Source of the DNA: Candidatus Hodarchaeota archaeon | Lineage (GTDB): Archaea; Asgardarchaeota; Wukongarchaeia; Wukongarchaeales; Wukongarchaeaceae | Assembly (NCBI GenBank): GCA_048886645.1 | Contig: JBHLKN010000001.1 | Span: forward strand, 30,732 to 60,213 | Direction: 5' to 3' | Length of the DNA stretch: 29,482 bases | Part shown: piece by piece, positions 1 to 29,482 of the stretch | How the letters are laid out: every line of letters starts with the position of its first letter | Numbering within the stretch: position 1 is the first letter of the stretch | The notes under the pieces: model-generated | Database searches by the model: none | What the model was told of the DNA's origin: nothing | Seen by the model: the letters and a program-made list of their open reading frames with translations, nothing else | Translations under genes and position numbers: made by a program

Positions 1-1
1 C

Positions 2-787
2 CTTCCCGAGGAAAACAGGACAACGATCCTTAACCAATATGTAAGCGCAGATCACGATACAGCAAAATACACCGTAGTCCTTGCTTACGACCCCTACTCA
101 AAAGACGGAATAGACGCCATAGACAACCTAAGAAACAGCATTCAAGAAGTTAAACAAAATGAAAACGGCCTTGAAAACTTTGAAATCCTCGTTGGCGGTT
201 CCACCGCAGAAATGTCAGATTTCAGTACAAGAGTTTTTGAAGAGTTCGAAACCATGCAAATAATTCTCATAATCGCAATCCTACTAATCCTAGTCTTCTT
301 ATTGGGTAGCATAACACTCTCAGTAAAACAGATCGTAACCATCCTTCTAAGCGTAGCCATAACAATAGGAATAGTAACCCTAGTGTTTCAAACCCTCCAA
401 AACCAACCAGTAATCTTCTTCCTCGAAATAATGATCTTCCTCATACTCATGGGTCTAGGAACAGATTACAACATTTTCCTACTTTCAAGAGTACGGGAAG
501 AATATGATCGAGGCCGAGAAGAATTAGAAGCCATGGTTTACGGCGTAGACAAAACAGGAATAGTAATAACATCCGCTGCAGCCATCATGGCAGCAGCCTT
601 CGGATCACTAATGTTCAGCAGTCTTTTAATGATGCAAGAATTCGGCTTCGCCCTCTTCGTAGCAGTAGTCATAGACGCAAGCTTTGTCCGCCTAATCCTA
701 GTGCCTGCCATCTATAGAATGCTCAAGGGATACAACTATTGGCCAAAAATCATCAGCGAAAAATTCAAATTTATAGCCCACGAATAA
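2..787 (+). CDS. MMPL/RND-superfamily membrane transporter, C-terminal part (5' end lies outside the window)
   Basis: The frame of ORF 212..787 stays open back to nt 2 (LPEENRTTILNQYVSADHDTAKYTVVLAYDP...). The C-terminus is multi-TM and contains GLGTDYNIFLLSRVREE, typical of MMPL/RND exporters. Stop is TAA at 785-787. Confidence 0.75.
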   Translation, partial: LPEENRTTILNQYVSADHDTAKYTVVLAYDPYSKDGIDAIDNLRNSIQEVKQNENGLENFEILVGGSTAEMSDFSTRVFEEFETMQIILIIAILLILVFLLGSITLSVKQIVTILLSVAITIGIVTLVFQTLQNQPVIFFLEIMIFLILMGLGTDYNIFLLSRVREEYDRGREELEAMVYGVDKTGIVITSAAAIMAAAFGSLMFSSLLMMQEFGFALFVAVVIDASFVRLILVPAIYRMLKGYNYWPKIISEKFKFIAHE

Positions 788-848
788 ACCAAAAACTACC
801 CTCCCTAATTTTTTATATATCTATTAAACATCCCCCTATGGAGGAACA

Positions 849-1742
849 TCATAAAAATTCGCCCCTGGCAACCATTACAACCCTTCCCCCCACAAACACG
901 AGAATTTTACCTTCACTCTCTTCTGCTCTCAAAAGAAGCAGCGAAGGTCTTCCAATCTCATACCCTTGTTCAACTTTAATATCGATATGGGCTTCTCCAA
1001 AATACTGGTGATGCGCTAAATAACCCGCCAAACAGCCATTTCCACTACCTGTTGCCGGATCTTCTGGGATACCATAATAGTCGACAAACACCCTGACATT
1101 CAAATCATGTTTTTCAGAATATGTTTCAGGGCCAAAGATGAGAATCGCTTTAGCTTCCCTATCCTTAATCAGTTCAAAATATTTATCTCTATTAGTTTTA
1201 CTCCGTTTAATAGCGTTCAAAGTCCTCAAAGGCACGATAATAAAAGGCAACCCCGTCGAAACTTCTTGCACTGGAAATCTAACATTGATATCATCCTTTT
1301 CCAAGCTCAATACTTCTGAAATTACACCAGGATCAATGGTATCGCCGAACGTCGGATTTATTTGCTTCATCCACAATACATCCGCTTGTTCACCAACATA
1401 GTTAAACATAACTGGAATTTGCCCCACTTTAAGATTCAACACGATTTTTTCGACGGGCGATCTTACGATCTCTCTTTGAATCACATAAGCTGTTCCTAGT
1501 GTCGGATGACCTGCAAAAGATACTTCTTTCTCAGGCGTGAAAATACGAACATCAAACCCCCCTTCCCTTTCTTCATCGGACAAAATAAAAGTAGTCTCCG
1601 AATAATTCATCTCTTTCGCAATTATCTGCATTTCGCGATCTGAAAGCCCTTCTGATTCTCTAAAAACTGCTAACTGGTTTCCTGCATATTTCTCTTCGGC
1701 GAATACATCTACAATATAAAATTGCCGTGTTCCCATTGTCAA
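849..1742 (-). CDS. PhzF-family (phenazine biosynthesis-like) isomerase
   Basis: 297 aa. Shows the family pattern FAEEKYAGNQLAVF ... EMNYSETTFIL ... RIFTPEKEVSFAGHPTLGTA ... DPATGSGNGCLAGYL. Confidence 0.85.
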   Translation of the reverse strand: MTMGTRQFYIVDVFAEEKYAGNQLAVFRESEGLSDREMQIIAKEMNYSETTFILSDEEREGGFDVRIFTPEKEVSFAGHPTLGTAYVIQREIVRSPVEKIVLNLKVGQIPVMFNYVGEQADVLWMKQINPTFGDTIDPGVISEVLSLEKDDINVRFPVQEVSTGLPFIIVPLRTLNAIKRSKTNRDKYFELIKDREAKAILIFGPETYSEKHDLNVRVFVDYYGIPEDPATGSGNGCLAGYLAHHQYFGEAHIDIKVEQGYEIGRPSLLLLRAEESEGKILVFVGGRVVMVARGEFL

Positions 1743-1826
1743 TCCTCATCCCTAAAATAGGTTTCAAAAATTACAATTTTAGATTATGATGAGCCTGTTA
1801 TGTTTATAAATTCATTTTTGTGTTGT

Positions 1827-2225
1827 TTACCGATAGCTTTTTTGAACCTTTGCTCTTGCGCTTCTTCCTCCCCACTTTTTAGGCTCTGTTCTTCGTGGAT
1901 CACCTGCTAGCATATAACGATCTTCATCTATAAATTTCCGTCGAAGTTCTTCGCTTTCTGTAAATTTAACAATTCCTGTAGCAATCGCCATCCTTGCAGC
2001 TTCAGCTTGGCTTACCCACCCTCCTCCTTTTATTTTAACAGTGATATCCAGATTCTTAACAAAGTCTGCCGCCAATCTCAATGGTCCCAATATTTTCCAA
2101 CGCGCTATTTCAGGCTCATAAATTTCTACAGGCATCTTATTTATTCTAACCCTCCCTTTTCCCTCTTTTATGACTGCCCTTGCAATAGATGTCTTACGCT
2201 TCATACTATTAACAACAATTTTCAT
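1827..2225 (-). CDS. rps9: 30S ribosomal protein S9 (uS9)
   Basis: MKIVVNSMKRKTSIARAVIKEGKGRVRINK ... KKWGGRSARAKVQKSYR. The ATG at 2225 is preceded by AGGAGAAACT. The track ORF extends to 2243, but the inner start fits the S9 N-terminus and the SD-like site. Confidence 0.93.
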   Translation of the reverse strand: MKIVVNSMKRKTSIARAVIKEGKGRVRINKMPVEIYEPEIARWKILGPLRLAADFVKNLDITVKIKGGGWVSQAEAARMAIATGIVKFTESEELRRKFIDEDRYMLAGDPRRTEPKKWGGRSARAKVQKSYR

Positions 2226-2259
2226 AGTTTCTCCTCTCATCAATTCATCTTTAATAAAA

Positions 2260-2733
2260 TCAACCTCTAATCAACTTACTTGGGCCCTTCCATCCCAACT
2301 CTTCAGCTATCCTTTTTATACTCATTTTTTTACATTTGAGCTTTGTTGCTTCTGCCTCAGAAATCTTTTCAAAAACATCTTCCTTATCCACATATTCGTC
2401 TGGAATGCCTATGTAAACCCTTAATCTTTTATAAGCTTCTCTCCCCCTCATCTTATGTCTTGGAAGCATACCCCGTATCGTTCTTTTAACAAAACGATCC
2501 GGTTGTTTTGGCCAAAAAGGCCCCCTCCTAGGATTTGTTAACGTACGTTTTTGATGTTTCTCTTTATAAATCTCTATAACTTTTGCAGGATCTCCTGACA
2601 CTACAACTTTTTCAGCATTAACTATCACGATTCTTTCGCCACATAACAACCTTTTCGCCACGTTACTTGCCAACCGTCCTAAAACCGTATTTTCGCCATT
2701 AATTATCGTTACTTCTTCCACAGTTTCTTCCAT
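2260..2733 (-). CDS. rpl13: 50S ribosomal protein L13 (uL13)
   Basis: 157 aa. Contains LGRLASNVAKRLLCGERIVIVNAEKVVVSG ... GMLPRHKMRGREAYKRLRVY. Position is conserved between L18e and S9. Confidence 0.93.
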   Translation of the reverse strand: MEETVEEVTIINGENTVLGRLASNVAKRLLCGERIVIVNAEKVVVSGDPAKVIEIYKEKHQKRTLTNPRRGPFWPKQPDRFVKRTIRGMLPRHKMRGREAYKRLRVYIGIPDEYVDKEDVFEKISEAEATKLKCKKMSIKRIAEELGWKGPSKLIRG

Positions 2734-2755
2734 CTTTTCATCCTTCCATCATCAA

Positions 2756-3118
2756 TTAAACCATGATTTTGATACCTTTTCCCTCGGGGTTTATCTTTAA
2801 TAATTCCTCGATAGTCATGCATTCCCCGCCAACAGCTCTAATTTTCTCAACAGCTCTCTCAGAAAATGATAACGCTGCAACTCTCACTTTACAATTTATA
2901 TCCCCCGAAGAAAGCACCTTACCGGGCACCACCACCAAATCTCCGTCCTTGCAATGCCTGTTTACCTTAGATAAATTAACCTCAGACCTCCGTCTTCTAG
3001 GCTTTGATAAACAACGATATAACGCCTTCCAAACTTTCCCATCATCGCGAACATGCCTTCTAAGTTCCGAAAGCAACGCAATAACCGTAGGATCAGTCGG
3101 ACCCATCGATTTCGTCAT
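2756..3118 (-). CDS. rpl18e: 50S ribosomal protein L18e (eL18)
   Basis: 120 aa. Contains PTDPTVIALLSELRR ... RRRRSEVNLSKVNRH ... VVVPGKVLSSGDI ... VAALSFSERAVEKIRAVGGEC. Gene order is archaeal rpoD-L18e-L13-S9. Confidence 0.9.
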   Translation of the reverse strand: MTKSMGPTDPTVIALLSELRRHVRDDGKVWKALYRCLSKPRRRRSEVNLSKVNRHCKDGDLVVVPGKVLSSGDINCKVRVAALSFSERAVEKIRAVGGECMTIEELLKINPEGKGIKIMV

Positions 3119-3352
3119 ATTTACCCCTCTAAGAAATCCTTAAGTGTCCATCTTAGACCTCAAAAAGGCAATCTCAAGCATAACTAATACTCAATGAATA
3201 TCTCAAAATTTTACTTTGTTTTATTTAATCGTTTCCATTTTATAAATTTAAACACGATTTTGAAAGTAAGCATATTAAGCGAAATAGGTCAAATACTTAA
3301 AAGTTTCGCAAAGAAATGAAAAATAAGCAAAAAAATCAGAACATTAAAAATT

Positions 3353-4159
3353 TTATGCACTCATTGTTCCTATCTGTTCTTCAAGCTCTTGAGATTTTTT
3401 AATAAATATTTGAGCTGCTTGTCTTACAATACTTTCTGGAGGTATATTGCCTAACCCTTCTACTGTAAAAATAAACTTCGTATCATCTTCCTTAATCTTT
3501 ATAGCATCAAAATCACAAGCTTCGACACACGCATCGCATAGCGTGCATTCCAGAGGATCAAAACAAACTATTTCATCCCCTTCACGCTTAAGAATCTGTT
3601 TCGGACAAGCTTCAATGCATTCTTCACAAAGTGTGCATTTTTCAGAATCAAAATCAAACTCCATACAATATTTATAAGCGGAAACGGTTACAGATTGCCA
3701 TTTTGCGTGTTGTTTTCCAGTGCCCATCTTCGCAAAGGCTTCAAGCTCAATTTTCTGTCTAGGGACAAGCTTTACTATGACTATATCAGGAGAAACAGGC
3801 ACTACTTCAGGATCAGAACTCTCAAGATCCCCAGAATAAACTACTGTAATACCTTCTCCTGCCTCCTTTTTCAAAGTAAAAGTCACGTTACATTTTGGAC
3901 ATCCTACCCCCTGGCACTCACACTCCTCACTAAATCCGTACTTTCCTTCAGGCGTAGTTAACGGTATCAAACCCAGCCTATGGGCGAGTACCTCGTCAAA
4001 AAGAGACGAATTATTCTCCACAATAACAACTTCATCTATCGCCATCACAGGTACTTCTGCTATAATAGTCCTACGCAAACTGTTAATAAAAGCAGGAGAA
4101 ACACCTTCTATAATAAACCTTATAAAATTGCCATCCCGCTCAATAATCTCTACATCCAT
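3353..4159 (-). CDS. rpoD: DNA-directed RNA polymerase subunit D (Rpo3) with a ferredoxin-like 4Fe-4S insertion
   Basis: 268 aa. Contains FIIEGVSPAFINSLRRTIIAEVPVMAIDEV and two Cys clusters, CTLCEECIEACP and CTLCDACVEAC. Lies upstream of L18e as in other archaea. Confidence 0.9.
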   Translation of the reverse strand: MDVEIIERDGNFIRFIIEGVSPAFINSLRRTIIAEVPVMAIDEVVIVENNSSLFDEVLAHRLGLIPLTTPEGKYGFSEECECQGVGCPKCNVTFTLKKEAGEGITVVYSGDLESSDPEVVPVSPDIVIVKLVPRQKIELEAFAKMGTGKQHAKWQSVTVSAYKYCMEFDFDSEKCTLCEECIEACPKQILKREGDEIVCFDPLECTLCDACVEACDFDAIKIKEDDTKFIFTVEGLGNIPPESIVRQAAQIFIKKSQELEEQIGTMSA

Positions 4160-4321
4160 CCTCTAACACACAACCCTTCAGAAGAACAAAACTATCAAAA
4201 AAATAATACGAAAGCATAATAAGGATAGTTTGATCATTTATCAACATATCTATTTATCAACATATCTCCACATTCTAAAACTAGGATAAAAAAATAAAAG
4301 TAGATTTTGAGGGTTTAAACG

Positions 4322-6535
4322 TTGTCTAATCACTTTTTCAAAGAATCTGATAAAAACTTCACCCTAGATAAACTACCAGGCGTCGGCTCCAAGCTTGCTA
4401 AAAAAATTGTATCTTTCTACGGGTCTTTAGAAACAACAATGGAAGCAATCCTTAATGGAGATGTAGCAGGTCTATCCTCCATAGAAGGCATCAGTCAAAA
4501 AACAGCCATAAACATCGTAAAAACAGCCTTTGCTTCAATAGAAAACATCAGTGTAGAAGGAATATTGAAAACAGAAAATGCGATAAAAATTCATAATCGT
4601 ATACTAAAAATAATCTTTCCCTTCTGCAGTACTGATTACGCTAAAAACAAACTATTTCTCTACTATCCCCTCCCCCCAAACTTCCTTGAAAAAATACAAC
4701 AAAGATTTGAAAAGCTAAAGATAGCGAAAAAATTAGTAGAAGATCTTAAAGAAGAAGATTTAGAAAAAATTAAAAAAATACTGTCAAAAATTTCCCCCCT
4801 ATACATAACTCGCAAGAAAAAAAGAGTAGAAGACCGAGTAGTTATAACAGAAAAAGAAGAAATCTATAAAAAATTCATAAATAAGAACTGTTCAGATTTT
4901 TGCCCAATCTACCTAATCGAAAACATGGATGAAGCAATAGATTATGCAAAATCTTTTAGCCTAGCCTTATTGGTAAGCGGCTCCCTTTATATGGACCATT
5001 CCCTCGAAAATATTCCAAACCTCGAAATACTATCTCCCTCGACAGATATAATCGACATTTTTCCCGAACTTGTCCTAAGTTTTTACACTCAAAAATATGA
5101 AACCATTAACGCTGTTTGTAACCTAAACGCTCTTTTAAAAGAGTTAAACATAATACCCATAGTCGAAAACCTTGTGGGCTCCATTAATTCAGAAGCATTG
5201 GAAATTGTTGCAGAAGGAATATCCCAACTTACACCGGAAGGAGATATAGTCGAAAAAATAGACCCTGAAATAGACAGATATCGAACAGCTTTAGAAAACC
5301 TCGACGGAATCATTTCAGATGTAGAAGTTTGGGCAAACGAAGAAATTTCAAGAAAAATCGGTGAAAGCTCTATAACCCTAAAAGGGGAGCAAATACTTAC
5401 ACTCTTAAAAGAAGCCGACGAAATGGGTAGTCTACGAGGAATCGTAGAAGAAGATATCGTTGAAATCATTGAAGAAGCCGTTACAAAAGCAGAAGACAAA
5501 ATAGCAGAACAACTAGACCTAACCCCTTCAGAACTAGAAATTATTGAAGGAATCTTTTCCCGTGAAACAGTCTACCCCCTACAAGTAAACAACATACGCT
5601 TAAGAGAACTAGAAGACACCCTCAGAAGAAACTACACAACCAAAAAATACTGGTTACTCAAAAAAATAGCAAACCAACTAAAAGAATTAGAAGAAAAGAC
5701 AAGAGAAGCTGTAAAAGCCTTACTCGAATTCGACGTACACCTCGCAATATCCCTCTTTGCAAAAGAATACAATCTAAGCCCCCCCGAAAACCTCTACACG
5801 GACACTTATGGAATATCCTTCAAAAACGGATACAACCTCTTCTTAAAAGAAGCAGAACTAGAAAACGGAAACCCCGTAATCCCCATAAGATATACGGTGG
5901 GAAACATACCAAAAGACCAAGAAGCAGAAGTAGGGGACGAACGCGTTATCATCCTAAGCGGAGCTAATTCGGGGGGGAAAACCACATGCATAACCCTTCT
6001 AGCCCAATTAATAATAATGGCGCAATCAGGACTACCAATACCCGCTGAAAACGCTAAAATAGGGCTTTTCGACGAACTATACTACTTCGCAAAAACTACA
6101 GGATCAATGGACGCAGGGGCCCTTGAATCAACACTAAAAACCTTCGCCAAAGTCATCGTAGAAGGAGAAGGATCAAAACTAATCCTTGTAGACGAACTAG
6201 AAGCAATAAGCGAACCTGGAGCCTCAGCCAAAGTAATAGCAGCAATACTCGATTTACTTCACGAGAAAGAAAACTCCTGTGGCGTTTTCGTAAGCCACCT
6301 AGCAGAGGATATCCTAAAATTTACTCAAAGCAAAATACGCGTTGACGGTATTGAAGCAACAGGACTCGACGGAAACCTAAACCTCATAGTAGACAGAACA
6401 CCAAAATTCAACTATCTCGCCAAATCCACGCCAGAACTCATTGTAGAACGCTTAGCCCGCCTCTACAAAGAGGTCCAAGACCATGAAGTATACAATAAAA
6501 TCCTTGAACGCTTCAAAGAAAAAGAAACCCCCTAA
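4322..6535 (+). CDS. Archaeal MutS-like ATPase (MutS domain V) with an N-terminal tandem helix-hairpin-helix domain
   Basis: 737 aa. HhH motifs are LPGVGSKLAKKIV and IEGISQKTAINIV. Walker A is GANSGGKTTCITLLAQ and Walker B is LILVDELEAISEPG. TTG start at 4322 with GAGGG about 10 nt upstream. Confidence 0.8.
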   Translation: MSNHFFKESDKNFTLDKLPGVGSKLAKKIVSFYGSLETTMEAILNGDVAGLSSIEGISQKTAINIVKTAFASIENISVEGILKTENAIKIHNRILKIIFPFCSTDYAKNKLFLYYPLPPNFLEKIQQRFEKLKIAKKLVEDLKEEDLEKIKKILSKISPLYITRKKKRVEDRVVITEKEEIYKKFINKNCSDFCPIYLIENMDEAIDYAKSFSLALLVSGSLYMDHSLENIPNLEILSPSTDIIDIFPELVLSFYTQKYETINAVCNLNALLKELNIIPIVENLVGSINSEALEIVAEGISQLTPEGDIVEKIDPEIDRYRTALENLDGIISDVEVWANEEISRKIGESSITLKGEQILTLLKEADEMGSLRGIVEEDIVEIIEEAVTKAEDKIAEQLDLTPSELEIIEGIFSRETVYPLQVNNIRLRELEDTLRRNYTTKKYWLLKKIANQLKELEEKTREAVKALLEFDVHLAISLFAKEYNLSPPENLYTDTYGISFKNGYNLFLKEAELENGNPVIPIRYTVGNIPKDQEAEVGDERVIILSGANSGGKTTCITLLAQLIIMAQSGLPIPAENAKIGLFDELYYFAKTTGSMDAGALESTLKTFAKVIVEGEGSKLILVDELEAISEPGASAKVIAAILDLLHEKENSCGVFVSHLAEDILKFTQSKIRVDGIEATGLDGNLNLIVDRTPKFNYLAKSTPELIVERLARLYKEVQDHEVYNKILERFKEKETP

Positions 6536-6566
6536 AAAACCAATCAAAGCCGAGGGAAAACAAAAT

Positions 6567-7382
6567 ATGCCCTCAATCATAACCTTGCTAACCGATTTCG
6601 GACTAAAAGACACTTATGTAGCCCAAATGAAAGGCGTAATCCTCTCCATATCCCCTGAAACAAAAATAGTAGATATAACCCACCAAATACCCCCCCAAAA
6701 CATACTACAAGCAGCCTACCTACTAAGCACAGCAACAAAACATTTCCCAAAAAAAACCATCCACATCGTGGTGGTAGATCCAGGAGTAGGAAGTGAAAGA
6801 AAAGCAATTGTAATACAAACAAAAAGATCTTTTCTAGTAGGACCAGACAACGGCGTTTTAATCCTAGCAGCAGAAGAAGAAGGCATAACAAAAATAGTAC
6901 AAATAACCAACAAAAAATACATGCTTAATAAAATTTCACAAACATTTCATGGCAGAGATGTCTTTGCTCCTGCAGCAGCTTTCCTCTCCAAGGGTATACA
7001 GTTAAGCGATTTAGGACCAGAACTAAACAGGCAAAACATCATATATCTCCCCATCGAAAAAGCGAAAATTATTGGGAAGAAAATAGTAGGCCAAATAATA
7101 CACATTGACCGATTTGGAAACGCCGTAACAAACATTACAAAAACAATCACGGAAAAATTCGGGATAAAATATGGAGATGACATAAGAATAAAAATTAATA
7201 AAAAACCAAAAATAGAAAAAAGAATCAGTTTCAGACCTACCTTTTCACATGTAAAAAAAGGCGAAATAATCGCCCTGATAAACAGCGATGACAAACTTGA
7301 ACTATCTGTGAACCAAGGAAGCGCCGAAAAAATATTACACCTTAAAGTAAAAATGTTCTTAGAAATAGAACTGAACAAATAA
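6567..7382 (+). CDS. SAM hydrolase / SAM-dependent halogenase family protein (DUF62, S-adenosyl-L-methionine hydroxide adenosyltransferase-like)
   Basis: Contains ITLLTDFGLKDTYVAQMKGVI, VVDPGVGSERKAIV, GPDNGVL, FHGRDVFAPAAA and IDRFGNAVTNI. The ATG at 6567 is preferred over the track start at 6483, which would add a Lys/Pro-rich extension overlapping the MutS-like gene end. Confidence 0.85.
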   Translation: MPSIITLLTDFGLKDTYVAQMKGVILSISPETKIVDITHQIPPQNILQAAYLLSTATKHFPKKTIHIVVVDPGVGSERKAIVIQTKRSFLVGPDNGVLILAAEEEGITKIVQITNKKYMLNKISQTFHGRDVFAPAAAFLSKGIQLSDLGPELNRQNIIYLPIEKAKIIGKKIVGQIIHIDRFGNAVTNITKTITEKFGIKYGDDIRIKINKKPKIEKRISFRPTFSHVKKGEIIALINSDDKLELSVNQGSAEKILHLKVKMFLEIELNK

Positions 7383-7752
7383 AAACAATAAAAAAGAAGT
7401 AAGATTAAATAAAAGAGTTTGCACAGAGGAGGAGCGTAAACAACCTTCCAACATTAATAACAAAAGTTTACTGGCCTATGAATTTTAACAGTGGAATTTT
7501 TTTATTTCGCTGTATACGCTCGCTTTCTCAGCACAACCTTTCTAATATGTTTATTCTCCTGATTAGGGCCTACTGGCGCTTCTCTCTTCAGGAACACCTT
7601 AGGTGTAAGAATTTTCCTCTGTGCATAAAGACACGCGTGAAGGCGTTATAAAAACTTTTTTTAAACCTATTCTGTTAAATAGTCTGCATTAAAAAAACTG
7701 TTTTTTACAAAAAATTGCACAAAAAATTAAACCTCTCTCTATTGTGCTGCTT

Positions 7753-9405
7753 TTACAACATCGTGTTTTTTAAAAGCTTATCTACCGATTCTAAAAATTT
7801 TCTATTCTCTTCCAATGTTTTAGGATCCATACTTTTTCCTAATTTCTCTAAAACAATTTCTAATGCAGAACAACTTCTTACAAGATATGTAAAAGCTTCA
7901 TTAGAACTAGGATCTTTTTTAAAACCTTCCACAGCTGTTTCTACAAGTTTCCTTACCTCAGGTAAAACGATTTCCCCTATCTCTAAATTATACTCTAAAG
8001 CTTTTTCCAACGCAAAAACCACATGTTTTTGAACTTCCGGATCATCCTCTCCCAAAAAATTAATCATCAAAGGTAACGCTTTTTCACTCACCTGCGGGTT
8101 ATTATATATCAAAGTTTTAAGGATAAACGCCAACTTTTCTTTTATTTCCCAATGTTCCCATTTCCGGAAAGAAAAAAGAACATCTTCCACGATCAATTCT
8201 TCAAGCATCAACACTATCTGTATCGCTATATCCTGACTATGCCGTGCCCCCTGCTCAACAACCTTATATAACGTTTCAAAAGCACTTTTTCTAACCTCAA
8301 AATCCATATCTCTCAACAAACATTTCAAAATCTCTACCGCTTCCTTTAAAGCCATAAAATCTACGCTTACCATATCCACCAAAGAATCCGCTATTGCAAC
8401 ACGTATCTCCCTATCTCCACTTTTCAAAAAATCCTTCAGAAGTCTTAAAACCCCCCCTACAAACTCCGGAAAATTTTTAACCAAAATAGAAAGAGCAACC
8501 ACCGTTTCTTTACAAAACCTTTCTTTATCCCTCGCTAACTCCTGCATCCACAAAAAAACATCCTTCAAAACATCTTCTGAAACATTGGATATAATCTCAA
8601 TCAAACAAGAATAAGCCTTCAATCTAACATGCGCTTTTTCACTCTCAATCATCCTCCTAATAATCGGAAACAAAACAGCAATCCGATTAGGCAAACTATT
8701 TACCAATTCATTCATTATATAACAAGCATAATCTACTACAACTTCATTATCGTCAAAAACAATCTCCTTCAAAATTGAGATGGTTTCTTCTTCAAAAAAT
8801 TCCGCATTAGTCTCAACAAAAACATCTAAAGCATCCATAGCCCTCATACGCATCTCCCTATCCCCCAAAGAAAGATACCTTAACTCAGGCAATAACTTAC
8901 AAGGCAACTCCAAGTTAATCCTCGCTACTTTACGAAGAGTATTTACCGCAGCCTCCCCAACCTTAGGATCCTTATCCAAAAAAAGCCGCCTCAAAACCCC
9001 CATAACCTCCCCACCTATACCCGGATATTTCTTCAAAGCCACACACAAAGATTCAGAAGCAGTATCATACACCATAAATTCCCTACTTCTCAACAAATTC
9101 TCAAGCGTCTTAAGACTCAAAAAAGCAGTTTCTTCACTTATCGTCACTATTTCCTCCAAAAGCCCCCTAGCACACAAAAGCTGATTCCAAACCTGCTTCT
9201 CAGCCTTATCTTTAAAAACTCCCCTGTTTGCAAAATTTCTCAATTTTTTACCATAACTTAAAATCAATTCCTCAAATACACTAAGCAGATTTAAAAGAAA
9301 AGTCGCTGACCCGCTTTCTTTTAATATTTTCACAGCGTCTTTCAAATCATCTAATTTTACCTCTTGCCTAACCTTCATATAAATACGCCTTTCCCTAACC
9401 CACAT
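7753..9405 (-). CDS. Large all-alpha HEAT/armadillo-like repeat protein, function unknown
   Basis: 550-aa uninterrupted ORF with repeated helical ~35-40 aa units carrying ...VR..A...L... patterns (DREMRMRAMDAL, DREIRVAIADSL, DFEVRKSAFETL, DPEVQKHVVFAL). An alternative start is the ATG at 9378. Confidence 0.6.
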   Translation of the reverse strand: MWVRERRIYMKVRQEVKLDDLKDAVKILKESGSATFLLNLLSVFEELILSYGKKLRNFANRGVFKDKAEKQVWNQLLCARGLLEEIVTISEETAFLSLKTLENLLRSREFMVYDTASESLCVALKKYPGIGGEVMGVLRRLFLDKDPKVGEAAVNTLRKVARINLELPCKLLPELRYLSLGDREMRMRAMDALDVFVETNAEFFEEETISILKEIVFDDNEVVVDYACYIMNELVNSLPNRIAVLFPIIRRMIESEKAHVRLKAYSCLIEIISNVSEDVLKDVFLWMQELARDKERFCKETVVALSILVKNFPEFVGGVLRLLKDFLKSGDREIRVAIADSLVDMVSVDFMALKEAVEILKCLLRDMDFEVRKSAFETLYKVVEQGARHSQDIAIQIVLMLEELIVEDVLFSFRKWEHWEIKEKLAFILKTLIYNNPQVSEKALPLMINFLGEDDPEVQKHVVFALEKALEYNLEIGEIVLPEVRKLVETAVEGFKKDPSSNEAFTYLVRSCSALEIVLEKLGKSMDPKTLEENRKFLESVDKLLKNTML

Positions 9406-9860
9406 CTATACAATAGCTTCAATAATCAATTCGCCTAATTATCTTTTAAAAACACTAATTAATGAATGTAACTGAAAAAACCCCTCTCTAGAAAAATCCA
9501 CGCCCAAATTCTAAAAACCAGAAAATATACATTTTTTTGTTAAAAAATAATCAAAAAACCCTTACAATTTACAAAATTATGAAAAAGTTTATAAACCCCC
9601 AAAACAAAAAAATACACAGCGACCTTAATTGTGTTTTTACCGTCTTTTTTTTCCTTTTTACTATCTCACAAAAAACAAACTCACCCCCCCTCCCACCCAT
9701 TATACCCAAACAACATCTAAAAAAACAATATCACCCCCCCTTATTTTCCCATTTTAACCCCATACACGTAAAACTGTACCGCTAAATCCCCAACTTACAC
9801 AACATTTTTAAAAAACAATACACAAAACCGAGTTACACAAAACGATTAAGGTGCCCCTAA

Positions 9861-10307
9861 ATGTTTGTAAGACGTTGGCTCAGTCCAAGCATGCTCAACG
9901 TAACACTCTTCATCACCACCATGATGCTCCTAACACAAATACCAACTACATATTACGCCCTCCACATCCTAGAACTAAACGCCCAAGAAAACTGGCCAGT
10001 CTACACCCTACTACCCCTCGGAACAGTCCTCATACTAACAATCTCCACAATAAACCTCTCCGAAATGCTAATACTAAAAATAAAAGGCTTCGTAGACGAA
10101 AAAGAAGCAATCCTAATAACCATAATGATAACCACCATATTCTTCTACATCGGATTCTTCCTCATCGGAACAGAAATACTACAAGAAATAAACTTCATAC
10201 AAGACCGAAGAAACGTATACAAACTAGGCATCTACTACCTAACAGGAGTAACACTCGCCCTAACAACAAACAACACCATATACTCACGCCTAGAAAAAAA
10301 ACACTAA
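9861..10307 (+). CDS. Small integral membrane protein (about 4 TM), unknown function
   Basis: 148 aa with four hydrophobic stretches separated by charged loops. AAGGTG lies 8 nt upstream of the ATG. Caveat: this stretch has few G or T, so stop codons are rare and a second frame (9851..10375) is also open. Confidence 0.5.
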   Translation: MFVRRWLSPSMLNVTLFITTMMLLTQIPTTYYALHILELNAQENWPVYTLLPLGTVLILTISTINLSEMLILKIKGFVDEKEAILITIMITTIFFYIGFFLIGTEILQEINFIQDRRNVYKLGIYYLTGVTLALTTNNTIYSRLEKKH

Positions 10308-10383
10308 AAAAAAAGAAAAAAAATAAAAACAACACAAAACAAATAAAACAAAAACAACCAAAAAATAAAAACTAGAAAAAACG

Positions 10384-10396
10384 CCGAGGTAGCTTT
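10384..10396 (+). repeat. Left copy of a 13-bp direct repeat, GCCGAGGTAGCTT (orphan copy of tRNA nt 1-13)
   Basis: Exact match to 12538-12550, the first 13 nt of the tRNA. Sits exactly at the junction between the A/C-rich and T/G-rich tracts and is followed by T8. Confidence 0.6.
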
Positions 10397-10689
10397 TTTT
10401 TCTTCGTTTTTTATGTTGGGGTGGGTTTCCGCTGTGTTTTTTTGTTTTTCTCTGCGGAGATCTGTTTTTGTTTTTTGCTGTGTTGGTTAAAATATGTTTT
10501 TTCGGTGTTTCTTTTCAGGGGGGTTAAATGGGATTACACTGGTTTTTGGTGGTTGAATTTGTGGTTTTTTTACTTTTTCTTTTTTTTATTCGTTTGAAAG
10601 CCTAATATATTCACTTTTGTCCTCCTCTCCATAAAGCTTATATATGGCATATATTATATGTATGATCTATATTTTATGGGGTAAAAAAG

Positions 10690-12552
10690 ATGCGAAGAAC
10701 AGTAACAGAAGGGGGACTTTTGACCTTTCAAGGCAAACTTTTAGAGGTAAAAGAAGAAGACAGTGTTAAGATTGATGATCTTATGAGGCGGTTTCAATCT
10801 GCAAAAAGAACTGCTTTCAAAAGGCTTGTAGAAGGTGGAAATAAGAATAAAGGTTTAGAAAAAGAGCTTGTTGAGAACTTTATTCTAAATTCGGAATATG
10901 CAAGATCTGCTATCTCTGATGCGAAAGCGATAATGGATAGTCAAAGGGAACTATTACCTTACTATATTGCGAATTATGAGGGGAAGATAAGAAAGAGTAA
11001 GAAAAAGTTGGAAAAATGTCGTTCTGAGCTGAAGCAAAAAGGTCTATTCTCAAGAATAAAGAAGTATGAGGAGAAAAGAGATCTTCTAAAACTGTATTTA
11101 GAGAATGAAACCATACCTAGGGTGATATTTGGAGGGAGAAGGAACTTTGAGCTTTTCATAAAGGGAGAGATAACGAGGGAAGAATGGAGAGCGTTAAGAA
11201 CAAACCAAGTTTACAGTAAAGGCAGAGCCGTTGGAAAGGGTAATAATAACTTAAGGGTAACTTACGAAGGAGATGGTGAAAGAAATCAGTTCTACTTATG
11301 GATAAACTATCCTTCTAAAAAAGTGGGAAAGTGGGGGAGTAAACAGAAGTATAAACTTTTTGTTCCAGAACCTTTCAAGCCATACATTATAAAAAGCTTG
11401 GAGACTGAGGAAAAAGAGTTTGGAAAAAAGAAAAAGTCTAAGACTTGTACTAAAAAAGCGCACACAGTAAGGGTAATTCGCAGGAAAGGAGGGGAATATT
11501 ATGTTTTCATAACTGTGGAGGTTTTTTGTCCAGAAGAAGCTTTATCGAACGCCAAAGAAAAAGGTTTGTTGGGTTTAGATGTTAACACTAAGGGTATAGG
11601 GGCAGCAATAGTTCTCCCCAACGGTAACCTAAGAGCGCACAGATGGTTTCCATGCCACGAACTTCTATATGTAAGAAACGAAAAACGCTCGCACTTGATA
11701 GGAAATCTTTTGGTTAAGGTTTTCAGGTGGGCTAAAGGTTTCGGTGTAAACACTGTTGTTTCTGAGAGTTTTAACAGGTTTAAACGAGATCATGATACCT
11801 ATGGGAAGTTTAACCGTGCAACGCATAACTTCTGTAAGGAGAAGATGGTTAGAACCATTAAAAGTAGAGCAGTAAAAGAGAACTTTGTTCACATAGAAGT
11901 TTTCCCAGCTTACAGCTCCATAATAGGAGCAATAAAATATCAAAAAATATATGGCTTGAGTACTCATGAGGCAGCCGCTTTTATAATAGGCAGAAGGGGT
12001 TTAGGATACAACAAGGAAAGGATTCCGAAAGAATTTTCCGAGAGCTTAAAGCCAGAGGGGCGTCGCCGATGGAAGGATGACGTTGATCCTTTGGCAAGCA
12101 TCTGCCGCCAGTGGGGCGGTCTATGGAAACAAGTTTCGAAGATAAAAAACAGTTTCTTCGAAACAACAAGGGAGATACCTTTAAATCATCGCAAATTCAT
12201 AAGGCATCTCCTTATTAAAGCAAGTGGCGCTGACAGCGCGCTTCAGCTCGCGCTCTCCTACCTAAAGAAAAAGGGAGAGACGGAAGTAGAGGCAACCAAA
12301 CCGTTGTCGAGGTTCAGATCCTACCTCGACAATCTAATAAGTTTGGTCCTCGAAAACGCTGAAGAACTACGTGAGAATCGTAGCACTAGACGCAAACAGT
12401 CGCTATGCATCGTCGTAGACTTTATAAACAATAAAGGATTTTCTACCTTCACAAATCTACGATCTGAAGAAAACACCCCCAAAGGATCAAAGTCTCTAAA
12501 ACGGCATATAAGGGCTTTCAAGGGCGGTTTTCGAGCGGCCGAGGTAGCTTAG
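10690..12552 (+). CDS. TnpB/Cas12-superfamily-like RuvC-fold protein; atypical (no Zn-ribbon, degenerate RuvC-III, long C-terminal extension)
   Basis: 620 aa. RuvC-I-like GLLGLDVNTKGIGAAIV (D297, nt 11578-80). RuvC-II-like NTVVSESFNRF (E359, nt 11764-66). VFPAYSSIIG corresponds to the PAYTSQ box of TnpB. STHEAAAFIIGRRGLG corresponds to the D.NAA.NI..RG box, with T/H-E in place of the catalytic D. There is no CxxC pair between these boxes. TTATATAT at 10638-45 and GGGGT precede the ATG. Confidence 0.6.
   Translation: MRRTVTEGGLLTFQGKLLEVKEEDSVKIDDLMRRFQSAKRTAFKRLVEGGNKNKGLEKELVENFILNSEYARSAISDAKAIMDSQRELLPYYIANYEGKIRKSKKKLEKCRSELKQKGLFSRIKKYEEKRDLLKLYLENETIPRVIFGGRRNFELFIKGEITREEWRALRTNQVYSKGRAVGKGNNNLRVTYEGDGERNQFYLWINYPSKKVGKWGSKQKYKLFVPEPFKPYIIKSLETEEKEFGKKKKSKTCTKKAHTVRVIRRKGGEYYVFITVEVFCPEEALSNAKEKGLLGLDVNTKGIGAAIVLPNGNLRAHRWFPCHELLYVRNEKRSHLIGNLLVKVFRWAKGFGVNTVVSESFNRFKRDHDTYGKFNRATHNFCKEKMVRTIKSRAVKENFVHIEVFPAYSSIIGAIKYQKIYGLSTHEAAAFIIGRRGLGYNKERIPKEFSESLKPEGRRRWKDDVDPLASICRQWGGLWKQVSKIKNSFFETTREIPLNHRKFIRHLLIKASGADSALQLALSYLKKKGETEVEATKPLSRFRSYLDNLISLVLENAEELRENRSTRRKQSLCIVVDFINNKGFSTFTNLRSEENTPKGSKSLKRHIRAFKGGFRAAEVA
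12538..12550 (+). repeat. Right copy of the 13-bp direct repeat (functional tRNA nt 1-13)
   Basis: Identical to 10384-10396. Also forms the last four sense codons and part of the TAG stop of the 620-aa ORF (GCC GAG GTA GCT TAG). Confidence 0.6.
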
Positions 12553-12651
12553 CCCGGGAGCAGTATAGGTGGCATAATACGACACTTTCTCTCCGATAGC
12601 GCTGGACTGAAGATCCAGTTGTCGCTGGTTCAAATCCGGCCCTCGGCGCCA
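12538..12651 (+). tRNA. tRNA-Phe (anticodon GAA), CCA-encoded, with a non-canonical ~37-39 nt intron in the D-arm
   Basis: Acceptor stem GCCGAGG (12538-44) / CCTCGGC (12641-47). T-arm GCTGG-TTCAAAT-CCGGC (12624-40). Anticodon arm CTGGA-CTGAAGA-TCCAG (12602-18) with GAA at 12609-11 and G37. Variable loop TTGTC. D-arm 5' part GCTT-AGCCCGGGA-G, then an insert at about 12561-12597, then AGC-G26. G73 followed by CCA. Confidence 0.85.
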
Positions 12652-12729
12652 CTCCCACTTAAACTCTAAATTCTGTCTATTTATCATTAAAGAAGAAAAT
12701 TTTTAAACCAAGAAAACTGTTATGTTATC

Positions 12730-12880
12730 TGCAACGCCTGCTGGAAGTTAAGCCCAGTCACGTTTTGCCGAGTACTTCTGTGCGCGAGTCAGCGGGAAAG
12801 GTAGAAAGTTGTAGTTTCGGCCACGGCCAAAGCGCTGGGGAAACACCCGATCCCAGCCGAACTCGGAAACAGGCGTTGTA
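12730..12880 (+). other. Processing stem with a bulge-helix-bulge-like motif enclosing the 5S rRNA
   Basis: 11-bp stem TGCAACGCCTG (12730-40) / CAGGCGTTGTA (12870-80, one G-U). Then a 4-bp helix CTGG (12741-44) / TCGG (12863-66, two G-U). 3-nt bulges AAG (12745-47) and AAA (12867-69) lie on opposite strands. Confidence 0.7.
12747..12868 (+). rRNA. rrf: 5S rRNA, circularly permuted gene (3' part encoded first, 5' part second; 122 nt between the predicted BHB cuts)
   Basis: 12820-12868 is GCCACGGCCAAAGCGCTGGGGAAACACCCGATCCCAGCCGAACTCGGAA, which matches the archaeal 5S 5' third. 12747-12815 is GTTAAGCCCAGTCACGTTTTGCCGAGTACTTCTGTGCGCGAGTCAGCGGGAAAGGTAGAAAGTTGTAGT, which matches the 3' two-thirds. 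A UUCG loop at 12816-19 joins the natural ends. Confidence 0.85.
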
Positions 12881-12885
12881 TATGT

Positions 12886-12893
12886 CTTTTTTT
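12886..12893 (+). terminator. Oligo-T tract downstream of the 5S processing stem (archaeal-type terminator candidate)
   Basis: CTTTTTTT lies a few nt after the 3' arm of the stem, and further T-runs follow. Confidence 0.4.
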
Positions 12894-13013
12894 GCTTTTT
12901 CGTCTGTTTTTGTTTGTTTTTGAATGGTTTTATGCTGTTGTGGTGGCTTTCTTTTTTTTTTGAGGTAGTAGTACTACTTTGGTATTACTTTTATTTTTAT
13001 ATGAAATGGCGGT

Positions 13014-13028
13014 TTTTCCTATGGAAAA
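13014..13028. promoter_or_regulatory. ORB-core-like dyad TTTTCC-TAT-GGAAAA upstream of orc1/cdc6
   Basis: Perfect 6-bp inverted arms. Resembles the TTCCA-N-TGGAAA core of archaeal mini-ORB elements. Lies about 65 bp upstream of the orc1 ATG. Only a single copy was seen. Confidence 0.25.
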
Positions 13029-13091
13029 TATTAATATACTCTTTATGTTTTTTGTTTTCTTACATTTTTCTTTTTGGTGGGTCGGTGTGGT

Positions 13092-14312
13092 ATGGCAAAT
13101 GTGATAGATAATCTAGATGAGATGTTCGAAAATTATTTGTCAGGGTCGAAAATTTTTAAAAATCGTGATACGATGCGTCCTTCTTATGTGCCAAGGAAGC
13201 TTCCTCATAGAACGGAGAAGGCTTTGGATTTGGGGAGAATTTTAGCACCGGCTTTAAGGGGTGAAATTCCTTCTAATGCTTTATTATATGGGAAGCCTGG
13301 TACTGGTAAGACCGCGGTAACTCAGTATGTTCTTCAAAAAATGAATGCTAAATGTGTCGAGGCAGGGATACCTCTCACCTCTACTTATTTTAATTGTCAA
13401 CTTGTTGATACAAATTATCGTGTTTTAACTTCTCTTTGTCAGGAAATTGAAGTAGAAGTGCCTATAACTGGGCTTCCAACTGTCGAAGTGTATTCACGGT
13501 TTACCAGAGCTTTGGATGCTAAGGATTTGCAGATGATAATAATACTTGATGAGATTGATGCTCTTGTAAAGAAGAGTGGTAGTGAGGTTCTTTATAGTTT
13601 GACGAGGATTAATACGGATCTTAAAAGAGGGAAGGTGAGTCTTGTTGGTATCTCGAATGATACGCGTTTCAAGGAGCTTTTGGATCCTCGTGTTTTGAGT
13701 AGTTTAAGTGAGGAGGAGATTGTTTTTCCGCCTTATAACGCCACAGAACTTAAAGATATTCTGCGGGAACGTGCTTTAATAAGTTTTAATGAGGGAGTAA
13801 TTGATGATGGCGTGATCGGTCTATGTGCGGCTTTAGCTGCAAAAGAGCATGGTGATGCAAGGAGGGCTCTTGACTTATTAAGGGTTGCAGGGGAGCTTGC
13901 GGAGAGATCAGGCTCGCAAAAAGTAATAGGAGATCATGTAAAAGAGGCTCAACGGGTTATAGAGCGAAACATGGTTGAAGAGGTCATAAAAACTCTTCCT
14001 CTCCAATCAAAGCTCGTGCTTTTCAGCATATACTTACTTGAAAAAGAAAACCTTCATGATATTTACACGGGCCAACTTTACAACACGTATCATGAAGTTG
14101 CCCGTGAAATGCGGGTGGAGTCTTTGACTCAAAGAAGAATTAGTGATCTCATAAATGAGCTGGACATGATGGGTATTATCAATGCATTAGTGATCTCTCG
14201 TGGGAGGGGTGGTCGTACACGGAAAATAAATCTGAGCATTCCTATACGCCAGTTAAAATCGTTCATTGAACATGATATCAGGTTTTCCGCTTATCTAGAT
14301 CTCATACCTTGA
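13092..14312 (+). CDS. cdc6: Orc1/Cdc6 replication initiator (AAA+ plus C-terminal winged helix)
   Basis: Contains LPHRTEKALDLGRIL, Walker A LLYGKPGTGKTA, Walker B MIIILDEIDAL, sensor GISND and GDARRALDLLRVAGE, plus a wH tail. ATG at 13092 preceded by GGTG. The track's TTG start at 13074 is less likely. Confidence 0.93.
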   Translation: MANVIDNLDEMFENYLSGSKIFKNRDTMRPSYVPRKLPHRTEKALDLGRILAPALRGEIPSNALLYGKPGTGKTAVTQYVLQKMNAKCVEAGIPLTSTYFNCQLVDTNYRVLTSLCQEIEVEVPITGLPTVEVYSRFTRALDAKDLQMIIILDEIDALVKKSGSEVLYSLTRINTDLKRGKVSLVGISNDTRFKELLDPRVLSSLSEEEIVFPPYNATELKDILRERALISFNEGVIDDGVIGLCAALAAKEHGDARRALDLLRVAGELAERSGSQKVIGDHVKEAQRVIERNMVEEVIKTLPLQSKLVLFSIYLLEKENLHDIYTGQLYNTYHEVAREMRVESLTQRRISDLINELDMMGIINALVISRGRGGRTRKINLSIPIRQLKSFIEHDIRFSAYLDLIP

Positions 14313-14315
14313 ACT

Positions 14316-15542
14316 TTATTTTACGAAATTATGGATTTCTTCAAGGGTTTCTGTGAATTTTATGATTTCCTCTTTTTTGTTGTATAGATAGAGGCTTGCC
14401 CTTGCATTACCTTTTTCTGTTCCGAGTTCTTTTACAAATGGTTCGACACAATGCATCCCTGACCGAATCTCTATGTTTGCTATTTCATCCATCATGATGG
14501 CTAAATCGTGGGGGTCGATCAAAATATCTCCGTCAGGCGCGATTATGTTAAATGGCAAAATGCCTATTTTTTTCTCTGGATTTAGCGGTCCATAAATTTT
14601 CACAAAATCTAGGTTTGAAATCTTGTTTAAAAGTAGTTCCATGAGCGTTTTTTCATGTTTTTCTATGTTCTCCATACCTAAGCTTTCTAAAAATTTGACC
14701 GCTTCGCCTAACCCTATTATTCCTGCATAATTTTGAATTCCTACCTCGAACTTTTGCGGGGGTTGGGCTAGTTCAGTCTCGGTAAAACTCACGGTTTTAA
14801 TCGCGCCGCCTCCAACATAGGCTGGCGTTAGCTCTTCCAAAATTTCTCCTTGTCCATAAAGTACTCCGATCCCTGTAGGTCCACACATTTTATGCCCACT
14901 GAAAACTAGGAAATCTATGCCAAGGTTTTTCACATCTACTGAAAAATGGGGAACCGATTGGGCTCCATCCACTAAAACCAGTGCACCATTATCGTGGGCT
15001 ATCTTTCTTATCTCTTCTACTGGCAAAGAGGTTCCAAGAACGTTAGATGTATGAGAGATCGCTACTAAACGAGTCTTTCGATTGATAACTTCCTCAACTT
15101 GTGAAATATCTACATCGCCCTCGGGATCAACTTTAATAAAGCGAAGTTCTGCGTCAGATTCTTTGGTCAAAAACTGCCATGGCAATAGGTTACTGTGGTG
15201 TTCGATATAACTAGTAACAATGTTTTCACTTTCCTTCAAAGATAAGGTATGAGCGACCAGATTAATGGCTTCTGAAGCGTTCTTCGTCCAAACAATCTCA
15301 GAAGGTTTCGCATTTATAAAAGCTGCAACTTTTTCTCTAGCACTTTCAATAGCCTCGTTAGTTTTTGTGCTCAATTTATGAACAGATCGGCCGGCACAAG
15401 CTGAAAGTTCAGAATAATAATGAACAACTGCATCAATGACCCTCTGAGGTTTTAAACTAGTACATGCAGAGTCCAGATACATCAAATTGGGATGATGCTT
15501 AAATATGGGAAATTCTTGCCTCACCGCTTCTACATCAAACAA
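14316..15542 (-). CDS. Cysteine desulfurase, SufS/CsdA-like (class V PLP aminotransferase fold)
   Basis: 408 aa. Contains YLDSACTSLKPQRVIDAV and HHSNLLPWQ. PLP lysine in FLVFSGHKMCGPTGIGVLYG. Catalytic Cys in RSGMHCVEP. Confidence 0.88.
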   Translation of the reverse strand: MFDVEAVRQEFPIFKHHPNLMYLDSACTSLKPQRVIDAVVHYYSELSACAGRSVHKLSTKTNEAIESAREKVAAFINAKPSEIVWTKNASEAINLVAHTLSLKESENIVTSYIEHHSNLLPWQFLTKESDAELRFIKVDPEGDVDISQVEEVINRKTRLVAISHTSNVLGTSLPVEEIRKIAHDNGALVLVDGAQSVPHFSVDVKNLGIDFLVFSGHKMCGPTGIGVLYGQGEILEELTPAYVGGGAIKTVSFTETELAQPPQKFEVGIQNYAGIIGLGEAVKFLESLGMENIEKHEKTLMELLLNKISNLDFVKIYGPLNPEKKIGILPFNIIAPDGDILIDPHDLAIMMDEIANIEIRSGMHCVEPFVKELGTEKGNARASLYLYNKKEEIIKFTETLEEIHNFVK

Positions 15543-15559
15543 AGCTATCGCCCCCTGTT

Positions 15560-15877
15560 TTATGAACCAAGCGAGGATTCTATAAGTTTTTTTATTTTTT
15601 TCTTTGCATCCTTTGCTTCGCTTTCAATAAGTTGCCATGATGCAAACTCTTGTTTTCTCTCAGCTTCTGGAATCTCTTTTCCTAGGAGCTCTACAGCCTC
15701 TTTTACTGGATGGGTTTTAATCTCTACATAGCTCCTAACTATCGCTGCTATAGTAGCTTCCTGCAAAACTATTACTTCCCCGTCTTTCAACTCGATAAAA
15801 GCGCGTAAATGCTTATGTCCTTCAGGAACCCCTAAAAGCACCCTTTTCACATCCCAAGTCCTAATCACTCTCAACAA
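15560..15877 (-). CDS. Hypothetical protein (105 aa) upstream of and co-oriented with the cysteine desulfurase
   Basis: ORF with diverse composition, 17 nt from the SufS-like start. Start codon uncertain (TTG, or an internal GTG). No family recognised by eye. Confidence 0.5.
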   Translation of the reverse strand: MLRVIRTWDVKRVLLGVPEGHKHLRAFIELKDGEVIVLQEATIAAIVRSYVEIKTHPVKEAVELLGKEIPEAERKQEFASWQLIESEAKDAKKKIKKLIESSLGS

Positions 15878-16093
15878 AAAACGCCTCCGAAGCCTAGAAA
15901 ATAGCGAATATATAATAATTACAAAAACCTAGAAATGAACTTTATCCTATTCAAAATGAAAAAGATAGATCTTCGCATGGAAAGTTGAAAGCTTTAGTCA
16001 TGAACGGAGATTTCACGACAAAATATAATTAATCATGTTTGTATAATCCAACCAAAAGAACATTTTTTCTTTCATAAAAGATTTTATCTAAAG

Positions 16094-17017
16094 TTATCTT
16101 CTTTCTCTCACAAGAAGATATATTGCAACTAACAAAATTACTGCAGTACCTAAAATGAGTAAATCTATATATTCTGGTATTGAATTAAATTCAAACATAA
16201 ATATTATTGTTATTAAAAACATTAATCCTAGAACTAATAAAGAGGAACCAAAGCAATAATCCCACCATATTTTAACTCTCATAGGTGCTCGTGCATCAAA
16301 AGTTCGCGGAGCTCTACGTGTAGCAATATGAACATCTAATTCCCCAAGAGCCCATATTACGCTTTCTCGAACATTAACATTATCATCATTCAAAGCTTTT
16401 TTTAGAGGTTCAACAGCCCTCTTATCCCAGATTCTGCCAAGAGCCGCCGCAGCATACCTCCGAACACCTCCATCACTATCCCCCAAAACCTCAACAAGAG
16501 ACTCAACAGCCCTAGAATCGCCTATTTTCCCCAAAGCCCACGCCGCATACCTTCTAATATCAGTATCTTCATCCTTCAAAGCTTGAATAAGGTGTTCAAT
16601 AACAACGGTATCCTTCATGTTTCCAAGGGCTTCTATGGCATATCTTCGAACTTCGATATCTTCATCTAATAACGCTTTAATTAAAGGATTTACGCTTCTT
16701 GAATTACCTATTTGGCCGAGAATCCATGCTACCCTCCTACGAACATCAGCATCTTCATGATTCAGAACTTTTAAGAGGTGTTCAACAGCTGGCTGGCCCA
16801 TCTCAGCAAGTGTTTTCGCTGCTTCCTCTCGAATAATCCAATCTTCACCAGTTAAAGCTTCTATAAGAGCTTTTCTAGCTTGTTCCCCCTTTTTTACAAG
16901 AATCCAAGTCGCCCTCCACCGAACACTGTTATCTTCATCTTTTAAATCTAAAATTAGACGTTCTATTTCCTCAATTACCCCTTTTTTCCTTTCTGAAGGT
17001 TTTTCGGGTGTCTCCAT
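16094..17017 (-). CDS. PBS-lyase-type HEAT-repeat protein with a C-terminal double-TM anchor
   Basis: 307 aa. About 31-aa units of the form D..VR..A..ALG.IGD.RAVEPLI.AL.D. C-terminus is FGSSLLVLGLMFLITIIFMF ... LILGTAVILLVAIYLLV. Confidence 0.88.
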   Translation of the reverse strand: METPEKPSERKKGVIEEIERLILDLKDEDNSVRWRATWILVKKGEQARKALIEALTGEDWIIREEAAKTLAEMGQPAVEHLLKVLNHEDADVRRRVAWILGQIGNSRSVNPLIKALLDEDIEVRRYAIEALGNMKDTVVIEHLIQALKDEDTDIRRYAAWALGKIGDSRAVESLVEVLGDSDGGVRRYAAAALGRIWDKRAVEPLKKALNDDNVNVRESVIWALGELDVHIATRRAPRTFDARAPMRVKIWWDYCFGSSLLVLGLMFLITIIFMFEFNSIPEYIDLLILGTAVILLVAIYLLVRERR

Positions 17018-17096
17018 TTCCTGCTCCCTCTTGGCGATGGATTACCCTTGTAGTTGATCTGTTATCATATCTGTTAAGAAAATTTTCATACCGTTT

Positions 17097-17513
17097 TCAG
17101 CTTTTTTTGGTTTTGATCTCCTCTAAAGCTTTTTTCGCCGCCTTTCGAACATCACTATCTTTGTCTTTTAGAGCTTTTTGGAGAGGTTCTATTGCTGGTT
17201 TTCCTATCTGGCTGAGAATCGATGCAATTCTTCTTTGAAGTTCTTTATCTTTATCTTTTAGAGCATTGATAAGAGGTTCGAGTGTTGGTTTTCCTGTCTG
17301 AACAAGAGACTTTGATGCTTTCTCTCGAACTTTTAAATCTTCACTCTTTAAAGCTTCTATTAGGAGTTTAATAGCTGATTCATCTATTTTTCCACAGTCC
17401 CATTCTGCCCTCCACAGAATATCTTCATCTTCTAAATCATTAATTAAGTGTTCGATTTCTTCATAATACTCTTTGTCAATTTTTGAGAGTTTCTTGGGGG
17501 ATCCCATTTTCAT
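17097..17513 (-). CDS. Short PBS-lyase-type HEAT-repeat protein
   Basis: 138 aa, about 4 repeat units. Shares the ...ALEEIKTKKS C-terminus with its paralogs. Confidence 0.8.
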   Translation of the reverse strand: MKMGSPKKLSKIDKEYYEEIEHLINDLEDEDILWRAEWDCGKIDESAIKLLIEALKSEDLKVREKASKSLVQTGKPTLEPLINALKDKDKELQRRIASILSQIGKPAIEPLQKALKDKDSDVRKAAKKALEEIKTKKS

Positions 17514-17582
17514 GCTCTCTCTTAGCTTTGGATATCTGCAATTCGATACATTGTTATCTTTTTAAGTTTTTTCGTAGCATTT

Positions 17583-19670
17583 TCAGCTTTTCTTGGCTTT
17601 GATCTTCTCTAAAGCTTGTTTCACTGTTAGCCTAAAATAGTTATCTTCATCCTTCAAAGCTATTATGAGAGGTCTTATTGCAGGTTCTCCAAGCTTAACA
17701 AGAGCTTCTATAGCTTCCGCTCTAACAGAGGGATGTTTATCTTTTAGTGCTTGAATTAGGGGATCTATAGCTCTTACATCTCCGATCTTGCTAAGGGCCC
17801 ATGCTGCATTTATTCTAACTTCTTTATCGTCGTCTTTCAGGGCTTTTATGAGGGGTTCAACAGTCCTCATATCCCCTATCTTACCAAGGGCTAATGTTGC
17901 TGTCCATCTGACATCACTGTATTTATCTTTTAAAGCATTGATGAGTGGTTTTAAAGCCCTTAAATCGCCTATTTCACCAAGAACTGATGCAGCAGTCCAT
18001 CTAACATGCATATCTTTATCATTTAATGCTTTTATGAGGGGGTCAATAGCCCTTTTATCACCTATCTCACCAAGGGCTCCTGCTGCATTTCTTCGAACTG
18101 CATCATATTCATCTTTTAGAGCTTGAATAAGAGGTTCAACAGCTCTCACATCCCCTATCTCACCGAGGGCCCATGCTGCTCGCCGTCTAACAGCTCTATG
18201 TTCATCATTTAGGGCTTTTATGAGAGGATCTACCGCTGATTCTCCTATATTTACAAGAGCTTTTGATGCTCCTCTCTTAACATCTTTATCCTCATCTTTA
18301 ATAGCCTCCAATAGGTGTTCAAGCAACGCTGTTCCTGTCTTTCCAAGAGCTTCTATTGCTTTTCTTCGAACAGCGTCATCTTTTTTCTTTAAAGCTTGAA
18401 TAACAGGATTTACAGCCTTTACACCCTCTACATTTTCAGGGGCATTTACTGCTCTTGTTTCAACACGTTGATCTTTTTCTTTCAGAGTTTGTGTATGAGG
18501 TTTTACAACTCCTAGATACCCTAAACTGCCAAGAGCAGATTCAACCACCACTCTAACAGTAGGCTCTTCATCATTTAAAGCTTCCATGAGGGGGCCAATA
18601 GCCCTTTCATCCCCTATCTTACCAAGAGCTATTGCTACAATTTCTCGAACACCGCTATCTTCATCATTTAAAGCTTCCATGAGGGATTCAACAGCCCGCG
18701 AACCCCCTATTCTTCCAAGAGCTCCTGCTGCTTGTTTTCGACTATCACTATCATAATCGTGCAAAATTTGAATAAGGGGATCAACAGCCCTCATATCACC
18801 TATTCTACCAAGATTCCATATTGCTGTCAAACGAACAATCCTATTTTCATCTTTCAGAGCTTGGATGAGAGATTCAAGTTCGCGTTCTGGTATCTTTTCA
18901 GGGGCTTTTACTTCTCTTGTTTCAACACTTTTATCTTGATCTTCTAGAGTTTGTACGACGGATTTTATGACCTTTTTATCTCCTATTTTATCGAGAACTG
19001 ATTCTGCTGCCAGTTGAACATCTTGGTTTACGTCTTCTAAGCAGCGAGTAATAGGTTCAACTGCTCGTGTATCACCTATTTTTCCAAGAGCTTCTACAGC
19101 ATATTTTCGCACAACAGGAGTTTCATCCTTTAGGATCTCGATGAGGGGTTCAACAGCTTGCTTATCACCTATTTTTCCGAGTGCCCATGCTGCATATCGT
19201 TTCATATTCGTATCCGGATCTTTCAAAGCTTGGGAGAGTGATTTTAAAATTTTAGGATCTTTTAAATTGCCAAGGGCTGCTACGGCATGTCTTCGAACAC
19301 GGCTATCCTCATCCTTTAAAGCCTTGATAAATGGATCTACTGCCCTCATGTCCCCTATTTCTCCAAGAATACATATTGCCCTCCATCTAACGTCCGCATC
19401 TTTATGGTTCAGAAGCTGTAGTAAGGGTTTAACTGCTGGGTTTCTTATCCTTACAAGGGCTTTTGCTGCTCCCTCTCGAATACTTAAATCTTTACCCTTC
19501 AAGGCTTTTATAAGGGCTTTAACAGTATTTATATTCCTTAACTTTCCGAGGGTCCATATTGCCCTCCATCTGACATCAATATCTTCATCTCTTAAATCTT
19601 GGATCAGTTGTTCTATTTCCTCCTCAGAGACATCGTTTTTCGTTTTAATCGTTTTATCGGTTATTACCAT
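17583..19670 (-). CDS. PBS-lyase-type HEAT-repeat protein (about 22 units in three blocks)
   Basis: 695 aa. The blocks are separated by a repeated linker: [19 protein letters not shown] and [19 protein letters not shown]. Confidence 0.9.
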
Positions 19671-19748
19671 ATTATTAATCCTTCTTAACGAGTAATTACC
19701 CGCGCATTATAAGTAACCTATATTATTATTAAAATTTTTATATCATTT

Positions 19749-21473
19749 TCAGCTTTCCTTTTGAGCTTTAATTTTCTCTATAGCCTTTTTGGCAGCTTCA
19801 TGGACAGTTTCATTTTTATCATTAAGAAGTTGAAGGAGGGGGTTTATTGCCTTTGAATCGCCTATCCTACCAAGAATTGTAGCTGCATATATTCGAACAT
19901 AATCATCTTCATTTTTCAAAGCCTCTATTAGGGGATCAATAGCTTTCATAGGCTCTATTTTAGCAAGGGCTTCTGCTGCATATTTACTTACAAGATTTTC
20001 TTCCTTCAAAGTATAAATTAGGGGAATAACAGCCCTCGAATCACCAATCTCACCAAGAGCTCTTGCCACCATCCATCGAACATCGATGTTAATGTCATTC
20101 AAAGCATAAATGAGGGGAATAACAGCCCTCGAATCACCAATCTCACCAAGAGCTCTTGCCGCTCTCCATCGAACATCCCAATTTTTGTATAGTAAAAATT
20201 TAATAAGTTTTTCTAACGCTTCTGAATAACCCATTTTACCAAGGGCACATAATATTTCAATTCGAACATGGATATCTTTACGTTCAATTTCAAAAGCGTT
20301 TAATAGAGGCTCGAAAGCCCTCTTATCTCCTATCTCACCAAGAGCCCACGCTACATACTCCCGAACACGCTTACTTCCATCCATCAAAGCCTCAATTAGG
20401 AGCTCAACAGCCCTTGGATCACCTATCTCACCAAGAGATCTTGCGGCATAAGCTCGAACGTTCAAATCTCTATCTTTTAAGGCTTTTATGAGGGGATTTA
20501 TTGCTGGTTCTCCAATCTTACCAAGGGCTTTTACCGCACTCCATTGAACAGACCAATTTTTATCCTTAAAAACCTGAATGAGGGGCTCAACAGCCCTAAA
20601 ATCCCCTATCCTACCAAGCTCCAACGCTGCTCTCCGTCGAACATGCCAATCATCATCCTTCAAAGCCTTAATGAGAGGATCGACTGATGGTTCTCCTATT
20701 CTGCCAAGAGCCTGTGTTGCCCTCATTCTAACCCGCTTATCTTTATCCTTAAGAGTTTTAATGAGGGGGCCTATAGCCCTTGCATCACCTATTCTGCCAA
20801 GGGCTGATTCTACCACTAACCGAACAGCTTGGTCTTCATCTTCTAAAAGCTGGATAAGTGGATCTATAGCTCTTGTATCTTCTATCCTGCCAAGGGCTCC
20901 TGCCGCATACCTTCTAACGCCGGTATCTTCATCTTTAAGTGCCAGAATTAGATGATCTATTGCTCCAATATCGCCTATTTTTCCAAGTGCCCACGCAGCA
21001 TATCTTCTAGTATCAATATCTTCATCCTTCAAAGCTTGGACAAGGGATTCTACGACCCTAGAAACCCCCATATTACCAAGGGCTACAATGGCATATCTTC
21101 GAACTTCGATATCTTCGTCCGTCAAAGCTTTGATCAGAGGTTCTACAGCCTTCGAATCGCCTATTCCACCTAGAATCCACGCTGCTCTTCTTCGAACATC
21201 CGCATCTTCATGTTTAAGAATTATTAGGAGGGTGTCAACAGCTAGTTCCCCCATTTTAACAAGAGTTTTTGCAGCACCCTCCCGAACAACCCAATCATCC
21301 CCCACCAAAGCCTCTATAAGAGCTTCAACAACCGTTACATCCTTCATATTACCAAGTATCCATGCAGCCCTCCATCGAACATCAATATCTTCATCTTTTA
21401 AATCTTGAATTAGACGTTCTATTTCCTCAGAGACTTCTTTTTCTTTTTTAATTGGTTTATCGGTTATTTCCAT
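19749..21473 (-). CDS. PBS-lyase-type HEAT-repeat protein (about 18 units)
   Basis: 574 aa. The N-terminal ~130 aa are closely similar to the 307-aa and 695-aa paralogs ([26 protein letters not shown]...). Confidence 0.9.
   Translation of the reverse strand: MEITDKPIKKEKEVSEEIERLIQDLKDEDIDVRWRAAWILGNMKDVTVVEALIEALVGDDWVVREGAAKTLVKMGELAVDTLLIILKHEDADVRRRAAWILGGIGDSKAVEPLIKALTDEDIEVRRYAIVALGNMGVSRVVESLVQALKDEDIDTRRYAAWALGKIGDIGAIDHLILALKDEDTGVRRYAAGALGRIEDTRAIDPLIQLLEDEDQAVRLVVESALGRIGDARAIGPLIKTLKDKDKRVRMRATQALGRIGEPSVDPLIKALKDDDWHVRRRAALELGRIGDFRAVEPLIQVFKDKNWSVQWSAVKALGKIGEPAINPLIKALKDRDLNVRAYAARSLGEIGDPRAVELLIEALMDGSKRVREYVAWALGEIGDKRAFEPLLNAFEIERKDIHVRIEILCALGKMGYSEALEKLIKFLLYKNWDVRWRAARALGEIGDSRAVIPLIYALNDINIDVRWMVARALGEIGDSRAVIPLIYTLKEENLVSKYAAEALAKIEPMKAIDPLIEALKNEDDYVRIYAATILGRIGDSKAINPLLQLLNDKNETVHEAAKKAIEKIKAQKES
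20020..20160 (-). repeat. Intragenic tandem repeat: 48-bp exact copies spaced 93 bp (one HEAT unit) apart
   Basis: AGGGGAATAACAGCCCTCGAATCACCAATCTCACCAAGAGCTCTTGCC occurs at 20020-20067 and again at 20113-20160. Both copies encode ARALGEIGDSRAVIPLIY. Confidence 0.9.
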
Positions 21474-21569
21474 ATTCCTGCTCCCTCTTGGTAACTGATT
21501 GCCTGACTGTTAGTTTAATATCATATTTTTTAATAAAGTTTTCATAAGGCGGAGGTTTTGCCCAGTAAT

Positions 21570-22577
21570 CTATCTTTTTTGCCTTTCATGGAGTTTTCTC
21601 ATATAGAATTTTTTCCCTTCATATTCTATCTTTATGAGTTGTTCTTGGTCGATTAAATTTTGAATAGTAGACCAATCAGCCTTTGCCTCTGCTAAAAACT
21701 TCTTCACAGCTTCTTCTCTCATGGGATGGACCGCTGTGATGCTCAATAGATCTTCTTCAACGTTTCCGGTAAAAGTAAAGGCATTGCCTTCGTAGCCTAT
21801 GAGATACTCTACGTTGTCAATTTTTTCCCTAAAGATTTGGTAGGCTCTATTGATAACTTCCTCACTGGGAGGTTGCACCCAATTTTCTGCGGGCGGCCTT
21901 GTGGCGATGGATAAGTAAGCCTTAGCGGGTTTCAACTTTGTCAAAAAGTCTGCAACTTCCTTAACATGCTCCTCGCGATCATTAGCGTTTTTTAGAAGCA
22001 TTGTTTCTGTTACTAACTCTCCTTTGTAAGTCTTGGAAAACTCTAGCATACCGTCTAAAATTGTTTCGAATTCCAAATTTTGATGGGGTCGGTTGATCTT
22101 ACGCCAGAACCTTTCTCGTGTTGAATCAACTTTCAAAGAGACCAAATCTGCTTTCATAAGGTCTTCTCTAACATCAGCGCGCCAGAGGAGAGAACCGTTG
22201 GTGATCACCGCAATCTTTATCCCCAAGGGTTTCAAAAGATCTATCTCAAAGCCGAGATTAGCATCTAGTGTGGGCTCGCCATCGGGAACGAAGGTGAGGT
22301 AATCGATGGATTCGCCAACTTCTCTTGTTTTTTCTACCTTTTCCTTCACCACCTTCAAGATTTCCTTAGGCGCATAAAATATAAGGCGCTGAACCTGTTT
22401 CTTTATTGTACGTCCTAACTGGCAATAAACACAGCCATAACTGCAAATCTTGGAGGGGATATTGTTGATCCCTAAGCTACGCCCCAAACGTCTGGATGGG
22501 ACGGGTCCGAAGGCTATCATGATTTGGAACTCCATGGAAGGATTGGTTTCTAAAACATTTTTGATTTGTGTCACCAT
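21570..22577 (-). CDS. Radical SAM domain protein
   Basis: 335 aa. Contains FGPVPSRRLGRSLGINNIPSKICSYGCVYCQLG, with the CxxxCxxC cluster motif near the N-terminus. Confidence 0.85.
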   Translation of the reverse strand: MVTQIKNVLETNPSMEFQIMIAFGPVPSRRLGRSLGINNIPSKICSYGCVYCQLGRTIKKQVQRLIFYAPKEILKVVKEKVEKTREVGESIDYLTFVPDGEPTLDANLGFEIDLLKPLGIKIAVITNGSLLWRADVREDLMKADLVSLKVDSTRERFWRKINRPHQNLEFETILDGMLEFSKTYKGELVTETMLLKNANDREEHVKEVADFLTKLKPAKAYLSIATRPPAENWVQPPSEEVINRAYQIFREKIDNVEYLIGYEGNAFTFTGNVEEDLLSITAVHPMREEAVKKFLAEAKADWSTIQNLIDQEQLIKIEYEGKKFYMRKLHERQKR

Positions 22578-22668
22578 CCCCTTATACCCTTTTATTTCGA
22601 CTGTTATTTTATTGATATGGAGATGTTTTAAATTTTTAAGGATTGTTTGGAGGGGTGTTTTTTTGTTT

Positions 22669-23226
22669 TTATTTTTTGTTTGTTTGGAAGTATTTTTTTA
22701 CTTTTATTTTTTCCATAAGTTTTTCGTATGTGTCTTTTAGTCCTTCGACGATGACTCTTGTACCTGAGAAGATATCGAAGAAGTTGGCTTCTCGTTTATA
22801 GCGGGGTACTATTTGGATGTGGAGGTGTTTGATGCTTCCGCCTCCTGCGTATCCTTGGTTTATTCCTACGTTAAACCCATCGGGGTTGTAGGTGTCTTTG
22901 AGGAGGATGAGGGTTTGTTGGACGACTTTGTTTAGGTGTAGGAGGAGGTCGTCGTCTAGGTCTTCATAGTTTTCGTAGTGTTTTAAGGGCACTACCATTA
23001 GATGCCCGGGGTTGTAGGGGTATATGTTTAGAACTACCATTGCTTTATTGTCCCTGAAGAGTTCCCAGCTTGGGACTTCGAGGTTTTTTTTCACTATTTC
23101 GCATAGGGTGCAGTTGAATTTTCTTTTTTGGTGGTGTTTTCTTATGTATCTGATTTTTTCGGGGCACCATAAATAGTCGCGAAAAACTTTGCCTTCTTCT
23201 ATCTCTGAATCATTATTTTCTACCAA
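22669..23226 (-). CDS. HIT-superfamily protein with an HxHxQ motif (GalT / Ap4A-phosphorylase-like branch)
   Basis: 185 aa. Contains NIYPYNPGHLMVVP and GGGSIKHLHIQIVPR. N-terminal Cys/His cluster is CPEKIRYIRKHHQKRKFNCTLCE. Confidence 0.8.
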   Translation of the reverse strand: MVENNDSEIEEGKVFRDYLWCPEKIRYIRKHHQKRKFNCTLCEIVKKNLEVPSWELFRDNKAMVVLNIYPYNPGHLMVVPLKHYENYEDLDDDLLLHLNKVVQQTLILLKDTYNPDGFNVGINQGYAGGGSIKHLHIQIVPRYKREANFFDIFSGTRVIVEGLKDTYEKLMEKIKVKKYFQTNKK

Positions 23227-23319
23227 CAGGTTTACTTCTCCTTGCTTAAGGGTTTTTTATGTTGGTTTATAGCTATTTTTACTTGTTTTTTTAGTTTTTT
23301 ATGTTTCTTTTTGGGTGTC

Positions 23320-24030
23320 ATGTTACATGGAAAGTATGTGGATAATAGAGGGTTTAATTTTTTCTATTATGGGATGTTTTTTGGGTGTTTTGCTTTGAGC
23401 AGTGATTTAGAGTTACTTTCAGTTGTCAGGTTTTTTGGCAAAGACGGGTTTTATGCGAGGAAGAAGGAAAAAATAGAAGCATTGTTAGAGTTAGAAAAAG
23501 CGAAGTTAGTTAAGAGAAAGAAGGGTTCTAAAAAAACTTTCGTGGTCACGGAAAAAGGTTTGAAATTCCTTCAACAAAATCATGCCTTTACACCGCCAAG
23601 GGTTGAAGCAAAAGTCGACATGAAAAGAATAGAAGAACTATTTTTACAAGTTAAACATCTTATGTTTAAACTTGAGGATATGCTTGTCCAAGTTCAAGGT
23701 TCGAATCACTCAGATGAGGGTTATGGTGGTTTTAATAATCACGATTTTTTGAATGCGAATGAAGAGAAAAAGATTTTCTTTCAAAGCGTTAAGGAAGCAT
23801 ACAGGCGGAGAATCACTGTTTCAAATCCCTTGGTGAAAATATCAGAGATTTGGGAAGAGGTCCATAAAACGTTTCCCATATCTCGGGAGAAGTTTGAGAA
23901 CTATCTTTTAGAGCTTCATGACAAGGGGAGATTAACGCTTCAGACTGCTATAAGCTCTTTAAAAACGCGGGGAGGAATCAGAGTCCCACACGGGGTATAC
24001 AACTACGTTATTTTAGAAGAAGGGACATGA
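23320..24030 (+). CDS. Hypothetical protein with putative winged-helix-like segments; overlaps/couples to the downstream ATPase gene
   Basis: The track ORF starts at TTG 23242, but its first about 26 codons come from a T/G-rich spacer, so the start is placed at the first ATG (23320) and remains uncertain. KLVKRKKGSKKTFVVTEKGLKFL and ISREKFENYLLELHDKGRLTLQ look wHTH-like. Stop TGA at 24028-30 lies 1 nt before the next ATG. Confidence 0.45.
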   Translation: MLHGKYVDNRGFNFFYYGMFFGCFALSSDLELLSVVRFFGKDGFYARKKEKIEALLELEKAKLVKRKKGSKKTFVVTEKGLKFLQQNHAFTPPRVEAKVDMKRIEELFLQVKHLMFKLEDMLVQVQGSNHSDEGYGGFNNHDFLNANEEKKIFFQSVKEAYRRRITVSNPLVKISEIWEEVHKTFPISREKFENYLLELHDKGRLTLQTAISSLKTRGGIRVPHGVYNYVILEEGT

Positions 24031-24031
24031 A

Positions 24032-25327
24032 ATGGCAAAAGATAAAGTATCTAAAGATGAGATTTTGATGCAGGAAAATCCTTTCAGGATCTTCGTAGCC
24101 CGTTCAGATATCCCGGATGAAGTAGACATAAGAGAGCCAAGAGCCCATATAGAAGAAGCGATTGTTGAGGTTATTAAAACCGTTTCACGAGACAGGATTC
24201 CATACATTTTGCCCGTTTTAGGGGAGGCAGGTTACGGAAAAACCCACCTATATTGGGCTCTTAAAAAGAGGTACAGGAATCTTAACATTGTTTACATAGC
24301 GCCTCCATTAAAGGCTTACGACAGGCTTATTCAACACATCTATTTTTCAACGGTGAAAAACCTTGGCTATGGGATCTTTGAGAAGATCTCTGAAAATTTA
24401 AAAAAAACTTACGGAGACCTGGATAAAGCACTCTTACACAATCCAGGATATGCATCGGATTTGATTCAAGTTTTAAAAAAGATCGAAAAACCAGAATTAA
24501 GAGATTTAGCGGTAAAATATCTTTGCGGAGCCCCGCTTTCCAAGGATGAGATAGAGGTTTTATGCGCACGCGAACCAGTTTTTCGCGAAGATGTCGCCCT
24601 TCAAGCCTTAAAAATTTTAACCGACAACCTTGAAAAACCTCTAGTGCTATTTTTGGACGAGCTTGAAGCACCATACTTGGAGGGGGGTGAAGAGTCACAG
24701 ATCAGGTATTTAGAAAACGTAAAAAGAATTTACAACGAGTGCAAAAATCTCGTAGTTATTATGGCTTGTCTTACAGATATTTGGTCGAAAATAATCGCGA
24801 TAGCTTCAAGCGCGGCTCAGGGCAGAACAGAGAAACCTAAGATCCTTAGACAGTTCACTGCAAAGGATATAACAGAATTTTGTCACAGGGTGTTATCGAA
24901 CTTTTGGACTGACAAAGGTGTTAGAGATCAGGAAAAGAACTCTTTATATCCTCTAAGCGAAAACGATGTTCTTTCCGCTTACAAGTTTTCTCACGGCAAT
25001 CCAAGGGAAGCTATCCGCTGGATAAAAAACAGAATAGAGGAAAAGAGATTCAAGATGCTGAAAAAAGAAAGACCCATAGAGCCCATTGAAATCCTTGAAG
25101 ATGTTATAAAACTGTTAAAAGCCACGGATAACGACCTTGATATAAAGATGATGATGAAGGGAGAAGAAATACAAGCAACGGTTTCAAAAAACGGTTCTGA
25201 AATCAAATTACGCATAAAGGATGAAAAACTATTTTTAATCAACAAAAATAAGCAAGAAACAGATGTTTCTGAAGAAAATATAGACGCCCTAGCTAACACC
25301 ATAATTGAATACCTTTCAAAAAACTGA
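24032..25327 (+). CDS. P-loop NTPase, Orc/Cdc6-like or archaeal-ATPase (STAND-like) type
   Basis: 431 aa. N-terminal ENPFRIFVARSD. Walker A is VLGEAGYGKTHL and Walker B is LVLFLDELE. A lid-like SHGNPREAIRWI parallels GDARRALDLL of Orc1. Confidence 0.7.
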   Translation: MAKDKVSKDEILMQENPFRIFVARSDIPDEVDIREPRAHIEEAIVEVIKTVSRDRIPYILPVLGEAGYGKTHLYWALKKRYRNLNIVYIAPPLKAYDRLIQHIYFSTVKNLGYGIFEKISENLKKTYGDLDKALLHNPGYASDLIQVLKKIEKPELRDLAVKYLCGAPLSKDEIEVLCAREPVFREDVALQALKILTDNLEKPLVLFLDELEAPYLEGGEESQIRYLENVKRIYNECKNLVVIMACLTDIWSKIIAIASSAAQGRTEKPKILRQFTAKDITEFCHRVLSNFWTDKGVRDQEKNSLYPLSENDVLSAYKFSHGNPREAIRWIKNRIEEKRFKMLKKERPIEPIEILEDVIKLLKATDNDLDIKMMMKGEEIQATVSKNGSEIKLRIKDEKLFLINKNKQETDVSEENIDALANTIIEYLSKN

Positions 25328-26101
25328 TCGAAGAAGCATGCGAAATGCCGCAATGATTAGGATTGCTGCAAATAACATACGGATACGCTCAACTTTCACG
25401 TAACTTAAAGCAAATCTTGAACCTGAAGAAGCGCCAAAAAAAGCTACCAAGGCTAGAGGTAAGGCGAAACCTAGGTTCACGCGACCAAATGATCCATAGA
25501 GGAGTAAAGAGTACGCCGTAGTAATCACTATCATGAAACTGCTGGTACCGACAGAATTCCGCATAGGAACCCCTAAAACAAGGTTCAGTATAGGGACTTT
25601 TATGATACCGCCACCGATCCCTAAAGAAGCTGCAAAAAACCCGGCTAAAAACGAGGATGATAGAGCTAAAAGCAAGCTTTTATTAGAAAAATTTTTAAAG
25701 GAAAAGAATTCGTTTTTCGCGCCATTATAAGCCGTTTTAGGGCCTGTTAAAATTTTTATCGATGTAATAAACAAGACCAAGGAAAATAACAACAATAGCG
25801 TACTTTCTGCAGCGTGTAGGTGAAAATAAAAGCCAAAAGTTGCCCCAATTAAGGTGACGAACTCTAAAAATAACCCTAATTTTACGATGACTTTTCCGTT
25901 TTTAAGATAAGTTATTGTGGCGCCTATACTTGTAGGAAGAATCATGGCTAAACTGAGGGGGACCGCCTCCTTCATACTAAAATCAAAAAGTAGGACTAGG
26001 ATAGGTATGTAAAATACTCCGCCGCCTATGCCCACCATGCTTGCTAGAAAACTCGCAAAAAAAACAAGGATAGCCAACAAAATAAAGGTTAAAAGATCCA
26101 C
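25316..26101 (-). CDS. TauE/SafE (TSUP, DUF81) family anion permease
   Basis: 261 aa, about 8 TM. Contains the duplicated G-rich motifs ASMVGIGGGVFYIPILV and AASLGIGGGIIKVPILN. GTG start. The 3' end overlaps the convergent ATPase gene by 12 nt. Confidence 0.85.
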   Translation of the reverse strand: MDLLTFILLAILVFFASFLASMVGIGGGVFYIPILVLLFDFSMKEAVPLSLAMILPTSIGATITYLKNGKVIVKLGLFLEFVTLIGATFGFYFHLHAAESTLLLLFSLVLFITSIKILTGPKTAYNGAKNEFFSFKNFSNKSLLLALSSSFLAGFFAASLGIGGGIIKVPILNLVLGVPMRNSVGTSSFMIVITTAYSLLLYGSFGRVNLGFALPLALVAFFGASSGSRFALSYVKVERIRMLFAAILIIAAFRMLLRSVF

Positions 26102-26164
26102 AGAAAAACCACCAAAAAAAACATTGAGAATTTTTATAAAAATTTGAGCATAAAAATATAATAC

Positions 26165-26347
26165 CTAAAATAAAGCCTGGAAAAAGTAAACTAGAAAAAG
26201 TGCTGCTAAAATTAGAAAAGCGAAAAAGGCGCAGATGCAGAGGTTTACAGTCTTTTCAGAAGGAGGTTTTTGCTCTTCTTTTTCTTCTTCAAGGTCCCCG
26301 TAATATTTTAATGCTTTTTTTATCATTTCATCAGGATCTCTGTTCAA
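26165..26347 (-). CDS. Small hypothetical protein with an acidic N-terminus and one C-terminal TM
   Basis: 60 aa. GGAGG lies about 10 nt upstream of the TTG start. C-terminus is LCICAFFAFLILAALFLVYFF. Confidence 0.35.
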   Translation of the reverse strand: MNRDPDEMIKKALKYYGDLEEEKEEQKPPSEKTVNLCICAFFAFLILAALFLVYFFQALF

Positions 26348-26518
26348 TATTAGTTTTCCTCCTCAATCTTGACCAATTAAAACCTTAGTTTTTTCATAAA
26401 ATTTTCCCCGCTCTGTAGAAAACCTAAAAGAAATAAAAAAACACAAGCTAATATAAAAAAGGTTTCTAAAAACTAGGATATTTAAAAAACAAGAAAAAAT
26501 TAGTAGTAGGGTGGTTTT

Positions 26519-26989
26519 TTACCAGTTTATGAGCTCTAAGGCGTCTTTTATGTCTTTCTCAACGGTTTCGGGTTTTGCTGGGGCTTTTGGTCTTTCCATT
26601 AGTATTTTGTTGACTTTCTCAACGGCTTTGGATAATTTAAGCCTGATTAAGCCAATATTTGCATTTTTATCCACAGCCACCGAAATAATATGGTAGTTAA
26701 AACAAGGTTTAATGAGGATAAATCCTTTTGAAAACTCAAGGCTTAAAAAGGCCATTCTTTTCATTTTCGCCCTTTCGCCTTGTTCCATATTACCTGAGAA
26801 AATCGCGTGAGATATAGGGCCCATAACCAACTCTTTGGGATCATCTTTTGCTAGGCCTGCACTGAATAATAAAAGCCCAACATCGTCTACCAAAACCACT
26901 GAAATAATGTGCTTGTCTGAACTATACAATTCCTCCAACACAGAACTAATTTCTACGATCTTTTCTTGCAAAAATAAAGACCCACCCAA
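26519..26989 (-). CDS. Roadblock/LC7 (MglB-like) domain protein, tentative
   Basis: 156 aa. The pattern HIISVVLVDDVGLLLFSAG ... MAFLSLEFSKGFILIKP ... HIISVAVDKNANIGLIRLKL resembles Robl/LC7 alpha-beta-alpha sandwich proteins. Confidence 0.5.
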   Translation of the reverse strand: MGGSLFLQEKIVEISSVLEELYSSDKHIISVVLVDDVGLLLFSAGLAKDDPKELVMGPISHAIFSGNMEQGERAKMKRMAFLSLEFSKGFILIKPCFNYHIISVAVDKNANIGLIRLKLSKAVEKVNKILMERPKAPAKPETVEKDIKDALELINW

Positions 26990-27140
26990 TTAACACTTAT
27001 ATACTTAAATAACTTCTAAAACAAATAAATAACTTCTAGAAAAAATATCCGAGTTTCTAAAAGAAAAATCCGCAAAAATAAAGACTAAAAAAACAATTTC
27101 CCTATAATTAGCCGATGCACCCATCTTTCTTGCCGTTTCT

Positions 27141-29099
27141 TCAGCCTTTTCCTAGAACCGTTTTTATCTCTTCTTTTAAGATTCGGCTAACGGTCTTTCC
27201 ATCAATTTTTCCACGAAATTCTTTCATAACCTCCCCCATTAAAGGACCGACAGATTTCTCCCCTCTCTCCTTAACTAGATTGAGGTTTTTCTCCACTACC
27301 TCTCTTATGAAAACTCTAAGCCTTTCAACGGACACCGTTTCAAGCTCCAACTTTTCAACAGCCATATTAGCAGTATCTCCAGGATTATTAGCAAGATGTG
27401 TTAAAAGATCGTCAATGACTTCTTTTGCCACACGATTTTCAGCTAAAAGTTCAAAAACCTGCCAAAGATGATCCCTTGTTATCCTATCAACAGGAACACC
27501 ATCCCGGCCTAAAGCCTTCATCTTCTGAAGAACAGTGGTAGCTACAAGCATCGGATCAATACCAAGTTCACTAACAATAATTTCAAATAAAACAGCATAA
27601 TCATGAACCGCCAAATCATGGGCTAAAGTCTCAGGTAGTTTAAGCTCTTTTACATACTTTTCCTCACGAACCCACGGATACTCCGGCAACTCCGTCCTAA
27701 TTTTTTCCACCAGCTCCCCAGGAATAGATATTGGAGGCGTATCCGTATCAGGATACATCCTAGCACCACCACCAAGAGGTCTTTCAAACTCCGTATTACC
27801 CTCAGGCAACGCCCTCCTAGTCTCCGGCGGCACACCGTCCAAAGTCTCTTTAGCCCGAATTACACACTCTTCGAGAGCTTTCATAGCCCTCTCAGACTCA
27901 GAAACAACCACAACAACACAATCAGCATCAGCACCAGCACCAAAAACAGATAACAGAGCCTCTTTTTCTTCCTCGGAAATGTTATAAGCTGGAAGCTCAT
28001 CTGTATGAATTATACCACCAACCCCAGCAATCACCCGAGCCCTATCCGCTATTTCTTTCCCAAACCTCCTCCCTGGCTGAACCTCCTTCCCAAGCAAACC
28101 GCCAAAACCTGAAAGTTTAACGCCTAAAACAATATCACCTTTGCTCACAGCTTTCTTGATAAACTTAGCCTTAGTCTCTGAGAAAATATTAGTGACATCC
28201 TTAAAATCAGCAACTAAATCGCCCGACTTTACCCCCCTCCGCTCTAACTCATCCCTAATCTCAAGAAGAGCCAACTGCCTTAAAACTTCATTCCTCACAA
28301 GAGGTACAACCCATTCAAGCTTCTGAACCCCCTTAACCTCTGCACGCGTCCCTCCCTCAATGCTCACATTAATATCCTGACGTACCGTCCCCAAACCCCT
28401 TCTAACATGCCCCGTTCCTCGAAGCAACCTGCTTATTCTATGAGCGGCCTCCTCAGCCTCCTCAGGCGACGACATATCCGGATAGGTAGCAATCTCCACC
28501 AGAGGAATACCGATACGATCAGTCCTCCAAACAATCTCCTCCTCATTTTCATCGATTTCTCTACAAGCATCCTCCTCCAAAGAAAGCAAAGAAACCCTGA
28601 TCTTTTTACCACTCTTTAAAGACAAAAAACCCCCAGTCCCCACAATCATCGTCCTCTGAAAACCCGTAGGCACACTACCATCAAGATACTGCTTCCGAGA
28701 AATATGCCACTCATCAAGCACATCCACATTAAACAAAAGAGCAATCTCTATAGCAATATTCACAGACTCCTCATCCACCTCAAAAGGCGGAATCTCATCA
28801 ATCTCATAAAGACAAGTAGAATCATCATAAATCTCATAAACTATCCGCTTACCCTTCTTAAACTCCATAAGAGCAGTCGGATCAAACTCCCCCATCTCAC
28901 TCAAAGTCGGCCGCATAAAACGAACCACGCGCGAATCAGGATCCTCCGTTCTCAACTCCGCAGGACACCGACAAAAAAGCTTCCCCCGAGTAGACAACTG
29001 CTGATGAAGTTCTAAACCCACCTTAAGACCAAGCTCACCATAATCCAAATCACTTCCAACCATTTCAAAAACCCCAAGAGTCCACTCCATAAAACCCAA
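27141..29099 (-). CDS. gatE: Glutamyl-tRNA(Gln) amidotransferase subunit E (archaeal GatE)
   Basis: Contains DYGELGLKVGLELHQQL...KLFCRCP, DEDACRE, VRQDINVS and a C-terminal GatB/YqeY-like tail. The true start is probably an inner ATG (29090 or 29063), because the track start is TTG. Confidence 0.93.
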   Translation of the reverse strand: MGFMEWTLGVFEMVGSDLDYGELGLKVGLELHQQLSTRGKLFCRCPAELRTEDPDSRVVRFMRPTLSEMGEFDPTALMEFKKGKRIVYEIYDDSTCLYEIDEIPPFEVDEESVNIAIEIALLFNVDVLDEWHISRKQYLDGSVPTGFQRTMIVGTGGFLSLKSGKKIRVSLLSLEEDACREIDENEEEIVWRTDRIGIPLVEIATYPDMSSPEEAEEAAHRISRLLRGTGHVRRGLGTVRQDINVSIEGGTRAEVKGVQKLEWVVPLVRNEVLRQLALLEIRDELERRGVKSGDLVADFKDVTNIFSETKAKFIKKAVSKGDIVLGVKLSGFGGLLGKEVQPGRRFGKEIADRARVIAGVGGIIHTDELPAYNISEEEKEALLSVFGAGADADCVVVVVSESERAMKALEECVIRAKETLDGVPPETRRALPEGNTEFERPLGGGARMYPDTDTPPISIPGELVEKIRTELPEYPWVREEKYVKELKLPETLAHDLAVHDYAVLFEIIVSELGIDPMLVATTVLQKMKALGRDGVPVDRITRDHLWQVFELLAENRVAKEVIDDLLTHLANNPGDTANMAVEKLELETVSVERLRVFIREVVEKNLNLVKERGEKSVGPLMGEVMKEFRGKIDGKTVSRILKEEIKTVLGKG

Positions 29100-29256
29100 A
29101 AAACCTTCTTAACTAAAAATGATAAACAAAAAACTAGCTTTTAACATTAGCGCAAAATACAAAAAAAACTAAAATTTTTATCAAAGGAAATCTGAAAAGC
29201 TTTAATATTATACTATAATCAAATAAAGCCTTTAAAAACCAGAAAAATATAAAAAA

Positions 29257-29481
29257 CTAGTAAAGTTGCTTTTCTGATCCACATATCATGTTTATACTCA
29301 TATCGGCATGATTAAGCTGCTTTTTAGTATAAGGTTTTAAGAGCTTAAAACCGAAATTAGAATACCATTCTATAAGACCTTTTCTCCTCTCCAAAAACTC
29401 CTTTCTTGACAATTGTTCACCGCTTTCTTCAAAAGGCTTTACAACAAGGGTCGCTGTTGCATTTCTCCCATCTAAAAAGTC
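29257..29481 (-). CDS. 3' end of an unidentified ORF running into the window edge
   Basis: The minus-strand frame is open from 29481 to the TAG stop (complement of 29257-59) and reads ...ATLVVKPFEESGEQLSRKEFLERRKGLIEWYSNFGFKLLKPYTKKQL... The WYSNFGFK region is faintly GNAT-like. Not in the ORF track because its start lies outside the window. Confidence 0.3.
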   Translation of the reverse strand, partial: DFLDGRNATATLVVKPFEESGEQLSRKEFLERRKGLIEWYSNFGFKLLKPYTKKQLNHADMSINMICGSEKQLY

Positions 29482-29482
29482 C

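What the first reader, a model, noticed from the sequence alone, without database searches (positions are those of the whole stretch)
10384..12550. About 2.15-kb insertion bounded by 13-bp direct repeats identical to tRNA nucleotides 1-13
Seen: GCCGAGGTAGCTT occurs at 10384-96 and at 12538-50. The right copy is the acceptor 5' strand, nt 8-9 and D-stem 5' strand of the functional tRNA-Phe. The left copy is an orphan followed by T8, and it sits exactly where the strand composition flips. Between them lie only a T/G-rich leader and the 620-aa TnpB-like ORF, whose last codons and stop are built from the right repeat. Inference: a mobile or integrative element inserted into the 5' part of the tRNA gene (after nt 13) and carries its own copy of nt 1-13, so the tRNA stays functional. 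That is att-site logic, but at the 5' end of a tRNA and with no tyrosine or serine recombinase in the element. Caveat: some 13-mer pair is expected by chance in a 29-kb window. The argument rests on this specific 13-mer being the exact 5' end of the tRNA.
Basis: partly seen in the sequence, partly recalled or inferred. Interest (0 to 1): 0.7.

Follow-up and report, generated by a model that had tools for sequence, protein, structure and literature searches.

The report
tRNA-start-targeting TnpB-like Asgard transposon
A 2.1-kb mobile element encoding a Cas12/TnpB-like protein and a large structured RNA has inserted into the first 13 bases of an Asgard archaeon's tRNA-Phe gene, duplicating those bases so the tRNA stays intact; sister copies sit at the same position in five other tRNA genes, a targeting mode not described for this kind of element.

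Summary
Three related metagenomic contigs are empty sites, where the same upstream flank joins directly to tRNA-Phe with one copy of the 13-mer. The 2,142 bp between the repeats is therefore an insertion. Sister copies (about 80% identical) abut nt 1 of five other tRNA genes. Four of the six sites, counting the window, keep an 11-14-nt repeat of their own tRNA's 5' end followed by a conserved T-rich left end. The repeat is therefore a target-site duplication, not an element-borne att copy. The ORF's first ~450 residues model as a Cas12f/TnpB-like fold with a zinc-finger-less D-E-H RuvC. The last ~500 nt lose codon-position bias and form a conserved, covarying multi-helix structure ending flush with tRNA nt 1, like an ωRNA scaffold. 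I infer RNA-guided targeting by read-through into the tRNA 5' end, and tRNA expression that depends on the element. The insertion chemistry is unresolved. No matching description was found in the literature searched. Canonical IS200/IS605 elements make no duplications.

The parts
10383..10395 (+). Left copy of the 13-bp target-site duplication (an orphan copy of tRNA-Phe nt 1-13). The native tRNA promoter region lies immediately upstream.
   Evidence: Exact repeat. In the empty sites L022, L023 and L024 the same upstream flank runs straight into the tRNA with a single 13-mer.
10396..10565 (+). Left end of the element: a T-run followed by a T/G-rich leader. The conserved core is about 10396-10462 (TTTTTTCTTCG...GTTGGGGTGGGTTTCCGCTGTGTTTTTTTGTTT). 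It holds 8 oligo-T (>=5) tracts on the + strand and no A-runs.
   Evidence: It is homologous to the left ends of L003, L007, L001 and L009, each of which directly follows its own tRNA-derived repeat. Composition is 54% T and 28% G.
10566..10689 (+). 5' region conserved in all copies, with an A/T-rich TATA-like box (AAAGCTTATATATGG, 10633-10647). This is the presumed promoter and 5' UTR of the nuclease gene.
   Evidence: blastn homology to all sister copies starts at about 10565. The promoter function is an inference.
10690..12552 (+). 620-codon ORF. Residues 1 to about 450 (10690-12039) form a TnpB/Cas12-fold protein of the SSO2105_N (PF27229) / TIGR01765+TIGR01766 'TnpB-related' family. The ORF stays open through the RNA region and stops inside the tRNA (TAG at 12550-12552).
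   Evidence: Family assignment. The AF2 model has pLDDT about 90 for residues 1-450 and below 50 for 453-620. The best Foldseek hits are Cas12f and Cas12k, probability 1.0. D297 and E359 are conserved, position 426 is His, and there is no CxxC motif. Third-codon-position excess holds only up to ORF nt ~1350.
12043..12537 (+). About 500-nt structured region, read as an omega-RNA-like scaffold. It overlaps the 3' end of the ORF and ends flush with tRNA nt 1.
   Evidence: No third-position excess. RNAalifold predicts 154 pairs, 12 of them compensatory. 95.1% of cells are paired against 39-45% for slid controls, and 0 of 500 shuffles reach the observed covariation. The single-sequence MFE is -160.9 kcal/mol, z = -5.6.
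12538..12550 (+). Right copy of the target-site duplication, which is nt 1-13 of the functional tRNA-Phe.
12538..12651 (+). tRNA-Phe(GAA) gene with encoded CCA and a 37-nt non-canonical intron in the D-arm (12561-12597). This is the host target gene, left intact by the insertion.
   Evidence: The intron-less orthologs are called tRNA-Phe by ARAGORN. The acceptor strands GCCGAGG and CCTCGGC pair perfectly.

Best explanation
This is a member of a small Asgard-archaeal family of transposons. They insert into the first 11-14 bp of tRNA genes whose 5' end reads GCSGRGGT. Each insertion duplicates those bases, so an intact tRNA is rebuilt at the element's right end and an orphan 5' fragment is left at its left end.

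The element has five parts. First comes a conserved T-rich left end. Optional cargo follows (a small RHH-like gene, or a CHAT protease plus an unknown gene). Next is a promoter, and after it a gene for a zinc-finger-less TnpB/Cas12-fold protein. Last is a structured RNA of about 500 nt that overlaps the end of that gene and stops at the base before tRNA nt 1.

Shown: the insertion (empty sites), the duplication, the multiple tRNA targets, the conserved ends, the protein fold and the RNA structure.

Inferred, step 1: the protein and the structured RNA form an RNP, as TnpB does with its omega-RNA. Because the scaffold ends at the element boundary, read-through transcription appends the tRNA's first ~13-16 nt as a guide. 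That would aim the RNP at the 5' end of the same tRNA gene in empty copies (homing or retention). With mismatch tolerance it would also reach other tRNA genes that share the GCSGRGGT start.

Inferred, step 2: the oligo-T array at the left end stops transcription coming from the displaced native tRNA promoter. The tRNA would then be transcribed from the element and released by RNase P. That cut would also define the 3' end of the element's RNA and would tie the expression of an essential gene to the element.

Not resolved: which enzyme makes the staggered 11-14-bp breaks and joins the DNA.
For: Insertion and duplication. The empty sites L022, L023 and L024 (86-90% identical flanks) have the upstream flank joined to tRNA-Phe with one copy of the 13-mer. 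The tRNA starts at the first base of the 13-mer.

Family and targets. In six distinct sites the conserved element end ...GGGCGTTTTCGAGC(N) abuts nt 1 of six different tRNA genes. A seventh genome shares the Phe junction (P0008). At least three copies carry locus tags of the same MAG.

Target-derived repeats. The repeats are 13 nt (window), 14 nt (L001, L005, L009), 12-13 nt (L007) and 11 nt with one indel (L003). Each starts at nt 1 of the local tRNA and is directly followed by the homologous T-rich left end. Chance expectation is 4e-7 to 4e-4 per site.

Protein. The model is confident for residues 1-450. Foldseek's best hits are Cas12f and Cas12k. D297 is found in 42 of 42 sequences and E359 in 41 of 42.

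RNA. Codon-position bias is lost in the last ~500 nt. The consensus fold has 154 pairs, 12 of them compensatory. Controls are, and the single-sequence z-score is -5.6. The C-terminal 170 residues have pLDDT below 50. Bacterial relatives also have a structured 3' region closed by a 16-bp stem that ends at the element's last base.

Insulation. The leaders hold 3-25 oligo-T tracts on the + strand and no A-runs, whereas the 1.85-kb ORF plus scaffold holds only 2. No conserved TATA-like box lies in the last 60 nt before the tRNA.

Established knowledge. TnpB omega-RNA scaffolds overlap the 3' end of tnpB, and the guide is the flanking DNA beyond the right end (Karvelis et al. 2021; Altae-Tran et al. 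2021; summarised in PMC13565253).
Against: No RNA data are available, so neither the guide nor the RNase P step has been observed. RNase P cleavage at nt 1 would remove the proposed guide from the scaffold.

No conserved TAM-like motif precedes the target in the four native flanks (...GAAAAAAC...AACTAGGC...TTAATAAC...AGCTTCAG).

Cas12 and TnpB nucleases cut at the TAM-distal end of the target. They are not known to make breaks at position 0 and position 11-14. TnpB is not a transposase in IS200/IS605, and that family makes no duplications (PMC13565253).

The third RuvC residue is His rather than Asp, and the zinc-finger (TNB) domain is missing, so nuclease activity is uncertain.

The L006/L002 site shows no left repeat or leader in the ~5 kb of upstream sequence available, and the L008/L012 site shows none in the 1.3 kb available.

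Element relatedness does not track target similarity.

Orthologous insertions shared between MAGs show long-term residence, not recent mobility.
Confidence: 0.6

Rival explanations
1. Non-autonomous transposon moved by an unlinked transposase. A DDE-type or other enzyme encoded elsewhere in the genome recognises the conserved left and right ends, selects tRNA starts and makes the 11-14-bp staggered cut. The TnpB-like RNP would only help retention or homing, or regulate, as TnpB does in IS200/IS605.
For: Target-site duplications are the signature of transposase-type strand transfer, and TnpB is dispensable for IS200/IS605 transposition (PMC13565253). The conserved left and right ends could be transposase-binding sites. 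The cargo varies while the ends are kept.
Against: There are no terminal inverted repeats. The duplication length varies between 11 and 14 bp. No candidate transposase gene lies in the element or next to it in any locus. Every copy retrieved keeps the TnpB-like gene, all of them intact except L003/L004, and the gene is under purifying selection. A partner enzyme elsewhere in the genome could not be searched for.
Confidence: 0.25
2. One reading: an integrative element using att-site logic. The element carries its own copy of tRNA nt 1-13 (attP) and recombines with the identical sequence in the tRNA gene (attB) through a site-specific recombinase supplied in trans.
For: The perfect 13-bp direct repeat restores the tRNA. 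tRNA genes are classical att sites. In L023 a different ~1.2-kb insert sits at the 3' end of this same tRNA-Phe, bounded by a ~23-nt repeat.
Against: Closely related elements are flanked by repeats of different sequence, each matching its own local tRNA. Conservation between copies ends exactly outside the repeats. No recombinase is encoded. The repeat length varies between 11 and 14 nt, which is unlike a fixed core site.
Confidence: 0.05
3. RNA-mediated (target-primed) copying. The element's transcript, whose 3' end is set by RNase P cleavage at tRNA nt 1, is copied into DNA at a nick made exactly at the -1/+1 boundary of a tRNA gene. A second-strand nick 11-14 nt downstream then creates the variable duplication.
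For: This would explain why one junction is exact at a position that is special only at the RNA level (the RNase P site), while the other junction varies. It would also explain the absence of inverted repeats, the variable duplication length and the homopolymer-rich variable end.
Against: No reverse transcriptase is encoded in the element or the nearby flanks. The homopolymer is at the 5' end of the sense strand, not the 3' end. Cargo-bearing and cargo-less versions both keep the same left end, so the pattern is not one of 5' truncation. Nothing comparable is known in archaea.
Confidence: 0.05
4. Domesticated module, no longer mobile. The nuclease-like protein and its RNA were fixed upstream of several tRNA genes and now serve the host, for example as an RNA-guided regulator of tRNA transcription in the manner of nuclease-dead TnpB relatives (TldR).
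For: Orthologous insertions are shared by different MAGs (L001/L005/L009; L002/L006/L010/L011; window/P0008). The ORFs are under purifying selection. The RuvC triad is non-canonical and there is no zinc finger. The phylogeny is star-like at about 80% identity with no near-identical copies.
Against: The Phe insertion is absent from three relatives at 86-90% identity, so it is polymorphic at species level. The cargo varies. One copy (L003/L004) is decaying. This reading is compatible with past mobility, so it complements the main explanation more than it competes with it.
Confidence: 0.1

Closest known systems
IS200/IS605-family tnpB-only elements (IS1341 type) with omega-RNA
   Same: A single large ORF with a TnpB/Cas12-type RuvC fold. 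There are no terminal inverted repeats. A structured RNA overlaps the 3' end of the ORF and ends at the right boundary, so the flank would be read as the guide. Bacterial members of the same protein family are ~2-kb IS-like units annotated as IS605 OrfB or TnpB-related.
   Different: This element makes an 11-14-bp target duplication, whereas IS200/IS605 make none. It targets a 12-nt-scale sequence at tRNA starts rather than a 4-5-nt motif. It has no zinc-ribbon domain, and His replaces the third RuvC Asp. Pfam's OrfB_IS605 and OrfB_Zn_ribbon models do not hit. The scaffold is much longer (about 500 nt). It carries cargo genes in some copies.
Type V-K CRISPR-associated transposons (Cas12k) homing to tRNA genes
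   Same: A Cas12-fold protein with doubtful nuclease activity and a long structured RNA, associated with a transposon that uses tRNA genes as its home site. Cas12k structures are among the best fold matches. tRNA homing by V-K CASTs is mentioned in 10.1101/2025.07.27.667033.
   Different: No TnsB, TnsC or TniQ genes are present and there is no CRISPR array. CASTs insert tens of bp downstream of the tRNA target with a 5-bp duplication. Here the insertion lies inside nt 1-14 at the 5' end.
Integrase-driven elements integrating in tRNA genes (att sites)
   Same: A direct repeat of part of a tRNA gene flanks the element, and the tRNA is reconstituted.
   Different: Those elements use the 3' half or the anticodon loop. 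They carry a fixed attP copy and encode a tyrosine or serine recombinase. Here the repeat is at the 5' end, is target-derived and varies with the tRNA, and no recombinase is encoded.
Eukaryotic tRNA-gene-targeting transposons (Ty3, Dictyostelium TRE5-A, Dada DNA transposons)
   Same: These are position-specific insertions at or just upstream of tRNA gene starts that spare the tRNA. Dada families insert inside tRNA and snRNA genes (PMC13565253).
   Different: The enzymes are unrelated (integrase/RT, or the Dada transposase). Targeting goes through Pol III factors or protein recognition. The domain of life is different.
Casposons
   Same: Archaeal transposons that produce long (14-15 bp) target duplications and are often found at tRNA genes (my own knowledge; review PMC9939771 appeared in the list but was not read).
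   Different: Casposons have terminal inverted repeats, use a Cas1 integrase and PolB, and target tRNA 3' ends. None of these features is present here.

Membership tests
TnpB / IS200-IS605 (OMEGA) elements | Protein with a TnpB/Cas12 architecture (WED/REC plus a split RuvC) | tested here: met
   The AF2 model (pLDDT ~90 for residues 1-450) matches Cas12f, Cas12k and Cas12e structures with probability 1.0 and target TM up to 0.57. TIGR01766 'TnpB-related' hits below its cut-off (18.6 bits against 32).
TnpB / IS200-IS605 (OMEGA) elements | Pfam OrfB_IS605 and OrfB_Zn_ribbon domains; a zinc-finger (TNB) insertion in RuvC; a D-E-D catalytic triad | tested here: not met
   There is no Pfam hit to these models. 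No family member has a CxxC motif, and the third position is His in 38 of 42 sequences.
TnpB / IS200-IS605 (OMEGA) elements | Structured RNA that overlaps the 3' end of the ORF and ends at the element boundary | tested here: met
   See, and for the flush boundary. Expression of the RNA and binding by the protein were not tested.
TnpB / IS200-IS605 (OMEGA) elements | Insertion 3' of a 4-5-nt target motif (TAM) without a target-site duplication | tested here: not met
   An 11-14-bp duplication is present at 4 of 6 sites, and the window's duplication is confirmed against empty sites. The four native flanks share no common motif.
TnpB / IS200-IS605 (OMEGA) elements | Sub-terminal DNA hairpins at both ends and a Y1 TnpA transposase (in cis or in trans) | tested here: inconclusive
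   No tnpA lies in the element or the flanks. A hairpin (GTGAAAT...ATTTCAC) precedes the promoter in some copies, but it is not terminal. A genome-wide search for tnpA was not possible.
RNA-guided nuclease function | Guide-dependent DNA binding or cleavage | not testable with these tools
   This needs biochemistry or RNA-seq.
Site-specific integrative element (att / integrase) | Element-encoded tyrosine or serine recombinase | tested here: not met
   The only long ORF is the TnpB-like gene, and it has no recombinase domain.
Site-specific integrative element (att / integrase) | The same core (attP) sequence carried by related elements | tested here: not met
   The repeats differ between sister elements, and each matches its local tRNA.
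Classical DDE insertion sequence | Terminal inverted repeats together with a fixed-length target duplication | tested here: not met
   No inverted repeat joins the termini. The duplication measures 11, 12-13, 13 and 14 bp.
PF27229 (SSO2105_N) / TIGR01765 protein family | Sequence match to the family | tested here: met
   PF27229 is precomputed for the identical protein P0001 and for 58 of the 64 homologs. TIGR01765 hits the N-terminus at E = 1.3e-9, with 37.9 bits against a cut-off of 47.25. The local Pfam copy does not hold PF27229.

The most novel reading that the evidence does not exclude
The TnpB-like protein and its ~500-nt RNA would form a self-sufficient, single-protein RNA-guided transposition system. 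Read-through into the tRNA supplies the guide. The RNP recognises the first ~13 nt of a tRNA gene and itself makes, or directs, the breaks at position 0 and position 11-14. Those breaks would produce the duplication. The element would then re-programme its guide automatically at every new tRNA, and would also take over transcription of the tRNA.
Probability: 0.2. Interest if true: 0.95.

Novelty: new variant of a known kind. Interest (0 to 1): 0.75.

Why it matters
TnpB/OMEGA elements are the ancestors of Cas12, and textbooks describe them as passengers of duplication-free IS200/IS605 transposition. Here a TnpB-fold protein with an unusually large RNA sits in a transposon that behaves differently. 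It inserts at one precise, RNA-defined landmark, the first base of a tRNA. It duplicates 11-14 bp and keeps the essential gene alive while separating it from its promoter.

If targeting is guide-based, this would be a natural, compact RNA-programmed insertion system from the archaeal lineage closest to eukaryotes, and it is directly testable with one protein and one RNA. If it is not guide-based, there is still an unknown transposase with a remarkable specificity for tRNA starts. That specificity parallels Ty3, TRE5 and Dada in eukaryotes. The element also suggests an 'addiction' strategy in which the expression of an essential tRNA becomes dependent on the element.

Tried and rejected
ARAGORN fails on all the intron-bearing Asgard tRNAs, so tRNA identities other than Phe rest on reading the anticodon loops by eye. 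The Rfam gathering scan found only a misaligned tRNA.

A second, divergently oriented element left of 10383 was rejected. The genes there are a HEAT-repeat protein and ordinary neighbours, and the region is present in the empty-site relatives.

I searched every copy for an internal, bridge-RNA-like segment complementary to its own tRNA 5' end. Nothing consistent turned up.

Correlation between element relatedness and target similarity: none (Spearman -0.09 and -0.27, not significant).

Terminal inverted repeats: none. Tandem-repeat structure in the leaders: only low-complexity T-rich units.

tRNA adjacency in distant family members (Parageobacillus, Altiarchaeales): absent, so the trait is specific to the Asgard clade.

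The viral-contig scan found no relatives. P0002 and P0004 could not be retrieved as DNA.

An attempt to find an empty site for the tRNA-Leu target through the flanking V-ATPase D gene failed, because the next homolog is only 60% identical.

Literature searches for SSO2105, ISC1913, TnpB with tRNA genes, and Asgard mobile elements gave no description of such an element.
Full report
1. THE OBSERVATION

GCCGAGGTAGCTT occurs exactly twice in the window, at 10383-10395 and at 12538-12550.

The right copy is nt 1-13 of a tRNA-Phe(GAA) gene at 12538-12651. ARAGORN and Rfam fail on it or misalign it, because a 37-nt intron (12561-12597) interrupts the D-arm. In two related contigs the gene has no intron, and ARAGORN calls tRNA-Phe starting at the first base of the 13-mer (L023:1901-1977, L024:3732-3808).

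The left copy is followed by six more T's and a T/G-rich tract. Between the repeats lies a single long ORF, 10690-12552.

A 13-mer anchored at tRNA nt 1 is expected 1.7e-5 times in 5 kb.

2. IT IS AN INSERTION: EMPTY SITES

The window comes from a Candidatus Hodarchaeota MAG. Orthologs of the downstream orc1/cdc6 gene (89-93% identical) led to three contigs from other assemblies.

In these contigs the window's upstream flank, up to 10395, is contiguous with the tRNA from 12538 onward. The 13-mer is present once and the flanks are 86-90% identical to the window.

The 2,142 bp at 10396-12537, plus one copy of the 13-mer, are therefore an insertion.

The A/C-rich tract left of the repeat is native. 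It is just as G-poor (about 8% G) in the empty-site relatives. The 'composition flip' is thus a native tract meeting the element's own T/G-rich left end.

3. IT IS A FAMILY, AND THE TARGET IS THE START OF tRNA GENES

Homologs at 74-82% protein identity occur in the same MAG and in related Asgard assemblies. DNA for them was retrieved as loci L001-L012.

DNA homology between copies runs from about 10565 to 12537. In all six distinct sites the conserved right end ...GGGCGTTTTCGAGC(N) is followed immediately by nt 1 of a different tRNA gene. All six tRNAs start with GCSGRGGT. A partial protein from a further MAG (P0008) back-translates to the same tRNA-Phe junction.

Four of the six sites keep a left repeat that starts at nt 1 of the local tRNA:
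- 13 nt in the window.
- 14 nt, GCGGGGGTGGCCGA, in L001/L005/L009.
- 12-13 nt, GCGGGGGTAGCC, in L007. It lies 4.7 kb upstream because that copy carries ~2.7 kb of cargo.
- 11 nt with a one-base indel in L003.

Each repeat is followed directly by a homologous left end: T5-8, CTT..., then ...GTTGGGRTGGGWTTCCGCTGTGTTTTTTTGTTT.

Two sites show no repeat. The L002/L006/L010/L011 site has about 5 kb of upstream sequence available, and the L008/L012 site only 1.3 kb. The repeat may have been lost there, or it may lie beyond unrecognised cargo.

Related elements carry different repeats, each identical to its own target, and element-specific conservation stops just outside the repeats. The repeat is therefore a target-site duplication created at insertion. 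It is not an att copy carried by the element. There are no terminal inverted repeats.

4. THE PROTEIN

Pfam's TnpB models do not hit. NCBIfam gives sub-threshold hits to TIGR01765 and TIGR01766 ('TnpB-related'). The database assigns PF27229 (SSO2105_N).

An AlphaFold2 model built on 42 homologs is confident for residues 1-450 (pLDDT about 90) and collapses below 50 for residues 453-620.

Foldseek against the PDB returns Cas12f, Cas12k, Cas12e and then RuvC as best matches, with probability 1.0.

Across the family D297 is invariant and E359 nearly so. The position equivalent to the third RuvC carboxylate is His in 38 of 42 sequences. No member has a CxxC zinc-ribbon motif. The protein is therefore a zinc-finger-less D-E-H variant of the TnpB/Cas12 core, and its catalytic competence is unknown.

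5. THE 3' 500 nt ARE AN RNA-LIKE ELEMENT

Up to ORF nt ~1350, third codon positions vary 3-4 times more than first and second positions. From there to the end (window ~12040-12537) the excess disappears. Indels stay in multiples of three until about nt 1650, and single-base indels appear only in the last 60 nt.

The six distinct copies share a consensus fold of 154 pairs in 21 helices, with 12 pairs showing compensatory changes. In the controls, 95.1% of cells are paired against 39-45% when partners are slid, and 0 of 500 shuffles reach the observed covariation. The window sequence alone folds with z = -5.6.

The structure ends 4-5 nt before tRNA nt 1.

Bacterial relatives (Parageobacillus, 522 aa) are ~2.0-kb IS-like units that are not next to tRNAs. 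They have a ~215-nt structured 3' non-coding region closed by a 16-bp stem that ends at the last base of the element. A 3' RNA scaffold ending at the right boundary therefore looks like a family trait, as in TnpB omega-RNAs.

6. HOW IT MOST LIKELY WORKS

Shown: a transposon with a conserved left end, variable cargo, a TnpB-fold gene and a scaffold-like right end. It inserts into nt 1 to 11-14 of tRNA genes and duplicates them, so that the tRNA is rebuilt at the right end.

Inferred (a). By analogy with TnpB, the scaffold plus read-through into the flank would yield an RNA whose guide is the tRNA's first ~13-16 nt. That would direct the RNP to the same tRNA start in empty copies. It would also direct it to other tRNAs that share GCSGRGGT, since neighbouring targets differ by 1-2 mismatches in 12 nt.

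Inferred (b). The native tRNA promoter stays upstream of the orphan fragment. It is followed at once by 3-25 oligo-T tracts on the sense strand, compared with only 2 in the 1.85-kb gene plus scaffold. No conserved TATA-like box lies in the last 60 nt of the element. The tRNA is thus probably co-transcribed with the element and released by RNase P. That would tie the expression of an essential gene to the element.

Unresolved: who cuts and joins the DNA.
- Cas12-type enzymes are not known to cut at position 0 and at 11-14.
- No TAM-like motif is shared by the four native flanks.
- RNase P would separate the scaffold from the proposed guide.

The rivals are:
- An unlinked transposase, with the RNP acting as an accessory.
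- An RNA-mediated, target-primed mechanism. This would explain why the exact junction sits at a landmark that exists only at the RNA level, but no reverse transcriptase is seen.
- Domestication.

7. COMPARISON WITH KNOWN SYSTEMS

The closest are IS200/IS605 tnpB-only elements with omega-RNA. They share the fold, the RNA placement and the lack of inverted repeats. But that family is defined by duplication-free insertion next to a 4-5-nt motif (PMC13565253). Here that feature was tested and not met, as were the zinc ribbon and the Pfam domains.

Type V-K CASTs share the Cas12-fold protein, the long RNA and tRNA homing. They need Tn7 proteins and insert downstream of the target.

Integrase elements, casposons and the eukaryotic Ty3, TRE5 and Dada elements share single features only.

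Full-text searches found no description of a TnpB-like element that targets tRNA 5' ends or makes duplications. I rate it a new variant of a known kind.

8. VERDICT

The thing itself is more interesting than first proposed.

Confidence is about 0.95 that this is a tRNA-start-specific transposon with a target-site duplication. It is about 0.4 that targeting is guided by the RNA reading into the tRNA. The overall figure for the composite explanation is 0.6.

Noticed in passing
window 12727-12883: 5S-rRNA-like sequence in an abnormal order. The segment resembling the 3' half of 5S (GAAGTTAAGCCC...GAGTAC...GTGCGCGAG...GGGAAA, about 12744-12817) lies upstream of the segment resembling the 5' half (CGGCCACGGCC...GGGGAAACACCCGATCCCAGCCGAACTCGGAA, about 12819-12872). 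The whole is bracketed by an inverted repeat (12727-12740 / 12870-12883). Rfam's 5S model hits the two halves separately and below threshold (17.9 and 16.1 bits against a gathering score of 38). It could be a circularly permuted 5S gene or two broken copies. The region is conserved at about 90% in L022 and L024. Wu et al. 2022 (PMC8813620) state that 5S rRNA genes could not be predicted in Heimdallarchaeum genomes.
   Followed up: partly
window 12561-12597; L022 about 174-199; L023 and L024: The tRNA-Phe gene carries a non-canonical D-arm intron that is polymorphic between close relatives: 37 nt in the window, about 26 nt with a different interior in L022, and none in L023 or L024. The intron is present in the empty site L022, so it is independent of the transposon.
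   Followed up: partly
L023 1955-3234: A different insertion of about 1.2 kb lies immediately after the 3' end of the same tRNA-Phe. It is bounded by a ~23-nt direct repeat of the tRNA 3' end (window 12629-12651 matches L023 at both 1955-1977 and 3212-3234) and carries small genes, including a DUF1059 gene. This is classical 3'-end att logic at the same tRNA.
   Followed up: no
window 7753-10382 (also L023 3-1900 and L024 1052-3624): A 2.6-kb stretch is extremely G-depleted on the + strand (about 8% G, GC skew down to -0.57). It spans a minus-strand HEAT-repeat gene and roughly 1 kb of poorly coding sequence, and it ends at the tRNA-Phe promoter. orc1/cdc6 lies just downstream (13074-14309), so a replication origin may be nearby. 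No ORB-like repeats were found in 12640-13090.
   Followed up: partly
L007 1217-3738: One sister element carries cargo between its left end and the nuclease gene: a CHAT-domain protease (Pfam E = 1e-42, with a weak PADLOC BovA hit) and a 460-aa protein with no family hit whose C-terminus contains an R-x4-H (HEPN-like) motif. This may be a defence cargo.
   Followed up: partly
L003 4268-4459; L002 58-270; L006 about 4600-4860: Some copies carry a small (~63-aa) gene upstream of the nuclease gene. By eye its sequence looks like a ribbon-helix-helix/CopG-type regulator, but it has no Pfam hit. It is followed by a hairpin (GTGAAAT...ATTTCAC) and a T-run.
   Followed up: no
window 10393-10409 and 10579-10595: The left-terminal motif CTTTTTTTTCTTCGTTT recurs at 94% identity 186 bp downstream, exactly where the conservation shared by all copies begins. 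This suggests the T/G-rich leader arose by duplication or expansion of the original left end.
   Followed up: no
L013 4570-4783 and L016 4570-4785 (Parageobacillus): Bacterial members of the protein family are ~2.0-kb IS-like units inserted between ordinary genes. No tRNA is nearby and no duplication is evident. Their 3' non-coding region is closed by a 16-bp stem (CCTGGTTACTAAAATC / GATTTTAGTAACCAGG) whose last base is essentially the element's end.
   Followed up: partly

Follow-up and report, generated by a model that had tools for sequence, protein, structure and literature searches.

The 2.1-kb stretch located upstream of a tRNA-Phe(GAA) gene in the genome of an Asgard-like archaeon is one of the many copies of a mobile element. 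We consider it probable, at about 75%, that the element represents a TnpB-encoding, TnpA-less family related to IS200/IS605, which inserts at the 5′ boundary of tRNA genes and duplicates ~11–14 bp there, leaving the tRNA intact. The copy was found in a stretch of 29,482 nucleotides from Candidatus Hodarchaeota archaeon (this whole stretch is referred to as the window hereafter). The host genome, G000, consists of 143 contigs and 1.93 Mb, and is 87% complete. The features of the locus are collected in Table 1.

Table 1. Features at the tRNA-Phe locus, in positions of the window
Feature	Position	Strand	Remarks
A-rich host flank directly 5′ of the left repeat	10283..10382	+	
Left direct repeat	10383..10395	+	target-derived copy of tRNA-Phe nt 1–13
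Left end, T/G-rich leader	10396..10689	+	conserved from copy to copy, also in cargo-carrying and internally shortened ones
TnpB-related protein, 620 aa	10690..12552	+	PF27229 (SSO2105_N); RuvC-like motifs; predicted fold
Right end, ~200 nt	12318..12537	+	mean 83% identity; kept in TnpB-less copies
Right direct repeat	12538..12550	+	nt 1–13 of the intact tRNA-Phe(GAA)
tRNA-Phe(GAA) gene	12538..12652 (end approximate)	+	Rfam tRNA match; 77 nt mature, CCA encoded

Repeat pair and tRNA-Phe gene at the window locus

The element, which extends over ~2.1 kb (10396–12537), is bracketed by an exact pair of the 13-mer GCCGAGGTAGCTT. This pair is real and non-random: such a repeat pair occurred in 0 of 100 dinucleotide-preserving shuffles. 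A preliminary description of this DNA had reported the same pair with the left copy at 10384–96; the pair stands, and the left copy is moved by one base, to 10383–10395. The surroundings of the left copy agree with that description. An A-rich tract precedes the copy, and a run of Ts and the T/G-rich leader follow it, so that it lies at a change of composition. Only this leader and one ORF are found between the repeats. A chance match or an assembly artefact is hardly credible as the source of this arrangement: repeats do break assemblies, and contigs do end at the ends of the element, but no shuffle gave such a pair, and copies that are independent of each other, as well as separate assemblies from two or three genomes, have junctions of the same structure.

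The A-rich tract was also considered as a part of the element and was rejected as such, because it is a dispersed host repeat present at non-element sites. Its copies occur on four further contigs of G000 (C45, C17, C19, and C24) and in relatives, and the tract breaks public contig assemblies.

The right repeat opens a tRNA-Phe gene, whose 7-bp acceptor stem is perfectly paired (GCCGAGG with CCTCGGC). The D-arm region of the gene is interrupted by an intron-like insert of 37 nt (12561–12597). A public contig from another study (a mangrove metagenome) is without these 37 nt, and the presence of the insert thus varies among strains. Introns of tRNA genes are reported to have been repeatedly gained in Asgard archaea, and the strain-variable insert fits this report (bioRxiv 10.64898/2026.10.13.758758). 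In its default setting, ARAGORN found no tRNAs in the whole genome G000, and the tRNA-Phe gene was also missed, because the tRNAs of this genome are intron-rich; tRNA detection in G000 needed the intron search of the program. With the intron search, the gene was called Arg(tct) with a strained fold. This identity was rejected, since ARAGORN returned a canonical 77-nt tRNA-Phe(GAA) once the 37 nt were removed. The earlier assignment of the gene to tRNA-Phe, and that of the right copy to its nt 1–13, is therefore correct, the Rfam tRNA match being in agreement. At ~420 bp downstream, the tRNA gene is followed by a gene for Orc1/Cdc6 (13074–14312), and this locus may be the neighbourhood of a replication origin.

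Copies of the element and their conserved ends

The segment had been proposed to be mobile, with the suggestion that further copies of it and their flanks be searched for in the genome. Such copies were found, those that could be followed being flanked by tRNA 5′ ends, and they make up a many-copy family in G000 and in a genome of the same genus, G001. At least seven copies or fragments are present in G000, and more than 10 further copies in G001. In G000, C121 and C59 hold full copies, and C81 and C75 hold partial ones; fragments of the right end alone occur on C59, C105, and C119, and leader fragments are also present. In the full copies, the TnpB-like ORF is the sole protein-coding gene between the conserved ends, as in TnpB-only (IS1341-like) elements. 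Several contigs of G000 (C62 with tRNA-Cys(GCA), C81, and C119 with tRNA-Arg) end at tRNA 5′ ends or hold right-end fragments; these are probably further copies of the element broken by assembly.

Shorter derivatives were also found, and they are MITE-like and non-autonomous. One of them (L026/L033, on C3 of G001) is an internally shortened copy of ~460 nt with no coding gene, located at a tRNA 5′ end. Others (L027 and L028), with lengths of ~330–1000 nt, lack TnpB or carry a truncated one, and they too are located at tRNA 5′ ends. The left duplication is present in the shortened copies L026, L027, and L028. In another copy (L032, C259 of G001, 943–1476), a nitroreductase-family gene occupies the place of TnpB between the element ends; this copy is inserted at tRNA-Arg(TCT) and has a left copy of the tRNA 5′ end. 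The orthologous site in G000 (on C75) shows a different, left-end-only arrangement. Since the TnpB-less copies keep both ends and are still located at tRNA 5′ ends, it is the ends that constitute the mobile unit.

Judged from its conservation, the right end is the best candidate for the region encoding the ωRNA, the guide RNA of TnpB. Its retention in the TnpB-less copies is as expected for such a region. The consensus fold of the right end obtained with RNAalifold has weak support from compensatory changes or covariation, and no ωRNA or IS605 RNA model of Rfam matched the right end.

Junctions at tRNA 5′ ends and the duplicated target

We examined the junctions of the copies in G000, G001, and one more metagenome-assembled genome (MAG). 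One feature is that all of the 15 readable right ends lead straight into nt 1 of a tRNA or a tRNA-like sequence, and that at every one of these junctions the element and the tRNA are in the same orientation. In three copies, the sequence next to the right end is a tRNA 5′ half or fragment. The types of tRNA at the right ends include Phe(GAA), Phe(AAA), Ala(AGC), Arg(TCT), Arg(TCG), Gln(TTG), Thr(TGT), and Cys(GCA). Another feature is that the left ends of 8–9 copies are preceded by a copy, 10–14 nt long, of the 5′ end of the neighbouring tRNA of the same element, with 0–2 mismatches. The arrangement noticed at the window locus, a copy of nt 1–13 to the left of the element and a whole tRNA downstream, is accordingly the rule for the family in both genomes. 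The last feature is that the right copies always pair perfectly with the 3′ acceptor strand of their own tRNA, as exemplified by tRNA-Ala on C121.

The origin of the left copy can be addressed by its specificity. The preliminary description had supposed that the element carries its own copy of nt 1–13. A related explanation is that a fixed motif resembling a tRNA 5′ end forms the left end of the element, which is inserted directly upstream of tRNAs with no duplication. All the left motifs do resemble the 5′ ends of tRNA acceptor/D-stems (GCNGGGGTAG-like), and several of them match many GCGGGGGTAGCC-type tRNAs equally well. However, the left copy in the window fits its own tRNA alone: it is identical to this tRNA, including the rare A5, and has 2–4 mismatches in 11 positions with the tRNAs of the other copies. 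The left copies of L032 and L028 likewise find their best match in their own tRNA. These copy-specific matches already largely refute the fixed motif, which is also at odds with the empty allele described below, and we regard it as very improbable; for the same reason, the element does not seem to carry a fixed copy of nt 1–13 of its own. Since the left copies are tRNA-specific and decaying and the right copies are cognate, both copies are derived from the target, in the manner of a target-site duplication. After insertion, the left copies are under no constraint and decay.

A direct view of the duplication was given by a comparison of empty and filled sites, which had been proposed for the window locus and was made at a sister locus, the one site resolved. 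The tRNA-Phe(AAA) site is empty in G000 (C1:15951), and the orthologous site is filled in G001 (C189) and in a MAG (L040), the upstream flanks of the empty and filled sites being 94.6% identical. The empty allele has a single GCCGAGG-type 14-mer, GCGGGGGTGGCCGA, and the filled alleles have two, one behind the host flank and one at the start of the tRNA, directly behind the right end. This shows that insertion at tRNA-Phe(AAA) duplicated the first 14 nt of the tRNA (14 bp). At the window locus itself, the contigs of both flanks end near the element in G001. The Logan contigs of four public runs, one of them possibly the source run, break at the element ends, and none of them joins the upstream flank to the tRNA or contains a circle junction; they have no bearing on excision. 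By inspection, no consistent motif resembling a TAM (transposon-adjacent motif, the short sequence that TnpB needs beside its target) was found upstream of the duplicated segments (AAAAC, TAGGC, GATTT, TTTAA, and TTAAA).

Several filled sites are common to G000 and G001, and the insertions there thus predate the split of the two; many of the element copies could be old. This is in keeping with another explanation, namely, that the duplication was made once, at a founding insertion, and was then inherited, while TnpB promoted homing into the same empty site in relatives. TnpB is in fact known to promote the homing of IS605 elements. Nonetheless, homing into the same site cannot account for at least seven different tRNA types, and the left copies differ in that each is specific to the tRNA beside it, which means that duplications were made at many different sites. 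We therefore consider a single founding duplication unlikely.

The TnpB-like protein, a proposed route of insertion and known systems

The 620-aa protein had no match in older Pfam, and the TnpB-related models of NCBIfam (TIGR01765/TIGR01766) matched it below the cut-off. The 64 homologs obtained by sequence search all belong to PF27229 (SSO2105_N). The closest of them, from Asgard MAGs, are 76–89% identical, and more distant ones (~40% identical) are annotated as IS605 OrfB/TnpB-related. RuvC-like motifs were recognized in the alignment: GLDVN (D297), VVSE (E359), and HEAAA (426–430), the last within xHEAAAxVIxRRGxG (426–440). The motif residues are intact in the protein and conserved in the alignment. 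The protein, like its family, differs from the usual TnpB in that the TNB zinc-finger was not found in the alignment, in that HEAAA replaces the third RuvC motif, and in that it has a long C-terminal extension. This C-terminal part of ~170 aa (449–620) is predicted to be disordered and is poorly conserved among the homologs. An AlphaFold model (27 homologs, pLDDT 72) gave Cas12f, Cas12k, and ISFba1 TnpB as the top Foldseek matches, with E values from 1e-9 to 1e-4. TnpB is the ancestor of Cas12. The likeness to Cas12f and Cas12k, which are CRISPR effectors of type V that arose from TnpB, lies in the predicted fold of an RNA-guided RuvC nuclease; unlike them, the protein belongs to a transposon, and no CRISPR array or Cas genes were seen in the window. 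Based on the motifs and the predicted model, we take the protein to be an RNA-guided RuvC nuclease of the TnpB family, in a distinct subfamily; a nuclease of the TnpB/OrfB type, as in the IS200/IS605 family, is thus found in the element. A search of the literature for SSO2105 found no description of it. Distant PF27229 homologs in Parageobacillus and Altiarchaeales have no adjoining tRNAs and are without the right end of the element, so that the tRNA targeting belongs to the Asgard subfamily and not to the protein family as a whole.

In the window copy, the C-terminal part reads into the tRNA. The stop codon of the ORF (12550–12552) includes the T that ends the right repeat, and the last five codons are therefore derived from the repeat. 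The preliminary description had made the same point, and it holds for this copy; it does not extend to the element, since in the other copies the ORF stops 3–72 nt before the tRNA.

As for the enzyme responsible for the insertion, no Y1 TnpA (PF01797) was found in the element or in G000 (87% complete), neither encoded nor as a mobilizing partner. Neither a tyrosine nor a serine recombinase is encoded by the element, as the preliminary description had stated; no resolvase-family (serine) recombinase was found in G000, and the sole tyrosine recombinase of this genome is XerA (L034). The att-site logic proposed for the repeats, which would imply an integrase and a recombination core, is not upheld by this result. 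G001 has a classical IS605 element with a Y1 TnpA and an ISDra2-like TnpB (L035/L036, on C70 and C117), whose DNA is unrelated to the ends of the tRNA-targeting family. No enzyme known to make an 11–14-bp target duplication was found in the element or in G000. IS200/IS605 elements insert 3′ of a motif of 4–5 nt with no target duplication, and hence the duplication of 11–14 bp is unexplained by what is known of them.

The repeats may alternatively be regarded as the product of an integrase supplied in trans; this enzyme would act at tRNA 5′ ends on an att-like core of ~13 bp, one copy of which would be carried by a circular form of the element. The direct repeats bracket the element exactly, like attL and attR, and tRNA genes are the classic targets of integration in archaea (PMC6563490). 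Archaeal integrative elements mostly use the 3′ ends of tRNA genes, and use of the 5′ end is rare (PMC6563490); occasional integration at a 5′ end, such as that of CalSub-E1, is cited in the same article. On the other hand, this explanation leads one to expect hybrid cores of donor and target, whereas decaying left copies and cognate right copies are seen. Cores of 11–14 bp would be short for archaeal tRNA att sites, which have a median of 17 bp in thaumarchaea and 29–69 bp in crenarchaea (PMC6563490). With no integrase in the element and XerA alone in G000, we judge an integrase in trans to be quite improbable.

The junctions are best explained as follows. Insertion at the tRNA 5′ boundary duplicates the first ~11–14 bp of the target tRNA, and the element comes to lie between the two copies. 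The left copy is kept beside the upstream flank, and an intact, functional tRNA is formed by the right copy together with the remainder of the gene. As the tRNA is not destroyed, the cost to the host is low, and tRNA genes offer many conserved sites at which insertion is safe. The route that we favour, although it is unproven, is that a guide RNA originates from the right end, whose flank is always a tRNA 5′ end. The TnpB-like RuvC nuclease might help to break tRNA genes in their 5′ region, or might make use of breaks that occur there. Repair might then copy the element by way of the short stretches of tRNA-5′ homology on its two sides, and the duplication would result from this copying. The element could then be called an RNA-guided "tRNA-homing" transposon, in which a guide transcribed from the right end into the adjoining tRNA 5′ end would direct TnpB to cut the 5′ region of other tRNA genes and repair would copy the element there. 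The homology arms would be the 11–14-nt left copy of the tRNA 5′ end and, on the right, the tRNA itself. Such an element could spread to non-allelic tRNA sites with no transposase, and the duplication would arise from repair. We put this forward tentatively, as a possibility that may well prove wrong; a trans-acting recombinase or transposase, and homing after a founding duplication, are weaker than this leading guide-RNA hypothesis.

The family shares parts of its makeup with several known systems. It resembles the TnpB-only members of IS200/IS605 (IS1341-like, e.g., the ISC-type archaeal TnpB elements of Sulfolobus) in the gene for a TnpB-like RuvC nuclease, the long conserved right end (the ωRNA region in those elements), the non-autonomous derivatives that keep both ends, and the many copies per genome. 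It is unlike the classic IS200/IS605 elements, the roles of whose TnpA and TnpB have been described (PMC8612924), in that it targets tRNA 5′ ends and has a duplication of the tRNA start of 11–14 bp per insertion; in place of the insertion with no target-site duplication that characterizes that family, a target-derived duplication of 10–14 bp of the tRNA 5′ end is found. With the archaeal tRNA integrative elements (SSV-type, pNOB8-type, and thaumarchaeal iMGEs), it has in common the tRNA targets, the direct repeats at the boundaries, and the restored tRNA. It differs from the elements of archaeal tyrosine integrases in encoding no tyrosine or serine integrase, in its small size of 2.1 kb with a TnpB gene, and in its short, target-specific repeats of 11–14 bp at the tRNA 5′ end, where those elements mostly have 3′ cores (PMC6563490). 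The fixed position relative to the tRNA start, the preserved tRNA function, and the target-site duplications recall the eukaryotic retrotransposons Ty3, Ty1, and DRE/TRE5 (of Dictyostelium), which insert next to tRNA genes; unlike these, it is a DNA element of an archaeal host, with a TnpB-like nuclease and no reverse transcriptase. Ty3, Ty1, and DRE/TRE5 are retroelements that find their targets via Pol III transcription factors. In the literature on TnpB with tRNAs or duplications, we found no description of TnpB elements that target tRNA 5′ ends.

If this reading is true, the family consists of TnpB-type transposons whose target, the start of the tRNA gene, is both precise and benign, the tRNA being restored. 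IS200/IS605 elements need TnpA; here, none is found, and yet a target-specific duplication accompanies each insertion. This raises the question of whether a TnpB-only element can enter new sites by means of its own guide RNA, with the target set by the flanking tRNA. The conserved 5′ end of tRNA genes would then be a natural, multi-site "safe harbour" in an Asgard-like archaeon.

Follow-up and report, generated by a model that had tools for sequence, protein, structure and literature searches.

A mobile element at the first base of tRNA genes

An Asgard archaeon of the genus Wukongarchaeum and its sister species Ca. Wukongarchaeum yapensis carry an element that is located nearly exclusively at the first base of tRNA genes, where it duplicates the first 8–14 bases of the gene and leaves the tRNA intact. 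One copy spans positions 10396–12537 of the window, by which we mean the whole analysed stretch of 29,482 nt, and represents a transposase-less, IS1341-style element composed of a T/G-rich left end with a promoter-like block, a TnpB-like gene and a structured right end of approximately 215 nt. All features of this copy and of the adjoining tRNA gene are on the plus strand. The genomes of the archaeon and its sister species, designated G000 and G001, are both incomplete MAGs (87% and 92% complete, respectively).

The window copy is bounded by the 13-bp direct repeat GCCGAGGTAGCTT, which occurs at 10383–10395 and 12538–12550 and has no further exact match in the 1.93-Mb assembly. A previous, sequence-only reading had proposed an insertion of about 2.15 kb between 13-bp direct repeats; both repeat copies are present, with the left one shifted by one base from the 10384–96 given there, and the 13-mer is not scattered across the genome, a point which that reading had marked for checking. 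With up to two mismatches, four matches to GCCGAGGTAGCTT were observed, versus 0.36 in shuffles of the window. The right copy is identical to nt 1–13 of tRNA-Phe(GAA), as had been recognized before, and the left copy is an orphan, exactly matching piece of the same tRNA, i.e. the duplicated piece of the target, which presumably lies downstream of the former native tRNA promoter region.

Between the repeat copies, only a T/G-rich leader and an ORF of 620 codons (P0001, 10690–12552) are found, and the stop codon of the ORF (TAG, 12550–12552) is formed by nt 13–15 of the tRNA. The left end and leader (10396–10689), which are devoid of ORFs in the window copy, are conserved among the copies, and C15 and C17 harbour three canonical TnpB elements that share them. 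A T-run at 10396–10401 directly follows the left repeat copy, and further T-runs are located within the leader; judged by sequence, these runs are likely archaeal terminators. The leader additionally contains the conserved motif GTTGGGGTGGGTTTCCGCTGTG (10415–10436), the arms of a short hairpin (TCCGC/GCGGA, 10427–31 and 10454–58) and a conserved block at 10589–10668 with the TATA-like AAGCTTATATATGG, which may serve as promoter. A retrotransposon-like reading, based on a minus-strand poly-A and the variable duplication, was considered but not adopted, as the T-run belongs to the conserved features of the left end and such a mechanism would require an antisense RNA intermediate.

The tRNA-Phe gene at the right boundary

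The tRNA-Phe(GAA) gene (12538–12651) consists of exon 1 (12538–12560), a 37-nt intron in the D-arm (12561–12597), exon 2 (12598–12648) and an encoded CCA (12649–12651). Because of the intron, the gene was missed by ARAGORN and misaligned by Rfam, and taking approximately 37 nt out of the D-arm resulted in a normal tRNA-Phe call. The intron borders were fixed by an intron-less variant contig from a mangrove metagenome, in which 12560 is joined directly to 12598. Owing to non-canonical introns, neither the window nor any of 25 loci yielded a tRNA call by ARAGORN, and tRNA genes were detected instead by Rfam, intron removal and a home-made finder.

The window contains the sole tRNA-Phe gene found in the assembly, and the junction between right end and tRNA-Phe recurs in further metagenomes from sediment and mangrove. 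No empty tRNA-Phe site was detected: the contigs of the sister genome break on both sides of the locus, leaving its tRNA-Phe unassembled, and four metagenome runs yielded no contig that skips 10396–12537, with the left junction uncovered there.

Copies, target duplication and target choice

The element is multi-copy in its own genome, at 80–84% identity, and the flanks of the further copies are equivalent to those in the window. Across this genome, the sister species and metagenomes, 16 of 17 right ends adjoin nt 1 of a tRNA gene, and at least 10 different tRNA genes are affected. In nine copies, that of the window and eight others, the left end is preceded by a 10–14 nt copy of the 5' end of the local tRNA, and a T-run follows. 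The agreement with the local tRNA is 13/13 in the window, 14/14 at C189, 11/12 at C121 and 9/10 at its orthologue C89 in G001, 11/12 at G001:C3, and 10/11 at both C59a and C268. At C81 the left copy, GCGGGGGTAGCC, agrees with the tRNA seen at the orthologous site G001:C3, and the 11-nt fragment at C75 matches a tRNA on C119. Since the repeat differs from copy to copy (e.g. GCGGGGGTGGCCGA, GCGGGGGTAGCC, GCGGGGGTGTC and GCGGGGGTGAC) and follows the local tRNA each time, these sequence comparisons identify it as a duplication of part of the local target and not as one fixed att sequence common to all copies. The earlier proposal of a fixed, att-like copy of nt 1–13 borne by the element is not supported in this form.

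An occupied and an empty site can be compared directly at G001:C189 and its orthologue G000:C1:15951, where the flank (94% identical) is joined directly to an intact tRNA. Together with the further copies at tRNA genes, this pair bears out the view that a mobile element had inserted into the 5' part of a tRNA gene and left it whole; an empty site, which the sequence-only reading had suggested to look for, thus exists, albeit at a tRNA other than tRNA-Phe. At G001:C77 the element resides in a non-tRNA look-alike site, at which the duplicated CGAGGTAG (8 nt) corresponds to nt 3–10 of tRNA-Phe, and the orthologous site G000:C18 is empty.

A right end or remnant was detected at 8 of 10 scorable tRNAs starting with GCSGRGGT, compared to 0 of approximately 24 tRNAs with other 5' ends. 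No conserved motif that could represent a TAM was found 5' of tRNA nt 1, where the bases vary. The bases adjoining the left end are variable as well (..TAGCTT, ..TAGCC, ..GTGTC, ..GCCGA and ..GGTAG), and the targeted tRNAs differ from each other at nt 3, 9 and 10.

The three canonical elements with the same left end encode zinc-finger TnpBs and are flanked by direct repeats of 10–11 nt at non-tRNA sites; the duplication therefore goes with the type of left end and not with the protein studied here or with tRNAs. Gene conversion between copies was detected, which blurs the distinction of real transposition events, and the right-end tree is star-like and, disturbed by gene conversion, unusable for donor–target relatedness. 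Distant homologues were checked by eye and with Rfam or regular expressions, and none was found to adjoin a tRNA in G013 (35% identity), in other Asgard genomes (27–37%) or among bacterial and metagenomic sequences (40–42%). One distant homologue of the protein (L055) adjoins a serine-recombinase gene.

In agreement with the sequence-only reading, which had noted the lack of a tyrosine or serine recombinase, the element contains no integrase gene. Y1 transposase, serine recombinase (PF00239) and Cas1 (PF01867) were not found in G000, G001 or G002, with the Y1 model PF01797 lacking a match in the 87% complete G000, and no terminal inverted repeats were seen at the element ends by eye. A trans-acting transposase could have been missed owing to the incompleteness of the two MAGs, and the Pfam model could fail to recognize a divergent Cas1 of Asgard archaea.

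The TnpB-like protein and the right-end module

The designation of the ORF product as TnpB-like proved correct. NCBIfam yielded weak TnpB matches, phmmer retrieved 1400 homologues and a family profile matched Cas12f/TnpB chains with E-values of 1e-9 to 1e-7, while Pfam produced no match for the ORF or its homologues. An AF2 model (pLDDT 79.8; 35 and useless when predicted from the single sequence) was assigned by Foldseek to Cas12f, Cas12k and CasX with probability 1.0 and target-based TM scores of up to 0.53, and the predicted structure combines the RuvC (RNase H-like) fold and the WED/REC-like N-terminal part that define the TnpB/Cas12 superfamily.

In a 44-member alignment, D297 is invariant and E359 and H426, the latter in the motif SxHxAAAxVIxRR, are nearly invariant, so that the catalytic D-E-D triad is absent, with His in place of Asp at the third position. 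Conserved Cys pairs between RuvC-II and RuvC-III, which would form a zinc finger, were not found in this alignment. Exchange of the RuvC-III Asp for His and loss of the C4 zinc finger characterize the published RIIIr-4 clade (Altae-Tran et al., 2023, PMC10691335), to which P0001 is assigned by these two sequence features. Copies C59a, G001:C110 and L062 have a small RHH gene upstream (weak match to PF01402, E = 0.039), and the window copy lacks an RHH/AbrB gene upstream of tnpB.

According to a codon-position test, constraint at the protein level extends only over the first 450–545 residues or so. The last approximately 70 codons show no third-codon-position bias and are constrained at the nucleotide level instead. 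They overlap with the right-end module of approximately 215 nt (12323–12537), which ends 0 nt from tRNA nt 1 and has a conserved core beginning at TTTGGTCCTCGAAAAC (about 12340; consensus TTCGGTCCTCG). In an alignment of 14 copies, including ORF-less ones, RNAalifold and pair counts revealed nine pairs with compensatory changes, a number reached by 0 of 500 shuffles, and the AG-NN of the variable tail pairs with NN-CT approximately 135 nt upstream. The module matches no Rfam family and by its conserved pairing represents a putative omega-RNA-like scaffold. An invariant CCUC at its start can pair with nt 4–7 of the tRNA (GRGG), which amounts to only 4 bp without covariation. We set aside TTTATAAA at 12424–12431 as candidate TATA box, since it is located inside a conserved long helix.

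Discussion

We regard it as probable that a transposase-less, TnpB-only element targets the 5' ends of GCSGRGGT tRNAs and duplicates a piece of the local target, with consequences for tRNA expression that can be envisaged as follows. The native tRNA promoter would give rise only to a short transcript ending in the T-runs of the element, and the tRNA would be transcribed from inside the element and then released by RNase P at nt 1, its own 5' end taking the usual position of the TnpB guide. The target may be chosen by base pairing, either with a flank-derived segment or between the right-end CCUC and tRNA nt 4–7. New copies might originate from a staggered cut of 11–14 bp or from nick-primed short-homology copying from a donor copy, and established copies would later swap sequence by gene conversion. 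The look-alike site G001:C77 raises the possibility that the right copy of the repeat is templated from the donor.

A bolder version of this explanation assigns the insertion itself to the D-E-H TnpB-like protein together with the RNA of the right end, which would direct transposase-free copying into tRNA genes with a pairing 5' end; the tRNA would share a transcript with the guide scaffold, from which RNase P would detach it. We consider this unlikely, though worth stating; it would explain the movement of “orphan” tnpB elements and constitute a natural guide–tRNA fusion. To our knowledge, all characterized TnpB proteins require a TAM, which counts against any guided choice of target as none is evident here, and with a flank-derived guide, the differences among the targeted tRNAs at nt 3, 9 and 10 would amount to mismatches in the seed, which argues against such a guide.

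As alternative to a TnpB-only element, mobilization may depend on a conventional enzyme acting in trans, such as a DDE transposase or a Cas1-like casposase of the Asgard aCas1 type, that is either unsampled in the MAGs or borne by a virus or plasmid. It would read GCSGRGGT by protein–DNA contacts and introduce a staggered cut of 11–14 bp, leaving for the TnpB-like protein and the right-end RNA only maintenance, homing or toxin-like cargo functions. The match of both repeat copies to the local tRNA resembles an ordinary target-site duplication, the duplication tracks the left-end type across two TnpB classes, and the incompleteness of both MAGs leaves room for such an enzyme. Casposons and Asgard Cas1–TnpB transposons are additionally archaeal, generate long target duplications (14–15 bp) and prefer tRNA genes, and the association of Cas1 with TnpB in repeat-flanked Asgard transposons has been reported (PMC10691335). 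In casposons, the targeted part of the tRNA gene is its 3' end. However, none of Cas1, Y1 transposase and resolvase was matched in the three genomes and terminal inverted repeats were not visible. The duplication length also varies from 8 to 14, partly through erosion into the T-run, and at G001:C77 the duplication ends where the similarity to tRNA-Phe ends and not at a fixed distance. We rate a trans-acting enzyme as a tentative possibility that deserves attention but is less probable than the TnpB-only element.

Much less plausible is an att-site model in which the element excises as a circle with one copy of tRNA nt 1 to approximately 13 and re-integrates within this short stretch of identity, the recombination being either site-specific or dependent on short homology, so that the right copy is borne by the element and rebuilds the tRNA. 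It would explain why the repeat at G001:C77 is limited to the stretch identical to tRNA-Phe and why the extra C of the right copy fits tRNA-Phe nt 2 and not the target; an intact tRNA, like that of the empty site, would result from recombination between the direct repeats, and copies do recombine with one another. Yet the repeats vary and have tRNA-specific bases on both sides (e.g. GTGGCCGA, GTGTC and GTGAC), no occupied tRNA has a chimeric acceptor or D stem, the targets share no conserved common core of 7 or more bases, and a recombinase gene is absent from the element and was not found in the genomes. Finally, although chance alone should produce some 13-mer pair in 29 kb, a caveat of the sequence-only reading that we accept, the pair becomes significant because many other tRNA genes display the same arrangement, and a chance repeat next to a resident gene upstream of the tRNA is refuted by this recurrence at 10 or more tRNAs, the occupied/empty pair and the mere two occurrences of the 13-mer in 1.93 Mb.

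Among known systems, the TnpB-only element parallels the IS1341-type members of the IS200/IS605 family (tnpB only, e.g. ISDra2), which likewise have a single TnpB-superfamily gene, asymmetric ends without inverted repeats and internally deleted, MITE-like derivatives. In these members, a structured omega RNA extends from the 3' part of the ORF to the right boundary, with flanking DNA in guide position, and the right-end module described here is its putative counterpart. In contrast to the canonical elements, which insert 3' of a fixed TAM of 4–5 nt without target duplication, the present family targets the 5' end of tRNA genes with a duplication of 8–14 nt, no evident TAM and no Y1 TnpA found. 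Unlike the IS607 family, it was not found together with a serine-recombinase TnpA in G000, G001 or G002, and in contrast to elements that use tRNA att sites with a tyrosine or serine integrase, it contains neither an integrase nor a constant attP core. The RIIIr-4 clade and the archaeal RHH/MazE-TnpBs (PMC10691335) share with it the conserved RuvC-III His and the lack of a C4 zinc finger, and in part the small RHH gene upstream and a long 3' region that could encode an RNA. The RHH-TnpB group was described as immobilized and toxin–antitoxin-like, whereas the present element is multi-copy with presence/absence variation between two species and has no RHH gene in the window copy; the term “tRNA” does not occur in that publication (PMC10691335).

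A 5' tRNA fragment followed by a multi-copy insertion, there of approximately 1.9 kb, and an intact tRNA was also described for the tRNA-Thr locus of Caldiarchaeum subterraneum, which varies within the natural population and was linked to tRNA intron gain (Sugahara et al., 2012, PMC3293823). It differs by a duplication of 27 nt, an 813-bp ORF cargo not identified there as TnpB, its observation in only one tRNA family and the lack of a described right-end RNA (PMC3293823). Through the family reported here, mobile elements become linked with tRNA genes that in this Asgard lineage are heavily disrupted and rich in introns.

TnpB-only elements abound and raise the question of how they are mobilized if they lack a transposase. 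The present family offers unusually readable evidence, with a defined target (nt 1 of GCSGRGGT tRNAs), a clear duplication, an empty/occupied pair, a look-alike off-target site and a putative RNA scaffold fused to a tRNA, so that target rules and the origin of the repeat copies become testable by simple marked-donor assays. In compact eukaryotic genomes, tRNA genes provide safe landing sites for Ty1 and Ty3, the TRE elements of Dictyostelium and Dada DNA transposons. The tRNA-targeting retrotransposons among them are directed by recognition of the Pol III machinery to positions upstream or downstream of the gene, whereas the choice here follows the DNA sequence of nt 1–8 and the junction lies exactly at nt 1. 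The family thus shows that tRNA genes serve as safe harbours for mobile elements in archaea as they do in yeast and amoebae, in this case selected by sequence and not by the transcription machinery.

The TnpB-like element and its insertion at tRNA genes

The element that adjoins tRNA-Phe in the window (10396-12537) is mobile, inserts sequence-specifically at nucleotide 1 of tRNA genes, duplicates the first bases of the local tRNA and carries as cargo a TnpB-like gene and an omega-RNA-like right end. Two copies of the 13-mer GCCGAGGTAGCTT are present at 10383-10395 and 12538-12550, and an exact search detected it nowhere else in the 1.93-Mb assembly. The sequence-only reading had recognized this repeat pair but placed its left copy one base too far to the right. 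The right copy constitutes nucleotides 1-13 of the tRNA-Phe(GAA) gene (12538-12651), the only one found in the assembly. A T-run directly follows the left copy, and the repeat copies enclose a T/G-rich leader and a 620-codon ORF (10690-12552) encoding the TnpB-like protein P0001, the stop codon of which is formed by nucleotides 13-15 of tRNA-Phe. The tRNA gene was missed by ARAGORN and misaligned by Rfam because of a 37-nt intron in the D-arm (12561-12597, between tRNA positions 22 and 23); once about 37 nt of the D-arm were taken out, a standard tRNA-Phe was recovered. A mangrove-metagenome contig joins 12560 directly to 12598 and otherwise matches the window, including the upstream right end of the element, so that both borders of the intron are defined; at the DNA level, the intron is thus a presence/absence polymorphism among populations. 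Many tRNA genes of the window's own assembly (G000) and of the sister genome (G001), a MAG of the Asgard archaeon Candidatus Wukongarchaeum yapensis, contain two or three introns each, the T-loop being among their non-canonical sites (for example in the extracted loci L023:3338-3496 and L003:3476-3628), and most multi-intron tRNA genes of this genus are missed by standard tRNA finders.

The earlier proposal of an insertion was borne out by further copies with equivalent flanks in both genomes. In G000, copies with 80-84% identity are located on contigs C121, C59 and C81 and end fragments on C59, C105 and C75; additional copies are present in G001. Among 17 right ends (15 from G000 and G001, two from JGI metagenomes), 16 lead through a variable tail of 1-4 nt into nucleotide 1 of a tRNA gene. 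The adjoining genes represent at least ten different tRNAs, many with several introns, and their acceptor stems are all intact. In front of nine left ends, a 10-14 nt copy of the 5' end of the local tRNA adjoins a T-run. Examples of left copy and local tRNA are GCGAGGGTAGCC and GCGGGGGTAGCC, CGGGGGTGTC and GCGGGGGTGTCC, or GCGGAGGTGAC and GCGGGGGTGACC; in another case both are identical (GCGGGGGTGGCCGA twice). Orthologous left copies differ between the two species (GCGAGGGTAGCC-T8 and GCAGGGGTAG-T9), indicating that the orphan copy degenerates and gradually merges with the T-run; some of the variation in length arises in this way. Because the repeat varies from copy to copy, the att-site picture put forward earlier fails in its strict form, whereas its notion that a second copy of the 5' end keeps the tRNA whole holds.

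An empty site, envisaged by the sequence-only reading for tRNA-Phe, was found at another tRNA gene. The G001:C189 copy has GCGGGGGTGGCCGA on both flanks, and at the orthologous position in G000 (C1:15951) the flank (94% identical) is joined straight to the intact tRNA without the element. No empty tRNA-Phe allele was found: four metagenome runs yielded no contig skipping the element, and the G001 contigs break on both sides of this locus. The sole right end that does not adjoin a tRNA belongs to an internally deleted, intergenic copy of about 500 bp in G001:C77, which is flanked by CGAGGTAG, identical to nucleotides 3-10 of tRNA-Phe; the orthologous site in G000:C18 lacks the element. In a crude, intron-tolerant census of about 35 tRNA genes in G000, 11 start with GCSGRGGT. 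A right end or remnant adjoins eight of them, and the remaining three are empty here and occupied in G001, empty, and cut by a contig end, respectively. In contrast, none of the approximately 24 tRNAs with other 5' ends (GGGCCCGT.., GCGCCGGT.. or GCCCCGGT..) adjoins a right end, indicating that target choice tracks the first eight bases and not tRNA-gene status as such.

Shortened derivatives were also observed. MITE-like copies of about 450-500 bp consist of left end plus right end (L045 in G001:C3, L047 in G001:C77), and one metagenome contig joins window positions 10630 and 12307 close to short CTCTCC repeats. Upstream of tRNA GCGGGGGTGACCGA in G000 (C93, about 4100-4130, minus strand), only a 12-nt right-end relic, TGTTTTCCAGCG, is present, whereas the same site in the sister species holds a MITE-like copy of about 365 bp with right-end module, T/G-rich left end and left tRNA fragment, which illustrates the decay of copies.

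The TnpB-like protein and the right-end module

P0001 has no Pfam match and weak TnpB-related matches in NCBIfam. A phmmer search of 1.8 billion representatives returned 1400 homologues, typically of 480-520 aa and covering residues 10-460, with PF27229 SSO2105_N as precomputed annotation; in one case, the gene for an IS607-type serine recombinase precedes that of the homologue. Alignment of 44 members shows an invariant D297, nearly invariant E359 and H426 and no zinc-finger cysteine pattern; H426 is embedded in SxHxAAAxVIxRR, the counterpart of DxNAAxNI in TnpB. The family profile matched Cas12f/TnpB chains (E 1e-9), and the alignment-based AF2 model (pLDDT 79.8, confident for residues 1-450) matches Cas12f and Cas12k. 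The major clade RIIIr-4 (Altae-Tran et al. 2023) is characterized by replacement of the RuvC-III Asp by His and by lack of the C4 zinc finger, and takes in archaeal RHH/MazE-linked TnpBs (PMC10691335). By its sequence features, P0001 is a probable member of this published clade. A 73-aa RHH-like ORF is present in the leader of three copies of the element (C59a, G001:C110 and L062) but absent from the window copy.

The approximately 215 nt preceding the tRNA (12323-12537 in the window) are conserved in all copies, ORF-less ones included. RNAalifold predicted a multi-helix structure with compensatory changes at nine pairs, and the observed covariation was reached by 0 of 500 shuffles. It is clearest for the tail AG-NN before tRNA nucleotide 1, whose partner NN-CT lies some 135 nt farther upstream (variants CG, UA and AU); the helix they form runs on into tRNA nucleotides 1-2. 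Variable sites are spread evenly over the codon positions in codons 546-616 (0.41/0.32/0.41, versus 0.31/0.24/0.65 in codons 1-450), indicating that the end of the ORF is constrained as nucleic acid rather than protein. The module is laid out like a TnpB omega RNA, and the tRNA 5' end occupies the place of the guide. The module start GGTCCTCG (consensus; TGGTCCTCG in the window copy) is able to pair with tRNA nucleotides 4-7 (GRGG, with U facing G or A), a short pairing without covariation, and the target may be chosen by base pairing. T-runs would stop the transcript of the native tRNA promoter, and the sole tRNA-Phe gene would be expressed from inside the element and freed by RNase P.

Among published arrangements, the tRNA-Thr locus of Caldiarchaeum comes closest: a 27-nt fragment of the tRNA 5' end is followed there by a repeated insertion of 1.9 kb and then by the intact tRNA (PMC3293823). 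In a literature search with incomplete journal coverage, neither a TnpB element linked to the 5' ends of tRNAs nor duplications of this kind at a TnpB-type element were encountered.

Possible routes of insertion

Searches of G000 (87% complete), G001 (92%) and a further genome, G002, detected no Y1 transposase, resolvase or Cas1. Insertion by the staggered cut of an unseen enzyme, by nick-primed copying from a donor with the short repeat as homology, or by short-homology recombination of a circle are candidate mechanisms. Three canonical zinc-finger TnpB elements of G000 (C15, about 19500-21150 and 29700-31330, minus strand; C17, about 28000-29540; 402-436 aa, right end ..GTAGTTCAC) share their left end and their promoter-like block with the element. 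At non-tRNA sites, they are flanked by direct repeats of 10-11 nt (TTAGATTTTA, AAGTGGTGGCG and GTGGTTTTGTT) with a T-rich pentamer in front of each, an arrangement unexpected for IS200/IS605-type elements. Such repeats were absent at about 17 other canonical TnpB right ends, indicating that the duplication is tied to the type of left end. Two copies, one from a metagenome at tRNA GCCGGGGTAACC and the other at G001:C189, are identical at 999 of 1000 positions as far as 45 nt from the right boundary, beyond which identity falls to about 80% (L066:1-1125 and L010:2231-3365). This is a sharp junction of recombination or gene conversion inside the right-end module. The sharp drop between copies at different tRNA genes indicates that copies exchange sequence by recombination, which makes a right-end tree uninformative.

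Neighbouring features

Between tRNA-Phe and the Orc1/Cdc6 gene (13074-14312), the region 12725-12885 is a candidate circularly permuted 5S rRNA gene, with a 3'-half-like stretch (GGAAGTTAAGCC...GCGCGAG...GGGAAAGG) followed by a 5'-half-like stretch (GGCCACGGCCAAAGCGCTGGGGAAACACCCGATCCCAGCCGAACTCGGAA), bracketed by a 14-nt inverted repeat (12727-40 / 12870-83). The Rfam 5S model gives it no more than 17.9 bits; in each of three other Asgard genomes, two adjacent sub-threshold 5S matches were obtained, and no report of such a permuted arrangement turned up in the literature search. A T/G-rich tract (12886-13070) precedes the Orc1/Cdc6 gene, close to which a replication origin may be located; clear origin-recognition-box repeats were not found near this gene. 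To the left of the element, a G-poor ORF of 148 aa (9861-10307, plus strand) without family match is predicted to be membrane-like. This ORF contrasts in composition with the neighbouring genes, having the opposite bias, and is 85% conserved in the sister genome as far as the contig end there.

Follow-up and report, generated by a model that had tools for sequence, protein, structure and literature searches.

A zinc-ribbon-less TnpB with the features of clade RIIIr-4 in a multicopy element abutting tRNA genes of an Asgard archaeon

What is a TnpB-like gene doing on top of a tRNA gene, and can its unusual active site still work? The question arises in a 29,482-nucleotide stretch of DNA from Candidatus Hodarchaeota archaeon (Wukongarchaeaceae; GenBank assembly GCA_048886645.1, contig JBHLKN010000001.1, positions 30,732 to 60,213), which we refer to as the window and whose own numbering we use throughout. 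An earlier note, made from the letters of the window alone, had described a long open reading frame with a TnpB/Cas12-like core, an altered third RuvC box, no zinc ribbon and a C-terminal extension, and had offered two readings of it: a nuclease-dead, TldR-like repurposed DNA binder, or a divergent RuvC family.

Fold and active site of the protein

We confirmed a 620-aa open reading frame at this locus. Its kinship is visible in databases only via profiles and fold, as neither the local Pfam copy nor PHROGs nor a PDB search with the single sequence returned a useful match for the protein; the precomputed annotation is Pfam PF27229 SSO2105_N. Profile searches, which the earlier note had suggested as a check, matched NCBIfam TIGR01765 over residues 12-88 (E 1.3e-9) and TIGR01766 over residues 340-410 (E 0.002), both under the family cut-off. 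When a profile of the family was compared with PDB sequences, Cas12f was matched at E 1.2e-9 from RuvC-I to the 'TS' box, the match ending where the zinc ribbon would start. The structural check suggested alongside pointed the same way: the AlphaFold model has high pLDDT over residues 6-450, and Foldseek with this model found Cas12f, Cas12k and Cas12g, Cas12f being the best (E 2.5e-9, probability 1.0). Alignment by hhalign with canonical zinc-ribbon TnpBs of the same genome gave a probability of 97.8% and an E value of 1.3e-12. NCBIfam, PDB profile, Foldseek and hhalign all bear out the TnpB/Cas12-like core, and the 620-aa protein is predicted by model and profiles to have a TnpB/Cas12f fold. 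The features of the gene are as follows.

10690..12552 (+): open reading frame of a TnpB of the zinc-finger-less, Asp-to-His type, assigned to clade RIIIr-4 by profiles, fold and literature
11578..11580 (+): D297 codon ('GLDVN' box); this RuvC-I Asp aligns with its counterpart in Cas12f and canonical TnpB
11764..11766 (+): E359 codon ('VVSESFN' box); this RuvC-II Glu aligns with its counterpart in Cas12f
11920..11964 (+): residues 411-425, a short linker in place of the CxxC...CxxC zinc ribbon (TNB domain), from hhalign gaps
11965..11967 (+): codon of H426, the RuvC-III catalytic position, opposite D355 of DRDYN in canonical TnpB by hhalign

Conservation across 172 relatives agrees with the earlier view that RuvC-I and RuvC-II are kept, position 297 being Asp in 171/172 and position 359 Glu in 169/172 and Asp in 2/172. 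The third carboxylate needed partial revision. The canonical Asp is indeed replaced, as had been claimed, but its place is taken neither by T425 nor by a shifted E427, both of which vary among the 172 relatives; hhalign and conservation give the H426 between them, which is His in 151/172 and Asp in 16/172. A subclade of the relatives has Asp at this position, and its member P0029, a distant relative of the protein, adjoins a Resolvase (serine recombinase) gene. The zinc ribbon is missing, as had been noted: the 15-aa linker contains no Cys and is aligned with gaps where a canonical TnpB encoded in this genome reads 'CYRCGEEVEKSLYIRTHKCPHCGLEI', the 'IIGAIKYQKIYGLS' segment spans the canonical ribbon with gaps in the alignment, no CxxC...CxxC occurs in the protein, and the family alignment is free of Cys pairs.

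A major clade of TnpB without the C4 zinc finger and with the RuvC-III Asp changed to His has been described as RIIIr-4 and predicted to be active (Altae-Tran et al. 2023, PNAS, PMC10691335). The defining features of this published clade are present here, which settles the earlier alternative on the side of a divergent RuvC family, and by matching them the protein is placed as a further representative, new to a clade that is known but uncharacterised. The protein level adds little, because a zinc-finger-less, Asp-to-His TnpB clade was already catalogued. The D-E-H site may nevertheless not cut DNA. The main text of PMC10691335 contains none of the terms 'tRNA', 'TSD' and 'target site duplication', so neither tRNA targeting nor a target-site duplication is described there for RIIIr-4, and we found no published description of such tRNA-gene targeting for this protein family. 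It is the genomic context that gives the clade a concrete biology, with defined ends, a candidate guide-RNA scaffold, a natural target and an empty/filled pair of sites.

The element and its tRNA junctions

The TnpB gene is the sole gene of an element of ~2.15 kb (10395-12537) that lies between two copies of the first 12 nucleotides of a tRNA-Phe gene.

10383..10394 (+): left-hand duplicate of the 12-bp target site, GCCGAGGTAGCT, an orphan of tRNA-Phe nucleotides 1-12, repeated exactly at 12538-12549
10395..10689 (+): non-coding left end, conserved in copies C121, C81, C75 and L009
12538..12549 (+): right copy of the 12-bp duplication, the functional tRNA-Phe nucleotides 1-12, which pair with the acceptor 3' strand CCTCGGC
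12538..12651 (+): tRNA-Phe(GAA) gene, interrupted in the D-loop by an intron (~12561-12597), from Rfam, direct reading and stem formation after intron removal

The sequence GCSGRGGTNNCY has two sites in the window, one in each copy of the duplication, where 0.08 would be expected by chance. The right end of the element abuts tRNA-Phe +1, and the overlap with a tRNA gene that had been noted earlier is real, as the stop codon of the open reading frame (TAG, 12550-12552) lies inside the tRNA-Phe D-loop. ARAGORN misses this tRNA because of the intron, and detected none of the intron-bearing tRNAs; for the tRNA junctions we used visual reading and Rfam, whose tRNA match here covers 12563-12648 at 34 bits. 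With the intron removed, the acceptor and D stems form.

The left end starts with a T-run (10395-10402), followed by an inverted repeat TCCGC (10428-10432) / GCGGA (10454-10458), in full GGTTTCCGC / GCGGAAACC, of which copy C17 has a compensating variant, TTTTCCGC / GCGGAAAA. An A/T-rich promoter-like module occupies ~10589-10689. The right end carries a repeat CCTCTA / TAGAGG, and no terminal inverted repeats were found at the element ends. Canonical TnpB genes on C17 and C15 are likewise preceded by the promoter-like module.

The element is multicopy. Eight matches occur in this genome (G000), with at least four copies at 73-80% identity, some with stop codons, plus remnants; nine matches occur in a sister genome. 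The 12-bp duplication was counted in three or four complete copies: it is 12/12 bases in the window and 11/12 in C121, where the right copy pairs with the acceptor 3' strand, and 12-14 bp in L009 and L012. A mini-element at G002:C268 also has a duplication. An empty site is preserved at a tRNA-Leu(TAA) gene (G000 C1:15951-15964), which holds GCGGGGGTGGCCGA once, and in its filled counterpart in the sister genome (L009 and L012) the element lies between two copies of GCGGGGGTGGCCGA, indicating that the duplication arises on insertion. The tRNA location had been called unusual for such a gene; it is systematic, as we read the right end abutting +1 at 11 different tRNA genes. Its natural target is a precise one, nucleotides 1-12 of tRNA genes, into which it inserts. 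No tRNA lies near six loci of canonical, zinc-ribbon TnpBs in this genome, those that share the left-end promoter module among them, the distant Asgard relatives of the protein have no adjacent tRNA, and the Ammonifex copies show neither a tRNA link nor a duplication. Targeting of tRNA genes is seen in this subfamily and was not found beyond it.

We considered other origins for the repeats and rejected them. A right end that carries a mimic of the donor tRNA 5' end does not fit L009, whose right 12-mer is the native empty-site sequence and unique among the tRNAs seen, nor C121, in which the left copy has drifted and not the right. An integrase-type att core is at odds with repeats that differ per tRNA, and no recombinase gene was found.

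Which enzyme inserts the element? The element contains no tnpA, as the earlier note had stated. Searches for Y1 (PF01797) found none in the element or in G000, and Cas1 was likewise not found in G000, a genome that is 87% complete; serine recombinases (PF00239) were found in neither G000 nor G002. One insertion sequence with Y1 and TnpB is present in the sister genome. We rejected transposition by Y1 or a serine recombinase, since neither makes duplications and neither gene was found in the 87%-complete G000, and casposon-like mobilisation, given that neither Cas1 nor terminal inverted repeats were found. Canonical TnpB biology does not explain the insertion, because its Y1 and serine-recombinase partners do not make a 12-bp duplication. 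As such a duplication is foreign to the known partner transposases of TnpB, either an unknown enzyme or the RuvC protein itself would move these elements.

The 3' region and the possible workings of the element

The C-terminal extension (441-620) described earlier exists, and it overlaps a conserved RNA-like region. The C-terminal ~170 aa have pLDDT <50 in the AlphaFold model and no counterpart in the Firmicute homologues, which are ~491 aa long. The nucleotides beneath them form the following feature.

12040..12537 (+): right end, a conserved structured region and candidate omega-RNA-like scaffold under the C-terminal extension of the open reading frame, from alignment, folding and covariation

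Over these positions mean column identity among six copies is 88%, with invariant runs of up to ~22 nt and no third-position wobble, as against 85% in the core coding region, where changes are 3-periodic; in this comparison, made by eye between two alignments, the 3' region exceeds the core in conservation by no more than a small margin. A conserved TTTATAAA box lies at 12421-12428, and conservation stops at tRNA +1. The right end folds at -163.9 kcal/mol (z = -6.3). The consensus structure has 155 pairs with 96% of cells paired, and nine pairs are changed on both sides, where shuffles gave 4.4 and slid controls 1-5, a covariation signal drawn from six sequences at 88% identity whose structure was taken from the same alignment. 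By folding and by analogy, the ~500-nt region resembles an omega-RNA scaffold and is a candidate for one.

The explanation we favour, at a probability of about 70%, is that an intact RIIIr-4 TnpB is the sole gene of a multicopy element that resides in the 5' end of tRNA-Phe and carries a putative scaffold RNA. Insertion into the tRNA 5' end duplicated nucleotides 1-12, so that the element is followed on its right by a rebuilt, complete tRNA gene and preceded on its left by an orphan 12-mer. The final ~500 nt of the open reading frame would also specify a structured RNA ending at tRNA +1, laid out as an omega-RNA scaffold followed by its guide. The protein would bind this 3'-encoded RNA and act as a nuclease through its D-E-H RuvC site, and with the first nucleotides of the adjoining tRNA gene as guide the complex may recognise tRNA-gene 5' ends, which are alike in this genus (GCSGRGGT..). 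Such recognition would help the element to persist and to spread among tRNA genes. The right end may in addition supply a promoter for the displaced tRNA. Insertion would then create a host dependence, in which tRNA genes appear reliant on the element's right end for their promoter, and the right-end remnants that precede many tRNA genes in this Asgard genus would follow from it. Parts of this scheme meet with objections. RNase P should cut at tRNA +1, which would part the scaffold from the proposed guide, and attack on naive tRNA genes is hard to square with the six left flanks, which share no obvious TAM-like motif directly upstream of tRNA +1.

A more far-reaching reading makes the RIIIr-4 protein the transposase as well. 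Guided by the 3' RNA, it would open an R-loop of ~12 bp on tRNA nucleotides 1-12 and cut or transfer strands at both edges, the duplication being the footprint of the R-loop and the 12-mer the next guide. The protein is the only gene in the element, no gene for Y1, a serine recombinase or Cas1 was found in this genome, and the RNase-H-like fold is common to DDE transposases, with the triad strongly conserved; the duplication also begins at the exact base where the putative scaffold ends, and the targets have GCSGRGGTNNCY in common. Set against this, strand transfer is known for no TnpB or Cas12, the genome searched is 87% complete, a Y1 TnpA is present in the sister genome, the Firmicute relatives lack duplications at their ends, and the reading is purely inferential. 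We consider it unlikely that the element is a single-protein RNA-guided transposon, hopping among tRNA genes with similar 5' ends and always rebuilding an intact tRNA gene, yet if the RuvC protein did move the element, it would be a one-protein RNA-guided insertion system.

Readings that take the protein out of transposon biology fare worse. It could be the toxin of an RHH/MazE-TnpB toxin-antitoxin pair, a role that publications have proposed for archaeal members of the clade linked to RHH genes, and four copies (L013, L017, C59 copy A and L024) do have a 73-aa RHH-like open reading frame directly upstream; but the match to RHH_1 is weak (E 0.039, under the cut-off), the family has many copies, decayed ones among them, and such a frame is lacking from the C121, C81 and L009 copies and from that in the window, where no small RHH or AbrB gene lies directly upstream of tnpB. 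These copies have the non-coding left end and the duplication instead, and we regard a toxin as improbable. Lower still stands the other half of the earlier alternative, a nuclease-dead, TldR-like RNA-guided DNA binder, taken here to be domesticated and to regulate a neighbour such as the tRNA or orc1. The missing canonical RuvC-III Asp and zinc ribbon, the lack of tnpA and the position beside a tRNA gene and orc1 speak for it. The D, E and H/D residues are, however, near-invariant in the 172 relatives, the Asp subclade includes P0029 with its serine recombinase, and synteny with orc1 is not conserved. Copies of the gene, some of them decayed, are scattered over many loci and bounded by target duplications, and an empty site is known as well; such behaviour is not expected of a domesticated regulator. 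Judged by these sequences, a nuclease-dead or TldR-like protein is not supported, and that reading is largely refuted.

Comparison with known systems

With RIIIr-4 as published, the intact TnpB favoured here shares the TnpB/Cas12f fold, the absence of a C4 zinc finger between RuvC-II and RuvC-III, a RuvC-III Asp changed to His with the remaining triad kept, and an RHH-like gene upstream of some archaeal members. It differs in that its subfamily has a ~170-aa C-terminal extension over a ~500-nt conserved RNA-like region. TldRs resemble it in their descent from TnpB, in having a changed RuvC-III region and in lacking a partner transposase, but they have lost the active site, are immobile and keep a fixed synteny with the gene they regulate, whereas the protein here has a conserved triad, many copies and flanking duplications. 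Elements of the IS200/IS605 group (ISDra2, IS608) have asymmetric ends with subterminal inverted repeats, to which the repeats at the two ends here may correspond, and have in common with this one frequent TnpB-only copies and a structured RNA over the tnpB 3' end that stops at the element boundary, the last being a candidate feature here. Canonical members carry a zinc ribbon, a D-E-D triad and a Y1 TnpA and make no target-site duplication; in the present element the triad is D-E-H, tnpA is lacking, the duplication measures 12 bp and the junction lies strictly at tRNA +1.

Other mobile elements also use tRNA genes as a harmless landing site and keep the tRNA intact, among them Ty3, the Dictyostelium TRE retrotransposons, tRNA-integrating casposons and integrases. 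Casposons make long duplications of 14-15 bp, and both they and integrases use the tRNA 3' end. The enzymes of these elements, a retroviral-type integrase or reverse transcriptase, Cas1 or a tyrosine integrase, are entirely different from the TnpB-type protein described here. Type V-K CRISPR-associated transposons need TnsB, TnsC and TniQ, rely on a dedicated spacer, and leave 5-bp duplications at insertion sites that lie downstream of the tRNA gene. The present element, by comparison, has a single protein, an insertion inside the tRNA 5' end and a 12-bp duplication. As published, these Tn7-like transposons use Cas12k and an RNA guide to home to tRNA genes as a safe site (bioRxiv 10.1101/2021.02.06.429022). 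The two systems have in common a TnpB/Cas12-derived protein and tRNA genes as the target of the element.

A TnpB-like protein with an altered RuvC-III site

The element, an insertion at 10395-12537 beside a tRNA-Phe gene, carries a single gene.

Reading frame of the element
10690..12552, + strand: TnpB-like ORF, 620 aa, uninterrupted (ORF reading of the window)

Searches of the 620-aa protein against a local copy of Pfam and PHROGs gave no useful match. NCBIfam gave two sub-threshold matches, TIGR01765 (TnpB N-terminal domain) on residues 12-88 (E 1.3e-9) and TIGR01766 (TnpB-related) on residues 340-410 (E 0.002). Database searches returned close relatives in Asgard MAGs (74-79% identity, ~605-617 aa) and ~491-aa 'IS605 OrfB' relatives in Ammonifex, Thermanaeromonas and Desulfotomaculum (32-36% identity); nearly all matches carry the precomputed Pfam tag PF27229 (SSO2105_N). 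A profile of 20 family members matched 5,076 cluster representatives at E <= 1e-3, indicating that the family is large. Against PDB sequences, the same profile matched Cas12f (E 1.2e-9) over a span running from RuvC-I to the 'TS' box, where it ends. The AlphaFold model, whose confidence is high over residues 6-450 and low over 455-620, is similar to structures of Cas12f, Cas12k, Cas12g and Cas-lambda (best E 2.5e-9). The profile and structure searches proposed in an earlier, sequence-only note thus confirm three of its claims: kinship with TnpB/Cas12, the box order and the lack of a zinc ribbon.

That note had also recognised the last RuvC box correctly, but placed its third catalytic residue at T425 or E427, where the alignments give H426. 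Compared profile to profile with three canonical zinc-ribbon TnpBs from the same genome (probability 97.8%, E 1.3e-12), the family shows gaps across the canonical CxxC...CxxC ribbon, and HEAAAFIIGRRGL is aligned opposite the canonical DYNSAFVVLKRGL, pairing H426 with the Asp of DRDYN.

Residues at and around the catalytic positions in an alignment of 172 family members
D297: D in 171/172
E359: E in 169/172, D in 2/172
Position 426: H in 151/172, D in 16/172
T425: variable
E427: Q, E, T, H, V or I

Strong conservation of the D-E-H triad, in which a minority of members have Asp instead of His, speaks for an altered site that would still work rather than a dead one. Judged by its sequence features, the protein is a new member of a known, so far uncharacterised TnpB clade, RIIIr-4, which lacks the C4 zinc finger and has His for the RuvC-III Asp. 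Altae-Tran et al. 2023 (PMC10691335) defined five major TnpB clades, inferred the activity of RIIIr-4 from conservation, and described members linked to an RHH/MazE-like gene, read as a possible toxin-antitoxin pair. In the literature searched, RIIIr-4 is named in a single further paper, as a tree representative, and no experimental work on it was found there.

Insertion at tRNA 5' ends

The window's assembly (G000; 1.93 Mb, 87% complete), from a close relative of Ca. Wukongarchaeum yapensis, holds eight matches to the protein, at least four of them copies at 73-80% identity (contigs C1, C121, C59 and C81). Some G000 copies contain stop codons, and C-terminal fragments are also present. The sister genome has nine matches; of 39 additional genomes from the same order or phylum, only 3 hold relatives, at 33-46% identity. 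The gene is part of a mobile element rather than domesticated.

Two copies of the 12-mer GCCGAGGTAGCT flank the element, at 10383-10394 and at 12538-12549; the second forms nucleotides 1-12 of a tRNA-Phe(GAA) gene with a D-loop intron, the acceptor and D stems forming after intron removal.

Flanking repeats of other copies
C121 copy: Leu(CAA); left GCGAGGGTAGCC, right GCGGGGGTAGCC, the right one alone pairing with the acceptor 3' strand
L009 and L012 (loci in other MAGs): Leu(TAA); GCGGGGGTGGCC(GA) at both flanks
G002:C268:10900-11748 (L044, in a second genome; ~400-bp internally deleted miniature copy): Leu(TAG); repeat present, GCGGAGGTGAC / GCGGGGGTGAC
C81 and C75 copies: left repeat alone read; no tRNA assigned

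Between its duplicated tRNA 5' ends, the miniature keeps the T-run of the left end, a short interior and the right end. The tRNA-Leu(TAA) locus is empty in G000 (C1:15951-15964, outside the window), with the 12-14-mer present once, immediately after native upstream sequence, whereas in L009 and L012 the element lies at this same locus between two 12-mer copies. Insertion thus created the repeat, which is a target-site duplication.

The right-hand copy is the native locus-specific sequence of the empty site, which rules out a donor-derived tRNA mimic at the right end. At the C81 copy (G000:C81:925-1300, L004), the left repeat GCGGGGGTAGCC lies only ~50 nt downstream of an archaeal SRP RNA gene, so that a tRNA gene would have stood immediately beside the SRP RNA before insertion.

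Read by eye and with Rfam in two genomes and several metagenome contigs, the right end (consensus ...AAAGGATCRAA-CCTCTAAAA-N-TAGAGGC-N-GGGCGTTTTCCAGC) stands directly at position +1 of 11 different tRNA genes, including Phe-GAA, Leu-CAA, Leu-TAA, Leu-TAG and Ser-TGA. Many of these junctions are remnants of only 200-450 nt, and at G000:C93:3000-3500 (L043) the vestigial right-end tip GTTTTCCAGCG alone is left before tRNA-Leu(CAG). In the Wukongarchaeal genus, remnants of the right end seem to have become fixed in front of many tRNA genes.

One exception is unclear: at G002:C77:640-1000 (L037) a right-end copy is followed by ACCGAGGTAGTACCTTTTGG..., without an obvious tRNA T-arm or acceptor 3' strand, which may be a decayed tRNA or other RNA gene. 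The tRNA genes of the genus have one or more long introns at non-canonical sites (D-loop, variable region), as at window 12538-12651 and in loci L002, L006, L009, L013, L024 and L028; ARAGORN found none of these genes and Rfam only parts.

Six canonical zinc-ribbon TnpB loci in the same genome have no tRNA nearby, though some share a promoter-like module at the left end; the Ammonifex copies, which end inside the ORF 3' end, show neither duplication nor tRNA link; and no tRNA adjoins the more distant Asgard relatives. The tRNA link is thus a trait of the Wukongarchaeal subfamily with the C-terminal extension.

The module (~100 nt, A/T-rich, GTTTGAAAGCCTAATATATTCAC...TTTATATATGGCATATA) lies at window 10589-10689 and at G000 C17:28173-28268, C15:21008-21118 and C15:31207-31303. 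Together with part of the left-end G-string and hairpin it is common to the element and two different canonical zinc-ribbon TnpB families of this genome, which points to exchange of modules or to a common sequence for regulation or recognition. In the two Ammonifex degensii copies (CP001785; L010, L011), the shared sequence begins 137 nt upstream of the ORF and breaks off 45 nt short of the stop, so that each C-terminus comes from different flanking DNA; one copy adjoins a group II intron. Left of the element, the + strand of a ~1-kb stretch (9400-10380) is extremely biased to C/A (GC skew about -0.57), switching to T/G precisely where the element begins; the stretch holds only a 148-aa hydrophobic ORF (9861-10307) without family match. 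To the right, 12715-12885 (+) is 5S rRNA-like with a circularly permuted look, its 3' two-thirds preceding the 5' third, between complementary GCAACGCCTG / CAGGCGTTGT; Rfam at gathering threshold gave no 5S match there.

A candidate RNA overlapped by the ORF

The final ~500 nt ahead of the tRNA (12040-12537) are overlapped by the C-terminal extension, modelled by AlphaFold as low-confidence helices. Six copies, one frameshifted, align here at 88% mean column identity, with invariant runs of up to ~22 nt free of third-position wobble, compared with 85% and visibly 3-periodic changes in a core coding stretch of equal size. The RNA fold reaches -163.9 kcal/mol against -127 in shuffles (z = -6.3), and 96% of cells are paired across the 155 pairs of the consensus structure. 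Both-sided pair changes (for example TCGTAGAC/GTCTACGA to TCGTTGAC/GTCAACGA) number 9 against 4.4 in shuffles (1/500 reach it) and 1-5 in slid controls, counted over only six similar sequences and on a structure derived from them. Between intact copies, indels mostly come in multiples of three, and the greater part of the extension is therefore probably translated as well; the frame of the last ~25 aa shifts between copies. We read 12040-12537 as a dual-use region, a candidate omega-RNA-like scaffold overlapped by the ORF and ending exactly at tRNA +1.

Proposed working of the element

We propose that the protein would bind the right-end RNA and act as an active nuclease. A TnpB guide is whatever flanks the right end (PMC10278001), and here it would be the 5'-most nucleotides of the tRNA gene next to it. 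As tRNA 5' ends are alike in the genus (GCSGRGGTNNCY), a guide of this kind could recognise the same tRNA gene in copies without an insertion, or related tRNA genes. The left-end T-run would stop transcripts from the displaced native tRNA promoter, and a conserved TTTATAAA box ~110 nt upstream of tRNA +1 would drive tRNA transcription, which may be why right-end remnants persist. RNase P cleavage at tRNA +1 would compete with guide formation, and the six left flanks read share no TAM-like motif just upstream of +1.

Y1 and serine-recombinase partners of TnpB make no target duplication; Y1, serine-recombinase and Cas1 genes were not found in G000 at its 87% completeness, and a single complete Y1+TnpB IS is present in the sister genome. 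A self-sufficient RNA-guided transposase, its 12-bp duplication being the footprint of an R-loop, is an attractive but purely inferential explanation that we consider unlikely. More doubtful still is an RHH-TnpB toxin-antitoxin pair, for a weak RHH-like ORF lies upstream of some copies but not of the window copy. The earlier note's suggestion of a nuclease-dead, TldR-like regulator is contradicted by both the D-E-H/D triad conservation and the mobility, and is very improbable.

An element of this sort, with a precise tRNA 5'-end target and a 12-bp duplication, was not found in the literature searched. In the Wukongarchaeal genus, a TnpB of a known clade defines such an element, and the layout we propose for its 3' end is that of canonical TnpB, where the ORF likewise overlaps the omega-RNA scaffold.

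Follow-up and report, generated by a model that had tools for sequence, protein, structure and literature searches.

5S rRNA genes are among the most conserved and most easily recognised of genes. When the 29,482-nucleotide stretch of archaeal DNA analysed here (the window) was searched with Rfam, however, no 5S rRNA was detected in it at the gathering score of 38 bits. The original prediction was that positions 12730 to 12880 nevertheless hold a 5S rRNA gene in circularly permuted order, enclosed by a bulge-helix-bulge (BHB) processing stem. The locus raises two questions: whether an intact 5S rRNA is encoded there in rotated order, and how a working molecule might be made from it.

An intact 5S rRNA gene in rotated order

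The first question is answered by direct reading of the window. Positions 12747-12868 constitute a complete 5S rRNA of 122 nt in rotated order, in which 5S positions ~52-120 are followed by a UUCG cap and then by 5S positions 1-51 (Table 1). The upstream portion comprises the proximal strand of helix III, the 3' strand of helix II, helix V, loop E, helix IV with its GNRA loop and the 3' strand of helix I, and contains GUUAAGCCCAG, UUUUGCC/GGUAGAA, GAGUAC and UGCGCGAG. The downstream portion reads GCCACGGC-CAAA-GCGCUGGGG-AAACACCCGAUCCCAGCCGAACUCGGAA; it runs from the 5' strand of helix I through loop A, the 5' strand of helix II, helix III and loop C to the conserved AA bulge, and is identical throughout the clade to which the window belongs. 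The new termini lie inside helix III, between the AA bulge (5S positions 50-51) and G52. The 3' portion stands upstream of the 5' portion in a single unit, flanked by one promoter-like box and one T-run. The locus is a circularly permuted, intact 5S rRNA gene with a tetraloop-capped helix I, and every coordinate of the original prediction, that of the capping UUCG included, was confirmed.

Table 1. Features of the permuted 5S rRNA locus, in window coordinates. A slash marks a predicted cut.
Feature	Position	Strand	Basis
Putative archaeal promoter: purine-rich BRE-like stretch and TATA-like box TTTTTAAA (12700-12707)	12690..12709	+	Position, conservation
Outer stem (helix h), 5' strand UGCAACGCCUG	12730..12740	+	Pairs with 12870-12880
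Central 4-bp BHB helix (H), 5' strand CUGG	12741..12744	+	Pairs with UCGG 12863-66
5' 3-nt bulge AA/G	12745..12747	+	Same position in 7/7 sequences (AAG or AGG)
5S positions ~52-120	12747..12815	+	Rfam partial alignment; R1 alignment to genuine 5S; covariation of helices II, IV and V
UUCG tetraloop fusing the natural 3' and 5' ends and capping helix I	12816..12819	+	Direct reading
5S positions 1-51	12820..12868	+	Rfam alignment to model positions 1-51, high posterior probability
UCGG, central-helix 3' strand in the precursor	12863..12866	+	Also helix III 3' strand (with CCGA 12847-50) in the mature fold
3' 3-nt bulge AA/A	12867..12869	+	AAA or AAU in 7/7 sequences
Outer stem, 3' strand CAGGCGUUGUA	12870..12880	+	Pairs with 12730-40
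T7 run, likely archaeal transcription terminator	12887..12893	+	Just 3' of the stem

Comparison with genuine 5S rRNA genes and relatives

A permissive Rfam search of the native locus returned two partial matches (17.9 and 16.1 bits) whose order is swapped, one aligning 12819 to ~12868 with model positions 1-51 at high posterior probability and the other aligning 12747-12817 with model positions ~58-120. Such sub-threshold, swapped halves are what a permuted gene should give. The rotated form was checked reciprocally, by searching a covariance model built from in-silico rotated sequences only (R1) against Rfam-verified colinear 5S genes. R1 matched two colinear haloarchaeal 5S genes end to end (1-118 of 118) with 97.5 and 85.2 bits and E-values of 1.7e-20 and 1.3e-17; the same two genes score 99.8 and 90.5 bits in Rfam. 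A bacterial 5S was matched with 46.3 bits, and the native permuted loci gave split matches only, of at most 54 bits. BLAST with the rotated sequence aligned query positions 5-102 to haloarchaeal 5S genes colinearly across the junction. The expectation that rotation would restore a full-length 5S was thus borne out.

The search of related genomes suggested alongside the prediction was also productive. The same permutation, with the same break (GGAA/GUUAAG), occurs in seven distinct sequences, represented by twelve contigs in eleven assemblies from various groups and assemblers. They fall into two Asgard clades of deep divergence, with only 37% identity between their MutS-like proteins: a marine-sediment clade that includes the window and has Njordarchaeales as its nearest named relatives, and a hydrothermal, thermophile clade of Heimdallarchaeia. 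Genomes with the permuted locus include GCA_976558965.1, GCA_027018025.1, GCA_054014235.1 and JAJRXH01; the source data are SRR30758827, ERZ27275859/60 and ERZ23499107 for sediment, and JAJRXH01, GCA_027018025.1 and GCA_054014235.1 for vents. The locus has unique flanks, tRNA-Phe and cdc6 in one clade and L15e and a DHH gene in the other, and the AT-rich spacer that separates the 5S gene from cdc6 showed neither repeats nor origin-like elements. The full-length R1 matches, the colinear BLAST alignment and the recurrence in seven distinct sequences together place the permuted order beyond chance.

Other candidates were rejected. Pattern scans gave five bacterial and seven metagenome matches; all lacked 5S features and were attributed to chance, and a model designated R2 found nothing in eleven of them (L013 and L018 being copies of L010 and L017). 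Neither a permuted nor a colinear 5S was reached by synteny walks from more distant homologues of the DHH protein (36-37% identity) and Cdc6 (59%) (L029-L032, L034).

Conservation of the 5S fold

Across the seven sequences, all five 5S helices carry compensatory changes; 94.9% of cells in the 5S fold are paired and 12 pairs have changed on both sides. The observed values of four of five measures were reached by between 0 and 2 of 500 shuffles: the percentage paired and the covariation score by none, and the 12 double-changed pairs by two. The number of further pair types was indistinguishable from the shuffles (94 of 500 reached the observed value). Slid controls had only 32-45% of their cells paired. 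Helix I is 94% paired, with one compensatory pair, and in the second clade it has 7 bp rather than 8 and is capped by CUCG instead of UUCG. The motifs CCGAAC(U/C)CGGAAGUUAAGCC, GAGUAC and GGGAAA are invariant. The G+C content of the 5S follows habitat (57% versus 69%, with the genomes at 39%). The pairing statistics indicate that helices I-V are maintained by compensatory evolution, and the conserved motifs of loops A, C and E are present.

The flanking stem and its bulges

The 11-bp outer stem of the original prediction was found on direct reading to consist, in the window clade, of ten Watson-Crick pairs and one G-U pair. In the thermophile clade it comprises 4-5 bp and a second helix. The four stem pairs nearest the central helix hold in each of the seven sequences, three of them with changes on both sides (12/149 and 13/148 from C-G to G-C, 14/147 from U-A to C-G), so that pairing is kept in the second clade by compensation; the fifth pair is unpaired in two of the three thermophile-clade sequences. 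The central helix has 100% of its cells paired in 7/7 sequences. In the second clade it becomes CCGG/CCGG through one-sided changes (U-G to C-G and G-U to G-C), with no double changes.

The 3' strand of the central helix has two partners, the leader and the helix III 5' strand, and both pairings are 100% kept. The U-to-C change in column 139 is accompanied by an A-to-G change in helix III column 125 and leaves leader G19 a compatible partner. An alternative central pairing, in which leader nucleotides 12741-44 pair with the helix III 5' strand, was rejected: in the window clade it includes a C-A mismatch, and the BHB pairing by contrast forms in 7/7 sequences.

The two 3-nt bulges lie on opposite strands with the 4-bp helix between them in all seven sequences, hold a constant position relative to the 5S sequence, and the 3' bulge is closed by outer helix h. 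The inner helix h' that closes the 5' bulge in the strict motif is absent from all seven: U12748 stands opposite C12862, and it is the proximal helix III pairs G52-C26 and U53-A25 that follow the 5' bulge. The central helix, opposed bulges and outer stem originally proposed therefore stand, and the motif, having no inner helix, is classed as a relaxed hBH or BHL-like form. The conserved flanking pairing supports its reading as a processing stem.

In the absence of an inner helix opposite the 5' bulge, a broad-specificity endonuclease would be needed. Relaxed BHB forms require (alpha-beta)2 or epsilon2 EndA, and Asgard archaea are reported to have a broad-specificity (alpha-beta)2 EndA with an L1 loop (PMC5829648). 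Neither EndA nor RtcB genes were seen in the DNA retrieved from these organisms. Minimum free energy (MFE) folds of the precursor do not choose the BHB conformer: in the window clade the leader CUGG finds a local partner in CCAG, and in the thermophile clade the helix III 5' strand is the partner of the palindromic CCGG. When the precursor and the rotated or circular RNA were folded by MFE, the z-score was only -1.36, and neither helix I nor loop E was recovered. Thermodynamic folding was counted neither for nor against the BHB.

A tandem duplication had been proposed as the origin of the arrangement. GGAA is present at both 12743-46 and 12865-68, and the BHB can be described as two antiparallel copies of a near-palindromic helix III strand with its AA bulge (CCGG-AA). 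The duplicated GGAA/CCGGA(A/G) is thus present, but no significant likeness of leader or trailer to 5S was seen by eye beyond it, and for that reason the duplication idea stays weak. One suggested route is that a tandem-duplication junction at the helix III strand and AA bulge would make a splicing substrate automatically.

Putative transcription signals and a neighbouring tRNA intron

The TATA-like box is centred ~26 nt upstream of where the stem begins. The window and three related loci (L002, L003 and L004) share the block AAAGAAGAAAATTTTTAAACCAAGAAA with 100% conservation, and farther upstream the sequence is rearranged or deleted; a separate box, CGCAAGGCTTTTATAAA, is conserved upstream of the unit in the thermophile clade. 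T-runs are found 3' of the unit in all relatives. The box may therefore act as a promoter, and the T-run as a terminator, if position and conservation are a guide.

The same lineage carries a tRNA-Phe intron at the non-canonical position 22/23, where its presence is polymorphic. Its flanks can be drawn with a 4-bp helix and 3-nt bulges, with the cut after the second bulge nucleotide. The polymorphism of this intron indicates that non-canonical splicing is in active use in the lineage.

Proposed maturation of the 5S rRNA

Under the canonical BHB rule, each strand is cut after the second bulge nucleotide. Applied here, this places the cuts at 12746/12747, where G12747 is 5S position 52, and at 12868/12869. 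Joining 12868 to 12747 gives CCGAACUCGGAAGUUAAGCCC, which recreates the universal CGGAAGUUAAGC exactly; the rotated junction reads ...CCGAACUCGGAA/GUUAAGCCCAG... For both clades, applying the rule in silico produces a seamless 5S, and the exact conserved junction and 122-nt product that had been predicted were obtained.

A maturation pathway can be proposed from these features. The primary transcript would span approximately 12730-12890, and its leader and trailer would pair as the 11-bp stem. The leader CUGG would displace the helix III 5' strand on UCGG, forming the 4-bp central helix and leaving a 3-nt bulge on each strand, with 4 bp between them. A broad-specificity (alpha-beta)2 splicing endonuclease could then cleave each bulge after its second nucleotide, and RtcB could ligate A12868 to G12747. 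The product would be a covalently closed 122-nt 5S rRNA in which the junction is the universal sequence and helix III refolds. Most likely it is in this closed shape, helix I capped, that the 5S enters the ribosome. The ends of the transcript, its cutting and joining, the circular shape and ribosomal use are all deduced from the sequence; taken together, it is likely that the locus is a functional permuted 5S gene, probably the sole one, matured by BHB cleavage and RtcB ligation to a 122-nt circle.

The circle could instead be an intermediate that is re-opened in or near the UUCG cap to give an ordinary linear 5S, as with the permuted tRNAs of Cyanidioschyzon and with re-linearised circular pre-rRNAs; the 23S rRNA of P. 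furiosus, for example, is re-opened elsewhere (PMC7758197). Here, however, the natural ends are separated by no spacer, only by a 4-nt loop, UUCG or CUCG, that a conserved helix closes, with neither a second BHB nor a known processing signal, and stable tetraloops of this kind resemble permanent caps. The permuted SRP RNA of Thermoproteus, moreover, remains circular (PMC4731332). Re-opening is accordingly considered unlikely, and the lack of a spacer suggests that the circle is probably the final form.

An equally doubtful alternative is a linear permuted 5S, cut or trimmed at the bulges without ligation, or retaining the stem, and so carrying a nick or an extra arm in helix III. It would be comparable to the mitochondrial 5S of brown algae, which shows product-level permutation; organelles do have 5S molecules that stay permuted (PMC4267664), and ligation at this locus is itself a prediction. 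Against this, helix III comes out exactly seamless from the bulge positions in both clades, a fit that would be needless for a retained stem or for unligated ends. After cutting, the new 5' end would be anchored by only two pairs (G52-C26 and U53-A25); leader and helix III 5' strand are rivals for UCGG, so that a retained leader would disrupt loop C and helix III. RNAs excised at BHBs in archaea are, in general, circularised by RtcB. Cleavage followed by ligation to a circle therefore remains the preferred reading.

Whether the permuted gene serves the ribosome

If the permuted locus were a non-functional relic or a paralogue, a decaying, rearranged copy or one with a different role, a normal colinear 5S elsewhere would serve the ribosome. 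The metagenome-assembled genomes are fragmentary and the search for a colinear gene covered part of them: no colinear 5S was found in ~115 kb of DNA retrieved from these lineages, and a divergent copy may lie beyond that span. A 26-mer spanning the lineage-specific colinear junction had no matches in the GTDB species genomes (185,579), and none in JGI metagenome and metatranscriptome contigs, a result uninformative for RNA. A relic is also difficult to reconcile with compensatory changes in all helices, with universal 5S motifs kept across clades only distantly similar in a housekeeping-type protein, with a conserved putative promoter and terminator, or with a G+C content that tracks habitat, as expected of a working structural RNA. 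This explanation is thus very improbable, and the permuted locus is probably the organism's only 5S gene. A collapsed tandem 5S repeat or other assembly artefact, for which only the general risk of metagenome assemblies speaks, is effectively excluded by the recurrence of the arrangement across seven sequences, twelve contigs and eleven assemblies from different groups and assemblers, in unique flanks and in contigs of MEGAHIT, Logan, JGI and NCBI origin that represent different samples.

Relation to known systems

A full-text literature search found no archaeal precedent for a permuted 5S gene, in agreement with the novelty originally claimed. Close parallels include the circularly permuted SRP RNA genes of Thermoproteus, where experiments demonstrated the circle (Plagens et al. 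2015, PMC4731332). In both cases an essential, conserved structural RNA has its 3' part encoded upstream of its 5' part, a BHB-type motif flanks the gene, and standard covariance models miss it. In Thermoproteus the tRNA-splicing endonuclease and a ligase restore the topology as a circle, the route proposed here. The present case differs in that the RNA is an rRNA, the host is an Asgard archaeon rather than a member of the Thermoproteota, and the circle is a prediction; in addition, the natural ends of the 5S are fused by a bare tetraloop and the central helix mimics its own helix III.

The permuted tRNA genes of Cyanidioschyzon merolae and Thermofilum pendens, as cited in PMC4267664 and PMC5829648, likewise combine gene-level permutation with BHB-like motifs at the new termini, and splicing enzymes make their circles. 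The tRNA circle is, unlike that proposed for the 5S, an intermediate that is re-opened at a spacer by RNase P and tRNase Z. Archaeal BHB-processed rRNAs, too, are cut out at a motif within a processing stem before RtcB closes the circle, as proposed here, and circular or permuted rRNA can reside in ribosomes. The genes of those rRNAs are colinear, however, and any permutation arises in the RNA, whereas here the gene is permuted and circularisation would restore colinearity. Archaeal 5S rRNAs have been stated explicitly not to be processed by the BHB circularisation route (PMC12918454).

Permuted 5S rRNAs also occur in the mitochondria of stramenopiles, brown algae among them (Valach et al. 2014, PMC4267664). 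They share with the present locus a helix I closed as a hairpin, termini that lie elsewhere and a 5S missed by the standard model, but they are organellar, only their alpha domain is rearranged, their ends lie at a three-way junction, and the product stays permuted and linear without a BHB or ligation. Covalently closed RNAs with 5S sequence do exist in archaea: circular 5S-derived RNAs were found by circRNA-seq in Sulfolobus and Halobacterium (PMC12558985, citing Danan et al. 2012). In that account they arise from colinear genes, have heterogeneous junctions and are read as related to degradation, not as a required maturation.

Implications

Standard annotation, whether by Rfam/Infernal or under the MIMAG "5S present" criterion, would score these genomes as without 5S, and model R2 or a simple pattern detects the permuted gene. 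The presence of a permuted 5S gene next to a polymorphic D-arm tRNA intron suggests that these lineages may be hotspots of splicing-dependent RNA gene rearrangement. There is a slightly better than even chance that in at least these two Asgard lineages the sole 5S gene is permuted and the ribosome holds a circular 5S made by the tRNA-splicing endonuclease and RtcB; a naturally circular rRNA would then be predicted in mature Asgard ribosomes. If so, gene-level permutation rescued by the splicing machinery would extend from tRNA and SRP RNA to rRNA, and this would be the first rRNA whose gene order has to be repaired by splicing enzymes, in the archaeal group closest to eukaryotes.

A complete 5S rRNA in rotated order

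Reading positions 12600-13000 bore out all of the coordinates in the original prediction, in which the two parts of a 5S rRNA stand in swapped order inside a bulge-helix-bulge (BHB) stem.

Features of the permuted 5S locus and its neighborhood (window coordinates)
Feature	Position	Sequence or remark
Outer stem	12730-40 / 12870-80	UGCAACGCCUG / CAGGCGUUGUA; 10 Watson-Crick pairs and 1 G-U
Central 4-bp helix	12741-44 / 12863-66	CUGG / UCGG
3-nt bulges, opposite strands	12745-47; 12867-69	AAG; AAA
Upstream 5S part	12747-12815	GUUAAGCCCAG, UUUUGCC...GGUAGAA, GAGUAC, UGCGCGAG
UUCG	12816-19	
Downstream 5S part	12820-12868	GCCACGGC CAAA GCGCUGGGG AAACACCCGAUCCCAGCCGAACUCGGAA
T7 run after the stem	12887-93	
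tRNA-Phe(GAA)	12538-12651	100 nt upstream of the 5S
tRNA-Phe intron	12561-12597	37 nt
Orc1/Cdc6	13092-14312	neighbor gene of the 5S
620-aa ORF	10690-12552 (+)	last 15 nt overlap the tRNA-Phe 5' end
HhH/MutS domain V protein	4322-6535 (+)	~735 aa
RNA polymerase subunit D (Rpb3-like)	3353-4159 (-)	inserted 4Fe-4S dicluster domain
Large HEAT/PBS-lyase repeat protein cluster	7753-9405, 16094-17017, 17583-19670, 19749-21473 (all -)	at most 11 HEAT_2 repeats each
Low-complexity region	9851-10375	strong C-over-G skew

No 5S rRNA was detected at the Rfam gathering threshold anywhere in the 29-kb window, the sole match being a tRNA. A permissive Rfam search gave two sub-threshold 5S matches at the native locus (17.9 and 16.1 bits), the well-aligned parts of which were order-swapped: 12819 to ~12868 aligned to model positions 1-51, and 12747-12817 to ~58-120. 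The completeness of the rotated sequence was tested reciprocally, by searching a model built from rotated sequences against genuine 5S genes. This covariance model (R1) was built from only the seven in-silico rotated sequences described below, with the standard five-helix structure; for the window, the rotated sequence is 12820-12868 joined to 12747-12815. BLAST aligned positions 5-102 of the latter, across the proposed junction, to haloarchaeal megaplasmid sequences that are, by Rfam, full-length colinear 5S genes immediately 3' of the 23S gene (99.8, 90.5 and 92.8 bits). R1 matched two haloarchaeal 5S genes over positions 1-118 of 118 (97.5 bits, E = 1.7e-20; 85.2 bits, E = 1.3e-17) and a Paracoccus 5S at 46.3 bits, whereas the native permuted loci gave split matches only, of at most 54 bits. 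Because R1 matches real 5S genes at full length and the native loci only in parts, the information of a complete 5S rRNA is present in rotated order, and the expectation that the rotated form would score as a full-length 5S was borne out in this reciprocal form.

The permutation in two clades

The permutation was found in seven distinct sequences across two clades. An independent Logan assembly (L001) yielded a contig identical to that of the window. Cdc6 homologues with 89-93% identity led to three further contigs (L002, L003 and L004), each with a permuted unit ~220 nt upstream of cdc6, and two JGI metagenome contigs (L015 and L016) are again of the L002 and L003 types. A degenerate pattern for the permuted order (GTTAAGC..AGTAC..CGAACYCGGAA) was scanned against 185,579 GTDB species genomes; this exact-match scan, blind to diverged or differently broken permutations, returned one archaeal match and five bacterial matches that are due to chance. 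The archaeal match (L007) lies in a vent MAG of the Southwest Indian Ridge, Dive96_bin3.136, which its authors placed in Asgardarchaeota, Heimdallarchaeia, with no order given (PMC9769843 supplement). Homologues (64% and 59%) of the DHH-phosphoesterase adjoining this unit led to two more vent-clade species, GCA_027018025.1 (L021/L023) and GCA_054014235.1 (L024/L025), with a permuted unit at the syntenic place. No 5S, permuted or colinear, turned up in synteny walks extended to more remote relatives.

The named sequences nearest to the GatE of the window are from Njordarchaeales (54%), followed by Heimdallarchaeota, and a MutS-like protein (730 aa) is only 37% identical between the window and L021; the sediment clade of the window and the vent clade are therefore deeply separated. 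The ~735-aa protein of the window, which has an HhH domain at its N terminus and a MutS domain V ATPase at its C terminus, is also encoded at 10004-12205 in L021 and 3480-5681 in L025; it has 37% identity between the clades, and its vent-clade gene is four genes away from the permuted 5S. Genome G+C is ~39% in both clades. That of the 5S is 57% for sediment sequences and 69% for those from vents, the pattern one would expect of a functioning structural RNA that has adapted to temperature.

Conservation of the mature fold and the precursor stem

The comparative sample (alignment A4) comprises seven distinct sequences from two clades, and the covariation therefore reflects mostly one deep split and a few within-clade events. 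In the mature 5S fold, 93.7% of cells were paired in the native-order alignment and 94.9% in the rotated alignment, compared with merely 32-46% in slid controls, and 11 to 12 pairs were changed on both sides. In four of five measures, no more than 2 of 500 shuffles attained the observed values; the fifth, the number of further pair types, was indistinguishable from shuffles. Double changes were found in helix I (C-G to G-C), helix II (C-G to G-C, U-A to C-G), helix III (A-U to G-C), helix IV (U-A to G-C, G-C to C-G, G-U to A-U or G-C) and helix V (U-A to C-G twice, U-A to G-C, C-G to U-A). Within the window clade too, L003 has compensatory changes and a helix I A-C mismatch is mended in L002.

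Beside the bulge, the outer stem of the window clade is replaced by GGGUG/CACCC in L007 and GGCG/CGCC in L021 and L024, with three compensatory pairs (columns 12/149 and 13/148, C-G to G-C; columns 14/147, U-A to C-G). The central helix, CUGG/UCGG or CCGG/CCGG, is paired in 28 of 28 cells, with one-sided changes only (G-U to G-C). The 5' bulge is AAG or AGG and the 3' bulge AAA or AAU, each at a position relative to the 5S that is constant in all sequences. A model of the whole precursor (R2) scored 153-175 bits at the seven loci and had no other match in the 183 kb searched, which included 11 of the 12 chance pattern hits.

The geometry attributed to splicing-endonuclease substrates stood in part. 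The 4-bp helix is present, with a 3-nt bulge on either strand, but the motif is not a strict hBHBh', because the inner helix facing the 5' bulge is absent (U12748 is opposite C12862); the sequence instead gives a relaxed motif of the hBH or BHL-like kind. Cleavage of such motifs is restricted to (alpha-beta)2 or epsilon2 endonucleases carrying a specific loop, and Asgard archaea are reported to have the (alpha-beta)2 type with an L1 loop (PMC5829648). UCGG can pair with the leader CUGG in the precursor and with the native CCGA (12847-50) in mature helix III, and both pairings are fully conserved; column 139 changes from U to C together with an A-to-G change in helix III, and the C still pairs with the leader G. 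The vent-clade leader CCGG is palindromic (L007 4618-4626 and 4727-4730; also L021 and L024). Since MFE folds pair this leader with the 5' rather than the 3' strand of helix III, an endonuclease or chaperone may be needed to select the BHB conformer.

Predicted transcription unit and neighboring genes

The block AAAGAAGAAAATTTTTAAACCAAGAAA is invariant within the window clade, and its TATA-like box is centered ~26 nt before U12730. A different conserved box, CGCAAGGCTTTTATAAA, is present in the vent clade, as is a CTCTTTTCT run. The TATA-like box and the T-run would bound the 5S transcription unit. The window lacks ~190 nt that are present in L003 and L004 between tRNA-Phe and the putative 5S promoter block (12652-12690; A6 columns ~147-340), and the AAAGAAGAAAATTTTTAAACCAAGAAA block is kept despite this loss just upstream. 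The deletion stops exactly at the conserved AAAGAAGAAAATTTTTAAACC box.

The tRNA-Phe gene, missed by ARAGORN and aligned by Rfam at 34 bits with the wrong 5' end, has its intron at the non-canonical D-arm position 22/23. As drawn by hand, the intron flanks form a 4-bp helix CGGG/UCCG (CGGG/CCUG in L003) with 3-nt bulges and cuts AG|C and AU|A, the same geometry as that proposed for the 5S BHB. The intron, read from the gene sequence, is taken as direct evidence of non-canonical splicing at work in this lineage. It is polymorphic in presence and length among close relatives: the orthologues in L004 (3732-3808) and L002 (1901-1977) have no intron, and that in L003 (~151-250) has one of 26 nt at the same site.

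The 620-aa ORF had no Pfam match, and its NCBIfam matches, to TnpB-related IS200/IS605 domains, were all sub-threshold; it was not seen upstream of tRNA-Phe in L004, a comparison limited by masking there. It may be a mobile element inserted beside the tRNA, with a guide RNA region that possibly overlaps tRNA-Phe. A HEAT protein flanks the 5S locus in L004 too. Mechanical ORFs in 9851-10375 translate to nonsense rich in H, N, K, T, P and R, and this region probably either is non-coding or is a degraded element.

Predicted processing and mature form

BHB motifs are, by an established rule, cut just 3' of the second bulge nucleotide on each strand. This rule would place the cuts at 12746/47 and 12868/69 and release a piece of 122 nt (121 nt in the vent clade), the joined ends of which would read CCGAAC(U/C)CGGAA|GUUAAGCC. 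The predicted junction is exactly the universally conserved 5S segment of the haloarchaeal genes in the R1 alignment, and the restoration of conserved 5S sequence foreseen for the window extends to both clades. This seamless junction, produced by an independent geometric rule, is the strongest argument for reading the stem as a processing signal and not as an arm that is retained. In the precursor, the leader CUGG would sit on UCGG, the 3' strand of helix III, which after excision would be free to pair with its native partner. Statements on function that reach past sequence and covariation are inferences; among them, cut-and-ligate processing of the permuted 5S is considered probable.

The natural 5S ends are linked by four nucleotides only, a UUCG or CUCG tetraloop on a conserved helix. 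With no spacer, second BHB or obvious re-opening signal at this junction, a circle would most likely be the mature form, as with the permuted SRP RNA of Thermoproteus. That the circle is both the ribosomal form and the sole 5S is favored only slightly over the contrary. Re-opening of the circle to a linear 5S has precedents in 16S, 23S and permuted tRNAs, but the spacer or signal for it is absent here, and it is judged unlikely. An equally low probability is given to a permuted or nicked linear 5S that is never ligated: it has a precedent in brown-algal mitochondria (PMC4267664), but would leave the seamless cut positions unexplained and its new 5' end held by just two base pairs. It is very improbable that the locus is a relic beside a colinear 5S gene, given its compensatory evolution across the deep split and its conserved expression signals (promoter-like box and T-run); moreover, a colinear 5S is absent from the ~115 kb of DNA searched from these lineages, and the lineage-specific colinear 26-mer CCCAGCCGAACTCGGAAGTTAAGCCC had no match in GTDB genomes or JGI metagenomes, though a divergent colinear copy could lie elsewhere in the genomes. 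An assembly artefact is excluded by eleven assemblies with seven distinct sequences, each with unique flanks.

Relation to known systems

No account of a 5S gene that is genomically permuted in archaea came up in full-text literature searches, in agreement with the original prediction. Archaeal 5S, unlike 16S and 23S, is described as having no excision-and-circularization processing (2026 paper, PMC12918454), and the circular 5S fragments of Sulfolobus and Halobacterium, which are heterogeneous, were read as degradation products (PMC12558985). The mechanism is not categorically new, because permuted tRNA genes and the Thermoproteus SRP RNA (PMC4731332) are clear precedents. The design of the permuted 5S is distinctive, with a tetraloop cap and a BHB that mimics the RNA's own helix III. 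Both BHB half-sites appear to be antiparallel copies of CCGG-AA, a near-palindrome made up of a helix III strand and the AA bulge. If the junction of a tandem duplication fell there, an endonuclease substrate would be created at once, which may have offered a simple route to the permutation. If true, the permuted 5S would be the first example of this permutation mechanism in an rRNA, and also the first from Asgard archaea.
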